64,000 nucleotides of DNA from IMG/VR virus record IMGVR_UViG_3300021962_000026; one strand, written 5' to 3'. The DNA comes from a virus. The notes below the pieces were generated by a model that worked only from the letters and a program-made list of their open reading frames with translations, was not told the origin of the DNA and did no database searches. Within the stretch, counting starts at the first letter, position 1, and each line of letters opens with the position of its first letter. Made by a program: the position numbers and the translations under genes. Of the stretch, positions 1-64,000 are shown piece by piece.

Positions 1-75
1 AAGGTCAACATAATTCGTGTCTGCACTATTTTGTGCAAAGGTTAACCAGCCCTTGGGTTCGTCCTTTGGTTGCAT
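1..75 (-). CDS. N-terminus of putative glycosyltransferase-like protein (partial, runs off window)
   Basis: Manual translation from ATG at 75: MQPKDEPKGWLTFAQNSADTNYVDL; resembles the start of the 770..1555 protein (G-hydrophobic-A...DY), suggesting a paralogue. Confidence 0.5.
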   Translation of the reverse strand, partial: MQPKDEPKGWLTFAQNSADTNYVDL

Positions 76-87
76 TACATTTTTTCC

Positions 88-804
88 TTAGAAAATGCCT
101 TTTTCTTTCATATAATCATATATTTTTAAATGTCCATGTCTGTTCATATGAAGACCGTCTGGACGAAAATATTTCTCTATCATAGGACTAGATTTATTTT
201 TATACGCTGTTAGATAATTTCTATGATTGAAACTATCATCTGCTAAGAATTTTAAAAAATTTTCATTCCTAGAAGTTACTTCTTTTACACTCCACATTTG
301 ATTGATGCATCTAGGAAAAACTTGATCGGGTATTAGCCAAGTTGGCAAATATTCTATTACAGGAATTAAGTTATTATATTTTTTTATTGATTCTAAGTTA
401 ATAGGAAAACATCCTCCTAAGCAATGAATTCTTTTATTAGTTTCATTTAACTCTTTGTATGCCTGATCTAATAGAGTTTTTTCTAGTGTCAAAAAATCCT
501 CAATCGAATCAATCCCTTTATAAAAAAGATTTGATTTTGCCCTGCATTTATTCCATCTTTCTCTAAGGGGATCACTTTGAAACCATATAATTCTATCATA
601 TATATTGGGCTGTTCTCGTATTAATACCACTTGACTATAATTATCACCACCACCTTGACCTATATTTGTAACTGTATGGCCATCGTTCTGTAAATATTCA
701 GTTAAACCACGATGTAGCACTACATACTCGCGTTCTGAGTTTTCTCCCCATTCGCCCTGACTCCAACTGTCACCTGCTATTAGAATATGCATCCATTGCT
801 CCAT
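88..804 (-). CDS. SGNH/GDSL-like hydrolase (likely start at 792)
   Basis: N-terminal IAGDSW block and C-terminal DGLH (DxxH) motif. Confidence 0.6.
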   Translation of the reverse strand: MEQWMHILIAGDSWSQGEWGENSEREYVVLHRGLTEYLQNDGHTVTNIGQGGGDNYSQVVLIREQPNIYDRIIWFQSDPLRERWNKCRAKSNLFYKGIDSIEDFLTLEKTLLDQAYKELNETNKRIHCLGGCFPINLESIKKYNNLIPVIEYLPTWLIPDQVFPRCINQMWSVKEVTSRNENFLKFLADDSFNHRNYLTAYKNKSSPMIEKYFRPDGLHMNRHGHLKIYDYMKEKGIF

Positions 805-1555
805 ATATTTCTGGATCCTGCAAACAGGCTTTGTTCATACAGTGTAGATTTACTCCTTTGAGTTTAACAGCATTAAACTTATCACCATCAACATAGCGTA
901 TCTTTAGTTCATCATCCTTTACTGCATATATACTATCCACAGTGCTTAAACTTGCTAGTGGGTGGTTAAAGTATGTGCCACTGGAATAGCCATTCATAAG
1001 TTGGTGTGCTATAGTTAAACTAAAATCGTTGCGATATTTGCCAGCAGTAAATCCCCAAAACTTTGCATAGTAACGCCAATTTGCTTGTACATTTTTCATC
1101 ATTTCAAATATGTTATAGGCTAGGTCGCATTTGCGGAAATAAACGACCGTAGCCCATAACATTGGATGGCCAGCTCTAGTCATCCAGCGATCATGTTTAA
1201 AACTATCCGTGGAGGTGACGTCCCAAACTTGATCATAACATAAAAACTCGTTGTTGCTACCAAAATATTGTTTTAAATTGTCGTTGAATGTGAGATAGTC
1301 TACATCTATTAGTAGTGTTTCATCATAAGGACTTAAATCATATGCAAGTGTTCTATCACTATTATACCAGGGTACAGTAACAACTTCGCCTGCATGCCAG
1401 CGAAATGCTCTAGTATTGCCTGGACGTGCTTCACCTATGTGTATATGTGTGTCTATCCCTAAATGTTTTTCTACAAGTTTTGCTGCTAAACGAGCAAAAC
1501 CAATGTAGTCTATTGTTTCATGTGGTGTGGCAAGTAAGAGTGCACCCCTACCCAT
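770..1555 (-). CDS. putative glycosyltransferase (GT-A/GT8-like)
   Basis: LSPYDETLLIDVDY (DxD motif), WATVVYF, RNDFSL; family common in large T4-like phages. Confidence 0.6.
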   Translation of the reverse strand: MGRGALLLATPHETIDYIGFARLAAKLVEKHLGIDTHIHIGEARPGNTRAFRWHAGEVVTVPWYNSDRTLAYDLSPYDETLLIDVDYLTFNDNLKQYFGSNNEFLCYDQVWDVTSTDSFKHDRWMTRAGHPMLWATVVYFRKCDLAYNIFEMMKNVQANWRYYAKFWGFTAGKYRNDFSLTIAHQLMNGYSSGTYFNHPLASLSTVDSIYAVKDDELKIRYVDGDKFNAVKLKGVNLHCMNKACLQDPEIYGAMDAYSNSR

Positions 1556-1952
1556 TTACTCGTTTCCTCAAATCACTTGTACTAAAGCGGTGTTCTCTTT
1601 TATTAAAATAAAGTTCTATACCTCGTTTAGCGCAAATAGCTCTGCCAGTGAATCTTCCGTCCTTGTATTCTTCTCCTATAATACGAACATGGATATTGTA
1701 CATTAACAATATGTCTTCTAAATCAGCTTCAGTAGCATATGGAATAATTTCATCAACATAGCTAACTGCTTTTAGTTGTGTATAACGCTCTACTACTGTT
1801 TGTACTGGTTTATTCTTTTCAGGCCTGTCAATACTAGGGTCTATTTGTAGCCCGCATATTAGATAATCACATTGATCTTTAGCTTCACGCAACATTATTA
1901 CGTGACCAGCATGCAATAAATCAAACGAGCTACAAGTAAAACCTACTCTCAT
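1548..1952 (-). CDS. cytidylyltransferase (TagD/glycerol-3-phosphate cytidylyltransferase-like)
   Basis: FDLLHAGH (HxGH), YVDEII and RFSTSDLR motifs; 134 aa. Confidence 0.85.
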   Translation of the reverse strand: MRVGFTCSSFDLLHAGHVIMLREAKDQCDYLICGLQIDPSIDRPEKNKPVQTVVERYTQLKAVSYVDEIIPYATEADLEDILLMYNIHVRIIGEEYKDGRFTGRAICAKRGIELYFNKREHRFSTSDLRKRVNG

Positions 1953-2275
1953 AGTTGTTCTACACGCCTAACTTTTCGCAGTTCTTCATGTTGATTGTGC
2001 CAATCATTCATAACTTCGTACCAGCGTTCTCTACATTTTGCGAGCATATCCGCAGTATCATCTATACGCACAGGATTGTCATAATTGTCTATGAGATATA
2101 AGATATGCTCATCACCCCAGGTACTGAGCAATGCCATTAGTTCAACTGTGATGCGAAATTGGCCGCCGCTATGTGTAATAGTTAAACGCTGTTCTTGTTG
2201 TTCTTTAAGAGCCAGACGTTGGCGATTATGATCCAGACGTTGGCGAGCAAACTCTTCATAGGATTCTATTGTCAT
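1949..2275 (-). CDS. hypothetical protein
   Basis: 108-aa ORF translationally coupled (ATGA overlap) to the cytidylyltransferase, with a consensus promoter directly upstream. Confidence 0.7.
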   Translation of the reverse strand: MTIESYEEFARQRLDHNRQRLALKEQQEQRLTITHSGGQFRITVELMALLSTWGDEHILYLIDNYDNPVRIDDTADMLAKCRERWYEVMNDWHNQHEELRKVRRVEQL

Positions 2276-2281
2276 GTTGTC

Positions 2282-2310
2282 AGTATAACAGGGGCTTTCG
2301 CCCCTGTCAA
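2282..2310 (-). promoter_or_regulatory. sigma70-type promoter TTGACA-N17-TATACT whose spacer forms a GC hairpin (probable terminator of the upstream late operon)
   Basis: Minus strand TTGACA GGGGCGAAAGCCCCTGT TATACT; stem ACAGGGGC/GCCCCTGT with GAAA loop; ATG 6 nt after the -10. Confidence 0.75.
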
Positions 2311-2360
2311 CTTATATAAATTTAAATATGAAGTTTGACCCTAATAATAAGTTTAAAATA

Positions 2361-3290
2361 TTAACCGATTGTATTAGTTACTGTTGACCAGGTTGGAGTT
2401 CCCCATGAAGCACTAATATAAGTAGTATTTGGTCTCTGGTAATTGAAATAAGCATACTTTGTTCCGTCTACTTGGTCAAGAACATTATAAACATTTTTGT
2501 TATAGCCGGTTTGGTCTGCTGCATCATCAACCCATTGCCATTGGAAATCCATAGTAGTTGCAGTTCCTGCATTTGGTGCTAAAATTGAAAAATCAATACG
2601 GTTAGCAGTATATGGACCAGTGTTTTCATACTGTCTGAACACAACGCCGTTTGGACTATCCCAGTAACCTGCGTTAGTTGTGTTAATGTTTACTGAACCA
2701 CTACCACCACTCTTTCCGCTTGTGGTATTGTACATGTAATATGTACCAACTTCACTGGCAAGGTTGTTCCATTCGTTTGCTTTACTATCACTGGTATGGC
2801 CTGACAAGTCTGTTGTGAAGTAGCAGCGTCCGCCTGCGTTCCAGAAATAACGAGCAGCGTTTGCACTAGCAAATGTAAGTCTTGCTCTTGCTGTGAATGT
2901 GCCCTGGAAGTTACCAGCGTTTGAAATTGTTCCTGTTACCGCTGCACTGTAACCAGCTGCCACACTACCAACACTGGTTTGTGCGTTGGTAATTGTTGTA
3001 ATGTCACCAGCCATAGTGCTAAACACGCTAATTGTGTTGCCTGCGCTTGGGTTACTAGTAGTATCAATAGTAATACTGCCATCTGTACCATAATGATCAC
3101 TAATTGCTCTAATAGTGTTCATAAGTGATGACCATTGTGCCGCTGTTACTGTATTACCAGCACTAACAGTGGACAATGCAGTTTGTCCTAAGCCTTTATT
3201 TCCGGAGCCAGTGCCCCAAATAGCATTAACACTATCTACAAAGCCATTGTAGTGTGCTGCTTCAATTGTACCACCTGCACTATATGCCAT
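2361..3290 (-). CDS. virion structural protein (tail/baseplate-associated)
   Basis: S/T/G/N-rich 309 aa, last gene of the late baseplate/fibre operon, MAY- start like neighbours. Confidence 0.6.
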   Translation of the reverse strand: MAYSAGGTIEAAHYNGFVDSVNAIWGTGSGNKGLGQTALSTVSAGNTVTAAQWSSLMNTIRAISDHYGTDGSITIDTTSNPSAGNTISVFSTMAGDITTITNAQTSVGSVAAGYSAAVTGTISNAGNFQGTFTARARLTFASANAARYFWNAGGRCYFTTDLSGHTSDSKANEWNNLASEVGTYYMYNTTSGKSGGSGSVNINTTNAGYWDSPNGVVFRQYENTGPYTANRIDFSILAPNAGTATTMDFQWQWVDDAADQTGYNKNVYNVLDQVDGTKYAYFNYQRPNTTYISASWGTPTWSTVTNTIG

Positions 3291-3308
3291 AAGTTCAATT
3301 CCCCTGCT

Positions 3309-4991
3309 TTAATTTATTGTAACGAAGGCTTCGATTGTGCCTTCATCCTCAGTTGTTTTGGTTTCGATTGCACGACCAATAACGTTAAAGCTAGTTGCTT
3401 CTCCGGGTTGTGCTGCTCTTGCTAGACCATTTCCTGCACTAACAAGTCTCTCACCTTTATTTATTAAGCCTACTACTCTAACTGGCACACGGCCCGCAAC
3501 AGCAACTGGTGCTGATGTTTCGCCACGCAAACCTGCGTTCATCATATAGGCTGGTTTATGGCTAATTACGCCAAATACTTGATCACTTAGCTCTTCATTT
3601 ACTCGAGTAATTTCTTCTACACCACCAAGAGCAACAACTGTTCCTGCTTCATAGATCGCATCTGCCTGGAAGCGTTCTGCAACGTCAGCGTATTCTGCTG
3701 AACTTGCTGTACCTGAAAATATACTTGTTGTTAGTGTATTAGTGCTAGGATTGTAAGTAAGACCGGTATCAGTCTCTATGCCTTGTCCACCAGTTGCACC
3801 ATCAACGAACGTAATGTACACAGTTTCGTTTGTAGAGTTGTTTGCTGTTGCTGTAACATTTGTTGCTGTAGTTGCAGTAGTTGCTGATGTTGCTGATGTT
3901 GCACTAGTTGCAGTATCTGCATTACCTGTCAAGTTACCAGTTACATTACCAGTAAGCGTTCCTACAAGGTTTGTAGCAGTAATAGTTCCACCATTTGTAA
4001 TACTGTTAGTACCTAAATTAATAGGACCAGCCATTGTGCCGCCAGCTAGTGGAAGGTAAACTGAAACGCCACTACTTACTTGGCTATCAACATATCCTTT
4101 AGTAGCAGCATCTGAACTTGCAGTAGGTGTAGCAAGTGCACTAATTTTTTTGCTGCTAACATCTACTGTACCAGTACCATTAGGAGCAAGAACAATGCTA
4201 CCATTTGTATTTGTATTTGTTAATACTGGATTGCTACTACCGTTAATTGTAATTGTTAAATCACTGTCAACACCAACTACTACGCCAGTGTCATTTAAAA
4301 TACTAAGTACGCCGCTTGTGCTGTCACTTGCATTACTACGCAAATAGTTTGCTGCCGCAACACCACCAAGAGCGTCTGCATCGGTTGCTGTACCTTGTAG
4401 TTTAGCACCTGTTACTGTTGTACTAAGTTGAATGCCTGGTTTAATTGTAGTAAACCCGCTTAAAGCTGCCTGTGGAGTAAATTCTGTATCTTTACTTACT
4501 GTACCAACAACGACGTTACTAACATATAGTTTTACAACTACATGGTCAGCAGCAGCATTATCAGTTACAACTTCAACAATGGCACCTGAAGTTCCTGAAC
4601 CGCTAGTAAATGCTGGACCAATTGTAGTAAAACTACTGCCGTTATAAACTTTTAATTGTCCGTTTGTAGTATCCCACCAAAGATCGCCAGTTACACTGCC
4701 AGAAGGTGTTGTAGCACTTGCTGTACTTGAACTGACGGTTTTGAATGCACTACCTGTATAAACCTTAAGTAGGTTATTTGTTGTATCCCACCACATTTGA
4801 CCTGCAAGAGGTGAACTTGGTGCGCTAGTGTTAGCGAAATTTTCGAGCAGTTTTACATAGTTTTCGTTAAGGAATTCACCGTAACCTGCATAGTTTTTAC
4901 CAATTAGAACTAGATCTGTTGAGGTATCAATTGTACCATCTGAAACAGTTGCTAAAACAGATCCGTTGGTTTTATTTACTGTATATGCCAT
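3309..4991 (-). CDS. tail fibre / baseplate-attached fibre with C-terminal YAD(V/L)AE chaperone-like domain
   Basis: LIGKNYAGYGE...ENF N-terminus, GQMWWDT/GDLWWDT repeats, DAATKGYVD, C-terminal YADVAE...AVAGRVPV. Confidence 0.7.
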   Translation of the reverse strand: MAYTVNKTNGSVLATVSDGTIDTSTDLVLIGKNYAGYGEFLNENYVKLLENFANTSAPSSPLAGQMWWDTTNNLLKVYTGSAFKTVSSSTASATTPSGSVTGDLWWDTTNGQLKVYNGSSFTTIGPAFTSGSGTSGAIVEVVTDNAAADHVVVKLYVSNVVVGTVSKDTEFTPQAALSGFTTIKPGIQLSTTVTGAKLQGTATDADALGGVAAANYLRSNASDSTSGVLSILNDTGVVVGVDSDLTITINGSSNPVLTNTNTNGSIVLAPNGTGTVDVSSKKISALATPTASSDAATKGYVDSQVSSGVSVYLPLAGGTMAGPINLGTNSITNGGTITATNLVGTLTGNVTGNLTGNADTATSATSATSATTATTATNVTATANNSTNETVYITFVDGATGGQGIETDTGLTYNPSTNTLTTSIFSGTASSAEYADVAERFQADAIYEAGTVVALGGVEEITRVNEELSDQVFGVISHKPAYMMNAGLRGETSAPVAVAGRVPVRVVGLINKGERLVSAGNGLARAAQPGEATSFNVIGRAIETKTTEDEGTIEAFVTIN

Positions 4992-5048
4992 TGTTTTTAA
5001 ATCTCCGCGGACTTTAAATTATTTATCATGCTTTATAATGTAGGTACA

Positions 5049-5711
5049 TTATAAACCACTTAGATTAGTCAAAGTTTGAATTCTAATAGTATAGTCTATT
5101 TGTATAAGTCTATTCAAACTTTTTTGTACTGGATGGAAAATTACATGGGTTAACAATTTTCCTGTGTTAACTGTGCCAATCCAGCTCTTAAGACCTAGTT
5201 CATCGAATGTATATGTGTCATTAAAATTACTAGTATTATCAAATGCTTGTTGATCGTTAGGCTCGCCGTAATCAAGCAAGCAACTAACAACGATGTCAGT
5301 ATATACTTGGCCACTCACATGACTAACTGTAAGTTTGTTTCTACCTGCGTCAGTATTCAAACTTGAATTATCATCCACAACTTTATAATAGGTTTGGTTA
5401 TAAAGGCTAGCGTTCTGCCCACTGCTATTAGCAGGCAAGTATGTAATAACACCTGTAGGATCAACGTTTGTACCGCCGTTACCAAATGCCATTTCATGAA
5501 TAAAGCCTGTTGTTTTATTTGCTACACTAAGAGCAAGGGCTTCACTCATGTTTTCATAGTGAATAGCATTTCGTTTGTTTACAAATTCCTCGCCTGAATC
5601 AGGATCAAAGATACGAATATGTCCTTCCATTAGGACACCTCCCTTTTCTCTGAGGGGAGACTCTGGCTGGACTTGTTGTTGTTTTACTTCCATGTCTTTA
5701 TCTTCCTGCAT
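5049..5711 (-). CDS. baseplate/tail-collar structural protein
   Basis: AFGNGG, FDELGL and IFHPVQKSLNRLIQIDYTIR motifs; position between fibre genes. Confidence 0.6.
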   Translation of the reverse strand: MQEDKDMEVKQQQVQPESPLREKGGVLMEGHIRIFDPDSGEEFVNKRNAIHYENMSEALALSVANKTTGFIHEMAFGNGGTNVDPTGVITYLPANSSGQNASLYNQTYYKVVDDNSSLNTDAGRNKLTVSHVSGQVYTDIVVSCLLDYGEPNDQQAFDNTSNFNDTYTFDELGLKSWIGTVNTGKLLTHVIFHPVQKSLNRLIQIDYTIRIQTLTNLSGL

Positions 5712-5717
5712 ATTATA

Positions 5718-8700
5718 TTATACCTTTAACATACATTCAACAAGTTTTTCACCTGTATCTGTATTTGTTTCTAATGCTATACCTACTCTATCACCTGTTG
5801 ATGCTACGCTAGCAACTCCATTATCGTCAGCTCTAACAACTTGACCTTTTTCAACTGGACCTACAATTCGTACTCTAACTCGTCCAACTAGCGCAACTGG
5901 TATACCACCTTCTTGTTCACTGTTCATTAAATAGGCCGGATTTTCACTAACTACGCCAGCAGGTACATCTATGCTATTGCATTGTGTAACTTCAAACGCT
6001 CCGCCTACTTTTAATACGGTTCCTGCTGCATAGCCGGCATCTGGAATGTACATTTCTGCCAAGTCAGCGTATTGTGCAGTGGTCGCTGTACCACTAAACA
6101 CACTGGTTGAAAGTGTATTTGTACTTGGATTGTATGTAAGTCCAGTACTGTCAACCTCAATGCCTTGAGCACCACTTGTGCCATCAACAAAAGCAATATA
6201 AACTGTTTCGTTAGTTGCAGTATTGTCTGTTGTTGTAACATTAGTAGAGGTAGTTGCTGTAGCACTGTTACCAGAACAGGCTGCTGCGGTAGTTGCGGTT
6301 GTAGCATTGCCTGATAATGCGGCTGTAATAGTACCTGCACTAAAATTACCACTACCATCGCGGAAAACAATAGTACTTGCTGTATTTGCATTTGTAGCAT
6401 TTGATGTAACTGTAAATGTTGCACCTTCTGAAGCAGCACTACCACTGAGACCGTTACCGCTTACTGCACCAGCAGCAACATAATTCCCTGTTGTGTCTGT
6501 TCCCAAAGCAACTGAGTTAGCAGCGATTGTTGTAGCAAATGACAAGTTACCTGAACCATCAAATGTACCACTAGTACCTGTAACGTCACCTGTTAATGAA
6601 ATTGTTCTGCCTGTAGCCCATTTGGTTGCTGTAGCGGCATTACCACTTAGTGCACCATTAAATGTATCAGCAGTAATTCTACCAAGTGAGGGATTATATG
6701 TTAATCCTGCATCATGATGAACTGCCGTAACAGCACCACTTGTAATATCTCCAAAATATAGTTGCTCTTCAGCATTTGTTGTTGTGTCACTAGTTGTTGT
6801 AGCGCCAGCAGCAGCCCAACTTAATGTGCCAGAGGCATTACTAACTAGTGCATAACCACTTACTGCTGCATCTGCATTAGGAAGTGTCCAGGTTATATTA
6901 CTTGCTACAGTTGCAGGAGCCTGGAATGCAACATAATTGCTACTATCTGCATCGCCAAAACGTAAATCACTTTGTGCAGTAAGCAATGTGTCGCTTTGTA
7001 GTTGTATAGTGCCTGTGCCGCTAGCTGCTAGTTCTAGACCTTCATTACTGTTGATTGCTTTAATTTCTGTGCCACTGATTTCAAGTGATCCAGTTTTTAA
7101 GTTTTTAACTTCAAAGTTACCGTATTCAAAGCCCAAACTGCCTGTGTTGATTGTTCCTGTGGGTTCTGGTGTATAGTTTCCTACTGCTTTCCAAGTTCTT
7201 TCGCTTTGATCCCAGTATATACCAACGTGAGTATAACCATACTTTCCTGTGCCGTTGTTTTCGTTTGCCCAAAAACCTGCATCTCTTGCAATTGGTGCCG
7301 CAGTGCCTGACCATACATCACCTGATGTGTGTCCAGTTGTGGCTGCAAACTCTATGGTAATATTATTGTCTAGACTTTGTTGCGATCCTGTAATACTAAC
7401 ACCTGTTGCTTCTGTTGTGCTAAAGTTGTCTTTGGACCATTCAAATGTGTCAGGTGTGCCAGTACCATCAATGCGAACATAATAAGTTGTTGAGGTTGCA
7501 CCTTCAAAGTAACCTTTAAATGTGCCGTCATCAAGTCCGCTGCCTACAAAGTTTGTGCCACTATCGCCAATAGCATCACCACCGTTTAGGTAAATGAAGC
7601 TATCTGCAATACTAAGGTTTTGTGAATCTACTGTGGTAGTTGTACCTGTAACTGTTAAATCACCACCTACTGTTAGGTTATTAGTAACAGTAACATTGTT
7701 TGGTAGTCCAATAGTAATTTTATTGGGACTAACTGTAGTTTGGATTTCGTTTGCAGTACCCTCAAAATCTATAGTGTCACCAGTTGAAACTGTATCATTA
7801 GAACCACCATCTGCTTGTAGTGTAAAGATTGTAGTTCCACTTGACAATGCACTGTCTACATAGGCCTTTGTTGCTGCATCTGTGCCTGCTGTTGGAGTAG
7901 CCATGTTGGTGACTTTGTTAGCACCCATATCCACTGTTTGACTTCCAGCAATAGTTAATCCATTTAGTGTGCCAACACTTGTAATGTTTGTTTGTGCTGC
8001 GGTACCTAGTGTGCCTATAATAGAGGATGATGCTGACACAGTAGTTGCTGCAACTGTATCAATATATGCTACTGACCATTCATTGCCACTTGCGCCCAGG
8101 GTGTAACTACTATCCGCATTAGGTTCTAAAGTGCCATCAATTAATACAGAACCTGTGCCATTTGGTTTTAAAATAATGTCACTGTTTGTACTTGTATTTT
8201 CAATAGTGTTTGCTGCACTGTTGATCTTAATGTTGCCAAACTCTGGTGAACTAGCCAGTGCAATATTAATGTAGTCTGCGTTTTGTGTTAATACTACATT
8301 GCTATCGCTAGTAATACTTCTCATCTGGAATGTAACGCCAATTTTTGTCTTAAATAAGCCAACACTATCTGCTACAGCCTGGTTTTGCATTTGGTTTGCT
8401 TCACCGCCTGCTGCACCAGGAAGTTCTGCAAGTTCTAGTCTATTATTAGCAGCAACCCAAGTTAGTCCATACCCGTCTGTTGTTGACCCAAGGACAACAT
8501 CGCTTAAATCATCTATACTTGCTGCGGCAATACGAGCATCTGCTCTAGCATCAGTATAGTACATTGTACCGCTGCTGCCTGTTGCGGCTGGATCCTCCGG
8601 CAAGTCTGCTGTATTAACCTGATTAGCGCCTGTACCAAAATCAATATGTGTATCGTTTACGCCATTAGCATCAATAGTAATTGTTAGTGTATCGCCACTT

Positions 8701-9206
8701 TGTGATGTAACAATACCACTACTACCTGTTACTGTCAATGTATCGCCTAGATCTATAGCATTGCTTCCGCTGTTAGCAGCAACAAAAAAACTACTGTTAC
8801 TAATACTAGAGTTAGGAATATTTGCAAGTTCAATAATACCTGTACTGTTATCATATGTAACACCACTTGCTGTTGTAGCACTTATATGTGCACGAACTTC
8901 ACTCGCAGCCGGGCCAATATATGTTATGACACCTGTTGAGCTGTCATAACTTAAACTACCATCTCCGCCAGTGTCAGCGACACTTATGGCTGCTCTAGTT
9001 CTAGCATCAGTATAATAAAGATTAGTATTTTCTGTTATATTTGCGGTTGTAATGGTTACAGCATTGCTATCAGCAGATAAACCATTTATAGTTTTGATAT
9101 AATTTGTTTCAAGAGCAGTGGTTCTTGAGTTTAGATCAGTGAAGTTCCCGTCCATTTGTGCATGGGTTAAAGGTTGACTTCTACTGCTTCTTAATACTAT
9201 TGCCAT
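5718..9206 (-). CDS. long tail fibre protein
   Basis: 1162 aa T/S/G-rich; LTHAQMDGNF N-terminus, YYTDAR repeats, C-terminal YADLAE domain paralogous to 3309..4991. Confidence 0.7.
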   Translation of the reverse strand: MAIVLRSSRSQPLTHAQMDGNFTDLNSRTTALETNYIKTINGLSADSNAVTITTANITENTNLYYTDARTRAAISVADTGGDGSLSYDSSTGVITYIGPAASEVRAHISATTASGVTYDNSTGIIELANIPNSSISNSSFFVAANSGSNAIDLGDTLTVTGSSGIVTSQSGDTLTITIDANGVNDTHIDFGTGANQVNTADLPEDPAATGSSGTMYYTDARADARIAAASIDDLSDVVLGSTTDGYGLTWVAANNRLELAELPGAAGGEANQMQNQAVADSVGLFKTKIGVTFQMRSITSDSNVVLTQNADYINIALASSPEFGNIKINSAANTIENTSTNSDIILKPNGTGSVLIDGTLEPNADSSYTLGASGNEWSVAYIDTVAATTVSASSSIIGTLGTAAQTNITSVGTLNGLTIAGSQTVDMGANKVTNMATPTAGTDAATKAYVDSALSSGTTIFTLQADGGSNDTVSTGDTIDFEGTANEIQTTVSPNKITIGLPNNVTVTNNLTVGGDLTVTGTTTTVDSQNLSIADSFIYLNGGDAIGDSGTNFVGSGLDDGTFKGYFEGATSTTYYVRIDGTGTPDTFEWSKDNFSTTEATGVSITGSQQSLDNNITIEFAATTGHTSGDVWSGTAAPIARDAGFWANENNGTGKYGYTHVGIYWDQSERTWKAVGNYTPEPTGTINTGSLGFEYGNFEVKNLKTGSLEISGTEIKAINSNEGLELAASGTGTIQLQSDTLLTAQSDLRFGDADSSNYVAFQAPATVASNITWTLPNADAAVSGYALVSNASGTLSWAAAGATTTSDTTTNAEEQLYFGDITSGAVTAVHHDAGLTYNPSLGRITADTFNGALSGNAATATKWATGRTISLTGDVTGTSGTFDGSGNLSFATTIAANSVALGTDTTGNYVAAGAVSGNGLSGSAASEGATFTVTSNATNANTASTIVFRDGSGNFSAGTITAALSGNATTATTAAACSGNSATATTSTNVTTTDNTATNETVYIAFVDGTSGAQGIEVDSTGLTYNPSTNTLSTSVFSGTATTAQYADLAEMYIPDAGYAAGTVLKVGGAFEVTQCNSIDVPAGVVSENPAYLMNSEQEGGIPVALVGRVRVRIVGPVEKGQVVRADDNGVASVASTGDRVGIALETNTDTGEKLVECMLKV

Positions 9207-9258
9207 GGCGTTATCTCGTTCATTGTTATTCGTATTTATTGTGGTTTATAATCTAGTA

Positions 9259-12200
9259 TTATAACTCCAACTCCTCCACGTATCCTGGATCTACATAGCC
9301 ATCTTCTATATATTTTGGACTATTGTTTTCTGCTATAAAGTTAGGCAATGCTGCTTCGCATGCTTTTAAGAATGCAGCGTTTACACTGACACTGCTTTGC
9401 AAACCATTGCCATCTGCTGCACTACTGTTACCAACAGTGTACCAGGTTTTTGTATGTGTATCAGTAGCAGGTAACCTTTGATTATCTGTTGTATCGTAAA
9501 CCTGAGTTCCTTTTAGATGAGTTGGTGCCCAGCGAGTCCCCATAGTGCTGCGTCTAATGTTTGTAACATAGTTGTCTTCATAACTGATTTCCCAGTATGT
9601 TATACGTTCGTTACCAACATAAATTACACCTGGTTTATCGCCTGTTGGATTTGCAAGTGGTAGTTTGCGAGCATCCTCTACATAAATTTTGGTATCACCT
9701 GCGAGTAAGTCTTGTGAAAGTTGGGTTTGTCCGTCGTTACAAAGTCTAAAGTATTCGTAGTTACCCAACATATCGTTAACCATTCTATAACCTATAGTTG
9801 GTTCTATTTTGTTTTCACTAAAGTGTGTAACTATGATTTCACTGTTTGCATTTACAATTTGACTGCTTAAATCTATTCTACCATTATTATCAATAGTAAA
9901 TTCACCTGCATGTAATCTTATACCATCAAGTGTTACCCAGAGATTGTTTCCGCTTGTAGGTGTTCTATCAAGAGTATACTTGTTAAGAGCAAGACCAGTT
10001 AGTGCTTCAGCGTCAAAATCTCCGCTATCGTATCCTACTTCATCGAACTCATCAATTGATGCAACTAATTCACTACCCTGACCAATAAACACCTTTGTTT
10101 GTATTCTTAAGGGATCGTGATTGTTAAATGATGTTACATAAACTTTATCGCCTGTAACAAAACTTACACTTGGATCTATTCTTAAATCACCAGCATCAAT
10201 ATAAAACTCATTTCTATTTTCTACACTAACAATTAATGTATCACCTGAATTATAAGCACTAAGCAAGTTGACTTGATAAACGGCAGTACTAGTTGCATCA
10301 ACTGTCTCTGTAATTGTATAATCTTGTATGTAAGCAAGATTTTGTGTAACATTGTTAGTCTTGTCAAGTCGTGTTACGCTGATGTCACCAGTACTTGTAT
10401 TGACTGCTGTTTCTTGAGCAGTGTGTGGTACTAGATATGAAAGTGTGCTGCCATCTAGAGTGTAATATTCACTATTGGCTGGACGCAATCTTTCAGTACC
10501 AAGTTCTACTATAATATTACCAGTAAGCGGATTAGCAAAATCATCGTCAAATGCTTGATCTAAATTGTAAATGTATGTACCACTTGTTAGTGTAATTTCC
10601 TGGGTTTGGCCATATGTAAATGCTGGCTTATCTTCACTTCTGTTGCTTACAAGTACATGTATTACTGCACCATCACTAGGCGCTGAATAAAAAGTTAAAT
10701 TAACAACTAAATTTTGCTGAGACGTTGTAACATCTGTAGGAACGCCGTCTACTAATACTATTAGTTGTGTAAAGCGTCTATATTCTAAACCAAGTGTAAA
10801 TTGTAATGTGCTGCCGTCGCCAATAATAACTTCTTCATGAGTTAATTTTTCTCCAGTAACACCATAACCATAAATTCTAATGTTTGTTCCACTAACAGGG
10901 GTACTTGCAAAACTTATTGTGCGATATTCATAATCTACTGTAAAGTTAAATATTCTTGTGCTGCCTTGATATACCACCAAGTAATCAACTAGTTCTTTTC
11001 TTGTTTGAGATCCGTATGAAAATTTGTTGTTAAGCCCGTCTGCAATATAAGTTCTGCTTACTGTTTTAAAACTGTTACCATCGCCGAGGAAGTCATCACT
11101 TGGGTCAGTGTATACTTCCATGTCAAGGTTGTCAAAAACAATACCAGGCACAAACTCTTCTGGAGCATGACTGTTGTAGACATCAACAAATTTGCCGCCA
11201 TCTACATCTATATCCTCTGGTCTAGTTCCCAGTGCTAGATCACTAAATGTACTTTTTATAACTGTATCTAAACCACTTACAGTAGTCAATCCATCAGTGT
11301 CTATTTCAAAATCATCAAAAGCACCAACATCCCATTGTGAACTGTCGAAACCAGGCTCTTTATCGAACCCTAGTCCACTAACCTTATTAGCCAAATACCC
11401 TGTTCCTGGCTGTAGTAGTTCTAGATCATCGCCTATCATACCCACACTAGGGACATAGTAAGCACCAATACGATCTGCTGCACTGGTTAGGTTTTCATCA
11501 GCATATGGAACAAGCACTGTAGCACCTGTAGTATCTTCTACACTAAAGGTCGTACCAGTCGTAAACCCGCCTACTTTATTAACCTGATACACTTCCTGAA
11601 TCTTTGTAGTAGTATTGTAATAAGCAACTAAATCATTATTGGCATAAGTTGTGCTAGCAGCCCAATCTTTAACAGTCGTACTATATGTTATTCTATCAAA
11701 TTTTAGTGTTGTATCAAACTCTCTAACCTGGTCATTTTTAAGTCTAGGTGAAAGTTTTAAGCCAGTGCCTTGCCCAGTTATAGTAATTGTTGGATTCTTA
11801 GTATATCCGCTACCCTTGTTAGTCATTGTTACTCTAACAATGCCGCTGCCATTTGTGACAGCAATAGCAGTAGCCTGTGTACCACCAGCAACATCAGGTG
11901 CACTAATTGTTAATACAGGATTGTCCAGGAATCCAGTGCCTGCACTAACTATAACAATGCTATCAACATAATAAGTGTAATTTTGACTCCAGGGTTGGTT
12001 TAGGCCCTGTGTTCTAGTTATTTCATCTCCACCATAGTCTCCACTTGGCTTACGGAAATATTCCAGGCTGCTATCATAAAAACTATGCAAGTCAAAGTCA
12101 GTTACATCGCCATTCCAGTTGTCGACGCCATCATACTTTGCTACATATTCCCTTATAGTTGTATGATAAGGTTTGACTTCATTAATATATTCCTCAACAA

Positions 12201-15200
12201 AAGTGCTATTGTCTAACTGATAGGTTGGATACTGGTCTAGATCTCTAATTTTATGAAGTACTCTTATGAAACTAGTTTTTAACAACCAGTCAGGATTACC
12301 AACATTGACTTCATGTAATGCATATTCAACCATTCTAAAGAACAGTATGTTAGCATTGAGTGCTAGTTCACCTGTAAATATTTCATTAAATACTGCTGTT
12401 GCTATCGTTCTTACTTCTTGGTGTGGAACTCTATCAAAGTTTGCAAATTCAAACACACCAGTATCGAAACCAATAAAACTGCCAGTTTCTATATTGTTAA
12501 AATCATACACTGTATCTAATATTTTAATTGTGCCTTTTTCAATAATAACTTCTGTCCAGATAGTACCATTGTACTGGAACAGACTAAAATTACCATCATC
12601 ATTGCTTAATACTTTGGCAATGTCACCACTAGCAGCACTTGTAAGTGTTAATAAATCTGGTTCTGTACTTACTGTATATTTTGGAATAGTTGTATTATCA
12701 AAACCTGTAGCATACCAGGTCACATAATCCCAGTAACGAGCAGTATTATACCCTTGAACCCTTGTTAGGTTCCATGTACGAGTATTATCGGTTGCAATCT
12801 GTAATGTATACAAGGACCAATTATCATTATTAGTTTCGTCCTTTTCTACAAGAACTTTATAACCTGCAGGCAAAGTTAGGACTGCTAAAAAGTCTCTTGT
12901 TTCTACATTTGGTACTTTTTTGTCATATGTAAGACTGGATGGCTGTGGATCGCTTGCAAACAAACTTGTAAGAACAAATTGTCTTGCAATAGGTCTGCTT
13001 GCAAATATATTATTGCAATAATTTACAAAAGTTTTAAGAGCTGCTTGTCTATTAACAAACATTGTTTGTCGTGGACGAATTGCTATGCCGTATCTTTCTC
13101 CAGCACTTAGCGTTGCATCAGGAACTACTGCTCCAGTTTTGTCAGCACCTGCTAAACTATCAATAAGTTTTGCTTTAATGTTTGCTGGCAATATTTGAGC
13201 ATCATCTCCTTCACTTACTAATTCAAATTCGCTGTGAACAATGCCTTCATTTTTTACTACATCATAGTTAATACTTAGAACAGTATTTCTATCTGCCCAG
13301 GAATTGGACATATTGTTCATAACAAAGGCATTTTTATCTATAATGCTAATATATTTTGTACCCGTACTCATTGGATTTTCAATAAGTTGTCTTACACCTT
13401 CAGTACTAATCTGTCTGCGTTCGTCGTTAGGGAATGTAGTTAAGCCTGTTACCCAATAGTAATATCTGGTAACACTAGTATTTGTAATGCTGTTATATTG
13501 TAAACTTACACTGTATGCACTGTCGTCTGTATGCTTTGGAGTTCCAGGTAAACCACTGGCAACATGTAGGCTAGGAGGTACTGTACTTTCTGTCCATTCG
13601 TAAATATCAATGCTACTGCCAGGGAAGAATTGATTCCAGTGTTGGCTTCTATATTCTAAGTCACCTTGCTCATATTCTATGACTCTACAGGTGCTCAAAT
13701 CCCACCATAGTCTACCAACTTTTTCATCATTCCAATTGTTATTTTCAGCATAGGTTACTTGATCCTGAATTGTACTTACATTGTATACAGCAGGATCAAT
13801 AGGAAGAATATAGTCTAGTTCGCCTTGTGCAATGCCAGGCAATTTATTTTTGTAAATGTCAACAGTGTCTATAAAGTCTTGTATTTCATTTGTGGTCTTA
13901 TCATAAGTAACAATTCTGTTAATAACATCAATATCAACTTTGGGTGTTTGTACACGATATTTGTTCCAGGTATCAGTATTGTTTGTATTCTCAAATAAGT
14001 AAAAACTTCCTGCGTTTGATAGCCATATATCATCTGCAGGACTGCCAACAAATATTCTGCCTGCATTTATTGCTACACTGCCACCGAACTCATCAAGTGT
14101 TCCAATATTAATGCTTCTAAGTTGTTGTCCAAATGCAAATTTTGGCGGATTGGCACTGCTTTGTGGATTACTAATTGTATTGCTACTGTCAAGTAAGTCG
14201 TATACATAAGCAGCTCCACTTTGTGAAACTTTATCAATAAATTTAGTGCTGTTTGCATCAAATGTAGTTAGTGGCTCGTCATATGTTACGCTAGAAGTGT
14301 TAGTATCTATGTCAAACTCTGCTGGCAAAAGTGTAGTTGCTCTGTCACTGCTAATTACTAATCGTTGTTTGCCTGCACCATCAACTGGAATAAACTTATC
14401 CATTTCCACTACACGACCAAAATTTTCATTCTCGCCAGCAAAAGGATGGTTTATCTTTTGTGCAAATTTAAATGGTCTAACTTCTGCTAACGCTCTAAAT
14501 GTTGTGCCAACGCCTGGTCTTACTTTGAGTTTTTTGTTGGGTACAGTACTTGTAGAAGTAATTTTAACCTGGCCATTTGTAGTAAGGGTTGCATTTATAT
14601 TAACTAGGTCTGTGCTTGTATTAATAGGAGTTGCAAAACGAGCAGGGTCAGCACTAGTATTAAAACTCATGGTAACTTCAAAATCATCTACGCTAATACT
14701 ATCAAATTGTGTAGTAAAAGTTGATTTGTTGGTGCTCGTAGTAGTAACTTCACCGAATCTTAAACCTTCGTCTATGAATACAAAAACACTTCCTGTATTT
14801 GGGTTTGTTTCGTCTTCGCCAGGACTACCCACAGTTGCTATAGCACCGTATGCATCTAATGCAACACTATAACCAAAGTTTTCATTATCTTGTGGCGTTT
14901 CACCACTAACAATAGCATCTTGTTGAGTAAATATTTGCATTTCAACAAAACTACCAGTGTATACTCTAATGTTAGTTCCCAGAGCAGGAATATATCTAAA
15001 ACTGATAGTATTGCCTACTACAGTATATCTGTTTTCACTACTATCACTATCAAAACCACCAAAGGAGCCTGTTGCAAGAGACTGTTTTACACCATCTACT
15101 TCTATGTAAAAATTGTCTGGCAGGGTTGTGGTTGCTGTAAATTCATGTGATGTCCCATTGCCTGTAAATCTTTCCACAATGTGATGGAACATATATGCAC

Positions 15201-18200
15201 TGCCTGCATCAGTTTTGCCATCTACATCACTATAAGGTGCACCTACAATTAATGTTTCACCTGTAGTATCAACATCTAAACTAAAGCCAAATTGGTCTCC
15301 TGAAAGAGTAGAAGATCCTGTAACGCTTCCCGAATAATTAAAGTAACTTTGTCTTCGAACTACTAAACTAAGACTTGCAGCAGGCGCAGTTGTAAATGTT
15401 AATGTAGTTCCAGAAACTGTCCAATCTTTAAATGGCAAGTATTCTTTGCCATTCCCATCTTTAATGTAAAGTTGGTATGAATTGTCTGCTGCTGTATCTA
15501 GTGTAAATGCTGTAGTGCTATTATCGCCAGTAAATGTTTGGCTTGTAACTTTTGATGATGCAACTTCTACAAGGGTATATATATGAACTTTATTTTCGCC
15601 AGGAGCACCAACAAACAAATATCTGTCGTCTTTACTAATTGAGACACTGTAACCAAACTTAGCAGCAGCACCTGGACTTGGAAGTCTTATACTTTGTGTA
15701 AGATTGGTAAAGACACCTGTGTAATCACGCTTGTACATGAATACATAGCCAATGCTACTTTCACTACTTGGCGCACCTACTGCTAACCATTCCGTACCTG
15801 CTGCTACGGCGAAACCATAAGCGTCTATACTGGTTCTAATGTCTTGGGCTACTATAGATGTACCAGGATTAAATACGCCATTGCTATCCCTGCTGTAAGG
15901 GTATACCACGCCAACTGATTGTTCTGGAGAGCCAACAAACAAACTTAAACTGTCATCAGTGATTGCTAAACTTGTACCAAATTTACTATCACCTACAGAT
16001 TCAATATTGTATGATACATTTTTATAGTTCCACGGAGTGCTCTTTTTAAATGTAGCCCAGTTCTGATTCTCATCATAATCTACCCAGGCAAGTTCGTTTT
16101 CTTGCCAACCATAGGGAGGTGTGAAGGTTGCAATATTACTTGTGTTAGCGAATCTACTGCTTGTTAATTTGTAAATTGCAATTACTAAGCCAGTTATTTC
16201 ATCTATTTCAACATCATCATCTACTCTTATTGTAAATTGGGTAGATCCATATGTACTATGTACTTGTTTAGCACCGCCAATTATTTGGTCTGCACTTTTA
16301 ATTACAATATAATCATCTTTAACTAGGGTGTGTGTTCTATTAGTAGTATAGGTAATAAAACCTGTACCTGATTGGTTTAAACTTATAATTTCGGCATTTA
16401 TCTCTGTAACACGATAAATGTCCCAGTCTAGATTGCCCTTGGCATTCCATATTGTTGTGCCTCTGCCAATTGTAGCAATATTAGCAGTAATTTGATCTAA
16501 ATTGTTTTCTAAATCAAACACAGTAAGGTCGGCGTCATCTATACGGACATGTCCCGCACCAATTATGTCTGTTTTCTTTACATTGCTTGTTCTAGTATTA
16601 AAAATGTTTTTATCATACTTGTTTGGAATCTTTAGCAGGTCGCCTGAGTAATATGCTAATCCCAATCCTGACCCAGTGTCTCCTGCATTAAGCAATTCTA
16701 CTGTTACTTGATTTTCCTGTGCACGAGCTTCATCAACAATAAGTTCAATTACCTGGTTGCTGTCTATGCTACCAAATGCACCAGCCCTAAAGCCCCATTC
16801 CTCAAAAACTTCTATCTCTTGGTTTAGATTTGTTAGTTCCGCAGTAGTTAATCTATCAATAACATTCTTGGTACCTTTGTTACGCACCATTCCCTGATAG
16901 AACTTAACCTGGCTAACATCGTCTAAGCCCAATTGATCTAGATAGTCTCTAGGTCTAAAACCAATTTGACCCTTGGCAGCCTTATCTGTGCTGCTTTCCA
17001 AATTACTTTTATCAAAGTCGTAAAAATCTGTAAATCTATCTGCTTTCTGTGTTATATTAGGCAATAAACCTGTTTTCATATCAGTTACTGGACGCCAATT
17101 GTTAAAGTTAAACTTTGTTTCCCCAGTATGATTATCTACAGCAGCATATAGTTTTTTGTTATGATTTACAATGTCGCCTTTTTTATAGTCAGTATTTTCT
17201 ACCCAAACATCAAATTTGTTTGCATTGTTAATAAAGCCTGGACTATGTAGTGTACCGTTCCAAGGATTACTCTTGAAACCAACAAACTTAATTCTTGCTT
17301 GTCTGTTACCAAGTTCTGGTTGGTAAATTACATCATTAAAGATAGTTGTGTTGTCTACAACAAGATAGTGTTCGTATTGAATAGGGTCTAATTGAGCACT
17401 ATAGATCTGATTTGTATCTGCATTAACCGTAACTACACTCAAGTTATCTATTCTACTTACATTGTATTCAGTTGCTCTAAGAGCCTTATTGCTTGGATTT
17501 TTAATGTTTCCTGTTTTAGCAAGGTTATCAATAGTAGTAAATGGTCTATTAACTCTTATTTCGTTATTAGCTGGACTAATACCAATTACGCTATTAACTG
17601 GCCAGCCCTGTTGATCCCATAATAAAAATTCTTTAATAGCAAGCGCAAAGTCTTTAGTCTCATCATTGCTATTTTTATCCTCAAATATAAATCCTTTTGC
17701 AACAAGATAACGCTGATAGGCTACCATGAAGTCACATAGTTGTTGCTTTGTTGGTATTATTGTACCATAAGGAATATTACTAATGAATTTTTGTGAGTCT
17801 TGATATACTACAGTAGTAGTATTACCAACTGTAACTGTAATATTGTTTGGACTCTTTAGGCTTGGTATAATTTTAAAGAATGGATTATCAGTATCAAAAC
17901 CAGTAACCTCATAACCATTAACTCTCTTTGTTACATTTACGCCACTGTATGTAATTCTTTCTAGCGGTGTACTTTTGTTTAAGTAAAGATTTAAGTTTTC
18001 GTCCGGCACAAAGATATTGTTACTAGTACTACTTGGAGTAGTGCTTTCAATTATTAATTTGCATTCTGCTAGGTTTGTATAACCTGCAATTGGATGAACT
18101 AGTTTTAGTTGTAAATTTTGAACTCTTGTTTGTAGATCGCCAATACTTAAACTTTTAAATTTAAGATAACTTTCTAGGAATTGATTATACCCTTCTACGC

Positions 18201-21200
18201 GGTTAACGCTAGTAGTTGTGCCTATAGTTGTACCATTAAGTTTGTAATCACTTATTTTATGTCTATAAGATTTATTTTTCTGTAGTATTTGATCATAACC
18301 AGTGTTTTTTTCAACAAGGTTAGCATCCCATAATAGTGCAAAATATTTTGCTGGACGTTTTAGGGCTGCTAGAATTTGTACAACAAAAGGCCATTCACTG
18401 CTACGTTTCCATGCTGCTTCTACAGGCGCAGTATCGCCAATTCTCCAATCATTTGCGGTGTTTGTTTCAAAACTTCCCTGGGTCAGAAATTGTCCAGGAG
18501 GTATGAGTTTTCCTTGATCATCAACTGGGATAAGGTTTGTAAGTCCTGGTCGCTTCCATAAATCATTTGTTGTATAGGCGGAATCTTCATCTGCACTCTG
18601 AAATCTCTTACCATCTTCTAGATCCTGCCAGAGTACATAGTTACCTCGTGTATAAGGTGCTCTACCATATCGTGTGTCCCAATAACTTGGCTTTTCATAA
18701 AATCCAATCATCTCCCAGGGAGTTAAATGTGGAGTTTCAGTGTCATATAGCCAACGATATATTGCACGCCAATATCCTGGCAATCTACTATTTTTGTCTT
18801 TTGTAGTTGCATAATTATAATTCCAGGTAAATTGATTTTCAATTTGGTGCTGTGTATTTGTTATATAATCTAGTTGATTTTTGTGTGCCCAGGTAGCAAA
18901 ATACTTTCCTATTATATTATTGTCTAGTGCAAAATCAGCTAGTGTATCTCTAAAATATCCACTGGATATTTCTAATATATTAAAAACATCAGGATTGTAA
19001 TTAGTTTTAATATTGTTATAAACTCTGGTTTCGTATTCAAGTATTATACGGTCACGCAAATCTTTATAGGCTACCCAACGGCTACCATCATGACCAACTA
19101 TAACTGGAGTATAATTTTTATATTCTTCATAAGCGTCAGTGTCTATAGCGCCATGTGCCTGATTAGTTGAGGGCATATAGAATATTCTATCTGTACCTTC
19201 AAACTTATGAGGATGTGATTGGCCAGCGGAATCGGCCGCTGCTGCCGCTGCACTAGTTGTATAAAGTGGATAATACCAGCCAGTTTGTCCTTGGCTACGC
19301 TGAACATAACGACTATCACTGGTACCATAAATTTTAAATGGACCAGTACCTGAACTTGTGCCAGTCTGATAAGTGTCATCAAGGCTTATGCTTGGTTGAA
19401 ACTTTGGATATAAGCCCAGTTTAGATGGTGTAGGGGGTACAAAACTACCATTTGTATTAGCATACTCAACAATTTCTATAACATCACCTACTGCAAGATC
19501 GATCTTATCATTGAGTGTTACACTTGCTTGTACAGTATCAAAGGTATAGTCTTTGCCATAAACTAGTTGAGTCTTTTTTCCATCCTCGTTTAGATATACT
19601 AGGACACCCTGGCTACTAACACTTGTTAAATCAAATTGTGTAGTAAACTCAAATGTTCTTTCTGTAGTTTGGTCAAGAGTAATATTAGTTACAGTTTTTT
19701 CACTTCCCCAAGGTAGCATATCTGTATAGTAAAATGGGAAATCACTGCTTTTACTGCCAACCATAAAAGTTAAGATTGTATCAAGAGCCCCGCTTGGATT
19801 TCTGAGATCTATATCTAGTTTGTCCAGATTATCTAAGAGCCTGTTTTTGAATCGTGTGTATTCCTCTAATGAATACTTCATGCTGCTAACAAATAGATTA
19901 TCATCCATTGTTAACAAGTAGTGAGCCAGGGTACCACCTGCACTATGTTGTAGGATTTTACCACTGTAATTTTTGTAAGTTAAGTCTCTAGCATTGTTGG
20001 AACCTAAACTTTTCCCAGTAAATCCAGCAATGTTTCTTGTTATCTCAATAAAATGGTTTCTGCATTGACCTAGTGTTAGTGTCTCAAAATCTGCATTATT
20101 AGCATTGTTCTCTAGGTTACTGGCAACTTCATAAAATCCCAGTGGGTTTACAGTGTCACTGTATACTCTTATAAGAACAACATCATCTGTTGCCAAAGCA
20201 CTGTTAAATGTAACATAGAATTTGTCGTTTTGTGCTAACTGACTATATTTGTCTGCTGTTTGGAATGTACCATTTACAAATACTTGTAGTGTGACATCTC
20301 CAATTATTTCCTTGGGCTCACTGCCAATTTCAAAAACATATTTTTCTGAATCGACGATGTGCTGTATTTGCTGCCACTGTCTACTTTCATGTTTTACTTT
20401 AGTCCAACCATTATGTAAAGTTCTGGTTGTTCCGTTATATTTGTGGGCGTGCCCGCTTTTTATAATGACATTTACACTGCCTGTACTACTGGTGTACTGG
20501 AATTTGTCAGTTATGTAGTTGTTTTCAAAAACAATGTCACCAACATTAGCAATGTTTTTGTAAGTTAGACCAAAACCTAGGATTGTGTCAGCACTTGCAT
20601 TATTATTTCTTTTGTAACTAAAAAGTTTATTGCCAGTAAAGTTTGTGCTGGCATATTTTGTTGTGTCACCAAAACTTACATGATCGCCATCAAATACATC
20701 AAATAATGGTTCTTGATTTAACTTAGTCTTTTGTTGCGCTAGTTTCCAGATATTATTGCCTGCGCTGTCCGTTGTATAGTAAAATACTTTACCCTGGTTA
20801 GTCGAACCTAGACTACTTAAAACGCTATCATTGATACTAACTGTATCAATTTTTACAAGGTTAATAATTGGAGCAGTAGCAATGTTAGCATCCTGATCTA
20901 TATGATCTACACGATAAATGTTTTGACGGATATCAGGATCTGCACTAAAGATAATCGTAACACCAGGTGTTAACTCTATTCCGTCACTATAGTAACCTAG
21001 TGTGCCATTAACATTACTGAAAGCATCAGTTTGTACAGTATCAATAACTGTGACTGGTGTTTTGCTCGTTATGCCCATGTTAAACAATTTTAGGCCACTG
21101 TCAAATTCTATAATAGGACGTTTTGCTCTTGCCGCATCATCAATAATTGTATTAAAATTATTATAACTTGCAGTAGCAGTAATTACATTACGGTGGAACC

Positions 21201-22830
21201 AACGATTACCGCGGCTCCATGCATTGTTATCACCACTGCTACGATTTATAACAATATAATCTTGATTTACAGGACTATTAAGAGTGGATTCAAAATTGCC
21301 CTCATCATATAATGTACTATCATAAGGAAGATTCGCACTCTTTACATAACTTTCTGGTGTTACTAAATCATCTACAGCAACTAATTTTATAGCAGATCCC
21401 ACTCCCTCAACATAATACCTATTATTTTGATATAATGCCGGAGTTACACTGGTGTCAAACTCTACCTTAAGACCGTTTGTAAATGCTACACCGTTAGGGC
21501 TAGTATAAGTCTCTCTACCTAGAACATCATTTACAAGGTCTATAGTAGAACTTGCACCTTGATCAACAAGTATAATTTTACCGTTGCGATTAACATCTGC
21601 ACCGTCCTGATAAAAAAGTTCACTTTGACCAGCAGTTATATTAGGAATTAATCTTAAGAAACCTTCTGGATCTTTATAAAATTCTCTACTACCATATGCA
21701 GTACCCTGACTGACATAAACTTTGTTTCCCTGCGTAATACTTTGAATAAGGCTTAACTGAATTGTGTCTACACCATCTACTGCATTCACATCTAAACGGA
21801 ACACACTGTAGCGTTGTTCATGTGTTAGAGCAGTAACAGGATCAAATGTTCCGGCACTGCCCTCTACAGTACCGCTATCATAGCCTTCAGCGTCAAAATT
21901 TGCACCCTGGTTCCAACGAGTCTCGTCCAGGGTATCGTTTATCATAATTATATCTTTGCCATCGAGTTGTGTAAGATTGTCTATGCCCGTTGGATATGAT
22001 GCAAGAAAAGCACTTAGTGTTTGGTTATGCAACTCACTGTATGTTAGTTCTGTTGCTAAGTCAACTACTGCATCAGTAGTCATATCTGTAAAGTTACTCT
22101 GAGCGTCTGCTAGTGGAACTCTAAATGTTACTGTGCCAGCGTCTTCGCCATTGTTAATTACTCCTAGCACTTCTCTTGTACTAATATTTTTCTGTTGGCT
22201 ATCTATTCCTGACAAGCCACGCTCTGTTTGAATCCAAAAAGGAATGCCAGGTTGATCTACTCTAAAAGTATATTCACCTCCTCTAGCAAGATAAAGAGTA
22301 GGATTAACACTAGCAGTTGCACTGTCAAATCTGTATACAGTTTCACTTGCTGATCTAAGTACGGTATAATCTTGAGTAGAATCTACTGTGCCAGCAAAAA
22401 CATTAACAGCGTCTGGACCTGAGGGTAACCAAAAATACTCACCGTAGTTAATTAATTTGTCAAAGTCAATAAAACTACTCCAATTATAAAATTCTTGTCT
22501 GTATAGTTTGTCCTGATTGGCTGTTTGTCCGTTATTGTAATTAATTGTGTTTAAAGCATCAATAATACTACTAACACTCTTGATGTCACCTGTACTATCC
22601 TGATAAACTACACCAGGCTCTAGCTGATAATTTTGTCTTGTGTTATTAATTTCAGTAAGGTATGTGTCTTTACTAGTAAAGTTTTCAGCATTTTTTCTAC
22701 CAATAAATCCACTGAATTTTCTTTTTGTTTCCTCACTGATCAATTGATCAAGTGTGGCATTTAAAAACTTAGTGTTTTTAGAGGTTCTAAAAACTTCAGG
22801 TAAAAGTATACTACTTTTTCTCACGGCCAT
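9259..22830 (-). CDS. giant baseplate wedge protein (gp7-like) with internal FG-GAP beta-propeller
   Basis: 4523 aa directly after gp6; LLPEVFRT N-terminus, YINEVKPYHT motif, seven FG-GAP-like blades at ~14030-15995. Confidence 0.7.
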   Translation of the reverse strand: MAVRKSSILLPEVFRTSKNTKFLNATLDQLISEETKRKFSGFIGRKNAENFTSKDTYLTEINNTRQNYQLEPGVVYQDSTGDIKSVSSIIDALNTINYNNGQTANQDKLYRQEFYNWSSFIDFDKLINYGEYFWLPSGPDAVNVFAGTVDSTQDYTVLRSASETVYRFDSATASVNPTLYLARGGEYTFRVDQPGIPFWIQTERGLSGIDSQQKNISTREVLGVINNGEDAGTVTFRVPLADAQSNFTDMTTDAVVDLATELTYSELHNQTLSAFLASYPTGIDNLTQLDGKDIIMINDTLDETRWNQGANFDAEGYDSGTVEGSAGTFDPVTALTHEQRYSVFRLDVNAVDGVDTIQLSLIQSITQGNKVYVSQGTAYGSREFYKDPEGFLRLIPNITAGQSELFYQDGADVNRNGKIILVDQGASSTIDLVNDVLGRETYTSPNGVAFTNGLKVEFDTSVTPALYQNNRYYVEGVGSAIKLVAVDDLVTPESYVKSANLPYDSTLYDEGNFESTLNSPVNQDYIVINRSSGDNNAWSRGNRWFHRNVITATASYNNFNTIIDDAARAKRPIIEFDSGLKLFNMGITSKTPVTVIDTVQTDAFSNVNGTLGYYSDGIELTPGVTIIFSADPDIRQNIYRVDHIDQDANIATAPIINLVKIDTVSINDSVLSSLGSTNQGKVFYYTTDSAGNNIWKLAQQKTKLNQEPLFDVFDGDHVSFGDTTKYASTNFTGNKLFSYKRNNNASADTILGFGLTYKNIANVGDIVFENNYITDKFQYTSSTGSVNVIIKSGHAHKYNGTTRTLHNGWTKVKHESRQWQQIQHIVDSEKYVFEIGSEPKEIIGDVTLQVFVNGTFQTADKYSQLAQNDKFYVTFNSALATDDVVLIRVYSDTVNPLGFYEVASNLENNANNADFETLTLGQCRNHFIEITRNIAGFTGKSLGSNNARDLTYKNYSGKILQHSAGGTLAHYLLTMDDNLFVSSMKYSLEEYTRFKNRLLDNLDKLDIDLRNPSGALDTILTFMVGSKSSDFPFYYTDMLPWGSEKTVTNITLDQTTERTFEFTTQFDLTSVSSQGVLVYLNEDGKKTQLVYGKDYTFDTVQASVTLNDKIDLAVGDVIEIVEYANTNGSFVPPTPSKLGLYPKFQPSISLDDTYQTGTSSGTGPFKIYGTSDSRYVQRSQGQTGWYYPLYTTSAAAAAADSAGQSHPHKFEGTDRIFYMPSTNQAHGAIDTDAYEEYKNYTPVIVGHDGSRWVAYKDLRDRIILEYETRVYNNIKTNYNPDVFNILEISSGYFRDTLADFALDNNIIGKYFATWAHKNQLDYITNTQHQIENQFTWNYNYATTKDKNSRLPGYWRAIYRWLYDTETPHLTPWEMIGFYEKPSYWDTRYGRAPYTRGNYVLWQDLEDGKRFQSADEDSAYTTNDLWKRPGLTNLIPVDDQGKLIPPGQFLTQGSFETNTANDWRIGDTAPVEAAWKRSSEWPFVVQILAALKRPAKYFALLWDANLVEKNTGYDQILQKNKSYRHKISDYKLNGTTIGTTTSVNRVEGYNQFLESYLKFKSLSIGDLQTRVQNLQLKLVHPIAGYTNLAECKLIIESTTPSSTSNNIFVPDENLNLYLNKSTPLERITYSGVNVTKRVNGYEVTGFDTDNPFFKIIPSLKSPNNITVTVGNTTTVVYQDSQKFISNIPYGTIIPTKQQLCDFMVAYQRYLVAKGFIFEDKNSNDETKDFALAIKEFLLWDQQGWPVNSVIGISPANNEIRVNRPFTTIDNLAKTGNIKNPSNKALRATEYNVSRIDNLSVVTVNADTNQIYSAQLDPIQYEHYLVVDNTTIFNDVIYQPELGNRQARIKFVGFKSNPWNGTLHSPGFINNANKFDVWVENTDYKKGDIVNHNKKLYAAVDNHTGETKFNFNNWRPVTDMKTGLLPNITQKADRFTDFYDFDKSNLESSTDKAAKGQIGFRPRDYLDQLGLDDVSQVKFYQGMVRNKGTKNVIDRLTTAELTNLNQEIEVFEEWGFRAGAFGSIDSNQVIELIVDEARAQENQVTVELLNAGDTGSGLGLAYYSGDLLKIPNKYDKNIFNTRTSNVKKTDIIGAGHVRIDDADLTVFDLENNLDQITANIATIGRGTTIWNAKGNLDWDIYRVTEINAEIISLNQSGTGFITYTTNRTHTLVKDDYIVIKSADQIIGGAKQVHSTYGSTQFTIRVDDDVEIDEITGLVIAIYKLTSSRFANTSNIATFTPPYGWQENELAWVDYDENQNWATFKKSTPWNYKNVSYNIESVGDSKFGTSLAITDDSLSLFVGSPEQSVGVVYPYSRDSNGVFNPGTSIVAQDIRTSIDAYGFAVAAGTEWLAVGAPSSESSIGYVFMYKRDYTGVFTNLTQSIRLPSPGAAAKFGYSVSISKDDRYLFVGAPGENKVHIYTLVEVASSKVTSQTFTGDNSTTAFTLDTAADNSYQLYIKDGNGKEYLPFKDWTVSGTTLTFTTAPAASLSLVVRRQSYFNYSGSVTGSSTLSGDQFGFSLDVDTTGETLIVGAPYSDVDGKTDAGSAYMFHHIVERFTGNGTSHEFTATTTLPDNFYIEVDGVKQSLATGSFGGFDSDSSENRYTVVGNTISFRYIPALGTNIRVYTGSFVEMQIFTQQDAIVSGETPQDNENFGYSVALDAYGAIATVGSPGEDETNPNTGSVFVFIDEGLRFGEVTTTSTNKSTFTTQFDSISVDDFEVTMSFNTSADPARFATPINTSTDLVNINATLTTNGQVKITSTSTVPNKKLKVRPGVGTTFRALAEVRPFKFAQKINHPFAGENENFGRVVEMDKFIPVDGAGKQRLVISSDRATTLLPAEFDIDTNTSSVTYDEPLTTFDANSTKFIDKVSQSGAAYVYDLLDSSNTISNPQSSANPPKFAFGQQLRSINIGTLDEFGGSVAINAGRIFVGSPADDIWLSNAGSFYLFENTNNTDTWNKYRVQTPKVDIDVINRIVTYDKTTNEIQDFIDTVDIYKNKLPGIAQGELDYILPIDPAVYNVSTIQDQVTYAENNNWNDEKVGRLWWDLSTCRVIEYEQGDLEYRSQHWNQFFPGSSIDIYEWTESTVPPSLHVASGLPGTPKHTDDSAYSVSLQYNSITNTSVTRYYYWVTGLTTFPNDERRQISTEGVRQLIENPMSTGTKYISIIDKNAFVMNNMSNSWADRNTVLSINYDVVKNEGIVHSEFELVSEGDDAQILPANIKAKLIDSLAGADKTGAVVPDATLSAGERYGIAIRPRQTMFVNRQAALKTFVNYCNNIFASRPIARQFVLTSLFASDPQPSSLTYDKKVPNVETRDFLAVLTLPAGYKVLVEKDETNNDNWSLYTLQIATDNTRTWNLTRVQGYNTARYWDYVTWYATGFDNTTIPKYTVSTEPDLLTLTSAASGDIAKVLSNDDGNFSLFQYNGTIWTEVIIEKGTIKILDTVYDFNNIETGSFIGFDTGVFEFANFDRVPHQEVRTIATAVFNEIFTGELALNANILFFRMVEYALHEVNVGNPDWLLKTSFIRVLHKIRDLDQYPTYQLDNSTFVEEYINEVKPYHTTIREYVAKYDGVDNWNGDVTDFDLHSFYDSSLEYFRKPSGDYGGDEITRTQGLNQPWSQNYTYYVDSIVIVSAGTGFLDNPVLTISAPDVAGGTQATAIAVTNGSGIVRVTMTNKGSGYTKNPTITITGQGTGLKLSPRLKNDQVREFDTTLKFDRITYSTTVKDWAASTTYANNDLVAYYNTTTKIQEVYQVNKVGGFTTGTTFSVEDTTGATVLVPYADENLTSAADRIGAYYVPSVGMIGDDLELLQPGTGYLANKVSGLGFDKEPGFDSSQWDVGAFDDFEIDTDGLTTVSGLDTVIKSTFSDLALGTRPEDIDVDGGKFVDVYNSHAPEEFVPGIVFDNLDMEVYTDPSDDFLGDGNSFKTVSRTYIADGLNNKFSYGSQTRKELVDYLVVYQGSTRIFNFTVDYEYRTISFASTPVSGTNIRIYGYGVTGEKLTHEEVIIGDGSTLQFTLGLEYRRFTQLIVLVDGVPTDVTTSQQNLVVNLTFYSAPSDGAVIHVLVSNRSEDKPAFTYGQTQEITLTSGTYIYNLDQAFDDDFANPLTGNIIVELGTERLRPANSEYYTLDGSTLSYLVPHTAQETAVNTSTGDISVTRLDKTNNVTQNLAYIQDYTITETVDATSTAVYQVNLLSAYNSGDTLIVSVENRNEFYIDAGDLRIDPSVSFVTGDKVYVTSFNNHDPLRIQTKVFIGQGSELVASIDEFDEVGYDSGDFDAEALTGLALNKYTLDRTPTSGNNLWVTLDGIRLHAGEFTIDNNGRIDLSSQIVNANSEIIVTHFSENKIEPTIGYRMVNDMLGNYEYFRLCNDGQTQLSQDLLAGDTKIYVEDARKLPLANPTGDKPGVIYVGNERITYWEISYEDNYVTNIRRSTMGTRWAPTHLKGTQVYDTTDNQRLPATDTHTKTWYTVGNSSAADGNGLQSSVSVNAAFLKACEAALPNFIAENNSPKYIEDGYVDPGYVEELEL

Positions 22831-25800
22831 TAGTAACTATAACCTCCTGCACCAGTAATTCTTGTAGTACTTCCGCCTACACTTATATTAGTAGTTGTTT
22901 CCACAACTGTGTTAGCACTGCCAGTAGATACACTTTCAACTCTAGAAATGTCAGCAGTTGAATTAATGACTGCACCACTTGCTTGTAGTTGAGCAGCAGT
23001 AATAACATCAATTATTTGTACATCGTTTACTGTTGCAGCACTAATAAAAATTTCGTCTCTACTACTTGCAATTTGATATAAACTACCAAAACCACTTGTG
23101 CTATTTTTAGGAACAATAATTATACTTAATACATCTGGAGATAGTGTATTGTGTAGATAGGCACTAAGTTCACTAAAATAGAAAGTGTCACCAAAGTCCC
23201 AGTTATCTAGAGAAAAGTAATTGTTAATTGCTTCTACTACTCTTGCTTTAATTTCATTATCACTTACAAGTGTGCTAGTGTTTTTAACAATTTTAAAGTT
23301 TGCTTGCAATTCTGCGTCTGCCTTGTCGCCAAATAATGGTCTGTAGTTTACGCTATTGAAAATAATAGCATCACTTACACTCTTGTAAGTTTCCAAACTT
23401 CCATAACTATCTCTTAATTCGTTAGTGCTAGGTTTTACTGGTTTGGTTACACTACCAGTAATATCAGTAACATAATTGCGATAGTCTGTGTCATACTGTC
23501 GTGTTAACAAATACAAATCAATAATGTTGCTTGGTGCAGGATCAATGCGTCTATTATTAGGTGCATTGTGAGTATACTGGAATAGTATATTAGATCTGCC
23601 TACCTTTGTAATATATTCCGTTGTTTCTGTTAAAACTTTTGTGTTAGCACTGTTAACACTTAGGATATAAAATTTTCCAGTTGAACTGGTATAAAAAACT
23701 TGTCCAGCACTATAGGTTTCTTTAACTGCGTTTGCCGCAGTTAGTGTAGTATAATAACTTTCTACTAACGTATTAGAAACAGGCTCAAGTCTAGTATAAC
23801 CATAATTGTCAAGGAAAGTTTTGTAAAACACTATTTTGGAGGCACTGTTAACATTTGGTCCAACTACTTTGTCAAAAACATCAGGATCATCAATAGCGTT
23901 ATCGCTGTCTTGATCCGGAAAAGTAATTTTTATACGTTCTGTTAGTACAAAACCGTCTGCTTCTACAACAGTATCATCTACATGCATTACATAGTTTTGT
24001 GCAAAGGGACTATTACTATCTGGCAAACTGTTAACTTTGAGCATAACAATTTTATCACGGATAGTTTTGCCAGTACGTGGATCAAAAATCTTTAAGTCTT
24101 TATCAAAATAAAAACGGGTTTCTAAATAACTTTCAAAAATGTAATCTAATTGTCTGTATTTTACAGTATATGTTTCGCCGTCGTTGGTTAACAGGAAGTA
24201 CCAACTAGCATCTAAATTGTTACCTGAAGTATCTCCAGCATACTGTGTGCTAAAGGCAGTGGATTGGTTAAGGTTAACGCTGTTAATAACAGTCCAGGCC
24301 TGTGTATCCTGATCATAGCGTATACCCAATGTTTTATAATCACCTATATCTGCTATTAATGCCTGCCTAACTGCACTGGTTAAACTTGTATTCCAGGGAA
24401 TAATAATTGTATCTAATTCTGCTAGGTCAGGTATAACTTCAGTAAGTGTAACAGGACCCAAGCCACTATCCAAATTACCAGTTCCCTGATTTGTGCCATC
24501 CTCAACTAGGTTACTACAAGTTGTCCACAAATATGTTTTAGTGTTTAAATCGCCGGCGCTGCCTACTATAAGATTGTTGTTAACATCGAACACATATCCA
24601 GTGGGTGCATTAAATTTTATTAAACTACCTTCCTTAAAGTATTTCATGTTACTACTTGTAAAAGTAGATACTTGTTGTGGGTTTCCACTGCTATTTTTAA
24701 AGTAACCAGTACATACGCCAGTACCTATAGTTGATTGTTCCCAGGTAATACTTAATCCACTTACATCTATTCTTGGTTGTTTATCCAAGAAATAATGTAA
24801 CATGCTTTTACCCTGTATAATTCGTTCAAATTGTGTACTTATTACATTACTAATATCACTGTCTGTAATAAAGTCAAATGTAAAGGTAGGAAGCAATGAA
24901 TCTTTGTAAATTATTCCGTCTTCTGCAAAAATGTTTGTGCTAGAATATTTTCCTGTAGTATCTCTAACATCCAAATATCTACTAATACCACTGCTTGTAC
25001 GGTTAACTGCCTTACTCTTTACTACACTGTTAAAACTTGTAAATGGTAAAATCTGATAATCTTCGCCAGTTACCATACGATCCTGAGTATAATATTGCTG
25101 TTGTGCTCTTGCTTTAATGTCGTTTAGGTTTTCTCTAGCAATAGCATTAGCAACAGTTTGTTTTAAACTCATGTTAAGAGTTAGTGTTTCAACCTGTGCA
25201 CTATGGCTCAAATAGGGCAATGTAATTGTTACATTGTTCATATCCTGTGGACTTATTTTATATGTGAAGCCATTTCCTGTTCTAAAGTAACATCTGTAGT
25301 TGCCTTGTGGAATATCACTAAATACACCGTCGCCAAATACAAGGCTTATTCTGTCGCCTGCACGGCTTTGTACATTGTACAAACTCTTGATGTTTTTACT
25401 TAAACTATTAAAGATAACATTATTACCACTAATAGCAGGAACTTTTGTCCATAGTGTTTGCTCATTGCCATTACTGTCTAGTTCATACAACCAAATATCA
25501 TTATTGTCAACACCAGCAACATCTATTTCTACAACACGATTTGGTAATGCTTCATCAATACTAAAGTCTACAGTCTGTAGATTGCCCTGTTTAAAGTAAA
25601 AGAAGTAACCAGTATTGTTACTGTTAAAACCACGTGCATCGTTTTTGTAAATTGTATTAAGTGTGCTACCTGGCTTTGGTGGAACTTCATACAAAAAGTC
25701 TGTTCCACTATAAGTTCCATTAACAATTTCAAAGTTAAATGTCTGGCCGCCTACAGTATTTGAATAATCAAAAATACCCACTGTGTTGGGTATAGTGCTT

Positions 25801-26366
25801 AAATTATATTCTTCAATTTTAATGCCGCCAACTGTAGTTCTTAAACTAGGAGCACCAAAACGCTGTGTCTTTACAGTTGCACTGTTCATTACAGTTGTAA
25901 ACTGCTCTAGGAAGTCTGGGTTTGTTTCGTCTGCCCAAAAAATTTCTGTATTAGCAAGGTTATTGCCATTACTATCAAATATGTTTTCTGTTGTTTGAAC
26001 ACTGTCTACTTTCAACATACCTCGAGCAATTTGTGCTCGTTTGGGTGTATAGTTAAGCATTCTAGCAAGGCGGAGAATACTATCTCTTCGCTCTGCTGTT
26101 TCTAAAAAGTTTTCTCTAGCATTTAAATCTGATCTGAAGCTAAGGCTTTGTGCAATATATGCAATAAGATCTATGAGCGCAACATACTCTGAACTTTCAA
26201 TAAAATCGTTAAAGTCTTCAGGGTAGAACTCTCTGAGATAATCCACCATTGCTTTACGGATAGTCTGAAAGTCATAGCTCTGAAAGTCTATTTCTTTAAA
26301 ACTTTCATAGACTTTTGTCCAGTCTTCCGTAGCAAATAAGTTACTTGATCGTGTTGTATGCGCCAT
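22830..26366 (-). CDS. baseplate wedge subunit (T4 gp6-like)
   Basis: DFQTIRKAM...DFIESSE..ALIDLIAY...ENFLETAERRDS.LRLARMLNY, FGDGVF and RMVTGEDY motifs; follows gp25. Confidence 0.85.
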   Translation of the reverse strand: MAHTTRSSNLFATEDWTKVYESFKEIDFQSYDFQTIRKAMVDYLREFYPEDFNDFIESSEYVALIDLIAYIAQSLSFRSDLNARENFLETAERRDSILRLARMLNYTPKRAQIARGMLKVDSVQTTENIFDSNGNNLANTEIFWADETNPDFLEQFTTVMNSATVKTQRFGAPSLRTTVGGIKIEEYNLSTIPNTVGIFDYSNTVGGQTFNFEIVNGTYSGTDFLYEVPPKPGSTLNTIYKNDARGFNSNNTGYFFYFKQGNLQTVDFSIDEALPNRVVEIDVAGVDNNDIWLYELDSNGNEQTLWTKVPAISGNNVIFNSLSKNIKSLYNVQSRAGDRISLVFGDGVFSDIPQGNYRCYFRTGNGFTYKISPQDMNNVTITLPYLSHSAQVETLTLNMSLKQTVANAIARENLNDIKARAQQQYYTQDRMVTGEDYQILPFTSFNSVVKSKAVNRTSSGISRYLDVRDTTGKYSSTNIFAEDGIIYKDSLLPTFTFDFITDSDISNVISTQFERIIQGKSMLHYFLDKQPRIDVSGLSITWEQSTIGTGVCTGYFKNSSGNPQQVSTFTSSNMKYFKEGSLIKFNAPTGYVFDVNNNLIVGSAGDLNTKTYLWTTCSNLVEDGTNQGTGNLDSGLGPVTLTEVIPDLAELDTIIIPWNTSLTSAVRQALIADIGDYKTLGIRYDQDTQAWTVINSVNLNQSTAFSTQYAGDTSGNNLDASWYFLLTNDGETYTVKYRQLDYIFESYLETRFYFDKDLKIFDPRTGKTIRDKIVMLKVNSLPDSNSPFAQNYVMHVDDTVVEADGFVLTERIKITFPDQDSDNAIDDPDVFDKVVGPNVNSASKIVFYKTFLDNYGYTRLEPVSNTLVESYYTTLTAANAVKETYSAGQVFYTSSTGKFYILSVNSANTKVLTETTEYITKVGRSNILFQYTHNAPNNRRIDPAPSNIIDLYLLTRQYDTDYRNYVTDITGSVTKPVKPSTNELRDSYGSLETYKSVSDAIIFNSVNYRPLFGDKADAELQANFKIVKNTSTLVSDNEIKARVVEAINNYFSLDNWDFGDTFYFSELSAYLHNTLSPDVLSIIIVPKNSTSGFGSLYQIASSRDEIFISAATVNDVQIIDVITAAQLQASGAVINSTADISRVESVSTGSANTVVETTTNISVGGSTTRITGAGGYSY

Positions 26367-26412
26367 AAATGTAAACCTTTTTAGTATTTATGAGTTATTT
26401 TATATGGGCATA

Positions 26413-26784
26413 TTAAGTAACAGTACCATCTTGTCTGTTAAAATTAATTAATAGGTTTTCGACCTGATTTGTTTTTACATACAATAACTCTATTTGGCAC
26501 TGTATTCCATGTTCATATTCTACTAATACAAGGTTTTTAAGTGCTACTCTAGGATCGCTTTTTATAGTGGTAGTAACTTCCTCAATTAATAAATTCTTTA
26601 CTTCTTCAGTAAGGGGTTCCATTACCAAATCCATAACACTACTTCCGTAAGCAGGATTCATAATTTTTTCACCCTTGCGTATTGCAAAACTGTTAAGTAG
26701 ATCTCTTTTAATAAGGTCACTGTCTACTAAGCGGGAATTTTTAAACTCACCTTCTAATGTGCTAAAGCCACGATATAAACTCAT
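26413..26784 (-). CDS. baseplate wedge subunit (T4 gp25-like)
   Basis: IKRDLLN...RKGEKIMNPAYGS...EP...DPRV gp25/GPW signature. Confidence 0.9.
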   Translation of the reverse strand: MSLYRGFSTLEGEFKNSRLVDSDLIKRDLLNSFAIRKGEKIMNPAYGSSVMDLVMEPLTEEVKNLLIEEVTTTIKSDPRVALKNLVLVEYEHGIQCQIELLYVKTNQVENLLINFNRQDGTVT

Positions 26785-26794
26785 CTCTATCCTC

Positions 26795-27619
26795 CTAGTA
26801 CTTAATCTTTCCTGCTCGTACTTGTCTATAAAACTCTAGTACAAAGTCCTTGCCACGCAAATCTGTTTGTGCTTTAAACTTATTTAATGCTTGAGATCTT
26901 GCTGCTCGTCGTGTTGTTAGATATTCAAGTGCATTTGCCTGTCTTTCTGCTGGACTAAGATTATAATCTACCCTATAACGAGGTGTTGACAATGTAACTG
27001 ATTGCAAATTTGCTTTTTGGTTTTCCCAAAAATAATTAAGCATAAAATCAGGAGATTTATTTAATTGGTCCAGTGTACCTGCTTGGGCAACAGTGCTATA
27101 TCCTTTTTGAAACCAGGGTATAAGTTGGCTGGTCATATCAGTGTCGTTAGTTGTCTGATATACGCCCATGCTAGGCCTAGGAGATATATTTTGTCCCTGT
27201 CTAAATTGTAACACTGCGCGACTTCCAAATCCTTTTGCTGCTACCAGTAAACCTGCAATGTCTGCTTCAGGATCGTCTGGCTGTATACCGCCGTTCAGAC
27301 TAAGTTCTTCATACAAATCTCTTAGTTCTACAGTGTTTAAATTTTCTTGAATTTGGGAATTTGCATAAAAGTCTTCTCTGCTTAATATGTTAAGTTTCCC
27401 AGTCCATACTCTTGGGTTTGCTAGTTCTCCATTGAACACTGCATAGGATTTTACAAATCCATTTTTCTTTAGTATGTTTATATTAGCACCATATTTTCCG
27501 ATTGCTCTACTTGTTGGGTGTTGATATCTAGATTGGCCTGCACTTCCAATAAGATCTACAATGGCAGTCTTTATTACTGCTACTGTCTCCTCGTGTAACT
27601 TTTCTATGGATACTGTCAT
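26795..27619 (-). CDS. baseplate-associated protein, possibly a degenerate lysozyme-like domain
   Basis: Between gp5 and gp25; AIGKYG...LKKNGFVK...WTGK...QE pattern recalls GKYQ-type lysozyme-like domains, but no clear catalytic Glu. Confidence 0.4.
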   Translation of the reverse strand: MTVSIEKLHEETVAVIKTAIVDLIGSAGQSRYQHPTSRAIGKYGANINILKKNGFVKSYAVFNGELANPRVWTGKLNILSREDFYANSQIQENLNTVELRDLYEELSLNGGIQPDDPEADIAGLLVAAKGFGSRAVLQFRQGQNISPRPSMGVYQTTNDTDMTSQLIPWFQKGYSTVAQAGTLDQLNKSPDFMLNYFWENQKANLQSVTLSTPRYRVDYNLSPAERQANALEYLTTRRAARSQALNKFKAQTDLRGKDFVLEFYRQVRAGKIKY

Positions 27620-27631
27620 AATTTTATCCTT

Positions 27632-29245
27632 TTAAGTGAATATACTTGAACCACTAAAATTATTTACTCTACTTTTTACTGCACTTAACCCCTGACTGCT
27701 AACCTTAACTGGCTGCTTGGGTTTTGCTACACTAAGATTGCCACTATCAGGAACATCAGTTACTGAAACAGTTCTTAAAATAGTTGCCTGAGTAACATTT
27801 CCATGTTGATCGTAAGGTTCATGAGTTGGCACGCGATCTACAGTTGTGTTAATTGCATCTTTATCTTTTACATAAAACCCTAGGTTATCTGTTTTAACGT
27901 CATTTAACTTTTTAATTTTTACACTGTTTTGTTTTTTAGCAGGAGACGCACTGCCATTCAAACTTATGAGACTTGCTTGTAGATTCATAGGGCCACTGGA
28001 TTGTATATTAGTGCTAGAACTGCCTGACATGTTTAAAACACTGTCGCTTTTAATATTAATACTCTTACCACCATAAATCATACTATCGCCATCGCTGTAC
28101 ATATTTGCGAGTTTTTTGCCTTCTAGTATTAAACTTCCGCCACTAACCATCTGTATTTGCTCGCCAGCATGAAACTTTATACTTTCATCTGCATGAAAAT
28201 TCATGCTATTGCTACGCAAATTAATGTTGGTTTGACTGTATATGTCCAGTTGGCCATTGCTGTCTATCTGTACCCAAACATTGCCCTGACTATTACTAAT
28301 ATAAATTACACCTTCAGTGTCGTGTAGTAATACTTGATGTCCGGCGGCACTACGCAAACGCACAAGATTGTTATTGCCTTCTAAATCGCCATCATCCATC
28401 ACAAAGGCATGGCCATGCTTTCGTGCTATTTTGCCTTCTACTGCTCGAGCATCTGCGTTAGACAAATCGTCACCACTGGCTAGTTTGCCTATTATATCAG
28501 GTCTGTCCTTAATATCAACACCGTCTTTGTCTGTTTTTCTACCTTTAGTACTAATACCAAAAACTTCCGTAGGTGTTTCACGCATTGCGTTACTGCTAGT
28601 TAAGCCACGCACTTCGTCTTGATCTAGGCCTTGTACTTTTAATTGTATTGCTCGATCTACGTCTACCCCACGCTGTACTTTGTTAAAATTAGTTAGTTTG
28701 TTTACATCGTTGTCTTTATCGTTAAATTCTAGGCCTGGTGCTTTGTTATGTCTTACTAAAACCTCTGTGCCAGCTTTTTCAAAATTACTGGTCATTGCAC
28801 TCTCAGGAAGTGTTTGCATCATATATACATCTGGAGCACATGCAAACCAGAAGCCATCCTGGTTTCTGCCTTCTGGGAAAAAGCAAAGAACACTAGTGCC
28901 AACATCAGGACAGGGATAAATTATACCACCTGTGTTTTTAACACTTGTAGCATTGTTGCCACTGCCTTGTAATTCTGTACGACTGTAAAAAGGAGTTGCG
29001 TATCTAACCTGACGCCACTTAGTGGGATCGTCCTCTAGTCTTTTACTATCCTGAGTGCCAGTATTTCCAAAGGTTGGCACAAATACTTGCAGCACACCCA
29101 TAGCACTAGGATGGGCATTAGTCTTAACTATGCCTAATACTATACCACGCTCTTCTCTTATTCCTTTGGCACGCTCAGTTTGGTAATCAGCATCACCACC
29201 GCTACGTCCACTAGAATATTGTCTTGCTTGAGTTGGGCCAGCCAT
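27632..29245 (-). CDS. baseplate hub/central spike protein (T4 gp5-like, no lysozyme domain)
   Basis: OB-fold region (GVLQVFVP...PDVGTSVLCFF), GHAFVMDDGD...RLRSAAGHQVLLHD, beta-helix repeats, RVPTHEPY. Confidence 0.8.
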   Translation of the reverse strand: MAGPTQARQYSSGRSGGDADYQTERAKGIREERGIVLGIVKTNAHPSAMGVLQVFVPTFGNTGTQDSKRLEDDPTKWRQVRYATPFYSRTELQGSGNNATSVKNTGGIIYPCPDVGTSVLCFFPEGRNQDGFWFACAPDVYMMQTLPESAMTSNFEKAGTEVLVRHNKAPGLEFNDKDNDVNKLTNFNKVQRGVDVDRAIQLKVQGLDQDEVRGLTSSNAMRETPTEVFGISTKGRKTDKDGVDIKDRPDIIGKLASGDDLSNADARAVEGKIARKHGHAFVMDDGDLEGNNNLVRLRSAAGHQVLLHDTEGVIYISNSQGNVWVQIDSNGQLDIYSQTNINLRSNSMNFHADESIKFHAGEQIQMVSGGSLILEGKKLANMYSDGDSMIYGGKSINIKSDSVLNMSGSSSTNIQSSGPMNLQASLISLNGSASPAKKQNSVKIKKLNDVKTDNLGFYVKDKDAINTTVDRVPTHEPYDQHGNVTQATILRTVSVTDVPDSGNLSVAKPKQPVKVSSQGLSAVKSRVNNFSGSSIFT

Positions 29246-29261
29246 TTAGTATCCTTTACAA

Positions 29262-32045
29262 TTATTTAAATAAACTTGTTACATCTAATCTATTAAAAAC
29301 ACTAGCAGGTGCTTCCTCTTGAAATGTTTGTACAACATTTTGAGTCAACTGTTGTGGACTATTAGTGTTTGCAATAGATTCAAATTTATTAGCTAGTGCG
29401 CCTGCATCAGAACCATTTAAAACATTTGCAACGCCTGTGCGTTTAATTACGGAAAGCGGATCTTTACCAGCACTTATTTGTTGGAATGCATCACTAAAAG
29501 TGTCTATTCCAAATTTTCTTTCCATAGCAGCTACACTAGTTTCATTACGCCCAACTCTGCCTTTTACAGGCTGCATTTTGGTGCGGAAAGCAGATAATAC
29601 TTGAGTAAATACTCCGCCCTGGAAACTAGACTTTACACGCAATACTCTATACACACCATTAAACTGACTACTACTATATTTTTCATCTTTAGTCAAATCC
29701 ATTAAGCCTGTTACAGGGTCATAATCTGTAGGTGTTTTTAAATTAATCTGTATGTAAGGCGGAGTTAAATCGTAATTAATTGTTCCGTCCGGCATAAAGG
29801 GAGTATTAAACACCTTTCCTCCGTTGCCTTGTGGTTGATAAAGAGTATCTGCACTTGGAAAATATGCTGGATCTCCAAGTATATCCAGTTCAATGTTTAC
29901 TAGATCAATACCACTATGCATAACAGTACTAAAGAAATCTTTCTTTCTTTTGTTGTCTACAGTTTCATCATTGACAATGCCCTGATCTTGAGTTGATACA
30001 TCCTTTATCTGAGCATGTATATCCTCAACATTTTTCTCATCAGCACTGTCCGGTGTTCCTGTTCCCAGCGTTCTCCTGTCATAATATGCAGCATTAAAGT
30101 CAAGTTTAAGTCTCTGAACTTCAGTATTTTCTCCACTAAAGATGTAATTGTAAACTTTATGTACACCAGAGCCTTTAGGTGCAGATTTTTTAGCCCAGGG
30201 AAAGTCTTCATAGTGTACTGTATTTAAAATTACATTATATTTTACATGAAATTTGTATCTGCCATCTTTAGAGTCCCAACCAATAAACTCAGTAATTTCT
30301 GGAATAATTTTAAACCACTTTAAACCTTCACTTGTTGCACCAGTACCTTCACTTGATTCTTGATTAATTAAATTTCCATCTATATAATTACTAGCAACAA
30401 TAACATAATTAATTAGACTAGTTATACTAGTGCCAGCATTAATTTTAAACAAATTGTTATTTTTATCTACAGAAACTTTTCCCTGCACTGCACCAGCAAT
30501 AGTTTTATAAGCCTTTTCATTTGCTTGTGGGGTGTTAAGAGCGTCGAATTTTTCTGATTGCACTTTAGAATTGCCAATTTCAGGTGCAAATTCAAAACTA
30601 ATTTTTTCCTCAATATTAGCCGACGCAGGAGATGTTTGTCCTGTTTTTTCGTCTTTGATAGGTTTTGTTTTTTCTTTGTAAAAATTGTTCATTGCATCTT
30701 GGAGAGTGGTGTTAGCTTCTCCAAAGACTGTTTTTTGTGCAGCAACTTGACCAGACTGGCCAGAAAGTTCATCAGTTACAGTTTTTTGTTCAGTTACCTG
30801 CTTCTGAACACTTGCTGCTCCAGTAAAAACATCTTTAACTGTACCAGCACTAACCTGTACTGTTACTGGGATAGTACCGCTAATACTGTTAAACACATCA
30901 TGATGATAGGGTATTGCTTTGCAATAATAAGTTGACCCGCTCTCAGTTACATTAAATCTTAGTCTAGTAATCTTAATAGGAATGTGCTTGGGTTTTATAG
31001 CACCTACTATTTCTGCTCCTGTATCGTCATAACCTTTAAATGTGAGCCTTAACATATAGGGTGCGTTAATATAATTTTCTTTTTCTTCTAATGCAGTTGT
31101 TGCTGCATTTTTTAATCTTTCTAACAGAGTTACACCATTGGGTTCTCGTATTTCAAAGGTAACTTCTATAGCATTAGTATTGGTTGACCTTTGACTAGGA
31201 CCTGTTGCTAAATTAGTAATATTTAGGTTATCTATAAAAAAATCTAGATTAAAATCTTCCGATATATCTGGTCCTAAGCCACCACTTCTTACTACAGGTA
31301 CTGCATGATTAGCAAGTATACTACTTACATCTTGTGGAGATTGCAGAACTGAAACATATCTTTTAGGACTTAATAAAAAAAGTTCAATGTTATATGTAAA
31401 GGATGCAAAGTCACTAAGTTGATTTAACCTAGGCTCTATTGTAATATTGTCAATATCACTAGTAAGACCTGAATTGGTACCTTGAGCATTAGCAGGCAAA
31501 GCATTTCCCTGTGCTTGAACAGTATTTGGTGCTGCTGATGGTGCAGCGACTTGTGAATCTTCGCCTGCGCCTATGTCACTGTTTGTGCCTGCGTTGGATG
31601 TTATAGTCGTACCTGGCACAACAGCAGATTGAGCAGGGCCAGCTCCGGGCTCTGTACTACTAACTGTAGCAGTGCCTACTTGACTTGGTGTTGCAGTTGG
31701 AACAGAACTGGGTTGTGCTGTACCGCCAGTAGTGTTTGGCAAAACTTCACCAGCTGGCCCAGCAGTAACATTTGTGCCAACAGTTCCGGTTCCTCCAGCA
31801 CCCGTTACTGGCGGAGTTACTGTTATTGCAAGTGGCGCTGGTGTAGTTGCAGGGTTTTGTAGTATTTCTACAGGCTCAAACACTTCTCCGTTTGCTTGTA
31901 AATTGAGTAAAAATGCTCTAACACGGTTTATTTCATAAACATAGGATTCCAGATTACTTAAACTACCTAATTTAAAATCATCCTCGAGAGAAAGAACTCC
32001 TGGACCACCTACAAATTCTTTTCCTCCAAAATTAAGTTGTGCCAT
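29262..32045 (-). CDS. baseplate hub protein (gp27-like) with P/T/A/G-rich N-terminal linker
   Basis: NQLSDFASFTYNIEL, EPNGVTLLERL, ILGDPAY and GVYRVLRVKSSFQGGVFTQVL motifs; located between gp53 and gp5. Confidence 0.65.
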   Translation of the reverse strand: MAQLNFGGKEFVGGPGVLSLEDDFKLGSLSNLESYVYEINRVRAFLLNLQANGEVFEPVEILQNPATTPAPLAITVTPPVTGAGGTGTVGTNVTAGPAGEVLPNTTGGTAQPSSVPTATPSQVGTATVSSTEPGAGPAQSAVVPGTTITSNAGTNSDIGAGEDSQVAAPSAAPNTVQAQGNALPANAQGTNSGLTSDIDNITIEPRLNQLSDFASFTYNIELFLLSPKRYVSVLQSPQDVSSILANHAVPVVRSGGLGPDISEDFNLDFFIDNLNITNLATGPSQRSTNTNAIEVTFEIREPNGVTLLERLKNAATTALEEKENYINAPYMLRLTFKGYDDTGAEIVGAIKPKHIPIKITRLRFNVTESGSTYYCKAIPYHHDVFNSISGTIPVTVQVSAGTVKDVFTGAASVQKQVTEQKTVTDELSGQSGQVAAQKTVFGEANTTLQDAMNNFYKEKTKPIKDEKTGQTSPASANIEEKISFEFAPEIGNSKVQSEKFDALNTPQANEKAYKTIAGAVQGKVSVDKNNNLFKINAGTSITSLINYVIVASNYIDGNLINQESSEGTGATSEGLKWFKIIPEITEFIGWDSKDGRYKFHVKYNVILNTVHYEDFPWAKKSAPKGSGVHKVYNYIFSGENTEVQRLKLDFNAAYYDRRTLGTGTPDSADEKNVEDIHAQIKDVSTQDQGIVNDETVDNKRKKDFFSTVMHSGIDLVNIELDILGDPAYFPSADTLYQPQGNGGKVFNTPFMPDGTINYDLTPPYIQINLKTPTDYDPVTGLMDLTKDEKYSSSQFNGVYRVLRVKSSFQGGVFTQVLSAFRTKMQPVKGRVGRNETSVAAMERKFGIDTFSDAFQQISAGKDPLSVIKRTGVANVLNGSDAGALANKFESIANTNSPQQLTQNVVQTFQEEAPASVFNRLDVTSLFK

Positions 32046-32046
32046 G

Positions 32047-32349
32047 TTAAACTCCCAACACGGAATTTAATGTAGCCTGTTTAGGAAGATAGATTTGTGT
32101 TCCAACCTTGAAGTCCCAGATTGGGTCTTGCATTGCGTTAGGATTTCTAACCATAAACACCCACCATAGATTAGGATTGTTATACAAGTCATAAGCAAGC
32201 AGATCTGGTCTATACTGATATGTAGAAGTTATAGTAAACAGTACATCATCTTGCTTGTAAGGAATGCTGCGATGAGTGTAGATGTCTAGGAAATTTCCAA
32301 ACATATCTGTAACGCCATAAGGGCTATCTTGTCTATATTCTACTGCCAT
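32047..32349 (-). CDS. baseplate wedge protein (gp53-like, LysM-type)
   Basis: YQYRPDLLAYDLYNNPNLWWVF..RN...DPIWDF.VG..IYLP. Confidence 0.85.
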   Translation of the reverse strand: MAVEYRQDSPYGVTDMFGNFLDIYTHRSIPYKQDDVLFTITSTYQYRPDLLAYDLYNNPNLWWVFMVRNPNAMQDPIWDFKVGTQIYLPKQATLNSVLGV

Positions 32350-33206
32350 TATGGTAAAGTTCCTGGTCCTGATTTGGATCCAATTAGTGCACCAGCAGCA
32401 TAATCGTCCAATCCAAATTCCAGCATCCTTTTTCTGCTGATTACTGGTAATAGTTGTACTGTTACTAGTATGCTGGTAGGCACTCTAGTTGTAGCATTAA
32501 TGCCACCACCGCCACTACCAGCTCTAGCATCTATATAATCCACTGTAGGATCGAAATCCTGGTTGATACTAGCTAAAACAACAGGTACACTGTGGAACAT
32601 ATGTGGACCATGTGCACTAAATCGTAAAACAGGGGGCGGCGTGCCTCTGTTTTGGTCTTGTCCATAAAACATTTTTGTAACAGCTCTTAAAAAATTAATA
32701 ACTGCAAGGACATATTGTGCTTCTTGTGGTGTATTAGCGGTAAAGGTACCTGCACATTGGATAGTATCAACACTACTCATCGCATAACTTTGACTATGAT
32801 AGTTAGCATGACTAACTTGGTTAGAAGTATAGTTTGCGCTATAAGTTACGTTAATACTTGGTGTATATGGCCAAATAACGCCATCTGTTGCTCTTAAAGG
32901 AGCAAGTAATGTATTGCTAGGATCTCTATAAAACTTACCGGATAAACCAGGACTTAATGCAAGTCTAGCACGAATATCCTTTTCACCATCAAATGTAGCC
33001 TGAGAAAAGTCTATGTTAAAATCACTGTTTGCTGCGCCAGGAAAAAGAGCATTATTAATTAGTCTATTGGCCTGGGCTCCCAAAAATCCTCTAGCAATTT
33101 GGCTCACAGTTCCATCACCTGGAATTATTTTGTTAAGTCCAGTGTTAACAATGTCCTGCGTTGCATTCTGTACCTGACCGGTCAAATTTGTAAAGTCTAG
33201 TGCCAT
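32349..33206 (-). CDS. baseplate tail-tube cap/initiator (gp48/gp54-like)
   Basis: GVIWPYTP, FLRAVTKMFYG..GTPPPVLRFSAHG motifs of tube-fold proteins; first gene of baseplate operon. Confidence 0.65.
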   Translation of the reverse strand: MALDFTNLTGQVQNATQDIVNTGLNKIIPGDGTVSQIARGFLGAQANRLINNALFPGAANSDFNIDFSQATFDGEKDIRARLALSPGLSGKFYRDPSNTLLAPLRATDGVIWPYTPSINVTYSANYTSNQVSHANYHSQSYAMSSVDTIQCAGTFTANTPQEAQYVLAVINFLRAVTKMFYGQDQNRGTPPPVLRFSAHGPHMFHSVPVVLASINQDFDPTVDYIDARAGSGGGGINATTRVPTSILVTVQLLPVISRKRMLEFGLDDYAAGALIGSKSGPGTLP

Positions 33207-33226
33207 AAATATAAGATACTCACAAT

Positions 33227-33255
33227 TTGCTATTTGTATTTATTTGTTGTATAAT
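33227..33255 (+). promoter_or_regulatory. sigma70-type promoter of gp55 overlapping a divergent late promoter
   Basis: TTGCTA(33227-32)-N17-TATAAT(33250-55); AATAAATA on minus strand at 33237-33244. Confidence 0.6.
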
Positions 33256-33281
33256 AGTAGTATATTAAACAAGGACAGAGT

Positions 33282-34097
33282 ATGCGTAAACGCAATTATT
33301 TAAGCAATCATGACTTATTAATAGAAATCCACAAGAGCAAAAGCACATTTTGTAGTTTTATCAATGAAAGCTATCAACAATTTGATATTATTCTAACTAA
33401 TGTAGACAAGATTAATATTAGAACAATAGCACAAGCAAAAAGAAATCGTGCTGATAGACTAGCAAAACAAGCATATGAGCAAGCATATAACGAAGGTCAG
33501 AAAGTTAAACAGGCAGATTTTGCCGTTAATTGGAAGACTATTCCCAAGACTGATCTAGTGTTTAGGATTATGACTTATGATCATGTTCCACTACAGCCTG
33601 GTCGCAAAAAGACCATTAAGACTGTTGCTGACTCACATATACAACTAAACTTTCCACCGTTCCAGCACTGGGCATTTACTGAAGCAGATGAACTCATTTG
33701 TGTAGGAAAAAGCCACTGGGAAGGTGGACTGGACAATGGTTGGTTTAACAAGGATCATGGCCAACTTACTAACAAGTTAGTCAGACAGTTTATGAAGTTA
33801 ATTGAGAGATATGCCCAACGTAGTAACTGGCGTTACTACACCTACAACGATGAAATGCAGGGCACTGCACTGTTAAACATGAGCCAGATGTGCTTGAAGT
33901 TTGACGAAAGCAAGAGTCAAAACCCATTCGCATACTATACCGCAGTTATAACAAACAGTTTTACTCGTGTGTTAAACACAGAGAAAAAGGGCCAGAAAGT
34001 AAGAGACGACATACTGGAAGCAAATGGCTTAACGCCTAGCTATACCAGACAGAATGAAAATCAGGAATACATCTTAGCGCAAGCAGAGGAAGCATGA
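33282..34097 (+). CDS. late-transcription sigma factor (T4 gp55-like)
   Basis: NYLSNHDLL N-terminus; RSNWRYYTYNDEM...KFDESKSQNPFAYYT...NSF; precedes gp47/gp46 as in T4-like phages. Confidence 0.85.
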   Translation: MRKRNYLSNHDLLIEIHKSKSTFCSFINESYQQFDIILTNVDKINIRTIAQAKRNRADRLAKQAYEQAYNEGQKVKQADFAVNWKTIPKTDLVFRIMTYDHVPLQPGRKKTIKTVADSHIQLNFPPFQHWAFTEADELICVGKSHWEGGLDNGWFNKDHGQLTNKLVRQFMKLIERYAQRSNWRYYTYNDEMQGTALLNMSQMCLKFDESKSQNPFAYYTAVITNSFTRVLNTEKKGQKVRDDILEANGLTPSYTRQNENQEYILAQAEEA

Positions 34098-35107
34098 CAA
34101 ATTTATTCAAACGTGCAATATTCTTTACGGACATACACTTTGGATTAAAGTCAAACTCAAGAACACATAACCAGGACTGCTTAAATTTTATAGACTTTGT
34201 TATCAAAACAGCAAAGGCTAGAGAGTGTGAGACCTGTGTGTTTTTAGGAGACTGGCATCACAATCGTGCAAGTCTAAACATAAGCACCTTAAACTATAGT
34301 GTTCGTGCATTTGATATGCTCAGTGAAAACTTTGCACAGGTAGTATTCCTACCTGGCAATCATGATGAGCATTATCGTGACACACGAGAAATGAACAGTG
34401 TTATCTGGGCCAAGAAGTGGGACAATGTAAGGTTGTTTGACGATATTACCCAGGAAGGAGATGTTTGTGTTATGCCCTGGCTGGTTGGCAAGGAGTTTGC
34501 ACAGGTTCCCAAGATTGAAGCAAAGTATATGTTTGGGCATCTGGAACTTCCTAACTTCTATATGAACGCTATGGTGCGTATGCCTGATGTTGGTGAACTA
34601 AAGCGTGAAGACCTCAAGAGTGAAACCGTGTTTACTGGACACTTCCACAAGAGGCAAAATCACAAAAACATCACATATATTGGCAATGCGTTCCCACACA
34701 ACTATGCTGATGCCGGCGATGATGACCGTGGTGTTATGATACTGGACTGGGGCAAGGATCCTGAATACATTGCCTGGACAGATGCACCCAAGTACAGACG
34801 TTACCTGCTTAGTGAGATACTGGACAATCCAGAAGCAAAACTAAAGTCAGACATGTATTGTAGAGTAGAACTGGATATTGATATTAGTTATGAAGAAGCA
34901 AACTTTATCAAAGAACAGTTTATGCCTGAATTTAACCTACGTGAACTAAGTTTGATCCCACGTGTAAGCGATGAAGAGCATGCACAATCCTTTGAGGGTG
35001 AAGTTAATTTTGAGAGCGTAGATAGTATTGTAACCAGTCACTTAACACAGTTAGACAGTGCACAATACGATAAAAATTTAATGTTGGATATCTACCAAAA
35101 CTTGTAG
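34094..35107 (+). CDS. recombination endonuclease subunit (T4 gp47/Mre11/SbcD-like)
   Basis: DIHFG, GDWHH, GNHD, GH and GHFH metallophosphoesterase motifs. Confidence 0.92.
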   Translation: MTNLFKRAIFFTDIHFGLKSNSRTHNQDCLNFIDFVIKTAKARECETCVFLGDWHHNRASLNISTLNYSVRAFDMLSENFAQVVFLPGNHDEHYRDTREMNSVIWAKKWDNVRLFDDITQEGDVCVMPWLVGKEFAQVPKIEAKYMFGHLELPNFYMNAMVRMPDVGELKREDLKSETVFTGHFHKRQNHKNITYIGNAFPHNYADAGDDDRGVMILDWGKDPEYIAWTDAPKYRRYLLSEILDNPEAKLKSDMYCRVELDIDISYEEANFIKEQFMPEFNLRELSLIPRVSDEEHAQSFEGEVNFESVDSIVTSHLTQLDSAQYDKNLMLDIYQNL

Positions 35108-35149
35108 TATAATAAAACATGCTCAAATTAGTTGAAAAGAAAGACATCA

Positions 35150-35854
35150 ATGATGTTAAAATTTAGTAATACTACATTTTGGCAAAATTATGAAAGTTTT
35201 GATGCACAAGTTGGCAGTAGTAGGATGAGGTGTTCTACAGATGCAGTTTTACTATACGATTTATTTTTAAATTTTAAGTTTAAAAATTATTTGGAAATAG
35301 GAATACATCAAGGACTAACTTCTGGCCTAGTTTATGAATCCAATCCAGGCATTAATATTACAGGAATAGATATCAAACTTCAGTTAGAGTTGTTTGCATC
35401 ACTTTATCCTGCCTGTAAAAGAGTAAATTATTTACACGATAGTACAACTTTCGACTTCACACAACTTGGCAAATTTGATTTAATACTTATAGACGGCGAC
35501 CATACTAGTGAGTTTGTATTATCTGATATTAAAAACTGTGTGCCAATGCTTGAAGACACCGGAGTACTTATATTAGATGATTGGGAACTTCCAGACGTAT
35601 ACATGAGCCGAGAAACTTTGTACAATCTGGGACTTCAGCCATTTTTAAGACTTCAACAATGTGAATTGTGGCATAAGGGAAATAATGATAGGTCCGAGTA
35701 TTTAGATGGACTATTTTCCAGCAAACTTGCAAATTTTTTGACTATCGATACCTTGACTGAATATCATATTGAAATAGTAACAGTTAAAGGCCTTTACTGT
35801 TTCAATGAAGAATTGCCATTAGCTAGGCAAATCTTATCATATTACGATTTGTAA
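35150..35854 (+). CDS. class I SAM-dependent methyltransferase (Methyltransf_24-like)
   Basis: YLEIGIHQG, GID, FDLILIDGDH, GVLILDD; ATG at 35150/35153 preferred over TTG at 35132. Confidence 0.8.
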   Translation: MMLKFSNTTFWQNYESFDAQVGSSRMRCSTDAVLLYDLFLNFKFKNYLEIGIHQGLTSGLVYESNPGINITGIDIKLQLELFASLYPACKRVNYLHDSTTFDFTQLGKFDLILIDGDHTSEFVLSDIKNCVPMLEDTGVLILDDWELPDVYMSRETLYNLGLQPFLRLQQCELWHKGNNDRSEYLDGLFSSKLANFLTIDTLTEYHIEIVTVKGLYCFNEELPLARQILSYYDL

Positions 35855-35876
35855 ATTAAAAACTGGATGCATCTGT

Positions 35877-37631
35877 ATGTTTAAACTGAATACACTCACA
35901 GTAAAGAACTTCATGAGCGTGGGCAATCAGACCCAGGCTGTTGACTTTGACCGTAGAGACTTAACTCTTGTGCTAGGTGAAAATTTAGATCAAGGAGGTG
36001 ATGACTCTGGTGCCAGGAATGGCACGGGTAAAACCACAATCATCAACGCACTAAGTTATGCTCTCTACGGCCAAGCCCTTACAAATATCAAGCGTGACAA
36101 CCTTATCAACAAAACCAACGGCAAGAACATGCTGGTTACAGTGGACTTTGATGTAAATGGTGAACGCTATCGTATTGAGCGTGGGCGTAAACCCAATGTA
36201 CTAAAGTTCCAGGTTGGTGACGTCGAAGCAGAAGAACAACAGGGCGAAAACAGGGAAACACAATCAGACATAGAAAAATTGCTTAACATGAGTCACGAAA
36301 TGTTTAAGCATCTGGTTGCTCTTAACACATATACACAGCCGTTCCTAAGTTTGAGTGCTAACGAACAACGTGCTATTATTGAGCAGATGTTGGGCATTAC
36401 GCTGTTGAGTGAAAAAGCAGAGCGTTTAAAAGAACAAAATAAGCAAACAAAAGATTTAATCACTGAAGAAGAATATCGCATCAAAGCAGTACAGGATGCT
36501 AACAACAAGATTCAGGAACAGATTGAGGCTATGCAACGCAGACAGCGTATGTGGATAGCAAAGCGCGATACTGAAGTTACTGAACTGGAAAATGCTATAA
36601 ACAGTCTAAGCCATGTTGATATTGAATCTGAACTACTGGCACACACTGATCTTAAACAATGGCAAGAAAAGAAAGCAGTACAGGATCAACTTAACAAGGA
36701 TATAGCACAACTAGAAGCACAGATGTCAAGGGCGTCGAGAGAGCTAGAGCGCACAAACAAAAGTTTGGAAGCTGCTAAATTGGGCAAGTGCGGTAGTTGC
36801 GGTCAGAGCACAGACCACTTGGACAGCCACAAACAGCACATTGCTCAAATAGAAACAGAGCATACTGAAGCTACTGCTTTTTATAATGATTTGCAAGCAG
36901 AAAAAGATGCACTGATTAGCAAACAAGAAACACTGGAAGCACGACCCAATACATTTTACGATGATGTAACAGAAGCACACAACCACAAGAGTACACTTGC
37001 TACACTGGATTCACAGTTAAAGAGCAAGCAAACAGAAACGGATCCTTATCAGGATCAGATTGAAGAGATGCAAACTGCCGCAGTGCAGGAAGTAGATTGG
37101 GATACTATAAACAGTCTTACAAAAGTAAGAGAACACCAGGACTTCTTGTTAAAACTGCTAACAAACAAAGACAGTTTTATCCGCAAACGCATTATTGATC
37201 AGAACTTGCAGTTCCTTAACACCAGATTAACATACTATCTAGGGCGCATGGGCTTGCCTCATACTGTTCGCTTTATGAACGATTTGGGTGTAGAAATACA
37301 AGAACTGGGCAGAGACCTAGACTTTGACAACTTGAGCAGAGGCGAGCGCAACAGGCTTATCTTAAGTTTAAGTTGGGCGTTCCGTGATGTATGGGAGAGC
37401 TTGTATCATCCTATCAATCTACTGTTTATTGACGAAGTTGTTGACAGTGGTATGGATGCCAGTGGTGTTGAGAACGCACTTGCATGTCTCAAGAAGATGA
37501 GCAGAGATCGTAACAAGAGTGTGTGGTTGGTTAGCCACAAAGACGAGCTTGGCGGTCGTGTTAACAACATACTCAAAGTTATCAAAGAAAACGGCTATAC
37601 TAGCTATGACACTGATATTGAAGTTATTTAG
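35877..37631 (+). CDS. recombination ATPase subunit (T4 gp46/Rad50/SbcC-like)
   Basis: Walker A NGTGKT, coiled coil with CGSC zinc hook, LSRGE signature, Walker B LFIDE, VSH. Confidence 0.93.
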   Translation: MFKLNTLTVKNFMSVGNQTQAVDFDRRDLTLVLGENLDQGGDDSGARNGTGKTTIINALSYALYGQALTNIKRDNLINKTNGKNMLVTVDFDVNGERYRIERGRKPNVLKFQVGDVEAEEQQGENRETQSDIEKLLNMSHEMFKHLVALNTYTQPFLSLSANEQRAIIEQMLGITLLSEKAERLKEQNKQTKDLITEEEYRIKAVQDANNKIQEQIEAMQRRQRMWIAKRDTEVTELENAINSLSHVDIESELLAHTDLKQWQEKKAVQDQLNKDIAQLEAQMSRASRELERTNKSLEAAKLGKCGSCGQSTDHLDSHKQHIAQIETEHTEATAFYNDLQAEKDALISKQETLEARPNTFYDDVTEAHNHKSTLATLDSQLKSKQTETDPYQDQIEEMQTAAVQEVDWDTINSLTKVREHQDFLLKLLTNKDSFIRKRIIDQNLQFLNTRLTYYLGRMGLPHTVRFMNDLGVEIQELGRDLDFDNLSRGERNRLILSLSWAFRDVWESLYHPINLLFIDEVVDSGMDASGVENALACLKKMSRDRNKSVWLVSHKDELGGRVNNILKVIKENGYTSYDTDIEVI

Positions 37632-37642
37632 ACCAAAATATC

Positions 37643-37672
37643 TTGATTTTAAAATACAAATCAATATATAAT
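37643..37672 (+). promoter_or_regulatory. putative sigma70 promoter with palindrome upstream of the GIY-YIG gene
   Basis: TTGATT(37643-48)-N18-TATAAT(37667-72); inverted repeat TTGATTT/AAATCAA (37643-49/37658-64). Confidence 0.4.
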
Positions 37673-38117
37673 GAACATGTTATGGCATCACAAAGGCAAA
37701 CTAGTAGAAGAAATACCTGAAGGCAAAATAGGGTTTGTATACCTTATAACAAACTTAGAAACAGACCAAAAGTATATTGGCAAAAAACTGGCTCAATTCA
37801 AAAAAACTAGACCACCCCTCAAAGGCAAAACTCGCAAAAGACGTACAACAGTGGAGAGCGATTGGCGTGACTACTGGGGATCGTCCGAGCACCTGCAGGC
37901 AGATGTAGAACGACTTGGCACAGACAAATTTACAAGAGAAATACTATTCTTTTGTGAAACCAAAGGCGAAATGTCATACTTAGAGGCAAAAGAGCAATTT
38001 GACCGCCGTGTATTAGAGACGGACGAGTATTATAACGGTATTATTAATGTAAGAGTAGGCGGCTCAAATATTCTTAGACAAAGGCTACTAGAACAGGCAA
38101 AACAATCCAACACTTAA
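37671..38117 (+). CDS. GIY-YIG endonuclease (single catalytic domain; Seg/EndoII-like); start may be 37677
   Basis: GFVYLITN...KYIGKK, DYWGSS, conserved Glu in YLEAKEQF, YYN; only 148 aa. Confidence 0.85.
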   Translation: MNMLWHHKGKLVEEIPEGKIGFVYLITNLETDQKYIGKKLAQFKKTRPPLKGKTRKRRTTVESDWRDYWGSSEHLQADVERLGTDKFTREILFFCETKGEMSYLEAKEQFDRRVLETDEYYNGIINVRVGGSNILRQRLLEQAKQSNT

Positions 38118-38455
38118 GGCTAGCGGGCCAGTTATAAATCCGCTGTGGAAAAAGCAGTTAACACCTGCACACGCAACACATCGATCGACACCCCTCTGGG
38201 TGAGCCAACAATAGAATTGGGCTACTGGTTGATGTAGGTAGAATGTTGGCTATCGAAACACCGCACATTACACATAAAAACCAGATGCACTGGAACGAAG
38301 CACTGGGTAGCGAAAGCGATGTCGATGTAGGTTGGGAAAGGTCAGAGCCCATTGTGTAGCGGAAAACACCTACTTCCGGGAAGGCTGGATAATGACGGGA
38401 AATGTCACCAGATTGGACGGAGCCGAGAGTGGTTCCGTCTGACTGAAACTTCAGG
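38118..38455 (+). ncRNA. candidate large structured ncRNA (unclassified)
   Basis: Longest non-coding gap in window, GC-richer than flanks; many helices, e.g. AGCCAACA/TGTTGGCT (38203-10/38244-51), ACATCGA/TCGATGT (38178-84/38322-28), GACGGAGCC/GGTTCCGTC (38416-24/38431-39). Confidence 0.55.
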
Positions 38456-38478
38456 GAAATATAATCTCAAGTAAAAAA

Positions 38479-38522
38479 CAAATACGAACGATAGTGAGTA
38501 TTTGGATGAACGAAGTTCATCC
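38479..38522. other. two adjacent hairpins (tandem-GA stem and cGAAg triloop)
   Basis: CAAATAC-GA-AC-GATA-GT-GA-GTATTTG and GGATGAAC-GAA-GTTCATCC. Confidence 0.7.
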
Positions 38523-38617
38523 CGTGAGGTTAAAAAAAATTAAAATAAGTTATAATTGCCCTTAAAAAAGATGTTAAATAACTTACCTTTGGAATAAAAG
38601 GGCAAGGAGTAAAAATT

Positions 38618-38800
38618 ATGAATAAAAGAGATGTAGTGGAATTAGAAAGCGCATTTCTAGAATTTTGTAAGACAGCTCAACGACTCGGATATAAGTTCTC
38701 CCACGGAAGTACACTAGAAGTACATCATGAAAGTGAATCCCCACACAACTTAATGGGTAGAGTAAAACTTGACGCTAATGATTTTCTTAAAGAAGATTAA
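38618..38800 (+). CDS. hypothetical protein (60 aa)
   Basis: AAGGAG SD at 38604-38609; TTAAATA late-promoter-like motif at 38574-38580. Confidence 0.6.
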   Translation: MNKRDVVELESAFLEFCKTAQRLGYKFSHGSTLEVHHESESPHNLMGRVKLDANDFLKED

Positions 38801-39015
38801 ATAAAACTTACGCCAGTTTTTTTGGTCGATTCCAGGTTTTGCTCAACAATATCTTTAATCAGTTTATAGTTAGATTGATCCATAGCCATAGCTTCATTGT
38901 ATGTAATGCCACCACGCATCCACCAGCAGTATTCTAGTACTCGCTTTTTGATGTTACTGGCCTCTTGATCCATACTTTCTAAGAACTTGACGATGTCCTG
39001 GATTCCCATGCTCAA
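38797..39015 (-). CDS. baseplate hub/tail assembly chaperone (gp51-like), possibly made as a frameshift extension of gp26
   Basis: 72 aa directly after gp26-like gene; WWMRGGITYNEAMAM; no SD; in the -1 frame of gp26. Confidence 0.55.
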   Translation of the reverse strand: MSMGIQDIVKFLESMDQEASNIKKRVLEYCWWMRGGITYNEAMAMDQSNYKLIKDIVEQNLESTKKTGVSFI

Positions 39016-39869
39016 GAGGCTGATTCGAAAAAATTTGCGTGATCAAATGTAAATGACTGTGAATAAGCATGCTGGCAATCAGGACATGTAGTCTTGATTT
39101 CCTTTTCAGGCACTACTTCCTGTGTACTAGTGTAATGCTTCTTAACTTTGTTAAAAATTCTAGCGTCAGCATTTTGTAAAAAGTCTGTGATTTGCTGCTG
39201 ATCTGTTACCTGTATATCGCCTGCTTTTACATATTCAACAGCATTTAATACATTTGCTAGATTCATTTTAGTTAGTTTTTCGTATATTTCGTTAAATTTT
39301 TGCTGTCTAACTTCAGATGACAATGTTTCATCAAGTATAACATTTGCTAACCTCTGGTTCTCAAAAGTTTCAATGCTCGTATTATTGAGAGTATAGTAGT
39401 TAATAGGCTTTAGTTTAAACTGTAAATCATCATGTTGGATTAGCTGCTCGTATAGATCCATCTTTACTGGCATATCTAAAAAGCCTCTAAGATCTATACC
39501 ATACTCGTTAAATTCATTACACTGTGGACAAGTACTACTATACTGCATTGACTCACCATAAGTTGCTACTCTAATAGCAATCAAACATGTATCTAGATCA
39601 ACAACTGGCATTAACCATGCGTTTTTGATGTTAGGAATACAACTCTGTATTACATTAACAACTGCTTGACCGTTAAGTAATGCATCAGGATTTTGTAAAC
39701 TTAGCTCGTCGTAGCTGTTCATAGCAAGCACTGGTAGCTCACCGTTAATAGGCATCTCTAGCGCACCTGGGCCGTAATACTTCCCATTGCTGGGTAATTT
39801 GATGTAAATCTGAGGTGACCTTACATATTTTAGCAGAGGGTTTACAGATTGAAAAGTTGAGTTTTCCAC
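39012..39869 (-). CDS. baseplate hub assembly protein (T4 gp26-like)
   Basis: NPL.KYVRSPQIYIKLPSNG, DEL.L.NPDALLNG, LIAIRVATYGE, two CxxC pairs, NFF C-terminus; GTG start at 39869 after GGAG. Confidence 0.8.
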   Translation of the reverse strand: MENSTFQSVNPLLKYVRSPQIYIKLPSNGKYYGPGALEMPINGELPVLAMNSYDELSLQNPDALLNGQAVVNVIQSCIPNIKNAWLMPVVDLDTCLIAIRVATYGESMQYSSTCPQCNEFNEYGIDLRGFLDMPVKMDLYEQLIQHDDLQFKLKPINYYTLNNTSIETFENQRLANVILDETLSSEVRQQKFNEIYEKLTKMNLANVLNAVEYVKAGDIQVTDQQQITDFLQNADARIFNKVKKHYTSTQEVVPEKEIKTTCPDCQHAYSQSFTFDHANFFESAS

Positions 39870-39948
39870 TAGAATACTCCTAATAAATAACAATGTATAA
39901 ATGTGGCATAGTGTATTTATGTACGCATATAATTGGTGATTTTTTTAT

Positions 39949-42165
39949 ATGGCTGTAACCGTAGACATTCCTGGCATAGGCCCTATCATTGCTTCTAATG
40001 CTGCTGAAAACAGTACATTGCAGGCTCTTCTAGAAGCCACTAACCGAGTGGCCCAGCGTCTAGGCGCACAACGAGTAGAGCTTAGTAATTTTCAAAGAGC
40101 TGCAGACGCAGCTACTGGCGAAATTGGCGGGTTAGGCGCTGCCGCAGCAGGTGCTGCTTCCTCTACAGAACGTCTCGCTGTTAAACAACAACAGGCTATA
40201 GTAGGTTTCCAACGTAGTTTGCGTAGTGCAGGCGCTAGCTTTAAAGGCATATTTTCAAGCGGTGGTGATTTTGCTAGTGGTATAGAAAAAGGTATGAGCA
40301 CCCTAGGAAAACTAGGAGATGTAGCAGGCGGTGCAATAACTGCAGGATTAACTGCAAGATTTGGCGGAGCTGGGTTAGCAGCAGGCAAAGCATTACAGTA
40401 TTTAGGTGCCGCTGCTGGCGGTGTTGCAGGCCTATTTGTTGGCGAAATCACCAAAATGGTCAGGGGTTTCGAAGATCTTATTAACAGCGGCGGAAGTTTT
40501 GGCTATAGTATGAACGCTTTTGCAGATGCCGCGGCGGAAAGCGGGCTCAGTGCAGCACAATTTGGTAGGGTAATGAAGGAGGCTGCACCTAGTTTAGCGA
40601 TTTTTGGCGGGAACACTAGAGAAGGCGGTAGACAACTTGTTAGATTTATGGGTAATCTCCGCGGAGAAAATATTGCTCTAAGCAAGAGCATGCGACTAAT
40701 GGGCGTAGCCTATGATGCTCAAGGAATAATGCTTGCTGATTATACTGCTAACCTTGCAAAATCAGGGGTTGCTATCAGCAATGTAAACACAGATGATGTA
40801 GTAAAAGGATTTTTTGAACTAACAAAGCAGCAGAGACAATTTGCTCAGTATAACGGTATTACACTAGATCAGCAGCGTGAACTACAAAAACAAGCAAGAG
40901 AAAATGTGAGCGTAGAGGCAGTTATACAGAGTCAAGGTCTTATAGGCAAAGCAGCAGAAGAATTTAGAGCCAAGTATGCTCAAATAACCCAACAATATGG
41001 CGACTCAGCAGGACAACTGTTCTTGCAACAAAAAGAATTTGGTGGTGCTGTAACAGAGACTGCCGCTGCTGTAGAAATGATGAATCCGCAGTTAGCCAAT
41101 ATGACTAAAGCTGCTGGTGCTACCGGAGCGGATCTAGCAACAATGCAGAGAACAATGCTAGATCCTGAAACTCAGCGCAATGCCATGAGAGAAATGGGAC
41201 AACTTGCAGTCCTTGGTGTTGCAGGTGTAAATGATAGCCTTGTTACCTCTGCTGGTGAAATGATGATGAAATTACGTGACGATTTGCCCAAGCAAATTGG
41301 TGATGTAATGACTAAAATTGCTACTGATATGGGCAAGATGATCCAGGATGTTGCAACAAATACAACTGCAAATATAGGTTCAATGTCTGATATGTTTGTT
41401 AGAACTACTAGCGCAGTTCAAGACTTTAGAAATGCCCTTACTAGTGCTACAGCATATGTTATGGATTCAGGAGCTTTCCAGGGTGCTATAGGAACTATTG
41501 TTGACGGCACAGAATGGTTAGCAAATCTATTAGCGGGAAGAAAAAAATTAGAAATCCCGCAATCCTTATACAACGAAAATTACATACAACAACAAGCAGA
41601 GCAAGCAAGTAAACCTCCTAGCCCAACGAATCCACAAGCAGCATACTTACAAGGTTGGGGTGAGGAAGTAAAAAATCATCTTAAAGATATTAAAGATAAT
41701 CAAACTAAAGGATTTAGGCTTACTCCGCGTCCCACAACAGGAGAGCAAATTAAAAGAGAGTTTGAAACAAATCCATATTTGAAAGGATACGGCAAGCCAG
41801 ATGATAGCGATAAAATGCTTAGGCCTGAGGATCGATCTAAAACTTTCCCAATTTCTCCTCAACCAAGATTAGATTCAAATACAATTGGAAATCTAAGTCA
41901 AATTTTGAATCAGAATCAAATAGACGGGTTCGAAGAAGCTGGTAAAGATCGTATTACTCCCCAGTTCGCTAAAATGATGGATGAGTTTAACCAAAAACAG
42001 CGAGCTGCTGATGAAAAACAAAAAGAACTAATAGCTGCCACAAACAAAACTGGCGAATCAATAAATCAAAGTAATCAGCAAATGGCAAATTTAAGTAATA
42101 TCCTTAGAGAAGGTTTAAGGTCAATGAATTCTACGCTAGAGGGCATTGAAACTAATACGGCATAA
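39949..42165 (+). CDS. tape measure protein (putative)
   Basis: 738 aa, Ala/Gly/Gln/Met-rich and predicted helical; adjacent to gp26/gp51 and portal. Confidence 0.65.
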   Translation: MAVTVDIPGIGPIIASNAAENSTLQALLEATNRVAQRLGAQRVELSNFQRAADAATGEIGGLGAAAAGAASSTERLAVKQQQAIVGFQRSLRSAGASFKGIFSSGGDFASGIEKGMSTLGKLGDVAGGAITAGLTARFGGAGLAAGKALQYLGAAAGGVAGLFVGEITKMVRGFEDLINSGGSFGYSMNAFADAAAESGLSAAQFGRVMKEAAPSLAIFGGNTREGGRQLVRFMGNLRGENIALSKSMRLMGVAYDAQGIMLADYTANLAKSGVAISNVNTDDVVKGFFELTKQQRQFAQYNGITLDQQRELQKQARENVSVEAVIQSQGLIGKAAEEFRAKYAQITQQYGDSAGQLFLQQKEFGGAVTETAAAVEMMNPQLANMTKAAGATGADLATMQRTMLDPETQRNAMREMGQLAVLGVAGVNDSLVTSAGEMMMKLRDDLPKQIGDVMTKIATDMGKMIQDVATNTTANIGSMSDMFVRTTSAVQDFRNALTSATAYVMDSGAFQGAIGTIVDGTEWLANLLAGRKKLEIPQSLYNENYIQQQAEQASKPPSPTNPQAAYLQGWGEEVKNHLKDIKDNQTKGFRLTPRPTTGEQIKREFETNPYLKGYGKPDDSDKMLRPEDRSKTFPISPQPRLDSNTIGNLSQILNQNQIDGFEEAGKDRITPQFAKMMDEFNQKQRAADEKQKELIAATNKTGESINQSNQQMANLSNILREGLRSMNSTLEGIETNTA

Positions 42166-42166
42166 T

Positions 42167-42195
42167 TTGCGTAAATAGTATAAAGGTGCTATAAT
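42167..42195 (+). promoter_or_regulatory. dual promoter upstream of portal: sigma70 extended -10 plus late TAAATA
   Basis: TTGCGT-N17-TATAAT preceded by TGc; GTAAATA at 42171-77; ATG 5 nt after the -10. Confidence 0.5.
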
Positions 42196-42200
42196 ATATT

Positions 42201-43934
42201 ATGAGTTGGAAAAAATATTTCAAGACTGTTAATGCTAGTCCGCTAACCAATGCTGGTGGTGGCACTGGATCTGATTTAAAATACAGTCATTATGCAAGCC
42301 ATTTGCCAGAAGTTTATGTTGGTCATGCAAACCGCATTACACGATATGCTCAGTATGAAAACATGGATGTGGACAGTGAAGTTAATGCTGCACTGGACAT
42401 TCTAGCAGAGTTTTGCACACAAACTAATGTAGAAAACGGCACCGTTTTTGATATTCACTTTCATGAAGATCCAAGCGAGAGTGAAATAGACACCCTTAGA
42501 AAGCAACTTGTTAACTGGAATAACCTAAACGAGTTTGATAAAAGAGCATTTAAGATCTTCCGCAATGTGTTAAAGTACGGCGATCAGGTGTTTATTAGAG
42601 ACCCAGAAACCTTCGAATGGTTCTGGGTAGACATGACAAAAGTTACTAAAGTTATCGTTAATGAAAGCGAAGGCAAAAAGCCAGAGCAGTATGTTCTTAA
42701 AGACATTAACCCTAACTTCCAAAACCTTACAGCAACACAACTTAATTATAGTGATGATTTCCACAGATCCGGAGATCATAAACAGAATGGTTACATTCAG
42801 CCTAGCAACATTTATACTAGCCAGAGCAGTAGCCAAGGTAGATTCGACCGTAGTGTAAACGAAACTGCTGTAGATGCAGACCATATGGTGCATTGCAGTC
42901 TTACAGAAGGGTTGGATGCTAACTGGCCTTTTGGTAACAGTATACTTGAAAATATTTTTAAAGTTTACAAGCAAAAAGAATTGCTTGAAGATGCTATCAT
43001 CATTTACCGCATTCAACGTGCGCCAGAGCGCAGAGTATTTTATGTAGACGTTGGTAACATGCCAGCGCACATGGCTATGGCGTTTGTTGAGCGTGTTAAA
43101 AACGAAATTCATCAGCGTCGTATCCCCAGTCAAACTGGCGGCGGCTCTAACATTATGGATACTACATACAATCCATTAAGCATCAACGAAGACTACTTCT
43201 TTCCACAAACAGCAGAAGGTCGTGGTAGTAAAGTTGAAACATTGCCAGGTGGTACTAACCTAGGCGAAATTGATGACCTCAAGTACTTTACAAACAAACT
43301 ATTCCGTGGTTTAAGAATACCCAGTAGTTATTTGCCAACTGGTCCTGATGAATCACCAGGCGCATATGTTGATGGCAGAGTGGGTACTGCACTTATTCAA
43401 GAGTATCGTTTTAACGAATATTGTAAAAGACTACAGCGTTTAATTAGTGAAACTTTTGACCGCGAGTTCAAAATGTTCCTTAAATGGAGAGGTTTTGAAT
43501 TAGACAATAGTAGTTTTGAATTGCGTTTTAACGAGCCACAAAACTTCAGCAAGTATCGTGAAGTTGAAATGGATGGTGCTAGAATTAATACATTTACTAG
43601 CCTTGAAGGTTATCCATATTTGAGTAAGCGATTCCTAATGCAACGCTTCTTAGGCTTAACTGAAGAAGAACTAGCAGAGAACAGAAAACTCTGGAGAGAA
43701 GAGAACCTAGACGATGCTGAGGCAGAATTGCCAAACATGCGTAGTGTTGGTATTACTCCAGGCGGTATAGAAACTGATCTAGAAAACTTTACACCACCAG
43801 ATATAGAAGCGGAAGGTGGAGAAGATGAAGCGGGCACAGAAGATCTCGGAGCTAGTGCACCTGGCCAGCCTACTGGCGCACCACAGAGTCCTATTCCTGG
43901 TACACCGCCGCCTACAGAAGTCCCAAGTACATAA
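42201..43934 (+). CDS. portal protein (T4 gp20-like)
   Basis: LLEDAIIIYRIQRAPERRVFYVDVGNMP, EDYFFP..EGRGSKVETLPGG.NLGEIDD..YF. Confidence 0.95.
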   Translation: MSWKKYFKTVNASPLTNAGGGTGSDLKYSHYASHLPEVYVGHANRITRYAQYENMDVDSEVNAALDILAEFCTQTNVENGTVFDIHFHEDPSESEIDTLRKQLVNWNNLNEFDKRAFKIFRNVLKYGDQVFIRDPETFEWFWVDMTKVTKVIVNESEGKKPEQYVLKDINPNFQNLTATQLNYSDDFHRSGDHKQNGYIQPSNIYTSQSSSQGRFDRSVNETAVDADHMVHCSLTEGLDANWPFGNSILENIFKVYKQKELLEDAIIIYRIQRAPERRVFYVDVGNMPAHMAMAFVERVKNEIHQRRIPSQTGGGSNIMDTTYNPLSINEDYFFPQTAEGRGSKVETLPGGTNLGEIDDLKYFTNKLFRGLRIPSSYLPTGPDESPGAYVDGRVGTALIQEYRFNEYCKRLQRLISETFDREFKMFLKWRGFELDNSSFELRFNEPQNFSKYREVEMDGARINTFTSLEGYPYLSKRFLMQRFLGLTEEELAENRKLWREENLDDAEAELPNMRSVGITPGGIETDLENFTPPDIEAEGGEDEAGTEDLGASAPGQPTGAPQSPIPGTPPPTEVPST

Positions 43935-43952
43935 ATATATTTGGAGACAGCA

Positions 43953-44183
43953 ATGTACGTTAAAGATTTTATTAAAGAAAATACTGCTAAAAATGAAGAT
44001 AAACTTCATGACCAGAGCAATGATTCTAGCAAAGCTGAACTAACAGATACTAGAAAAACTAGACTTACACTAGAACAAATTAATCGTTTGCGTGTGCTTA
44101 ACGACGTAAAAATTGCTGAATACCAGGAAAATATTAGAAAAATTAAGCAACAATTTGCTGTTCCTGTTGAACAACCGCAATAA
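43953..44183 (+). CDS. small head-assembly protein (gp68-like position)
   Basis: GGAG SD then ATG 43953; RKTRLTLEQINRLR; CATAAATA late motif at 43930-37. Confidence 0.6.
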   Translation: MYVKDFIKENTAKNEDKLHDQSNDSSKAELTDTRKTRLTLEQINRLRVLNDVKIAEYQENIRKIKQQFAVPVEQPQ

Positions 44184-44219
44184 TCTCCTTTTTTGGCTCA
44201 AAAAACGCACTTAATCATA

Positions 44220-44227
44220 TATAAATA
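44220..44227 (+). promoter_or_regulatory. T4-type late promoter TATAAATA
   Basis: Exact T4 late consensus upstream of the core/protease/scaffold/capsid genes. Confidence 0.75.
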
Positions 44228-44279
44228 AAGTGCATAGTTAAATAAAATAAATGCCTTACAAATAAAGGAGCCATATCCT

Positions 44280-44957
44280 ATGAGCGATAAATTTAATGAA
44301 TTGATCGAGCTTATCATTTCTGAAGAAACTGATAAAGCAAAAGATCTTTTCCACGAAATTGTTGTGGAAAAAAGCCGTGAAATTTACGAATCTCTCGACG
44401 AAGAAGAAGTAGTCGATGAGGCGGAAGAAGAAGAAGTTTCCGAAGAAGAAGAAATTGACGAGAGTGATTTTGATGAAGCAGAGCTAGGTGGCGATGCTGC
44501 TGATGACATGATCGACGACATCGAAGCAGACGAAGAAGGTCTTGCTATCGAAGGTGAAGAAGAAGAGGAAGAGCTCGAAGATCGTGTTGTTGATCTCGAA
44601 GACGCTCTTGACGAACTCAAAGCAGAATTTGAAAGAATTATGGCTGGTGACGATGATGAACCAGAAATGGACATGGGCGACGAAGAAGAAGAGTCAGACA
44701 TGGACATGGATGATGAAGCTGAAGAAGAAGACGAAATGTCTGAAGAAATGGTACGTGAGTACAAGGAAAAAGCTCCAGCACCAGTCACAAGCGAACAGGG
44801 CAACGGCGCAAGCGGCCCAGTTGCTAAGAAAAACGATATGGGCGGTTCCGCAAAAAACATTGCACAAGGTGGCGATGAAAAAGGCGGCTCAGCTCCTAAA
44901 GTCACAACTCAAACAGATGCAGCCAATCCAAAAGGCGCAACTATGAAAAAGGCTTAA
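44280..44957 (+). CDS. acidic prohead core protein (gp67-like)
   Basis: Extremely Glu/Asp-rich; between portal and protease; AAAGGAG SD. Confidence 0.65.
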   Translation: MSDKFNELIELIISEETDKAKDLFHEIVVEKSREIYESLDEEEVVDEAEEEEVSEEEEIDESDFDEAELGGDAADDMIDDIEADEEGLAIEGEEEEEELEDRVVDLEDALDELKAEFERIMAGDDDEPEMDMGDEEEESDMDMDDEAEEEDEMSEEMVREYKEKAPAPVTSEQGNGASGPVAKKNDMGGSAKNIAQGGDEKGGSAPKVTTQTDAANPKGATMKKA

Positions 44958-44971
44958 GGTAGGGAGATTAT

Positions 44972-45595
44972 ATGAACTACCTCAGAGAACACCTTACTTT
45001 TGATCAAGCTCGTGTAGTAACAGAATCTGCGAACGATGGTAAGGATCTCTACATGAAAGGCATTTGTATTCAGGGCGGGGTTAAAAACGCAAATCAGCGT
45101 GTTTACCCCGTTAATGAAATTTCTAATGCCGTTAAGCAGCTCAATGATCAAATTACATCAGGCAATAGTGTGCTTGGTGAAGTAGATCATCCAGACGATT
45201 TAAAGATTAACTTGGATCGCGTCAGCCATATGATTACAGAAATGTGGATGGACGGCCCTAACGGCTATGGAAAACTAAAGATACTACCTACTCCAATGGG
45301 TCAACTAGTAAGAACCATGTTGGAAAGCGGAGTAAAGTTGGGTGTTAGCAGTAGGGGCAGCGGTAATGTTGCCGAGTCTACTGGTAATGTATCTGACTTC
45401 GAAATTGTCACAGTTGACGTTGTGGCACAACCCAGTGCACCAAATGCATATCCTAAAGCCATCTATGAAGGCTTACTTAATATGCGTAATGGGCACAATG
45501 TCCTTGAGATTGCCAGAGAAGCAAATGGCAATGCTAAAGTACAAAAATACTTGAAAGACGAAATGGTTCGTCTTATCAAGGACCTAAAGATCTAG
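44972..45595 (+). CDS. prohead protease (T4 gp21-like)
   Basis: NANQRVYP, LGEVDHP, LGVSSRGSG and DVVAQPSAPNAYP motifs. Confidence 0.93.
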   Translation: MNYLREHLTFDQARVVTESANDGKDLYMKGICIQGGVKNANQRVYPVNEISNAVKQLNDQITSGNSVLGEVDHPDDLKINLDRVSHMITEMWMDGPNGYGKLKILPTPMGQLVRTMLESGVKLGVSSRGSGNVAESTGNVSDFEIVTVDVVAQPSAPNAYPKAIYEGLLNMRNGHNVLEIAREANGNAKVQKYLKDEMVRLIKDLKI

Positions 45596-45604
45596 GAGAC
45601 GAAG

Positions 45605-46705
45605 ATGCTAGATGCTATCAAACCATTATTAGATAGCGACCTGGTCAACGAAGAGACCCGCAGCCAAATTGAAGAGGCGTGGCAATCCAAGTTGGTGGAA
45701 ACCAAAGAGCAGGTCAGAGCAGAGCTCCGTGAGGAATTCGCTCAACGCTATGAGCACGATAAGAGTGTAATGGTTGAAGCCTTAGATCGTATGGTAACTG
45801 AAAACCTAACAAGTGAACTAGAACTTATTCAGGAAGAAAAGAAGCGTCTTGCAGAAGACCGTGCTAAGTTTGTAGCACGTATGAAAGACACAACTGGCAA
45901 TTTTGATAAGTTTTTAGTAAGTCAACTTGCAGAAGAAATCCAAGAATTTCAGGCAGACAGAGCACAGCAAGCAGAACATGTAGCAAAGATAGAAGCCTTT
46001 ATTACAGAAGCTCTTGCTAAGGAAATTATTGAGTTCCAGGAAGATCGTCAAGATGTTGTTGAAACCAAAGTTCGTCTTGTAAAAGAAGCTCGTAGCAAGT
46101 TTAACGAAATGAAATCAAAGTTTATTGAAAACAGCAGTAAACTTGTTAAGGAAGCAGTTGCTAATAATCTAAATGCTGAGATCAATCAATTACGTGAAGA
46201 CATCGAAGCAGCCAAAGCCAATAACTTTGGTCGCAAGATTTTCGAAGCATTTGCTAGTGAATTTAGTGCAAGTTATCTAAATGAAAATCAAGAAATTAAA
46301 GATCTAAAACGTTCATTACAAGAAGCAGATCAAGCACTAACTGAAGCAAAAGCTGCAATCGCAGAGAAATCACACATTATTGAGAGCAAAGAAAGTGAAA
46401 TCACAGCCATTAACGAAGCTGCCCAGCGCAAGGAAGTTATGGCAGAACTCATGAAGCCACTCAATAAAGAAAAAGGCGCAGTAATGCGTGACCTTCTAGA
46501 AAGCGTTCAGACAAGCAAGCTCAAAGCTGCTTATGATCGTTATCTTCCAGTAGTATTAGACGGAAAAGCACCAAGAGCTGAAAAGACAATGGTTGCTGAA
46601 AGCCGTGTAGCTAGAACTGGAGACAAAGAAGTTAAAACACCACAACCTGTAGAAGTTGACACAAGTAACATTGTAGAACTTCGCAAGTTGGCAGGCTTAA
46701 AGTAA
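45605..46705 (+). CDS. prohead scaffolding protein (T4 gp22-like)
   Basis: Glu/Lys-rich coiled coil between protease and capsid genes. Confidence 0.85.
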   Translation: MLDAIKPLLDSDLVNEETRSQIEEAWQSKLVETKEQVRAELREEFAQRYEHDKSVMVEALDRMVTENLTSELELIQEEKKRLAEDRAKFVARMKDTTGNFDKFLVSQLAEEIQEFQADRAQQAEHVAKIEAFITEALAKEIIEFQEDRQDVVETKVRLVKEARSKFNEMKSKFIENSSKLVKEAVANNLNAEINQLREDIEAAKANNFGRKIFEAFASEFSASYLNENQEIKDLKRSLQEADQALTEAKAAIAEKSHIIESKESEITAINEAAQRKEVMAELMKPLNKEKGAVMRDLLESVQTSKLKAAYDRYLPVVLDGKAPRAEKTMVAESRVARTGDKEVKTPQPVEVDTSNIVELRKLAGLK

Positions 46706-46727
46706 AGTACTAGAGGAGACAAAAACA

Positions 46728-47924
46728 ATGTCAGACGTACTATTAGAAAGCCGTTGGGGCGAAACAAAAGATGCTCTTCTAGAGGGTCTACAAGGCAATC
46801 GCCGCAGCAGCATGGCAGTTATTCTAGAGAACACAAAGAAGTATCTCTCAGAAGCTGCATCAACAGGCGCAACCGCAAGTGGTAACGTAGCCACACTCAA
46901 CAGAGTTATCTTACCAGTTATCCGCCGCGTTATGCCAACAGTTATCGCCAACGAAATCGTTGGTGTTCAACCAATGCAGGGCCCAGTTGGCCAGATTCAC
47001 ACACTACGTGTTCGTTATGCAGAATCAATCACTTCAACAGCAAGTGGTGACCTCGGCACAGACACAGTAGCAGGTGATGAAGCTCTTAGCCCATTCAAAA
47101 TTGCTACAGCATATTCAGGCACAACTTCATCAACATCAAGCACAGGTCGTGCAGGTGCAACAGCGGCTATGGAAGGTGACGGCGGTAGCCAGATCAGCAT
47201 CCAGATCCTCAAGCAGCCAGTCGAAGCTAAAACACGTAAGTTACAAGCTCGCTGGACATTTGAGGCAGCTCAAGACGCACAGAGCATGCATGGTATTGAT
47301 GTTGAAGCAGAAATTATGGCTGCTCTAGCACAAGAAATTACCGCTGAAATTGACCAAGAAGTTCTTGCTTCACTCCGCAGCCTTGCTGCAACTGAAGAAA
47401 CCTTCAACCAGGCAGCAGTAAGTGGTACAGCTACCTACGTTGGTGACGAGCATGCAGCTCTTGCAGTTCTTATCAACCGTACAGCAAACAAGATTGCTCA
47501 GCGCACACGTCGTGGTGCAGGTAACTGGGCAGTTGTTAGCCAGGAAGCACTAACAGTTCTACAGAGCGCAAGCACAAGTGCATTTGCTCGTACAACAGAA
47601 GGTACTTTCGAAGCACCAACAAACACCAAATTTGTCGGTACACTTAACGGTGCAATGCGTGTTTATGTTGACGGTTATGCCGGCGACAGCAAAGCAGTAC
47701 TCGTTGGTTACAAGGGTTCAAGTGAAACAGACGCAGCAGCATTCTACTGCCCATATGTTCCGCTAATGAGCTCAGGTACAGTACTTGACCCAAGCACATT
47801 TGAGCCAGTTGTTAGCTTTATGACACGCTACGGTTATGTAGAGCTATCAAACACCGCAAGTTCACTCGGTAATGCCGGTGACTATGTAGGTGAAGTTGCA
47901 ATGCAAAACATTAGCTTCAGCTAA
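46728..47924 (+). CDS. major capsid protein (T4 gp23-like)
   Basis: LPVIRRVMP..IANEIVGVQPM.GP, TRKLQARWTFEAAQD, FYCPYVPL, F.P...FMTRYG. Confidence 0.96.
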   Translation: MSDVLLESRWGETKDALLEGLQGNRRSSMAVILENTKKYLSEAASTGATASGNVATLNRVILPVIRRVMPTVIANEIVGVQPMQGPVGQIHTLRVRYAESITSTASGDLGTDTVAGDEALSPFKIATAYSGTTSSTSSTGRAGATAAMEGDGGSQISIQILKQPVEAKTRKLQARWTFEAAQDAQSMHGIDVEAEIMAALAQEITAEIDQEVLASLRSLAATEETFNQAAVSGTATYVGDEHAALAVLINRTANKIAQRTRRGAGNWAVVSQEALTVLQSASTSAFARTTEGTFEAPTNTKFVGTLNGAMRVYVDGYAGDSKAVLVGYKGSSETDAAAFYCPYVPLMSSGTVLDPSTFEPVVSFMTRYGYVELSNTASSLGNAGDYVGEVAMQNISFS

Positions 47925-47944
47925 TAACTAACTCATAAGTTGAG

Positions 47945-47974
47945 AAAGGGAGGCTTTATGCCTCCCTTTTTTTT
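47945..47974 (+). terminator. intrinsic terminator after capsid gene (likely bidirectional)
   Basis: AAAGGGAGGC-TTTAT-GCCTCCCTTT followed by T-run; between convergent genes. Confidence 0.9.
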
Positions 47975-48575
47975 AGCACCATCCGTTAGTATAATCTTTG
48001 TATTGTAATTGTAAAATTTTATAATATTGGCTGTCTGTTATTTTAGGTTTAGGATCTGTTGCTCTGTGGTTAACTACGGTCTGTGCACCTAAAAGACTAG
48101 CAATTACTGCATTATCTTTATAATTAAAAACATCTGTGTAAAAACCAGGATTGGGACCTAGCCTTGCAGTGTTAGTATTACAATGTTCTCTAACACCTAA
48201 ACTATTTTCATAATAATAATCAAAATTATGTAAAAATTCATCTAGTGTAGGTGGCCCTATCCACAGCGCATCTTGAGCTCCGGTAGGAGAAAACATTGTG
48301 TGATAAAATCCACTAACAAATTTATCAACTGGATCTCGCCAAACTGCAATACGTGTATCACATTCTGCAAGTTGATTTTTATATTCCTCAAAATTTAAGG
48401 ACTTAAAATATACACCAGGAGCATGTTTACTAAATGTATTGTATGCTTGAATTTCTGATGGATCTGCACCCCATAATACCTGTGCAATGTAACTCAATAT
48501 ACTTGTACTTGCACACTTTTGGTTGCGTACTATACCCCATGTATGATTTTTATAGGAAAATTTTAACAGGCTCAT
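47973..48575 (-). CDS. sulfotransferase family protein (Sulfotransfer_2-like)
   Basis: 5'-PSB-like RNQKCASTSI and 3'-PB-like RDPVDKFVSGF; C-terminal YKD. Confidence 0.7.
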   Translation of the reverse strand: MSLLKFSYKNHTWGIVRNQKCASTSILSYIAQVLWGADPSEIQAYNTFSKHAPGVYFKSLNFEEYKNQLAECDTRIAVWRDPVDKFVSGFYHTMFSPTGAQDALWIGPPTLDEFLHNFDYYYENSLGVREHCNTNTARLGPNPGFYTDVFNYKDNAVIASLLGAQTVVNHRATDPKPKITDSQYYKILQLQYKDYTNGWC

Positions 48576-48577
48576 TC

Positions 48578-48667
48578 TATAAATACTTATGCTTATAAAT
48601 TAGGCTTATGCGGCCCCACCGCGTACCAAGTAGAACTTGGATTGGACTTCTTGAAAGGAGAAAACAA
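48578..48667 (+). promoter_or_regulatory. late promoter TATAAATA plus structured 5' leader
   Basis: TATAAATA 48578-85 followed by four consecutive hairpins, the last covering AGGAG. Confidence 0.6.
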
Positions 48668-49129
48668 ATGGGTAGACCTCTAAGAACAGCAAAAACAGTT
48701 GATGGTAATTTTCACGTAGGTGACATTGGCGCAGATTCCGGTACAGGCGAACAAATTCAAATGATCGCATATGTTACAGGTGGAAGTGCAAATAATACAT
48801 CAAGTATTACACAAAAAGGTACACATCGTTTTCGTGTAACAACAAGTGATGGCACTGAAACTTGTACACTTAAGGCAGTAGCAAGTGGTTCACTTGCCGA
48901 AGGTGAATGTCAGCTTACAGCCACAGACAGTGCGGCCGGTACATACTTTGTTAGTCGTGTTTCAAACAACTGGATTGAAATTGGTGCTTTAGGCACAGGT
49001 TCACAAGTTGCAGTAGGCGACCGTGTACAGTGGGTAAATGACCAAACTTCAGCAGTTGCTATCGATACCTCAACATATGCTATTGGTGATGTAAATCAAC
49101 CAGGCAGATTCCAAGTTGTAACAAACTAA
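48668..49129 (+). CDS. putative virion (head-associated) protein
   Basis: True start MGRPLRT at 48668 after AAAGGAG; late promoter; follows capsid gene. Confidence 0.6.
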   Translation: MGRPLRTAKTVDGNFHVGDIGADSGTGEQIQMIAYVTGGSANNTSSITQKGTHRFRVTTSDGTETCTLKAVASGSLAEGECQLTATDSAAGTYFVSRVSNNWIEIGALGTGSQVAVGDRVQWVNDQTSAVAIDTSTYAIGDVNQPGRFQVVTN

Positions 49130-49140
49130 TTTTTTTGGTA

Positions 49141-49187
49141 TTGACAAATATAGAGGGCTACAGTATACTTTACTGTAGCCTTTTATT
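49141..49187 (+). terminator. intrinsic terminator overlapping a sigma70 promoter
   Basis: TTGACA(49141-46)-N17-TATACT(49164-69); stem GGCTACAGTA/TACTGTAGCC (49156-65/49171-80) then TTTTATT. Confidence 0.75.
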
Positions 49188-49769
49188 ATGACTGAATTTG
49201 CTTTTATTCTAGGAAACGGAAAAACTCGCCTGGCATTTAATATTCCAGAATTGCGTAGCCGCGGCGTGGTTTATGCATGCAATGCTGTTTATAGAACAGA
49301 TGAAGTTGATGTGTTAATAAGCACAGATCCTAGTATTAGTAACGAGATAATTGAAAGTGGGTATCCAGATACTCATGTTCATTACACTAGAGAACGGAAT
49401 ATAAAACCAGGGGTAAAAAGTAAAGCACTGGATCCACGCTGGCAAGGATATAGCAGTGGCCCAAACGCATTAGCACAAGCATGTAAAGATGGTTATCCAT
49501 ATTGCTTTATGATTGGAATGGATTTAGTAAGTGACAATTCCTACATAAACAACTTGTATGCTGGCACTGACAATTACAAAAATACTGACAGTGAGCCAAC
49601 TTATCATGGAAACTGGGAAAACCAAATAACAGAGATAATCCAAGAGTTTAGTACGACTAGAATAGTTCATGTTAATCCCCTGTTAAAATATACGCCTGAA
49701 TCCTGGAAACTGTATGCCAATTTTGAAATACATACAGTGGACAAGTTCAAAGCTATGATAAATATTTAA
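49188..49769 (+). CDS. conserved phage protein, DUF115/Maf/sialyltransferase-like fold (tentative)
   Basis: ILGNGKTR, YACNA, LISTD, SSGPNA and MIGMD pattern. Confidence 0.45.
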   Translation: MTEFAFILGNGKTRLAFNIPELRSRGVVYACNAVYRTDEVDVLISTDPSISNEIIESGYPDTHVHYTRERNIKPGVKSKALDPRWQGYSSGPNALAQACKDGYPYCFMIGMDLVSDNSYINNLYAGTDNYKNTDSEPTYHGNWENQITEIIQEFSTTRIVHVNPLLKYTPESWKLYANFEIHTVDKFKAMINI

Positions 49770-49792
49770 AATTGTATGAACAGGTATGACAT

Positions 49793-50479
49793 ATGTCTAG
49801 AACTCAGCGTGTAACAGGTGATTTAACTTTTGATCCTACAGGCACTATAAACTTAAACAGTAATACTATCATTACTGGAGACCTAACAGTTTCTGGTACA
49901 ACTACAACAGTGTCAACTACTGATACTGTAATCAGTGACAGAGTAATTACTTTAAATGATGGTGAATCAGGTGCAGGTGTTACAGGAAGATATAGTGGTT
50001 TAGAAATAGATCGTGGATCACTTGCTAATGCTGAAATAGTTTTTGATGAAAATGATGATCTGTTTAAAATTACAACTAATGGCGGCAGCACATATACTCC
50101 AATTCTTACAGGTTCATCAGGTTCTGGTCTAACTGCTGTATTAGATGATACAAGTCCACAATTAGGTGGCAATTTAGATGTTAATTCCTATAACATTGTA
50201 ACAGCAGCAGCATCTAATGGTGATATTACACTAGCTCCAGATGGCACAGGCAGAGTAGTTGTTAGTAGTGCAGCGGCCACCGTAGAAGAAGAATTAAAGT
50301 TGGATCAATATCTTAGATTAGTTGACCAGGGGGGTGCTCCAACTCAGATAGCAAGTTCCACTTTATTATATGCTGCAACAGCAGGCGGTGGCGGAACTGG
50401 ACTCTTCTTTGTAGATAGTAGTACAAGTGACGAACTTGTAAGTAAAAGCAAAGCCATCGTTTATGGATTAATATTTTAA
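49793..50479 (+). CDS. virion structural protein
   Basis: GDLTVSGTTTTV, GLEIDRG, SPQLGGNLDVN modules; GATAAATA late motif at 49757-64. Confidence 0.65.
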   Translation: MSRTQRVTGDLTFDPTGTINLNSNTIITGDLTVSGTTTTVSTTDTVISDRVITLNDGESGAGVTGRYSGLEIDRGSLANAEIVFDENDDLFKITTNGGSTYTPILTGSSGSGLTAVLDDTSPQLGGNLDVNSYNIVTAAASNGDITLAPDGTGRVVVSSAAATVEEELKLDQYLRLVDQGGAPTQIASSTLLYAATAGGGGTGLFFVDSSTSDELVSKSKAIVYGLIF

Positions 50480-50491
50480 GGATTTAATATA

Positions 50492-50800
50492 ATGGCTATA
50501 GCGCAACAACTAGTTTCAAATTCAGCAACTACAATATATACATCAAGTGGCAATAGTGCTACTACTGTTATTTTCTTTATGAATGATGACGCTAGTGCAA
50601 GAACACTAGACGTTTATGTTGTGCCTAACGGCGGCAGTGCAGGCACATCAACACAGATTATTAAAAATTTAAGTATTGATGCTGCTGATACCTATATTTT
50701 AAACATTGAAAAAATTGTGTTATCAAATGGTGACACTATTCAAGCAACAGCTAGTGCTATTAACAGTATCTATGCTACAGTAAGTTATGTAGGTATCTAA
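50492..50800 (+). CDS. small virion structural protein
   Basis: 102-aa beta-rich ORF ending EKIVLSNGDTIQA; in late operon. Confidence 0.6.
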   Translation: MAIAQQLVSNSATTIYTSSGNSATTVIFFMNDDASARTLDVYVVPNGGSAGTSTQIIKNLSIDAADTYILNIEKIVLSNGDTIQATASAINSIYATVSYVGI

Positions 50801-50802
50801 TC

Positions 50803-51234
50803 ATGCCTAGATTTATTAAAGTAAAAGATCCAATTTTTAGTGTAAAGGCACTTGACGGCGGCGGGTTAAGTGTCCCAGCAGGAACAACAGCAGATAGAAG
50901 TAATGTTCCTATAGCTGGTGAACTACGTTTTAATTTAGATACAAGCAGTTTAGAAGTTTATAATGGAACGTCATTTGTCAGTGTAGCAAACACTGGGTTT
51001 GCAAGCATTACACAAGACAGTTTTACAGGCGATGGTTCAACTTTAGCCTACACAATGAGTACAAGTGTAACAAGCAACCAAACACAACGCATTGTTGTTG
51101 CAGTAGGCAACGTTTATCAGAATCCAGCTAGTGCTTATACACTTAGCGGAACAACTATTACCTTTACAAGTCCTCCAGGCGCAGCAGAAACTATTACTGT
51201 TATTCACGGATATGATTCTGTAACATCTGGATAA
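50803..51234 (+). CDS. virion structural protein
   Basis: PAGTTADR..GELRFN...LEVYNG and FTGDGST modules. Confidence 0.65.
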   Translation: MPRFIKVKDPIFSVKALDGGGLSVPAGTTADRSNVPIAGELRFNLDTSSLEVYNGTSFVSVANTGFASITQDSFTGDGSTLAYTMSTSVTSNQTQRIVVAVGNVYQNPASAYTLSGTTITFTSPPGAAETITVIHGYDSVTSG

Positions 51235-51318
51235 AGTCCAATATAACATAAATAAACTTAACAGCACCCTGTCACCTCGGATGTTAGCATGGTGAGCGCA
51301 AGATAGCGGAGAACAAGT

Positions 51319-54300
51319 ATGGCTATTAGTCGTATTGGAGGCAAAGCTCTAAGAGCTAATTTAGAAAGAGATTCCGATCTTGCGTTTAATACCGATACCC
51401 TAGTAGTTGATTATACAAATAGCCGCATTGGTATTGGTACAACTAGTCCTTCCCAATTATTTACAGTAGACGGGCAAGGTCAACTCACTAGTCTTAATGT
51501 TACAGATTTAACAAATACAAGAGTTATCTATGCAGGTGCAAGTGGTGAATTGCAAGATAGTGCGCTACTTACATTTGATGGCAGTGCTCTTACTGTTGAT
51601 GGTTTACAACTTACAGATAATAAAATTACTGCTACAAGAAGCAATGATGATATTGTTCTAGTTGCTAGTGGTACTGGTAATGTTAATGTTAATAGCAGCA
51701 AGGTTGTAAATGCTGCTGATCCAACTAGTGCACAAGACCTTGCAACGAAGGCATATGTAGATAGTCAAGTAAGTAGTGGTATTGTTGGTACTGGTATGGA
51801 GATTACGCTAGGAACTCCAACAGATAGCAGTTTAACAAGTCCAGCAGCATATACGGGTTGGACAAGCAGCGTAAAAGTAACAGATGCTATTGATGATCTC
51901 AACGAAATGGTTGAAAATGTTCGTAACAATACCTTTGTTAAGAGTGTAGATTTTACCGCAGATCAAACAACAGGCGGTGCAGGATTAGTAGTAACACTTA
52001 CTATTACTACTGTGGGCAATCCTAACAGATATGATATTACCTGGGGGGATGGAAGTGTTACCACAGGCACAACAGACAGCACGCCAACACATACATACAG
52101 TACAAATGTTGGCTCACCCTTTGATGTAACGGTTAGAGCATACAACAATGGCGGTAGCGGCACTGGTAGTGAAGCAAGTAAAACTAGATCAAGTTATATT
52201 ACCATTTACACTGCAAATCCTGTAGTGAGTTTTGCAGCATATGCAGCTAGCAGTGGCGGTTCTCCTATTACACAATGGGACGATGGCGATACTGTATACT
52301 TCCAAAACAATACAACAAACATTGGCGCAGCAACAATTCAGTTCACCTGGGACTGGGGTGATGGATCTAGCGACGATGTAATTACAAATGATAGTTCAGC
52401 AGGCGGTACAGCAGGCGCAAGACTTGCTCATACATTTACAGCAAGCACAGAACAAGAAGTAACAAGAACAGTTACACTAACCCTAGACAGTCACAGTACA
52501 GCAACACCTGGTGTAACACCAACAAGCGACACTAACAATTATAAGATTTATGATACTCACACCCCTACTGTAACACTTAGCAGTACAAGTGGTATTAATC
52601 AGGAAGGCACTAGCGGCCATCCTGTTACATTTACAAACACAACAGAATCAACTATTGGTAACTATGCAACATACGGCATACAATATCAATACCAGTTTGG
52701 TGATGGAACAAGTAATGTAACAGTAAATGCTGGTACTGGTGCAGCAGGTGACAGAGGTGTTGGGCTTACCCATACCTATGCACTTAGCAGTGCTAACCAA
52801 GCAAATGGTGTTGCAGTTGACTATACTGGTACTTTAAGAGTTATTAGTAATCATACAAGTTCACCGTTTATAAGCAGTACATTTACCGTGCACGTCGAGC
52901 CTGATGTGCGAGCAAATATTGCTGCTACAGCGGTAACAGTAAGTGATGGTAGCAGCGATAATCAGTATACAATTTATGACTTTACTGATTTACTTGGCAA
53001 CAACCGTGCTCTAGTTCGTGCTACAAACACTTCTCAAAATGCAGATGATTATGTATACAACTGGGCAGACGGCAGCACAAACGATACACCAAGTGAAGAT
53101 GGATCAAGTGCTGGTAGTATTGGCGCTACACTAGATCATGATTATGCAGGTCAAAGTGTAAGCACTTACAACCTATCCTTTACAGCAAATGGAACTCCAG
53201 ATATAACTGCACAAACAGATGTAGATACTAGCATTACATTTACTTTAAAAGCAACACCAAGTGCACCTGCAAACCTAAGCACAAAGAGTATAACACTTAG
53301 CGATGCTGCTCAAGGCACATTACCAGTATTGTGTGCAGGATTTACTGACAATACGGGCGCAGCAAGTACACTGGCAGCAGGCACTGCTCTTAACACATCA
53401 ACAGCCAGACGTTACACTAGCGGTACTATTGACACAAGTACAGTAAATGATGCATACAATGGTGCAAGTGGTACACTAGCAGCAGAAATTAATGCTGTAA
53501 ATGATGGCACAAAAACATTTACTACTACCACTGGGGAAACAGGAACATTTACAAGCCTTGTAGTTTCACAGCAAGTTGATTACAACAGCATCAATGGAAG
53601 TTACCCAAGTAATTTTTACCAGGTGTTTGATGCTAAGATTACAAAAGCATTATCAGGTTATAGTGTGGGTCTAAACGCTCAACGATTAACACATGACGCA
53701 ACAGGCAATACAAACTATGTACATGTTTTGCGTGATGATGTTACATTAGTCCCAAATATTGCTGAAACTGGCACACTTACAGAAAGTTCGGGTGGTAGCA
53801 AGCGTTATATTTCAGGTATTCCTTATTACAACACAGGTTCGCCTACACTACAACTTGCTGGTACAACAATAGATGATTTGACAGGTCAAGCATACACTAA
53901 CCAAACAAATATCGTTGAGATTGACAGTGGCACAAATGCCGAAGGCACAAGCAGCGCAGCAATTACTGGACAAGATTATACATATGCTAACATTGATGGT
54001 GCTAGTAGTATGCTTACAGGTGGTATTCCAAATGTAGACACTGGCGTGAGTTCAGCATATGCTATTGGTAACTTAAGTATTCCTGTAACAAGCTCTAGTG
54101 TAAGAACAGTTGAGCAATTACAAATTCGTGCAAGAAACGCTAACGGCATTGGTAGTTATGCTAATATTAATGAAAAAGTTCAAGTGCATACCGCAGCGCA
54201 GAGCGGTATTAGTGAAATTGCTATTGCAGTAAGCGATAGTTTAGGTGCTGGATTTGATGACGACGGTGTTCGCATATTTGACTTTAATGCAGCAACTACA

Positions 54301-54873
54301 GATACACCAACATTCAATGGTGCTACAAACTTCTACACAAACAGTCCTTATACTGAAAGTGCAGATCCAGGTGTTGAAGGAACCAAAGAAGCAACTATTA
54401 GATTGGGTGTTCTCAAATATGATGTAACAGATTATAGCACAGGCTTCCTGCCAGTAGGTCCAGATCGCAGTGCTGATACAGGAACACAATACTTTACATT
54501 TGCATTCCGTAGAACTACAATGGCTAACTTTGATATTAACATTACAAGCAGTGGCATTGCAGGACTTTGGATTGCAGCGCCTGGCACTGCTATTGACAGT
54601 GCAAGTGGTCTTAATGGTTGGTTAGATGCTAGTACAACTTACGGTGGTAGTGGTGTACCAGGAAGTAATACAGGCAGTGGCGGTAACGGAAGTAACGGCT
54701 GTGCGTTTACTTCAGGTGATAGAATAGCAACAAGCACTTCACTCAGTGGAGGTTACACAATGACATTAGGTAGTGAAAACGCCACCAATGCAACAGGCAA
54801 TGTTGTGCTGGTGCGTATTGCACTAACAAGTGGGCAAAGTGTAACAGCACTTAGCGTAGGAGTTGCAAGTTAA
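51319..54873 (+). CDS. large virion protein with PKD (Ig-like) domains
   Basis: Four W/F-G-D-G PKD-type motifs (ITWGDGS, WDWGDGS, YQFGDGT, YNWADGS) after a fibre-like N-terminus. Confidence 0.7.
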   Translation: MAISRIGGKALRANLERDSDLAFNTDTLVVDYTNSRIGIGTTSPSQLFTVDGQGQLTSLNVTDLTNTRVIYAGASGELQDSALLTFDGSALTVDGLQLTDNKITATRSNDDIVLVASGTGNVNVNSSKVVNAADPTSAQDLATKAYVDSQVSSGIVGTGMEITLGTPTDSSLTSPAAYTGWTSSVKVTDAIDDLNEMVENVRNNTFVKSVDFTADQTTGGAGLVVTLTITTVGNPNRYDITWGDGSVTTGTTDSTPTHTYSTNVGSPFDVTVRAYNNGGSGTGSEASKTRSSYITIYTANPVVSFAAYAASSGGSPITQWDDGDTVYFQNNTTNIGAATIQFTWDWGDGSSDDVITNDSSAGGTAGARLAHTFTASTEQEVTRTVTLTLDSHSTATPGVTPTSDTNNYKIYDTHTPTVTLSSTSGINQEGTSGHPVTFTNTTESTIGNYATYGIQYQYQFGDGTSNVTVNAGTGAAGDRGVGLTHTYALSSANQANGVAVDYTGTLRVISNHTSSPFISSTFTVHVEPDVRANIAATAVTVSDGSSDNQYTIYDFTDLLGNNRALVRATNTSQNADDYVYNWADGSTNDTPSEDGSSAGSIGATLDHDYAGQSVSTYNLSFTANGTPDITAQTDVDTSITFTLKATPSAPANLSTKSITLSDAAQGTLPVLCAGFTDNTGAASTLAAGTALNTSTARRYTSGTIDTSTVNDAYNGASGTLAAEINAVNDGTKTFTTTTGETGTFTSLVVSQQVDYNSINGSYPSNFYQVFDAKITKALSGYSVGLNAQRLTHDATGNTNYVHVLRDDVTLVPNIAETGTLTESSGGSKRYISGIPYYNTGSPTLQLAGTTIDDLTGQAYTNQTNIVEIDSGTNAEGTSSAAITGQDYTYANIDGASSMLTGGIPNVDTGVSSAYAIGNLSIPVTSSSVRTVEQLQIRARNANGIGSYANINEKVQVHTAAQSGISEIAIAVSDSLGAGFDDDGVRIFDFNAATTDTPTFNGATNFYTNSPYTESADPGVEGTKEATIRLGVLKYDVTDYSTGFLPVGPDRSADTGTQYFTFAFRRTTMANFDINITSSGIAGLWIAAPGTAIDSASGLNGWLDASTTYGGSGVPGSNTGSGGNGSNGCAFTSGDRIATSTSLSGGYTMTLGSENATNATGNVVLVRIALTSGQSVTALSVGVAS

Positions 54874-56474
54874 TGGCTATTACAGACACCCAAAAAGTTG
54901 ACTTCTTATGGAAAAAACTAGGCTTTGGTGCAACTAAAACAGATACTAATGCTGCTAAAAAAGCTCCTAACGAAGCTATTGCAAGTCCACTGTTACTACG
55001 TGGCGATAAAGTTTGGAAACAGGCAAGCAGTATTCCTGCTATTCAACCGGGATCAAGTACTGGTGTTGTAACAGTTTACCCTACAAGTAGTCCTATTGAG
55101 TGTACTCTTGACGGTACGGCAACAGCAAATAGAACTTGGAAAACAGGACAAACAGACTGGATTCCACCAGAAATTGCTTCAACATATCAGGCTAAAGTTT
55201 ATATTCATACCAGCGGATCCGCTGGTACCGCAGCAAGCGGTGGTACCCAAGTATTTGCAACTGGTAGTGGCAATGACGACGAATGGTATTTTGATTATCA
55301 GTCAGGTGTACTACACTTTATTGGAACAAATCTACCAAATGGTGTAAGTTTTACAGGCAAGAGTGTCTATATTGCGGCTGCAAGATACACCGGCACGTTT
55401 GGTGTTGGTGCTGACGCTAGTGAACTTGGTGCCTTCACATTTACAGACAACAGAATAAAAACTACTGTTACTAACGAAGAAATAATTCTTGAACCTGCTG
55501 GTACCGGCTATGTTGCTATTGATAGTACCACTGGACTTATTATTCCAGTAGGAACAACAGGTGAACGTCCAACAGCACAGACTGGTATGATACGCTTTAA
55601 CAGCACTGATAGCCAAGTTGAAGTTTATAATGGAACTAGTTGGGTAGGTGTAGGCGCAGTAAACACAGTTACTTTTGATGAATTTGATGGCGACAACAGT
55701 ACTACGGCATTTACCTTAAGTCAAACAGCCACAGCCGGTTCTGCCCTTGTAAGCATAAATGGTACCGTTCAAGAAGTAACAAATACCTATTCTATTAGTG
55801 GAACTACATTAACATTTAATGAAGCACCTGCAAGTGGCGATAAGATACAAGTGCGTAACTTTTTTAGTGGCCAATCTGTAAATTTAAGTTCTGCTTCTAT
55901 TGCTGACGCAGATAACGATACCAAAATACAAGTTGAAGAAAGTGCAGACGAAGATACTATACGCTTTGACATAGCTGGTACAGAGAAAGCAAGTATAGCT
56001 GCAAGCACTACTACAGTAAAAAATGATCTTGTTGTAGAAGGTGCAATTAAAAGTGATACATTTTACTTTGTAAGACGCACTACTAATACAAATATCGTGT
56101 ATCCAGGTAGTTATGGTAATGTTACTATTGATTATGAAGATGCGGCAGTAGATTACGGAAGCACAGATGCAATGTGGAGCAGTACAACAGATAGATTTAC
56201 TCCTACTATAGCAGGCTTGTGGTACTTCCGTGCCAGTGTTGATGCATACAGCGGCGCAACACAAGAAGGTGGTATTTCTATTAATCTCAACGGTTCTGCA
56301 CATAGTAGCACAGGTAGTATTGGTGCTATTAGACCTCAAATTACAGCACACATTTATATGAATGGTTCTACAGACTATGTAACATTTTCAGCTTATACAC
56401 AGAGTTCAACCACTCGAGGACAAAGTGCTACTGTTAGTTTCTTTGAAGCATTGCTAGTAAAACAAGCAGAATAG
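54873..56474 (+). CDS. virion structural/fibre protein with C-terminal C1q/TNF-like domain
   Basis: PVGTTGERP..GMIRFN, DADNDTKIQVEES; C-terminal FTPTIAGLWYF. Confidence 0.6.
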   Translation: MAITDTQKVDFLWKKLGFGATKTDTNAAKKAPNEAIASPLLLRGDKVWKQASSIPAIQPGSSTGVVTVYPTSSPIECTLDGTATANRTWKTGQTDWIPPEIASTYQAKVYIHTSGSAGTAASGGTQVFATGSGNDDEWYFDYQSGVLHFIGTNLPNGVSFTGKSVYIAAARYTGTFGVGADASELGAFTFTDNRIKTTVTNEEIILEPAGTGYVAIDSTTGLIIPVGTTGERPTAQTGMIRFNSTDSQVEVYNGTSWVGVGAVNTVTFDEFDGDNSTTAFTLSQTATAGSALVSINGTVQEVTNTYSISGTTLTFNEAPASGDKIQVRNFFSGQSVNLSSASIADADNDTKIQVEESADEDTIRFDIAGTEKASIAASTTTVKNDLVVEGAIKSDTFYFVRRTTNTNIVYPGSYGNVTIDYEDAAVDYGSTDAMWSSTTDRFTPTIAGLWYFRASVDAYSGATQEGGISINLNGSAHSSTGSIGAIRPQITAHIYMNGSTDYVTFSAYTQSSTTRGQSATVSFFEALLVKQAE

Positions 56475-56484
56475 CATAACTAAC

Positions 56485-57549
56485 TTAGTCAAACACAAAT
56501 AAACCAGTTTTTACAACTAATTTTATAGTTTTCTTACCACGCAAAACTTCAAGTTCCACCTTTTGATTGGGTTTAACAGTATCCATTGCAAGCCCAATAT
56601 CTGCAGGGAAATTTATATCACGACCATTTATTTTTAATAGTATGTCATTCTTTTTGAGTTTGCCTGTTTTGTCTACTGGTCCGTCTTTTAGTATTTCCTC
56701 GATAATTATTTTGCCTAAATCATTATCTACAACAAATGCAATACCCAGTCTTCCTCGCTCAACTTTGCCATCCGTGATTAAAGTATTAATTATATAATTA
56801 ACATTGTTGCTGGTAACACTAAAATTTATACCAATGTTTCCGCCCTGTGGACTTATAATAAAACTGTTTACGCCTACTACTTCGCCATTTTCATTAAAAA
56901 GCGGTCCGCCACTGTTGCCCTGATTGATACTAACATCTGACTGAATAACTTCTTGCCAGGTATTGGTGGATCTCTTTTTTGTTGCACTTACAATGCCCTG
57001 TGTTACTGTCCATTTTTGTCCAACAGGATGACCTATAGCAAATACTTGGTCGCCTTTTCTTACCTTGTCGCTATTACCTAAAGTTAGTGGATCAATTTTA
57101 TTTAATTTTTCTTTGCCGTCGGAGTTAGACATCTCCAACACTGCTAAATCACTTACTTCGTCAGCACCTAAAACTTTTGCAGGGTATTTTTTTAAATCGT
57201 TATGGAAAAATATATATGGTCGGCTGTTTTTTTCTTTACTGTCTACTACATGTTCATTAGTAACGATGTATTTTTTATTGTTTACTGAAACAACAAAACA
57301 GCTACCTAGGCTATTTGAACTATCCTGATTTTTATTAAAAAAATCTTTAAAAGGATCTTCTTGATTTTCAGGCTGCTTGTATTCTTTAGGACCCTCGATT
57401 TCTTTTGATGGGCCTTTAGATTGGAATTCTACAAGACAAACACTTTTTTCTGCTTGTTCTATAGCATCTGCAAAACTATGTGCATAGACATTACCTGATG
57501 GTAAAAGTACCGAGAGGCTTACCGCTGCTGGCATCAATTTTTTCAACAT
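56485..57549 (-). CDS. HtrA/DegP-like trypsin serine protease with PDZ domain
   Basis: Signal-peptide-like N-terminus; triad motifs TNEHVV, SDLAVL, NQGNSGGPL; C-terminal PDZ (GRLGI...DILLKING). Confidence 0.92.
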   Translation of the reverse strand: MLKKLMPAAVSLSVLLPSGNVYAHSFADAIEQAEKSVCLVEFQSKGPSKEIEGPKEYKQPENQEDPFKDFFNKNQDSSNSLGSCFVVSVNNKKYIVTNEHVVDSKEKNSRPYIFFHNDLKKYPAKVLGADEVSDLAVLEMSNSDGKEKLNKIDPLTLGNSDKVRKGDQVFAIGHPVGQKWTVTQGIVSATKKRSTNTWQEVIQSDVSINQGNSGGPLFNENGEVVGVNSFIISPQGGNIGINFSVTSNNVNYIINTLITDGKVERGRLGIAFVVDNDLGKIIIEEILKDGPVDKTGKLKKNDILLKINGRDINFPADIGLAMDTVKPNQKVELEVLRGKKTIKLVVKTGLFVFD

Positions 57550-57784
57550 AATTGTTTACTTTCCTTGCAAGAGAGCTTCTTGATTGTGCCACTTTCTTAG
57601 TATAACACTTTTTGCAGAAATGTAAATCAGAACCGGATTTAAATTCTTTACTGGTTCTGTAGAAAATATCGTTGCAACAGTTACATTGTAAAATATAATT
57701 TGTTATAGTGCTCTTAACTTTTTCTTTTTTGCCGTTTCTGGTCCTAGTATAATGTCTTGACTGTTTTTCCGCTCCAATTAACAT
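57491..57784 (-). CDS. small basic zinc-ribbon protein
   Basis: CNCC...HFCKKC; likely start MLIGAEK at 57784. Confidence 0.55.
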   Translation of the reverse strand: MLIGAEKQSRHYTRTRNGKKEKVKSTITNYILQCNCCNDIFYRTSKEFKSGSDLHFCKKCYTKKVAQSRSSLARKVNNYVEKIDASSGKPLGTFTIR

Positions 57785-57855
57785 AATAATATTTAGCACA
57801 CTGCTAGCTTGAAATGTAAATAAATATAATAAATGTTCCAAGGAGATCTATAATT

Positions 57856-58440
57856 ATGGCCAAACAAACGGTAAACATTGGTGCGGCAGCCAACGATGGC
57901 ACAGGCGATGCATTACGCACTGCTTTTGATAAAATCAACGACAATTTTAATGAGTTATATGCAGTTACTGGTGCGGGCACAGGTCAAAATATTGCTATAA
58001 GTGGTAACAGTGTTATTAGTGAAAATAGCAATGGAAATATCATTCTTGACCCTAATGGGACAGGCCGTGTAGTTTTAGCAACATCAGCAGAACTAAGATT
58101 TACTACACATACTGATAATGCTGTTCTATATGTAGATTCAGACGGTGATGTACAGTTAAGTTCCGCTCTTACTTTTAATGGATCAACTCTAAGCACAACT
58201 GGATCCATTAGTGTTAATTCAAGATTAAAATTTGAAAATAATGTTATAAGCACACAAACTACAAATGATGATATTGATATAGATCCTGCAGGAACTGGGC
58301 TTGTAAACTTTAATATTGCAACACAAACTACAGTTGGCGCAGCAGGCATTGCAAACGCACTACCAGCAACTCCAGAAGGATATGCACAGTTTAAAATCAA
58401 TGGTACAGCATATGTTATTCCATTTTATCTAGTAAGTTAA
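57856..58440 (+). CDS. virion protein with T4 gp9/gp10-type N-terminal domain
   Basis: MAKQTVNIG..NDGTGD.LR.AF.KINDNF.ELY matches the gp10-type N-terminus; AAGGAG SD. Confidence 0.75.
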   Translation: MAKQTVNIGAAANDGTGDALRTAFDKINDNFNELYAVTGAGTGQNIAISGNSVISENSNGNIILDPNGTGRVVLATSAELRFTTHTDNAVLYVDSDGDVQLSSALTFNGSTLSTTGSISVNSRLKFENNVISTQTTNDDIDIDPAGTGLVNFNIATQTTVGAAGIANALPATPEGYAQFKINGTAYVIPFYLVS

Positions 58441-58451
58441 GGAGTTGATTG

Positions 58452-60137
58452 ATGGCTAAACAAACTGTCAATATTGGCACAAACCAAGACGATGGTACAG
58501 GCGATCTACTCAGAGTTGCCTTTCAAAAAATAAATAGCAACTTTACTGAACTTTACAATGAAGTAGGTGGAGACAGTTTAAGTAATTTACGCTTTAGTGG
58601 TAGTACAATTACAACTGACACAACGAATAGCAACCTAATTCTTAATCCAAATGGAACAGGACAAGTAAGAGTAGAAGGTAACAGTTTATTTGTTGGCGAT
58701 ATTACAGTAACTGGCGATGCTACTATACAAACAGACCTAGCAGTTACTGGTAATACAGCATTGACTGGCACATTGACAGTAACAGGAGTAACCACCCTTG
58801 GAACATTGGTTATTACTAGTGTAAGTGCAGGAAGTGGAACATATACAGGAAATTTAACCGTACAAGGTAATACTGATCTACAAGGTAATGTAGACATAGG
58901 CGATACCTCAACTGATACTGTTACTGTTACTGGTAGATTCGATAGCAGTTTAGTACCAAGTATTACAGAAACAAATGACATAGGTAGTAGCAGTTTACGC
59001 TGGAGAGACATATACGCTCAAGATGGTAATTTTAGTGGTAACATTGATGTTACTGGTAATGTTACTATTGGGGGTAATATTACAATAGGCGATGCTAACA
59101 CTGATAGTATAACAATCACTGCTGATCTTACTAGTGATATTATTCCCAATGCAGGTAGTACATATGACATAGGTGCTATTGGCAAAACATGGCAAAATGT
59201 TTATGCAGATGGATTTACAGGAAATTTAACTGGCAATGTAACAGGTGATGTAACTGGTAATATTACATCAAGTGGAGCAAGTTCATTTAGCGGAACTGTT
59301 GATTTATCTGGCGCTACTGTTAGTAATGCTGCTTTTAACTTAACAGGCGATCTAACTGGAAATGTTACTGGAAACATATCAAGCAGTGGTACAAGTACTT
59401 TTGCTACTATAGATATTAACACTGCTATGACTGTAGGAACAAGTGTTACACTAGATGCATCTACAACTTTCGATGCTGGCGCAAACAAACTTACTAATTT
59501 ATCAGATCCAACCTTAGCACAAGACGCTGCAACCAAAGCGTATGTAGATAGTGCTGTTAATTGGATTCTTGTAGATGATACAAGCACTGCTACTACTATT
59601 ACTGGTGGCGAATATCTAGCAATACTTGGTGGCAGTGGTGTTAGTACAGTAACAACAAATGATACTCTTACTATTAGTAGTACTGATACTCTTGCAACAG
59701 TTACTAGTAGAGGTAGTAGTACTAGTACAGCAGTAAACTTTACTAGTGGAGTCACGGCAAGTCAACTTATAGTAGACAGTATTACTATAAACGACAACAA
59801 CATAACCACAAACACGACAAATGCTGACCTTATGCTAGTTCCTGGTGGCGTAGGGAATGTAGTAGTAGATAGTAGTATAAGGCTTACTCAACAGGGTGGA
59901 GATCCACCTGTAGACTCAAGCAGCGGTTATGTTTATGTTAAAGATGATTCTGGTGCAGAAGTGCATGTAATGGACGGTGCTGGAAACATAACTAAAATTT
60001 CTCCGCATAATGATGCTGGCGAATGGGAATATTACAGTGTTAACAAACGAACTGGTAAAACAATTCGTATCAACATGGAACGTATGATTCGTAAACTAGA
60101 AGAACTTACTGGCGAAACTTTTATAGAGACTAAATAA
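58452..60137 (+). CDS. fibre-like virion protein with gp9/gp10-type N-terminal domain
   Basis: MAKQTVNIG.NQDDGTGD.LR.AF.KINSNF.ELY; GNLTGNVTG repeats; DAATKAYVD. Confidence 0.75.
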   Translation: MAKQTVNIGTNQDDGTGDLLRVAFQKINSNFTELYNEVGGDSLSNLRFSGSTITTDTTNSNLILNPNGTGQVRVEGNSLFVGDITVTGDATIQTDLAVTGNTALTGTLTVTGVTTLGTLVITSVSAGSGTYTGNLTVQGNTDLQGNVDIGDTSTDTVTVTGRFDSSLVPSITETNDIGSSSLRWRDIYAQDGNFSGNIDVTGNVTIGGNITIGDANTDSITITADLTSDIIPNAGSTYDIGAIGKTWQNVYADGFTGNLTGNVTGDVTGNITSSGASSFSGTVDLSGATVSNAAFNLTGDLTGNVTGNISSSGTSTFATIDINTAMTVGTSVTLDASTTFDAGANKLTNLSDPTLAQDAATKAYVDSAVNWILVDDTSTATTITGGEYLAILGGSGVSTVTTNDTLTISSTDTLATVTSRGSSTSTAVNFTSGVTASQLIVDSITINDNNITTNTTNADLMLVPGGVGNVVVDSSIRLTQQGGDPPVDSSSGYVYVKDDSGAEVHVMDGAGNITKISPHNDAGEWEYYSVNKRTGKTIRINMERMIRKLEELTGETFIETK

Positions 60138-60300
60138 TATTAGTTAGACGCTCGTTTCTAACACCATCCCCCCTTCTACATGCCTATCGTTACGATGTTT
60201 TCGGCATCGTTTCCTGCTGGCTATGCAAAAAACCCTTAAAATAAAATAAATAAGGTTAGAATATGTAAATCATATCTTATCCGTGGAGGGAAAATTTAAT

Positions 60301-63300
60301 ATGGCCATAACACGTATTAAAACCAACCAGATTACAGATCTTGCAGTTACTAATGCTAAGATTGCTAATTCTACCATTGCCGGCGGTAAATTAGCCGACG
60401 ATCTTACATATGGCAGTAACCTTACTGTTTCTGGTAACCTAACAGTTAGTGGTACAACCACAGCAGTTAGTACAACAAACACACGAGTTGATGACGCTAT
60501 CATTACTTTGGCTCAGGGCACATCCGGTGCTCCAACTGAAGATGCTGGTATCTTAATTGACCGTGGTAGTTCTTCCAACGTTGCTTTACTATGGGATGAA
60601 TCAGCAGATCAATTTGTTCTTGCTGATGTCGGATCAGAAGACGGTGACACAGCTGGAAACGTAACTATTAGCTCCTACAGCCCACTTCAAATTGGCGAAC
60701 TTACAGCAACAGGCGCAACGGCTGGTAATGTCCAAGTTGGCGTTACAGGAGACAACGAAATTGACACATCAAGCGGCAACTTAACCATCGACAGTGCTGG
60801 TGGTACTATTACACTTGATGACAATGTTACTATTAGTGGAACATTAAGTGTTTCAGGTGGTAATTTAACAACAAACGTTACTGACACACAAGTAATGTTT
60901 TCAAGCAGCGGCGTTATTTCTGGCGCAGCAACCCTTACCTGGGACGGCACAGACCTAACAGCAGGCAGTGCAAAAATTAGTGACCTTACAGATAACAGAA
61001 TTGTTATTGCTGGTGCAAGTGGTGCTATTGAAGACGACGCAAACCTTACAATGGACGGAACAACCTTTAAAGTTGGTGGTGGCTATGGCTCAACAGGCTT
61101 TAGCATTACAATGGAAGGTAACACAAGCACAAACGGTACACTTACCGTAGACGGCACATCAACACTTGGTGTTATTAATGCAAGTGGACTTGCTTCACTT
61201 GATGGTGGTATTGATGTTGATGGTGCTTTCACAGTAGCAGACACATCAGGTAATGTTGCTACAACTGGTACACTAGATGTAGGCGGTCTTGCCTCACTTG
61301 ATGGTGGTATTGATGTTGATGGTGCATTTACTGTTGCAGACACATCAGGTAATGTTGTTACCACTGGTACATTAAGTGCAGGTGCAACTACATTATCAAG
61401 CGCAGCGATTAGTGACTTAACAGATAATCGCATTGTGTTTGCAGGTGCTAGCGGTGAACTAGAAGACAGTGCAAACCTAACTTTTGATGGTACTACATTT
61501 GAAGTTGGTGGTGGTTACGGTGCTACTGGTGTTGATATCGCTATGGATGGTAACATCAGCACAAACGGTACACTAACTGTTGACGGTACTTCAACACTAG
61601 GTGTTGTTAACGCAAGTGGTCTTGCATCACTTGATGGTGGTATTGATGTAGACGGTGCATTTACCGTAGCAGATACAACAGGTAATGTTGTTACAAGTGG
61701 TACATTAAGTGCTGGTAATACATCAGTTGCTACACTAGATGCTTCAGGTCTTGCTTCACTAGATGGTGGTATTGACGTAGATGGCGCATTTACAGTAGCA
61801 GATACAACAGGTAATGTTAATACAACTGGTACACTCACCGTTGGCGGTGCAACTACACTTAATGGTGCAGTTACATTAGGCGACGCAAGTGGCGACGCTA
61901 TTACTGTTACAGGTACAGCAACATTTGGTCAAAGTGCAGACTTTGACGGCGGCTTTACAGTTGCAGCAAGTCAAACAATTGACGTTGGTACAAACAAAAT
62001 CACTAACATGGCTGATCCAGTTTCAAACCAAGATGCAGCAACCAAAGCATATGTTGACTCACAGACATCAGGAACAAATACAACTGTTACTGACGGAAGT
62101 GCAAGTGATACATTTATCCTTGGTGACACAATTACATTTTCTGCTACAGCAAATGAAACAACAACCGCGGTTACAGTAGGCGGTAGTGGTCCAATTGTTA
62201 CTATTGGTTTACCAGACGATGTTACAATCGGTGGTGTACTTACAGTTACAGGCAACTTGGTTGTTAACGGTACAACTACTACACTATCAACAACTAACTC
62301 AGTAGTTGAAGACAACTTGATCGAGTTAGGTAACGGCACAACTGGCGTTCCTGCTAATGACTCAGGTCTTATCATCGAACGTGGTGATTCCGCCAATGCA
62401 TTGTTTATCTGGGACGAATCAGCAGATGTCTTCGCATTTGGTACTACATCAGCAGCCGCAAGTGCAACTGGTAATATCACATTTACAGATGCTGGTATTA
62501 GTGCAAGTACAGGTGCTTTCAGTAGTACACTAAGCGTAACTGGCACAACTACAGCAGGCGTTGTAAACCTAAGCGGTCTACTAAGTGCAGATGCTGGTAT
62601 TGATGTTGATGGAGCATTTACAGTTGCTGACACATCAGGTAATGTTGCTACAACTGGTACACTAGATGTAGGCGGTCTTGCCTCACTTGATGGCGGTATT
62701 GATGTAGATGGTGCGTTTACCGTAGCAAATACATCAGGTAACATTGCTACAACTGGTACATTAAATGTTACTAGTACCTCAACTCTTGGTGTTATCAACG
62801 CAAGTGGACTTGCTTCACTTGACGGTGGTATTGATGTTGATGGTGCGTTCACCGTAGCAGATACATCAGGTAACGTTGTTACAACTGGTACATTAAGCGC
62901 AGGTGCAACTACATTATCAAGCGCAGCCGTAAGTGACCTAACAAACAATCGTATTGTTATTGCTGGCACAAGCGGTGAACTAGAAGACGATGCAAACCTA
63001 ACATTTGACGGCACAACTTTTGAAGTTGGCGGTGGTTACGGCGCAACTGGTGTTGACATTGATATGTCAGGTAACATTAGTGCTAATGGCGGTATTACTG
63101 TTGATGGTACTTCAACACTTGGTATTATCAACGCAAGTGGACTTGCTTCACTTGACGGTGGTATTGATGTAGACGGCGCATTTACTGTTGCTGACTCAAC
63201 AGGTAATGTTAGCACAAGTGGTACATTAGATGTTACTGGTACTTCAACACTTGGTGTCATTAATGCAAGTGGACTAGCAAGCCTAGACGCTGGTATTGAT

Positions 63301-64000
63301 GTAGATGGTGCATTTACAGTAGCAGATACAACAGGTAATGTTGTTACAACAGGTACATTAACTGCTGGTAATACATCAGTTGGTACACTTGATGCTTCCG
63401 GTCTAGCAAGCCTAGACGGCGGTATTGATGTTGACGGTGCGTTTACTGTTGCAAATACATCAGGTAATGTGAGCACAAGTGGCACATTGGCTGCTGGTAA
63501 TACAACAATTACAGGTACATTGGACGTTACTGGACTTGCAAGTCTTGATGGTGGTATTGATGTTGATGGTGCGTTTACAGTTGCTGATACATCAGGTAAC
63601 GTTGCAACAACTGGTACACTAAGTGCTGGTGCAACTACACTTTCAAGTGCTGCTGTTAGTGACCTAACAAGTGGTCGTGTAGTACTTGCAGGTACTAGTG
63701 GTGAACTAGAAGATAGTGGTAACTTAACATTTAATGGTAGTACACTTGCTGTTACAGGTGCTATTACAGCATCAAGCAATGTTGACATTGCAGACGCCGG
63801 CTCACTAAGAGTTGGTACAGGCAATGACTTTACTATCAACCATAATGGTACAGACACAACTATTGCAAACGGTACTGGTATCCTTGCTATTAACGGTACA
63901 GCAACTAGCTCAATTCGTGTTAACGAAGCAGGCGCAAATGTTGACTTTGTTGTAGAAGGTGATAGTAACACTGCACTACTAACAGTTGATGCAAGTGGTG
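60301..64000 (+). CDS. very large repetitive tail-fibre/virion protein (partial, >1230 aa, runs off window; absent from ORF track)
   Basis: ATG 60301 (MAITRIKTNQITD) after GGAGGG SD and AATAAATA (60245-52); frame open to the window end (...TVDASG). Confidence 0.85.
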   Translation, partial: MAITRIKTNQITDLAVTNAKIANSTIAGGKLADDLTYGSNLTVSGNLTVSGTTTAVSTTNTRVDDAIITLAQGTSGAPTEDAGILIDRGSSSNVALLWDESADQFVLADVGSEDGDTAGNVTISSYSPLQIGELTATGATAGNVQVGVTGDNEIDTSSGNLTIDSAGGTITLDDNVTISGTLSVSGGNLTTNVTDTQVMFSSSGVISGAATLTWDGTDLTAGSAKISDLTDNRIVIAGASGAIEDDANLTMDGTTFKVGGGYGSTGFSITMEGNTSTNGTLTVDGTSTLGVINASGLASLDGGIDVDGAFTVADTSGNVATTGTLDVGGLASLDGGIDVDGAFTVADTSGNVVTTGTLSAGATTLSSAAISDLTDNRIVFAGASGELEDSANLTFDGTTFEVGGGYGATGVDIAMDGNISTNGTLTVDGTSTLGVVNASGLASLDGGIDVDGAFTVADTTGNVVTSGTLSAGNTSVATLDASGLASLDGGIDVDGAFTVADTTGNVNTTGTLTVGGATTLNGAVTLGDASGDAITVTGTATFGQSADFDGGFTVAASQTIDVGTNKITNMADPVSNQDAATKAYVDSQTSGTNTTVTDGSASDTFILGDTITFSATANETTTAVTVGGSGPIVTIGLPDDVTIGGVLTVTGNLVVNGTTTTLSTTNSVVEDNLIELGNGTTGVPANDSGLIIERGDSANALFIWDESADVFAFGTTSAAASATGNITFTDAGISASTGAFSSTLSVTGTTTAGVVNLSGLLSADAGIDVDGAFTVADTSGNVATTGTLDVGGLASLDGGIDVDGAFTVANTSGNIATTGTLNVTSTSTLGVINASGLASLDGGIDVDGAFTVADTSGNVVTTGTLSAGATTLSSAAVSDLTNNRIVIAGTSGELEDDANLTFDGTTFEVGGGYGATGVDIDMSGNISANGGITVDGTSTLGIINASGLASLDGGIDVDGAFTVADSTGNVSTSGTLDVTGTSTLGVINASGLASLDAGIDVDGAFTVADTTGNVVTTGTLTAGNTSVGTLDASGLASLDGGIDVDGAFTVANTSGNVSTSGTLAAGNTTITGTLDVTGLASLDGGIDVDGAFTVADTSGNVATTGTLSAGATTLSSAAVSDLTSGRVVLAGTSGELEDSGNLTFNGSTLAVTGAITASSNVDIADAGSLRVGTGNDFTINHNGTDTTIANGTGILAINGTATSSIRVNEAGANVDFVVEGDSNTALLTVDASG
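61185..63640 (+). repeat. intragenic tandem/dispersed repeats encoding GLASLDGGIDVDGAFTVADTSGNV
   Basis: About 11 copies with DGGIDVDG/DAGIDVDG at 61201, 61300, 61633, 61762, 62590, 62689, 62821, 63154, 63286, 63415, 63547. Confidence 0.9.

Follow-up and report, generated by a model that had tools for sequence, protein, structure and literature searches.

The window, by which we mean the whole 64,000-nucleotide stretch of viral DNA analysed here, is by its gene content part of a large T4-related phage genome. Its gene order runs from the late sigma factor through gp47, a methyltransferase, gp46 and a small nuclease to a 500-nt gap and a 60-aa ORF. Beyond this ORF lie a convergent baseplate hub gene, a long divergent gene, and the portal and capsid genes. 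The cultured Pseudomonas jumbo phage PA5oct has the same gene order, and the host genome of the window is an uncultured, T4-related jumbo phage. The features in and around the gap are as follows, in positions of the window.

35877–37631, plus strand: gp46/SbcC-like recombination gene (Pfam AAA_23/SMC_N), the fixed upstream neighbour
37665–37672, plus strand: probable promoter core of a leaderless transcript of GIY-YIG gene and RNA, predicted from a hexamer in homologs
37671–38117, plus strand: small SegE-type GIY-YIG nuclease (PF19835, PHROG447) with Y24, Y35, G37, E105 and N122 conserved
38107–38460, plus strand: twin-box structured RNA, ~355 nt, overlapping the last nuclease codons; ends placed by conservation
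38107–38249, plus strand: 5′ domain, closed by helix 38107–12/38244–49 (covariation)
38122–26/38140–44, 38145–47/38170–72, 38154–57/38165–68 and 38178–87/38226–35, plus strand: helices of the 5′ domain, which has two optional hairpins besides (covariation)
38252–38377, plus strand: pseudoknotted core (covariation)
38252–56/38322–26, 38270–74/38353–57 (crossing), 38281–84/38303–06, 38327–32/38368–73 and 38333–36/38348–51, plus strand: helices of the core
38292–95/38374–77, plus strand: invariant candidate pairing in the core
38397–38405, plus strand: box 1, 7 nt (38397–403), and the two bases 3′ of it, which would lengthen a possible hybrid with the box 2 template strand
38416–38439, plus strand: hairpin between the boxes, 3′ strand invariant
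38454–38460, plus strand: box 2, identical to box 1 (identity across loci); the proposed RNA invasion site
38461–38617, no strand assigned: A+T-rich tail (28% GC, by base composition), containing hairpins A and B
38480–38503, plus strand: ssDNA-type hairpin A, with tandem GA mismatches and a GATA loop; sole occurrence in the 64-kb window
38504–38522, plus strand: ssDNA-type hairpin B, with a C(GAA)G triloop; sole occurrence in the window
38618–38800, plus strand: 60-aa ORF that accompanies the window's tail type, found in 10 other loci at 36–65% identity
38797–39893, minus strand: convergent baseplate hub gene and small partner ORF, the fixed downstream neighbours

The gp46/SbcC-like gene lies upstream of the RNA in 132 of 138 informative loci, and the hub gene with its partner ORF lies downstream in 116 of 119. 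The 60-aa ORF has a consensus sigma70 promoter in two relatives (L203, L211). Five records carry a single copy of the RNA and one carries two, about 181 kb apart. This last, the 330-kb record G005, holds two different RNA subtypes (130816–130932 and 311606–311717), about half a genome from one another. Elsewhere in the window, at 48590–48670 on the plus strand, the Rfam freshwater-2 RNA (RF02980, 66 bits) stands upstream of a late gene. RNA-bearing phage-like fragments also occur in bacterial metagenome bins (L334–L338), one labelled Bifidobacterium; we rejected a location in bacterial islands, all five genome matches being such fragments.

What kind of protein precedes the gap? It had been read from sequence as a nuclease of 148 aa with a catalytic domain only, and a SegE-type GIY-YIG domain is indeed all that it contains (PF19835, E 2e-34). 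The fold is nearest to the catalytic domain of I-TevI (Z 7.0, rmsd 2.7, 77 aligned); a Foldseek search gave no match at E 0.001, nor did a sequence search of solved structures. The C-terminal DNA-binding modules of homing endonucleases are missing, as had been said, but this is not unusual, since T4 EndoII has 134 residues in the structure that was matched. The true start is probably 37677, about 5 nt after a TAANTA-like hexamer (167 homologs). In the same homologs the promoter ahead of the gene looks late-type, and a sigma70-like site at 37643–37672 also scores upstream of it. Like the Seg endonucleases and T4 EndoII, the protein has a GIY-YIG catalytic domain whose Tyr, Glu and Asn are kept in homologs. 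Unlike the Seg proteins, which are encoded by sporadic genes and possess the C-terminal module, it is conserved like a core gene and sits in a fixed slot that it shares with a RusA-like resolvase.

The sharing of this slot bears on its function. A RusA-like PD-(D/E)XK gene follows gp46 in three of the four loci that lack GIY-YIG, and in L293 as well; the PDDEXK_15 gene replaces GIY-YIG in L236 (3565–4071), L219, L263, L293 and G005 (130015–130506). Whole-record searches, made by protein queries with positive controls, found two records with the RusA-like gene only and three with GIY-YIG only; no GIY-YIG match came from three complete cultured genomes that carry the RusA-like gene. Because the two genes swap in one slot after gp46, the GIY-YIG protein is probably, on this small sample, a substitute Holliday junction resolvase. 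The family, PHROG447, is matched by 784 phage records and is often mislabelled NAD synthetase; the RusA-like replacement suggests that it is a resolvase-like nuclease.

Is the gap the ornate non-coding RNA that the sequence-only reading proposed? It holds no credible ORF (38118–38617), and 38107–38460 is richer in GC than the window (49% versus 39%), both as reported. Across 67 homologs of the window's subtype, covariation establishes a real, multiply pseudoknotted RNA. In a 75-pair structure with crossing helices 95.9% of cells are paired; the figure is 86.8% after shuffling and about 40% after sliding. These controls lean in the structure's favour, the structure having been chosen from the same 67-homolog alignment. 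Thirty-six of the 75 pairs are compensatory, with both sides changed; pairs that never vary were not counted as evidence. Pair 38179:38234, for instance, is UA in 39 homologs and CG in 28, and all five pairs of the crossing helix 38270–74/38353–57 are compensatory. Paired columns hold 363 G-U cells against 87 A-C cells, and therefore the plus strand is the one that folds; the fold z-scores are −4.0 for the plus strand and −2.6 for the minus strand. Since 38107–12 pairs with 38244–49, the RNA begins within the last nuclease codons. The hairpin loops of its body are biased to GNRA (83:19). The 3′ strand of the inter-box hairpin has alternative invariant partners (38340–46/38438–44 and 38292–96/38432–36).

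All the segments that the sequence-only reading quoted lie where it placed them, although about half of its helices turn out to have other partners. Four helices hold across the 67 homologs (38121–26/38140–45, 38154–57/38165–68, 38189–93/38198–202 and 38416–24/38431–39), as does the hairpin 38310–17, a site of variable-length inserts. The segment 38368–73, offered to either copy of a repeat, pairs with the second copy (38327–32) in 67 of 67 and not with the first. The stem 38393–96/38404–07 is present but confined to the window's tail type. Two proposals gave way to different pairings: 38178–81 joins 38232–35 rather than the 38322–28 side, and 38244–49 joins 38107–12, inside the nuclease gene, rather than 38203–10. 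Three others (38225–30/38279–84, 38218–23/38346–51 and 38222–25/38234–37) are broken in homologs. The 9-nt direct repeat (38231–39, 38324–32) is identical in only 2 of 67, and the TATAAAT at 38133, suggested as a separate promoter, is found in 1 of 67 and is not the RNA's promoter, because it lies downstream of the RNA's first helix strand. Overlooked were the repeat 38397–403/38454–60 and the DNA hairpins at 38480–38522.

Neither Rfam (at the gathering threshold and at E 10) nor ARAGORN matched any RNA, tRNA or tmRNA on the element, and blastn against cultured phages and plasmids left it unmatched; tmRNA and tRNA were rejected accordingly. Blastn linked all but one of 54 non-redundant downstream regions, a set made up of the window and of nuclease-first loci with 500 nt or more beyond the gene. 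The subtypes differ strongly in their 5′ parts and have a common 3′ domain. Nine sister loci score 60–119 bits against Polynucleobacter-1 (RF01718), the match lying in the first 140 nt of a sister subtype behind the same gene. These RF01718-matching loci carry the same twin-box 3′ domain and tail, whereas neither the 5′ domain nor the core of the window gives an RF01718 match even at E 10, and the Rfam model spans only 141 nt, omitting the boxes and the tail. The supplement of Weinberg et al. (2010) placed Polynucleobacter-1 downstream of a family possibly homologous to PSSM2_218, which it did not recognise as a nuclease (PMC2864571); the window's nuclease is 42% identical to PSSM2_218. The gene–RNA link was thus glimpsed in 2010 without recognition of the nuclease, and in the literature that we searched Polynucleobacter-1 is mentioned by a single paper. 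We conclude that the element is an uncatalogued subtype of a widespread family of twin-box RNAs.

What are the twin boxes? In the window they read GGGAAAT, at 38397 and 38454. Two 7-mers, 47–68 nt apart, are identical in 203 of 207 non-redundant loci, and more than 20 different 7-mers are in use. In an anchor-only test, which does not select for identity, the boxes were identical in 148 of 153 loci, against 25 with partners shuffled. We place about 52 box changes on the nuclease tree, with almost no intermediates. The window's tail type is also found in phages whose nuclease is only 60–62% identical, and therefore the tails recombine. One natural deletion (L031:5440–5800, the same contig as L215) has lost box 1 and the inter-box hairpin and kept the tail hairpins.

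Where the boxes and their extensions do differ, at positions 7–9, the mismatches are one-sided. Box 1 has G where box 2 has A, or U where box 2 has C, in 162 cells; the reverse kind occurs in 2. At position 9 the reverse wobble was seen 2 times against 22 expected and the forward 39 against 55, and on the tree these form 28 forward clusters and 1 reverse. Such mismatches would be tolerated in a hybrid of box 1 RNA and the box 2 template strand, which would span 9 bp in the window. The bias is to be read with care: the G at position 8 could instead pair with the C that precedes box 1 and so close a loop, and directional bias can arise from base composition, as it does, in the opposite sense, at position 11. 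The boxes nearly always have A at position 6 and a purine at position 1, features that pure self-pairing does not call for. No complementary anti-box was found within the element. Three other uses of the box were rejected: a restriction target (the own genome shows no depletion of its own box), a sequence read by nuclease residues (no residue changes consistently with it) and a complement of tRNA anticodon loops, position 2 often being G, with which the purine at tRNA position 37 is incompatible.

The tail after box 2 is different in kind from the RNA body. C(GNA)G and C(GNNA)G loops are stable in DNA, and hairpins bearing them, on both strands, occur in 174 of 189 tails against about 2% of shuffles. 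The tail hairpins have no GNRA bias (57:61). Hairpin A is present in 152 of 193 tails against 10 matches in 1.6 Mb elsewhere; its enrichment over flanking DNA is about 500-fold and that of hairpin B about 150-fold. To judge from these predicted single-stranded hairpins, the tail is DNA-like.

The hairpin A pattern has a single match in ColE1, some 140 nt beyond the origin on the RNA II-sense strand, at what we take to be ssiA. ColE1 also has twin G6 runs, at 928 and 1175. In the ColE1 R-loop rG/dC pairing is essential (PMC4412123), and a primosome assembly signal is exposed downstream (PMC4412123, PMC5043065, PMC3167613). The phage element resembles the ColE1 origin in having a long folded RNA, then a same-strand repeat by which RNA might pair with template DNA, and then, farther along the RNA-sense strand, predicted hairpins of the shared pattern. 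It differs in that its boxes are variable 7-mers about 57 nt apart rather than G6 runs about 247 nt apart, in belonging to a phage rather than a plasmid, and in that an antisense RNA I was not identified. A search of the window gave no RNAI match and no RNA II similarity, and our model R1 had no match in ColE1.

We suggest, at a probability of roughly one half, that the element is an RNA-primed replication origin of jumbo T4-related phages, working like ColE1 RNA II. Transcription would run through the nuclease gene into the RNA, which, as the covariation indicates, folds into a multiply knotted scaffold. The scaffold would present box 1; sequence evolution suggests that box 1 pairs, over 8–10 bases, with template DNA at box 2, which lies about 57 nt farther downstream, and so seeds a persistent RNA–DNA hybrid. 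The displaced strand would then form hairpins A and B and load helicase and primase, while the 3′ end of the RNA would prime synthesis. The GIY-YIG protein would be a conserved recombination nuclease in the resolvase slot and not the RNA's dedicated effector. A replication primer was among the options named by the sequence-only reading, and it is the one that the evidence favours, at even odds.

For this origin speak the covariation in box identity, the directional mismatches, the tail hairpins and the fixed position between gp46 and the hub gene, all of which would fit it. Gene orientation lends weak support: of 20 stretches sampled from a 345-kb record, 17 run in the direction of the RNA, which lies at 207 kb, and the strand switches between samples at 195 and 220 kb. 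In the replication skew test at four-fold sites the signal was dominated by codon usage. At 61971–63971 of the window two long minus-strand ORFs with inverted four-fold skew (+0.70) are probably shadows of plus-strand genes. Against the origin stand the promoter ahead of the nuclease gene, which looks late-type (those of T4 origins are middle promoters); the phage of L031/L215, without box 1 and hairpin; and the knotted 355-nt core with invariant loops, which exceeds the obvious needs of priming. The origins of T4 itself are R-loop primed, and for them a middle promoter with an unwinding element suffices (PMC4412123). With oriF and oriG the window has in common a T4-related phage and a transcript followed by an A+T-rich tract; the review's description of them contains no conserved ornate RNA or twin boxes (PMC4412123). 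Structured motifs linked to replication regions are known in ARRPOF, GEBRO and PAGEV, which average 223–349 nt (Weinberg et al. 2017, PMC5737381). Those motifs are plasmid-borne, and the phage RNA has no Rfam match.

Could the RNA instead act in trans, as an independent large scaffold, sponge or decoy whose boxes bind two copies of one fast-evolving partner? The partner would be a protein, or an RNA with G/U-tolerant pairing, and the tail hairpins a separate DNA signal or a terminator. Both boxes lie within similar repeated modules in most subtypes, the A at position 6 fits a protein reader, the C and U that alternate before the boxes would be tolerable to a G-rich partner, and in size and knotting the RNA resembles orphan ornate RNAs. 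A third partner, however, would not lead one to expect the wobble-side base always in box 1. Nor does it sit well with some 52 concerted changes accompanied by no matching change in a protein, or with DNA-type hairpins at a fixed distance from box 2 in all subtypes. We regard this explanation as rather doubtful. It is unlikely that the element is a self-targeting device for DNA invasion, with box 1 as a reprogrammable guide of 7–9 nt; such a device would open the locus that encodes it, at box 2, and pass the branched DNA on to an exchangeable nuclease, GIY-YIG or RusA-like.

Does the RNA direct the adjacent nuclease to a branched structure at box 2, as its cofactor, for example to make a nick for replication restart or the first packaging cut? 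The linkage noted in the sequence-only reading is usual in relatives. A GIY-YIG gene is directly upstream of the RNA in 105 of 105 informative loci from an RNA-first search with the window's subtype, and within 2 kb in 190 of 196 loci with enough upstream DNA; in a wider search it was inverted in 17 loci, displaced by 1–3 kb in 9 and absent in 4. Some small nuclease gene neighbours the RNA at almost every locus, also where the gene is inverted or has given way to one of another fold, and the RNA overlaps the 3′ end of the gene as the reRNA of TnpB overlaps its own. The nuclease has a basic β-hairpin insert (residues 42–62), and 26 of 80 contigs (L001–L080) end within 600 nt downstream of its stop against 2 upstream. 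But two unrelated folds would need the same RNA, which in a 330-kb, 93%-complete record without a GIY-YIG homolog stands, in the window's subtype, behind the RusA-like gene. Close GIY-YIG homologs, 45–72% identical, also live without the RNA (Melnitz, phiM12, S-SRM01, ACP17, L061/L067). In Melnitz (64% identical), phiM12, S-SRM01, ACP17 and P-SSM2 the gene is present with no room for the RNA, and a model search of the first four found none. Because each occurs without the other, the RNA is not a dedicated guide of the GIY-YIG protein. The adjacency is explained by the conserved gp55–gp47–gp46–resolvase operon, found also in PA5oct. The contig ends are scattered over 20–600 nt, matching the expectation for assembly breaks, and are probably breaks at a conserved or strain-variable RNA, a packaging start being the alternative reading. 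A cofactor role is, on balance, quite improbable.

We think it very unlikely that the RNA is catalytic, splicing, circularising or processing itself, with the boxes as successive substrate sites that dock on one core and a hairpin unit of ~57 nt released or circularised. Such an RNA would be in keeping with the knotted, invariant core, in which the hairpin 3′ strand takes part in alternative invariant pairings, and two identical sites would suit a two-step reaction. No gene is interrupted, however; the flanking genes are intact and Rfam holds no matching ribozyme core, on which grounds group I and II introns and known ribozymes were rejected. Moreover, no internal complement co-varies with the boxes, and the 5′ domains differ strongly between subtypes.

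Hardly any credence can be given to the nuclease–guide pair of HEARO/OMEGA type that had been proposed, here a programmable GIY-YIG nuclease aimed at foreign DNA with the 7-nt box as seed: the boxes do change with little change in protein (95–96% identical proteins have different boxes) and gene and RNA are tightly adjacent in the window's subtype, but each is found without the other, the own box is not depleted in the own genome, the synteny is fixed rather than mobile, and of the variable guide that was sought no long form was found, only the 7-nt boxes varying. HEARO/OMEGA systems pair IscB, IsrB or TnpB, with RuvC and/or HNH nucleases, with an omega RNA whose variable guide of 16–20 nt has a matching target. 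The likeness is that of a nuclease gene followed by an overlapping pseudoknotted RNA. Here, in contrast, there is GIY-YIG only and no RuvC or HNH, no transposon context, and a gene and an RNA that separate in both directions and so do not form one mobile unit.

Do cultured phages possess the element? In PA5oct (L379:4481–5995) and the Sinorhizobium phage Phosso (L381:3986–5000) an inverted RusA-like gene is followed, at the syntenic position, by a gene-poor gap of 1.0–1.5 kb; the annotation of the PA5oct gap includes tiny ORFs that are perhaps not genes. In Phosso an RNase HI gene directly follows the gap; none was found beside the environmental loci. Model R1 detected no twin-box domain in PA5oct, Phosso or SCTP-2, and its SCTP-2 match (E 0.05) was rejected as lying inside a gene. 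The likeness amounts to a weak 34-nt motif in PA5oct and one C(GAA)G hairpin in Phosso, and homology to the window's RNA is at most possible. Four ncRNAs have been reported for PA5oct (PMC7318152); they are not at the syntenic gap.

We know of no account of how the jumbo T4-related phages of lakes and oceans start their replication. If the element is their origin, it would be the phage counterpart of ColE1 RNA II, present across hundreds of contigs, and it would come with a built-in genetic test, in which one box is swapped and the other changed to restore function. A very common and widely mislabelled phage gene would, besides, gain a likely role as resolvase substitute. Should the element prove a self-targeting device, jumbo phages would possess an RNA-guided module for initiation, and a new box sequence could redirect it. 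And if the element is no origin, it would still be a strong structural target, as a large and knotted orphan RNA whose two boxes co-evolve.
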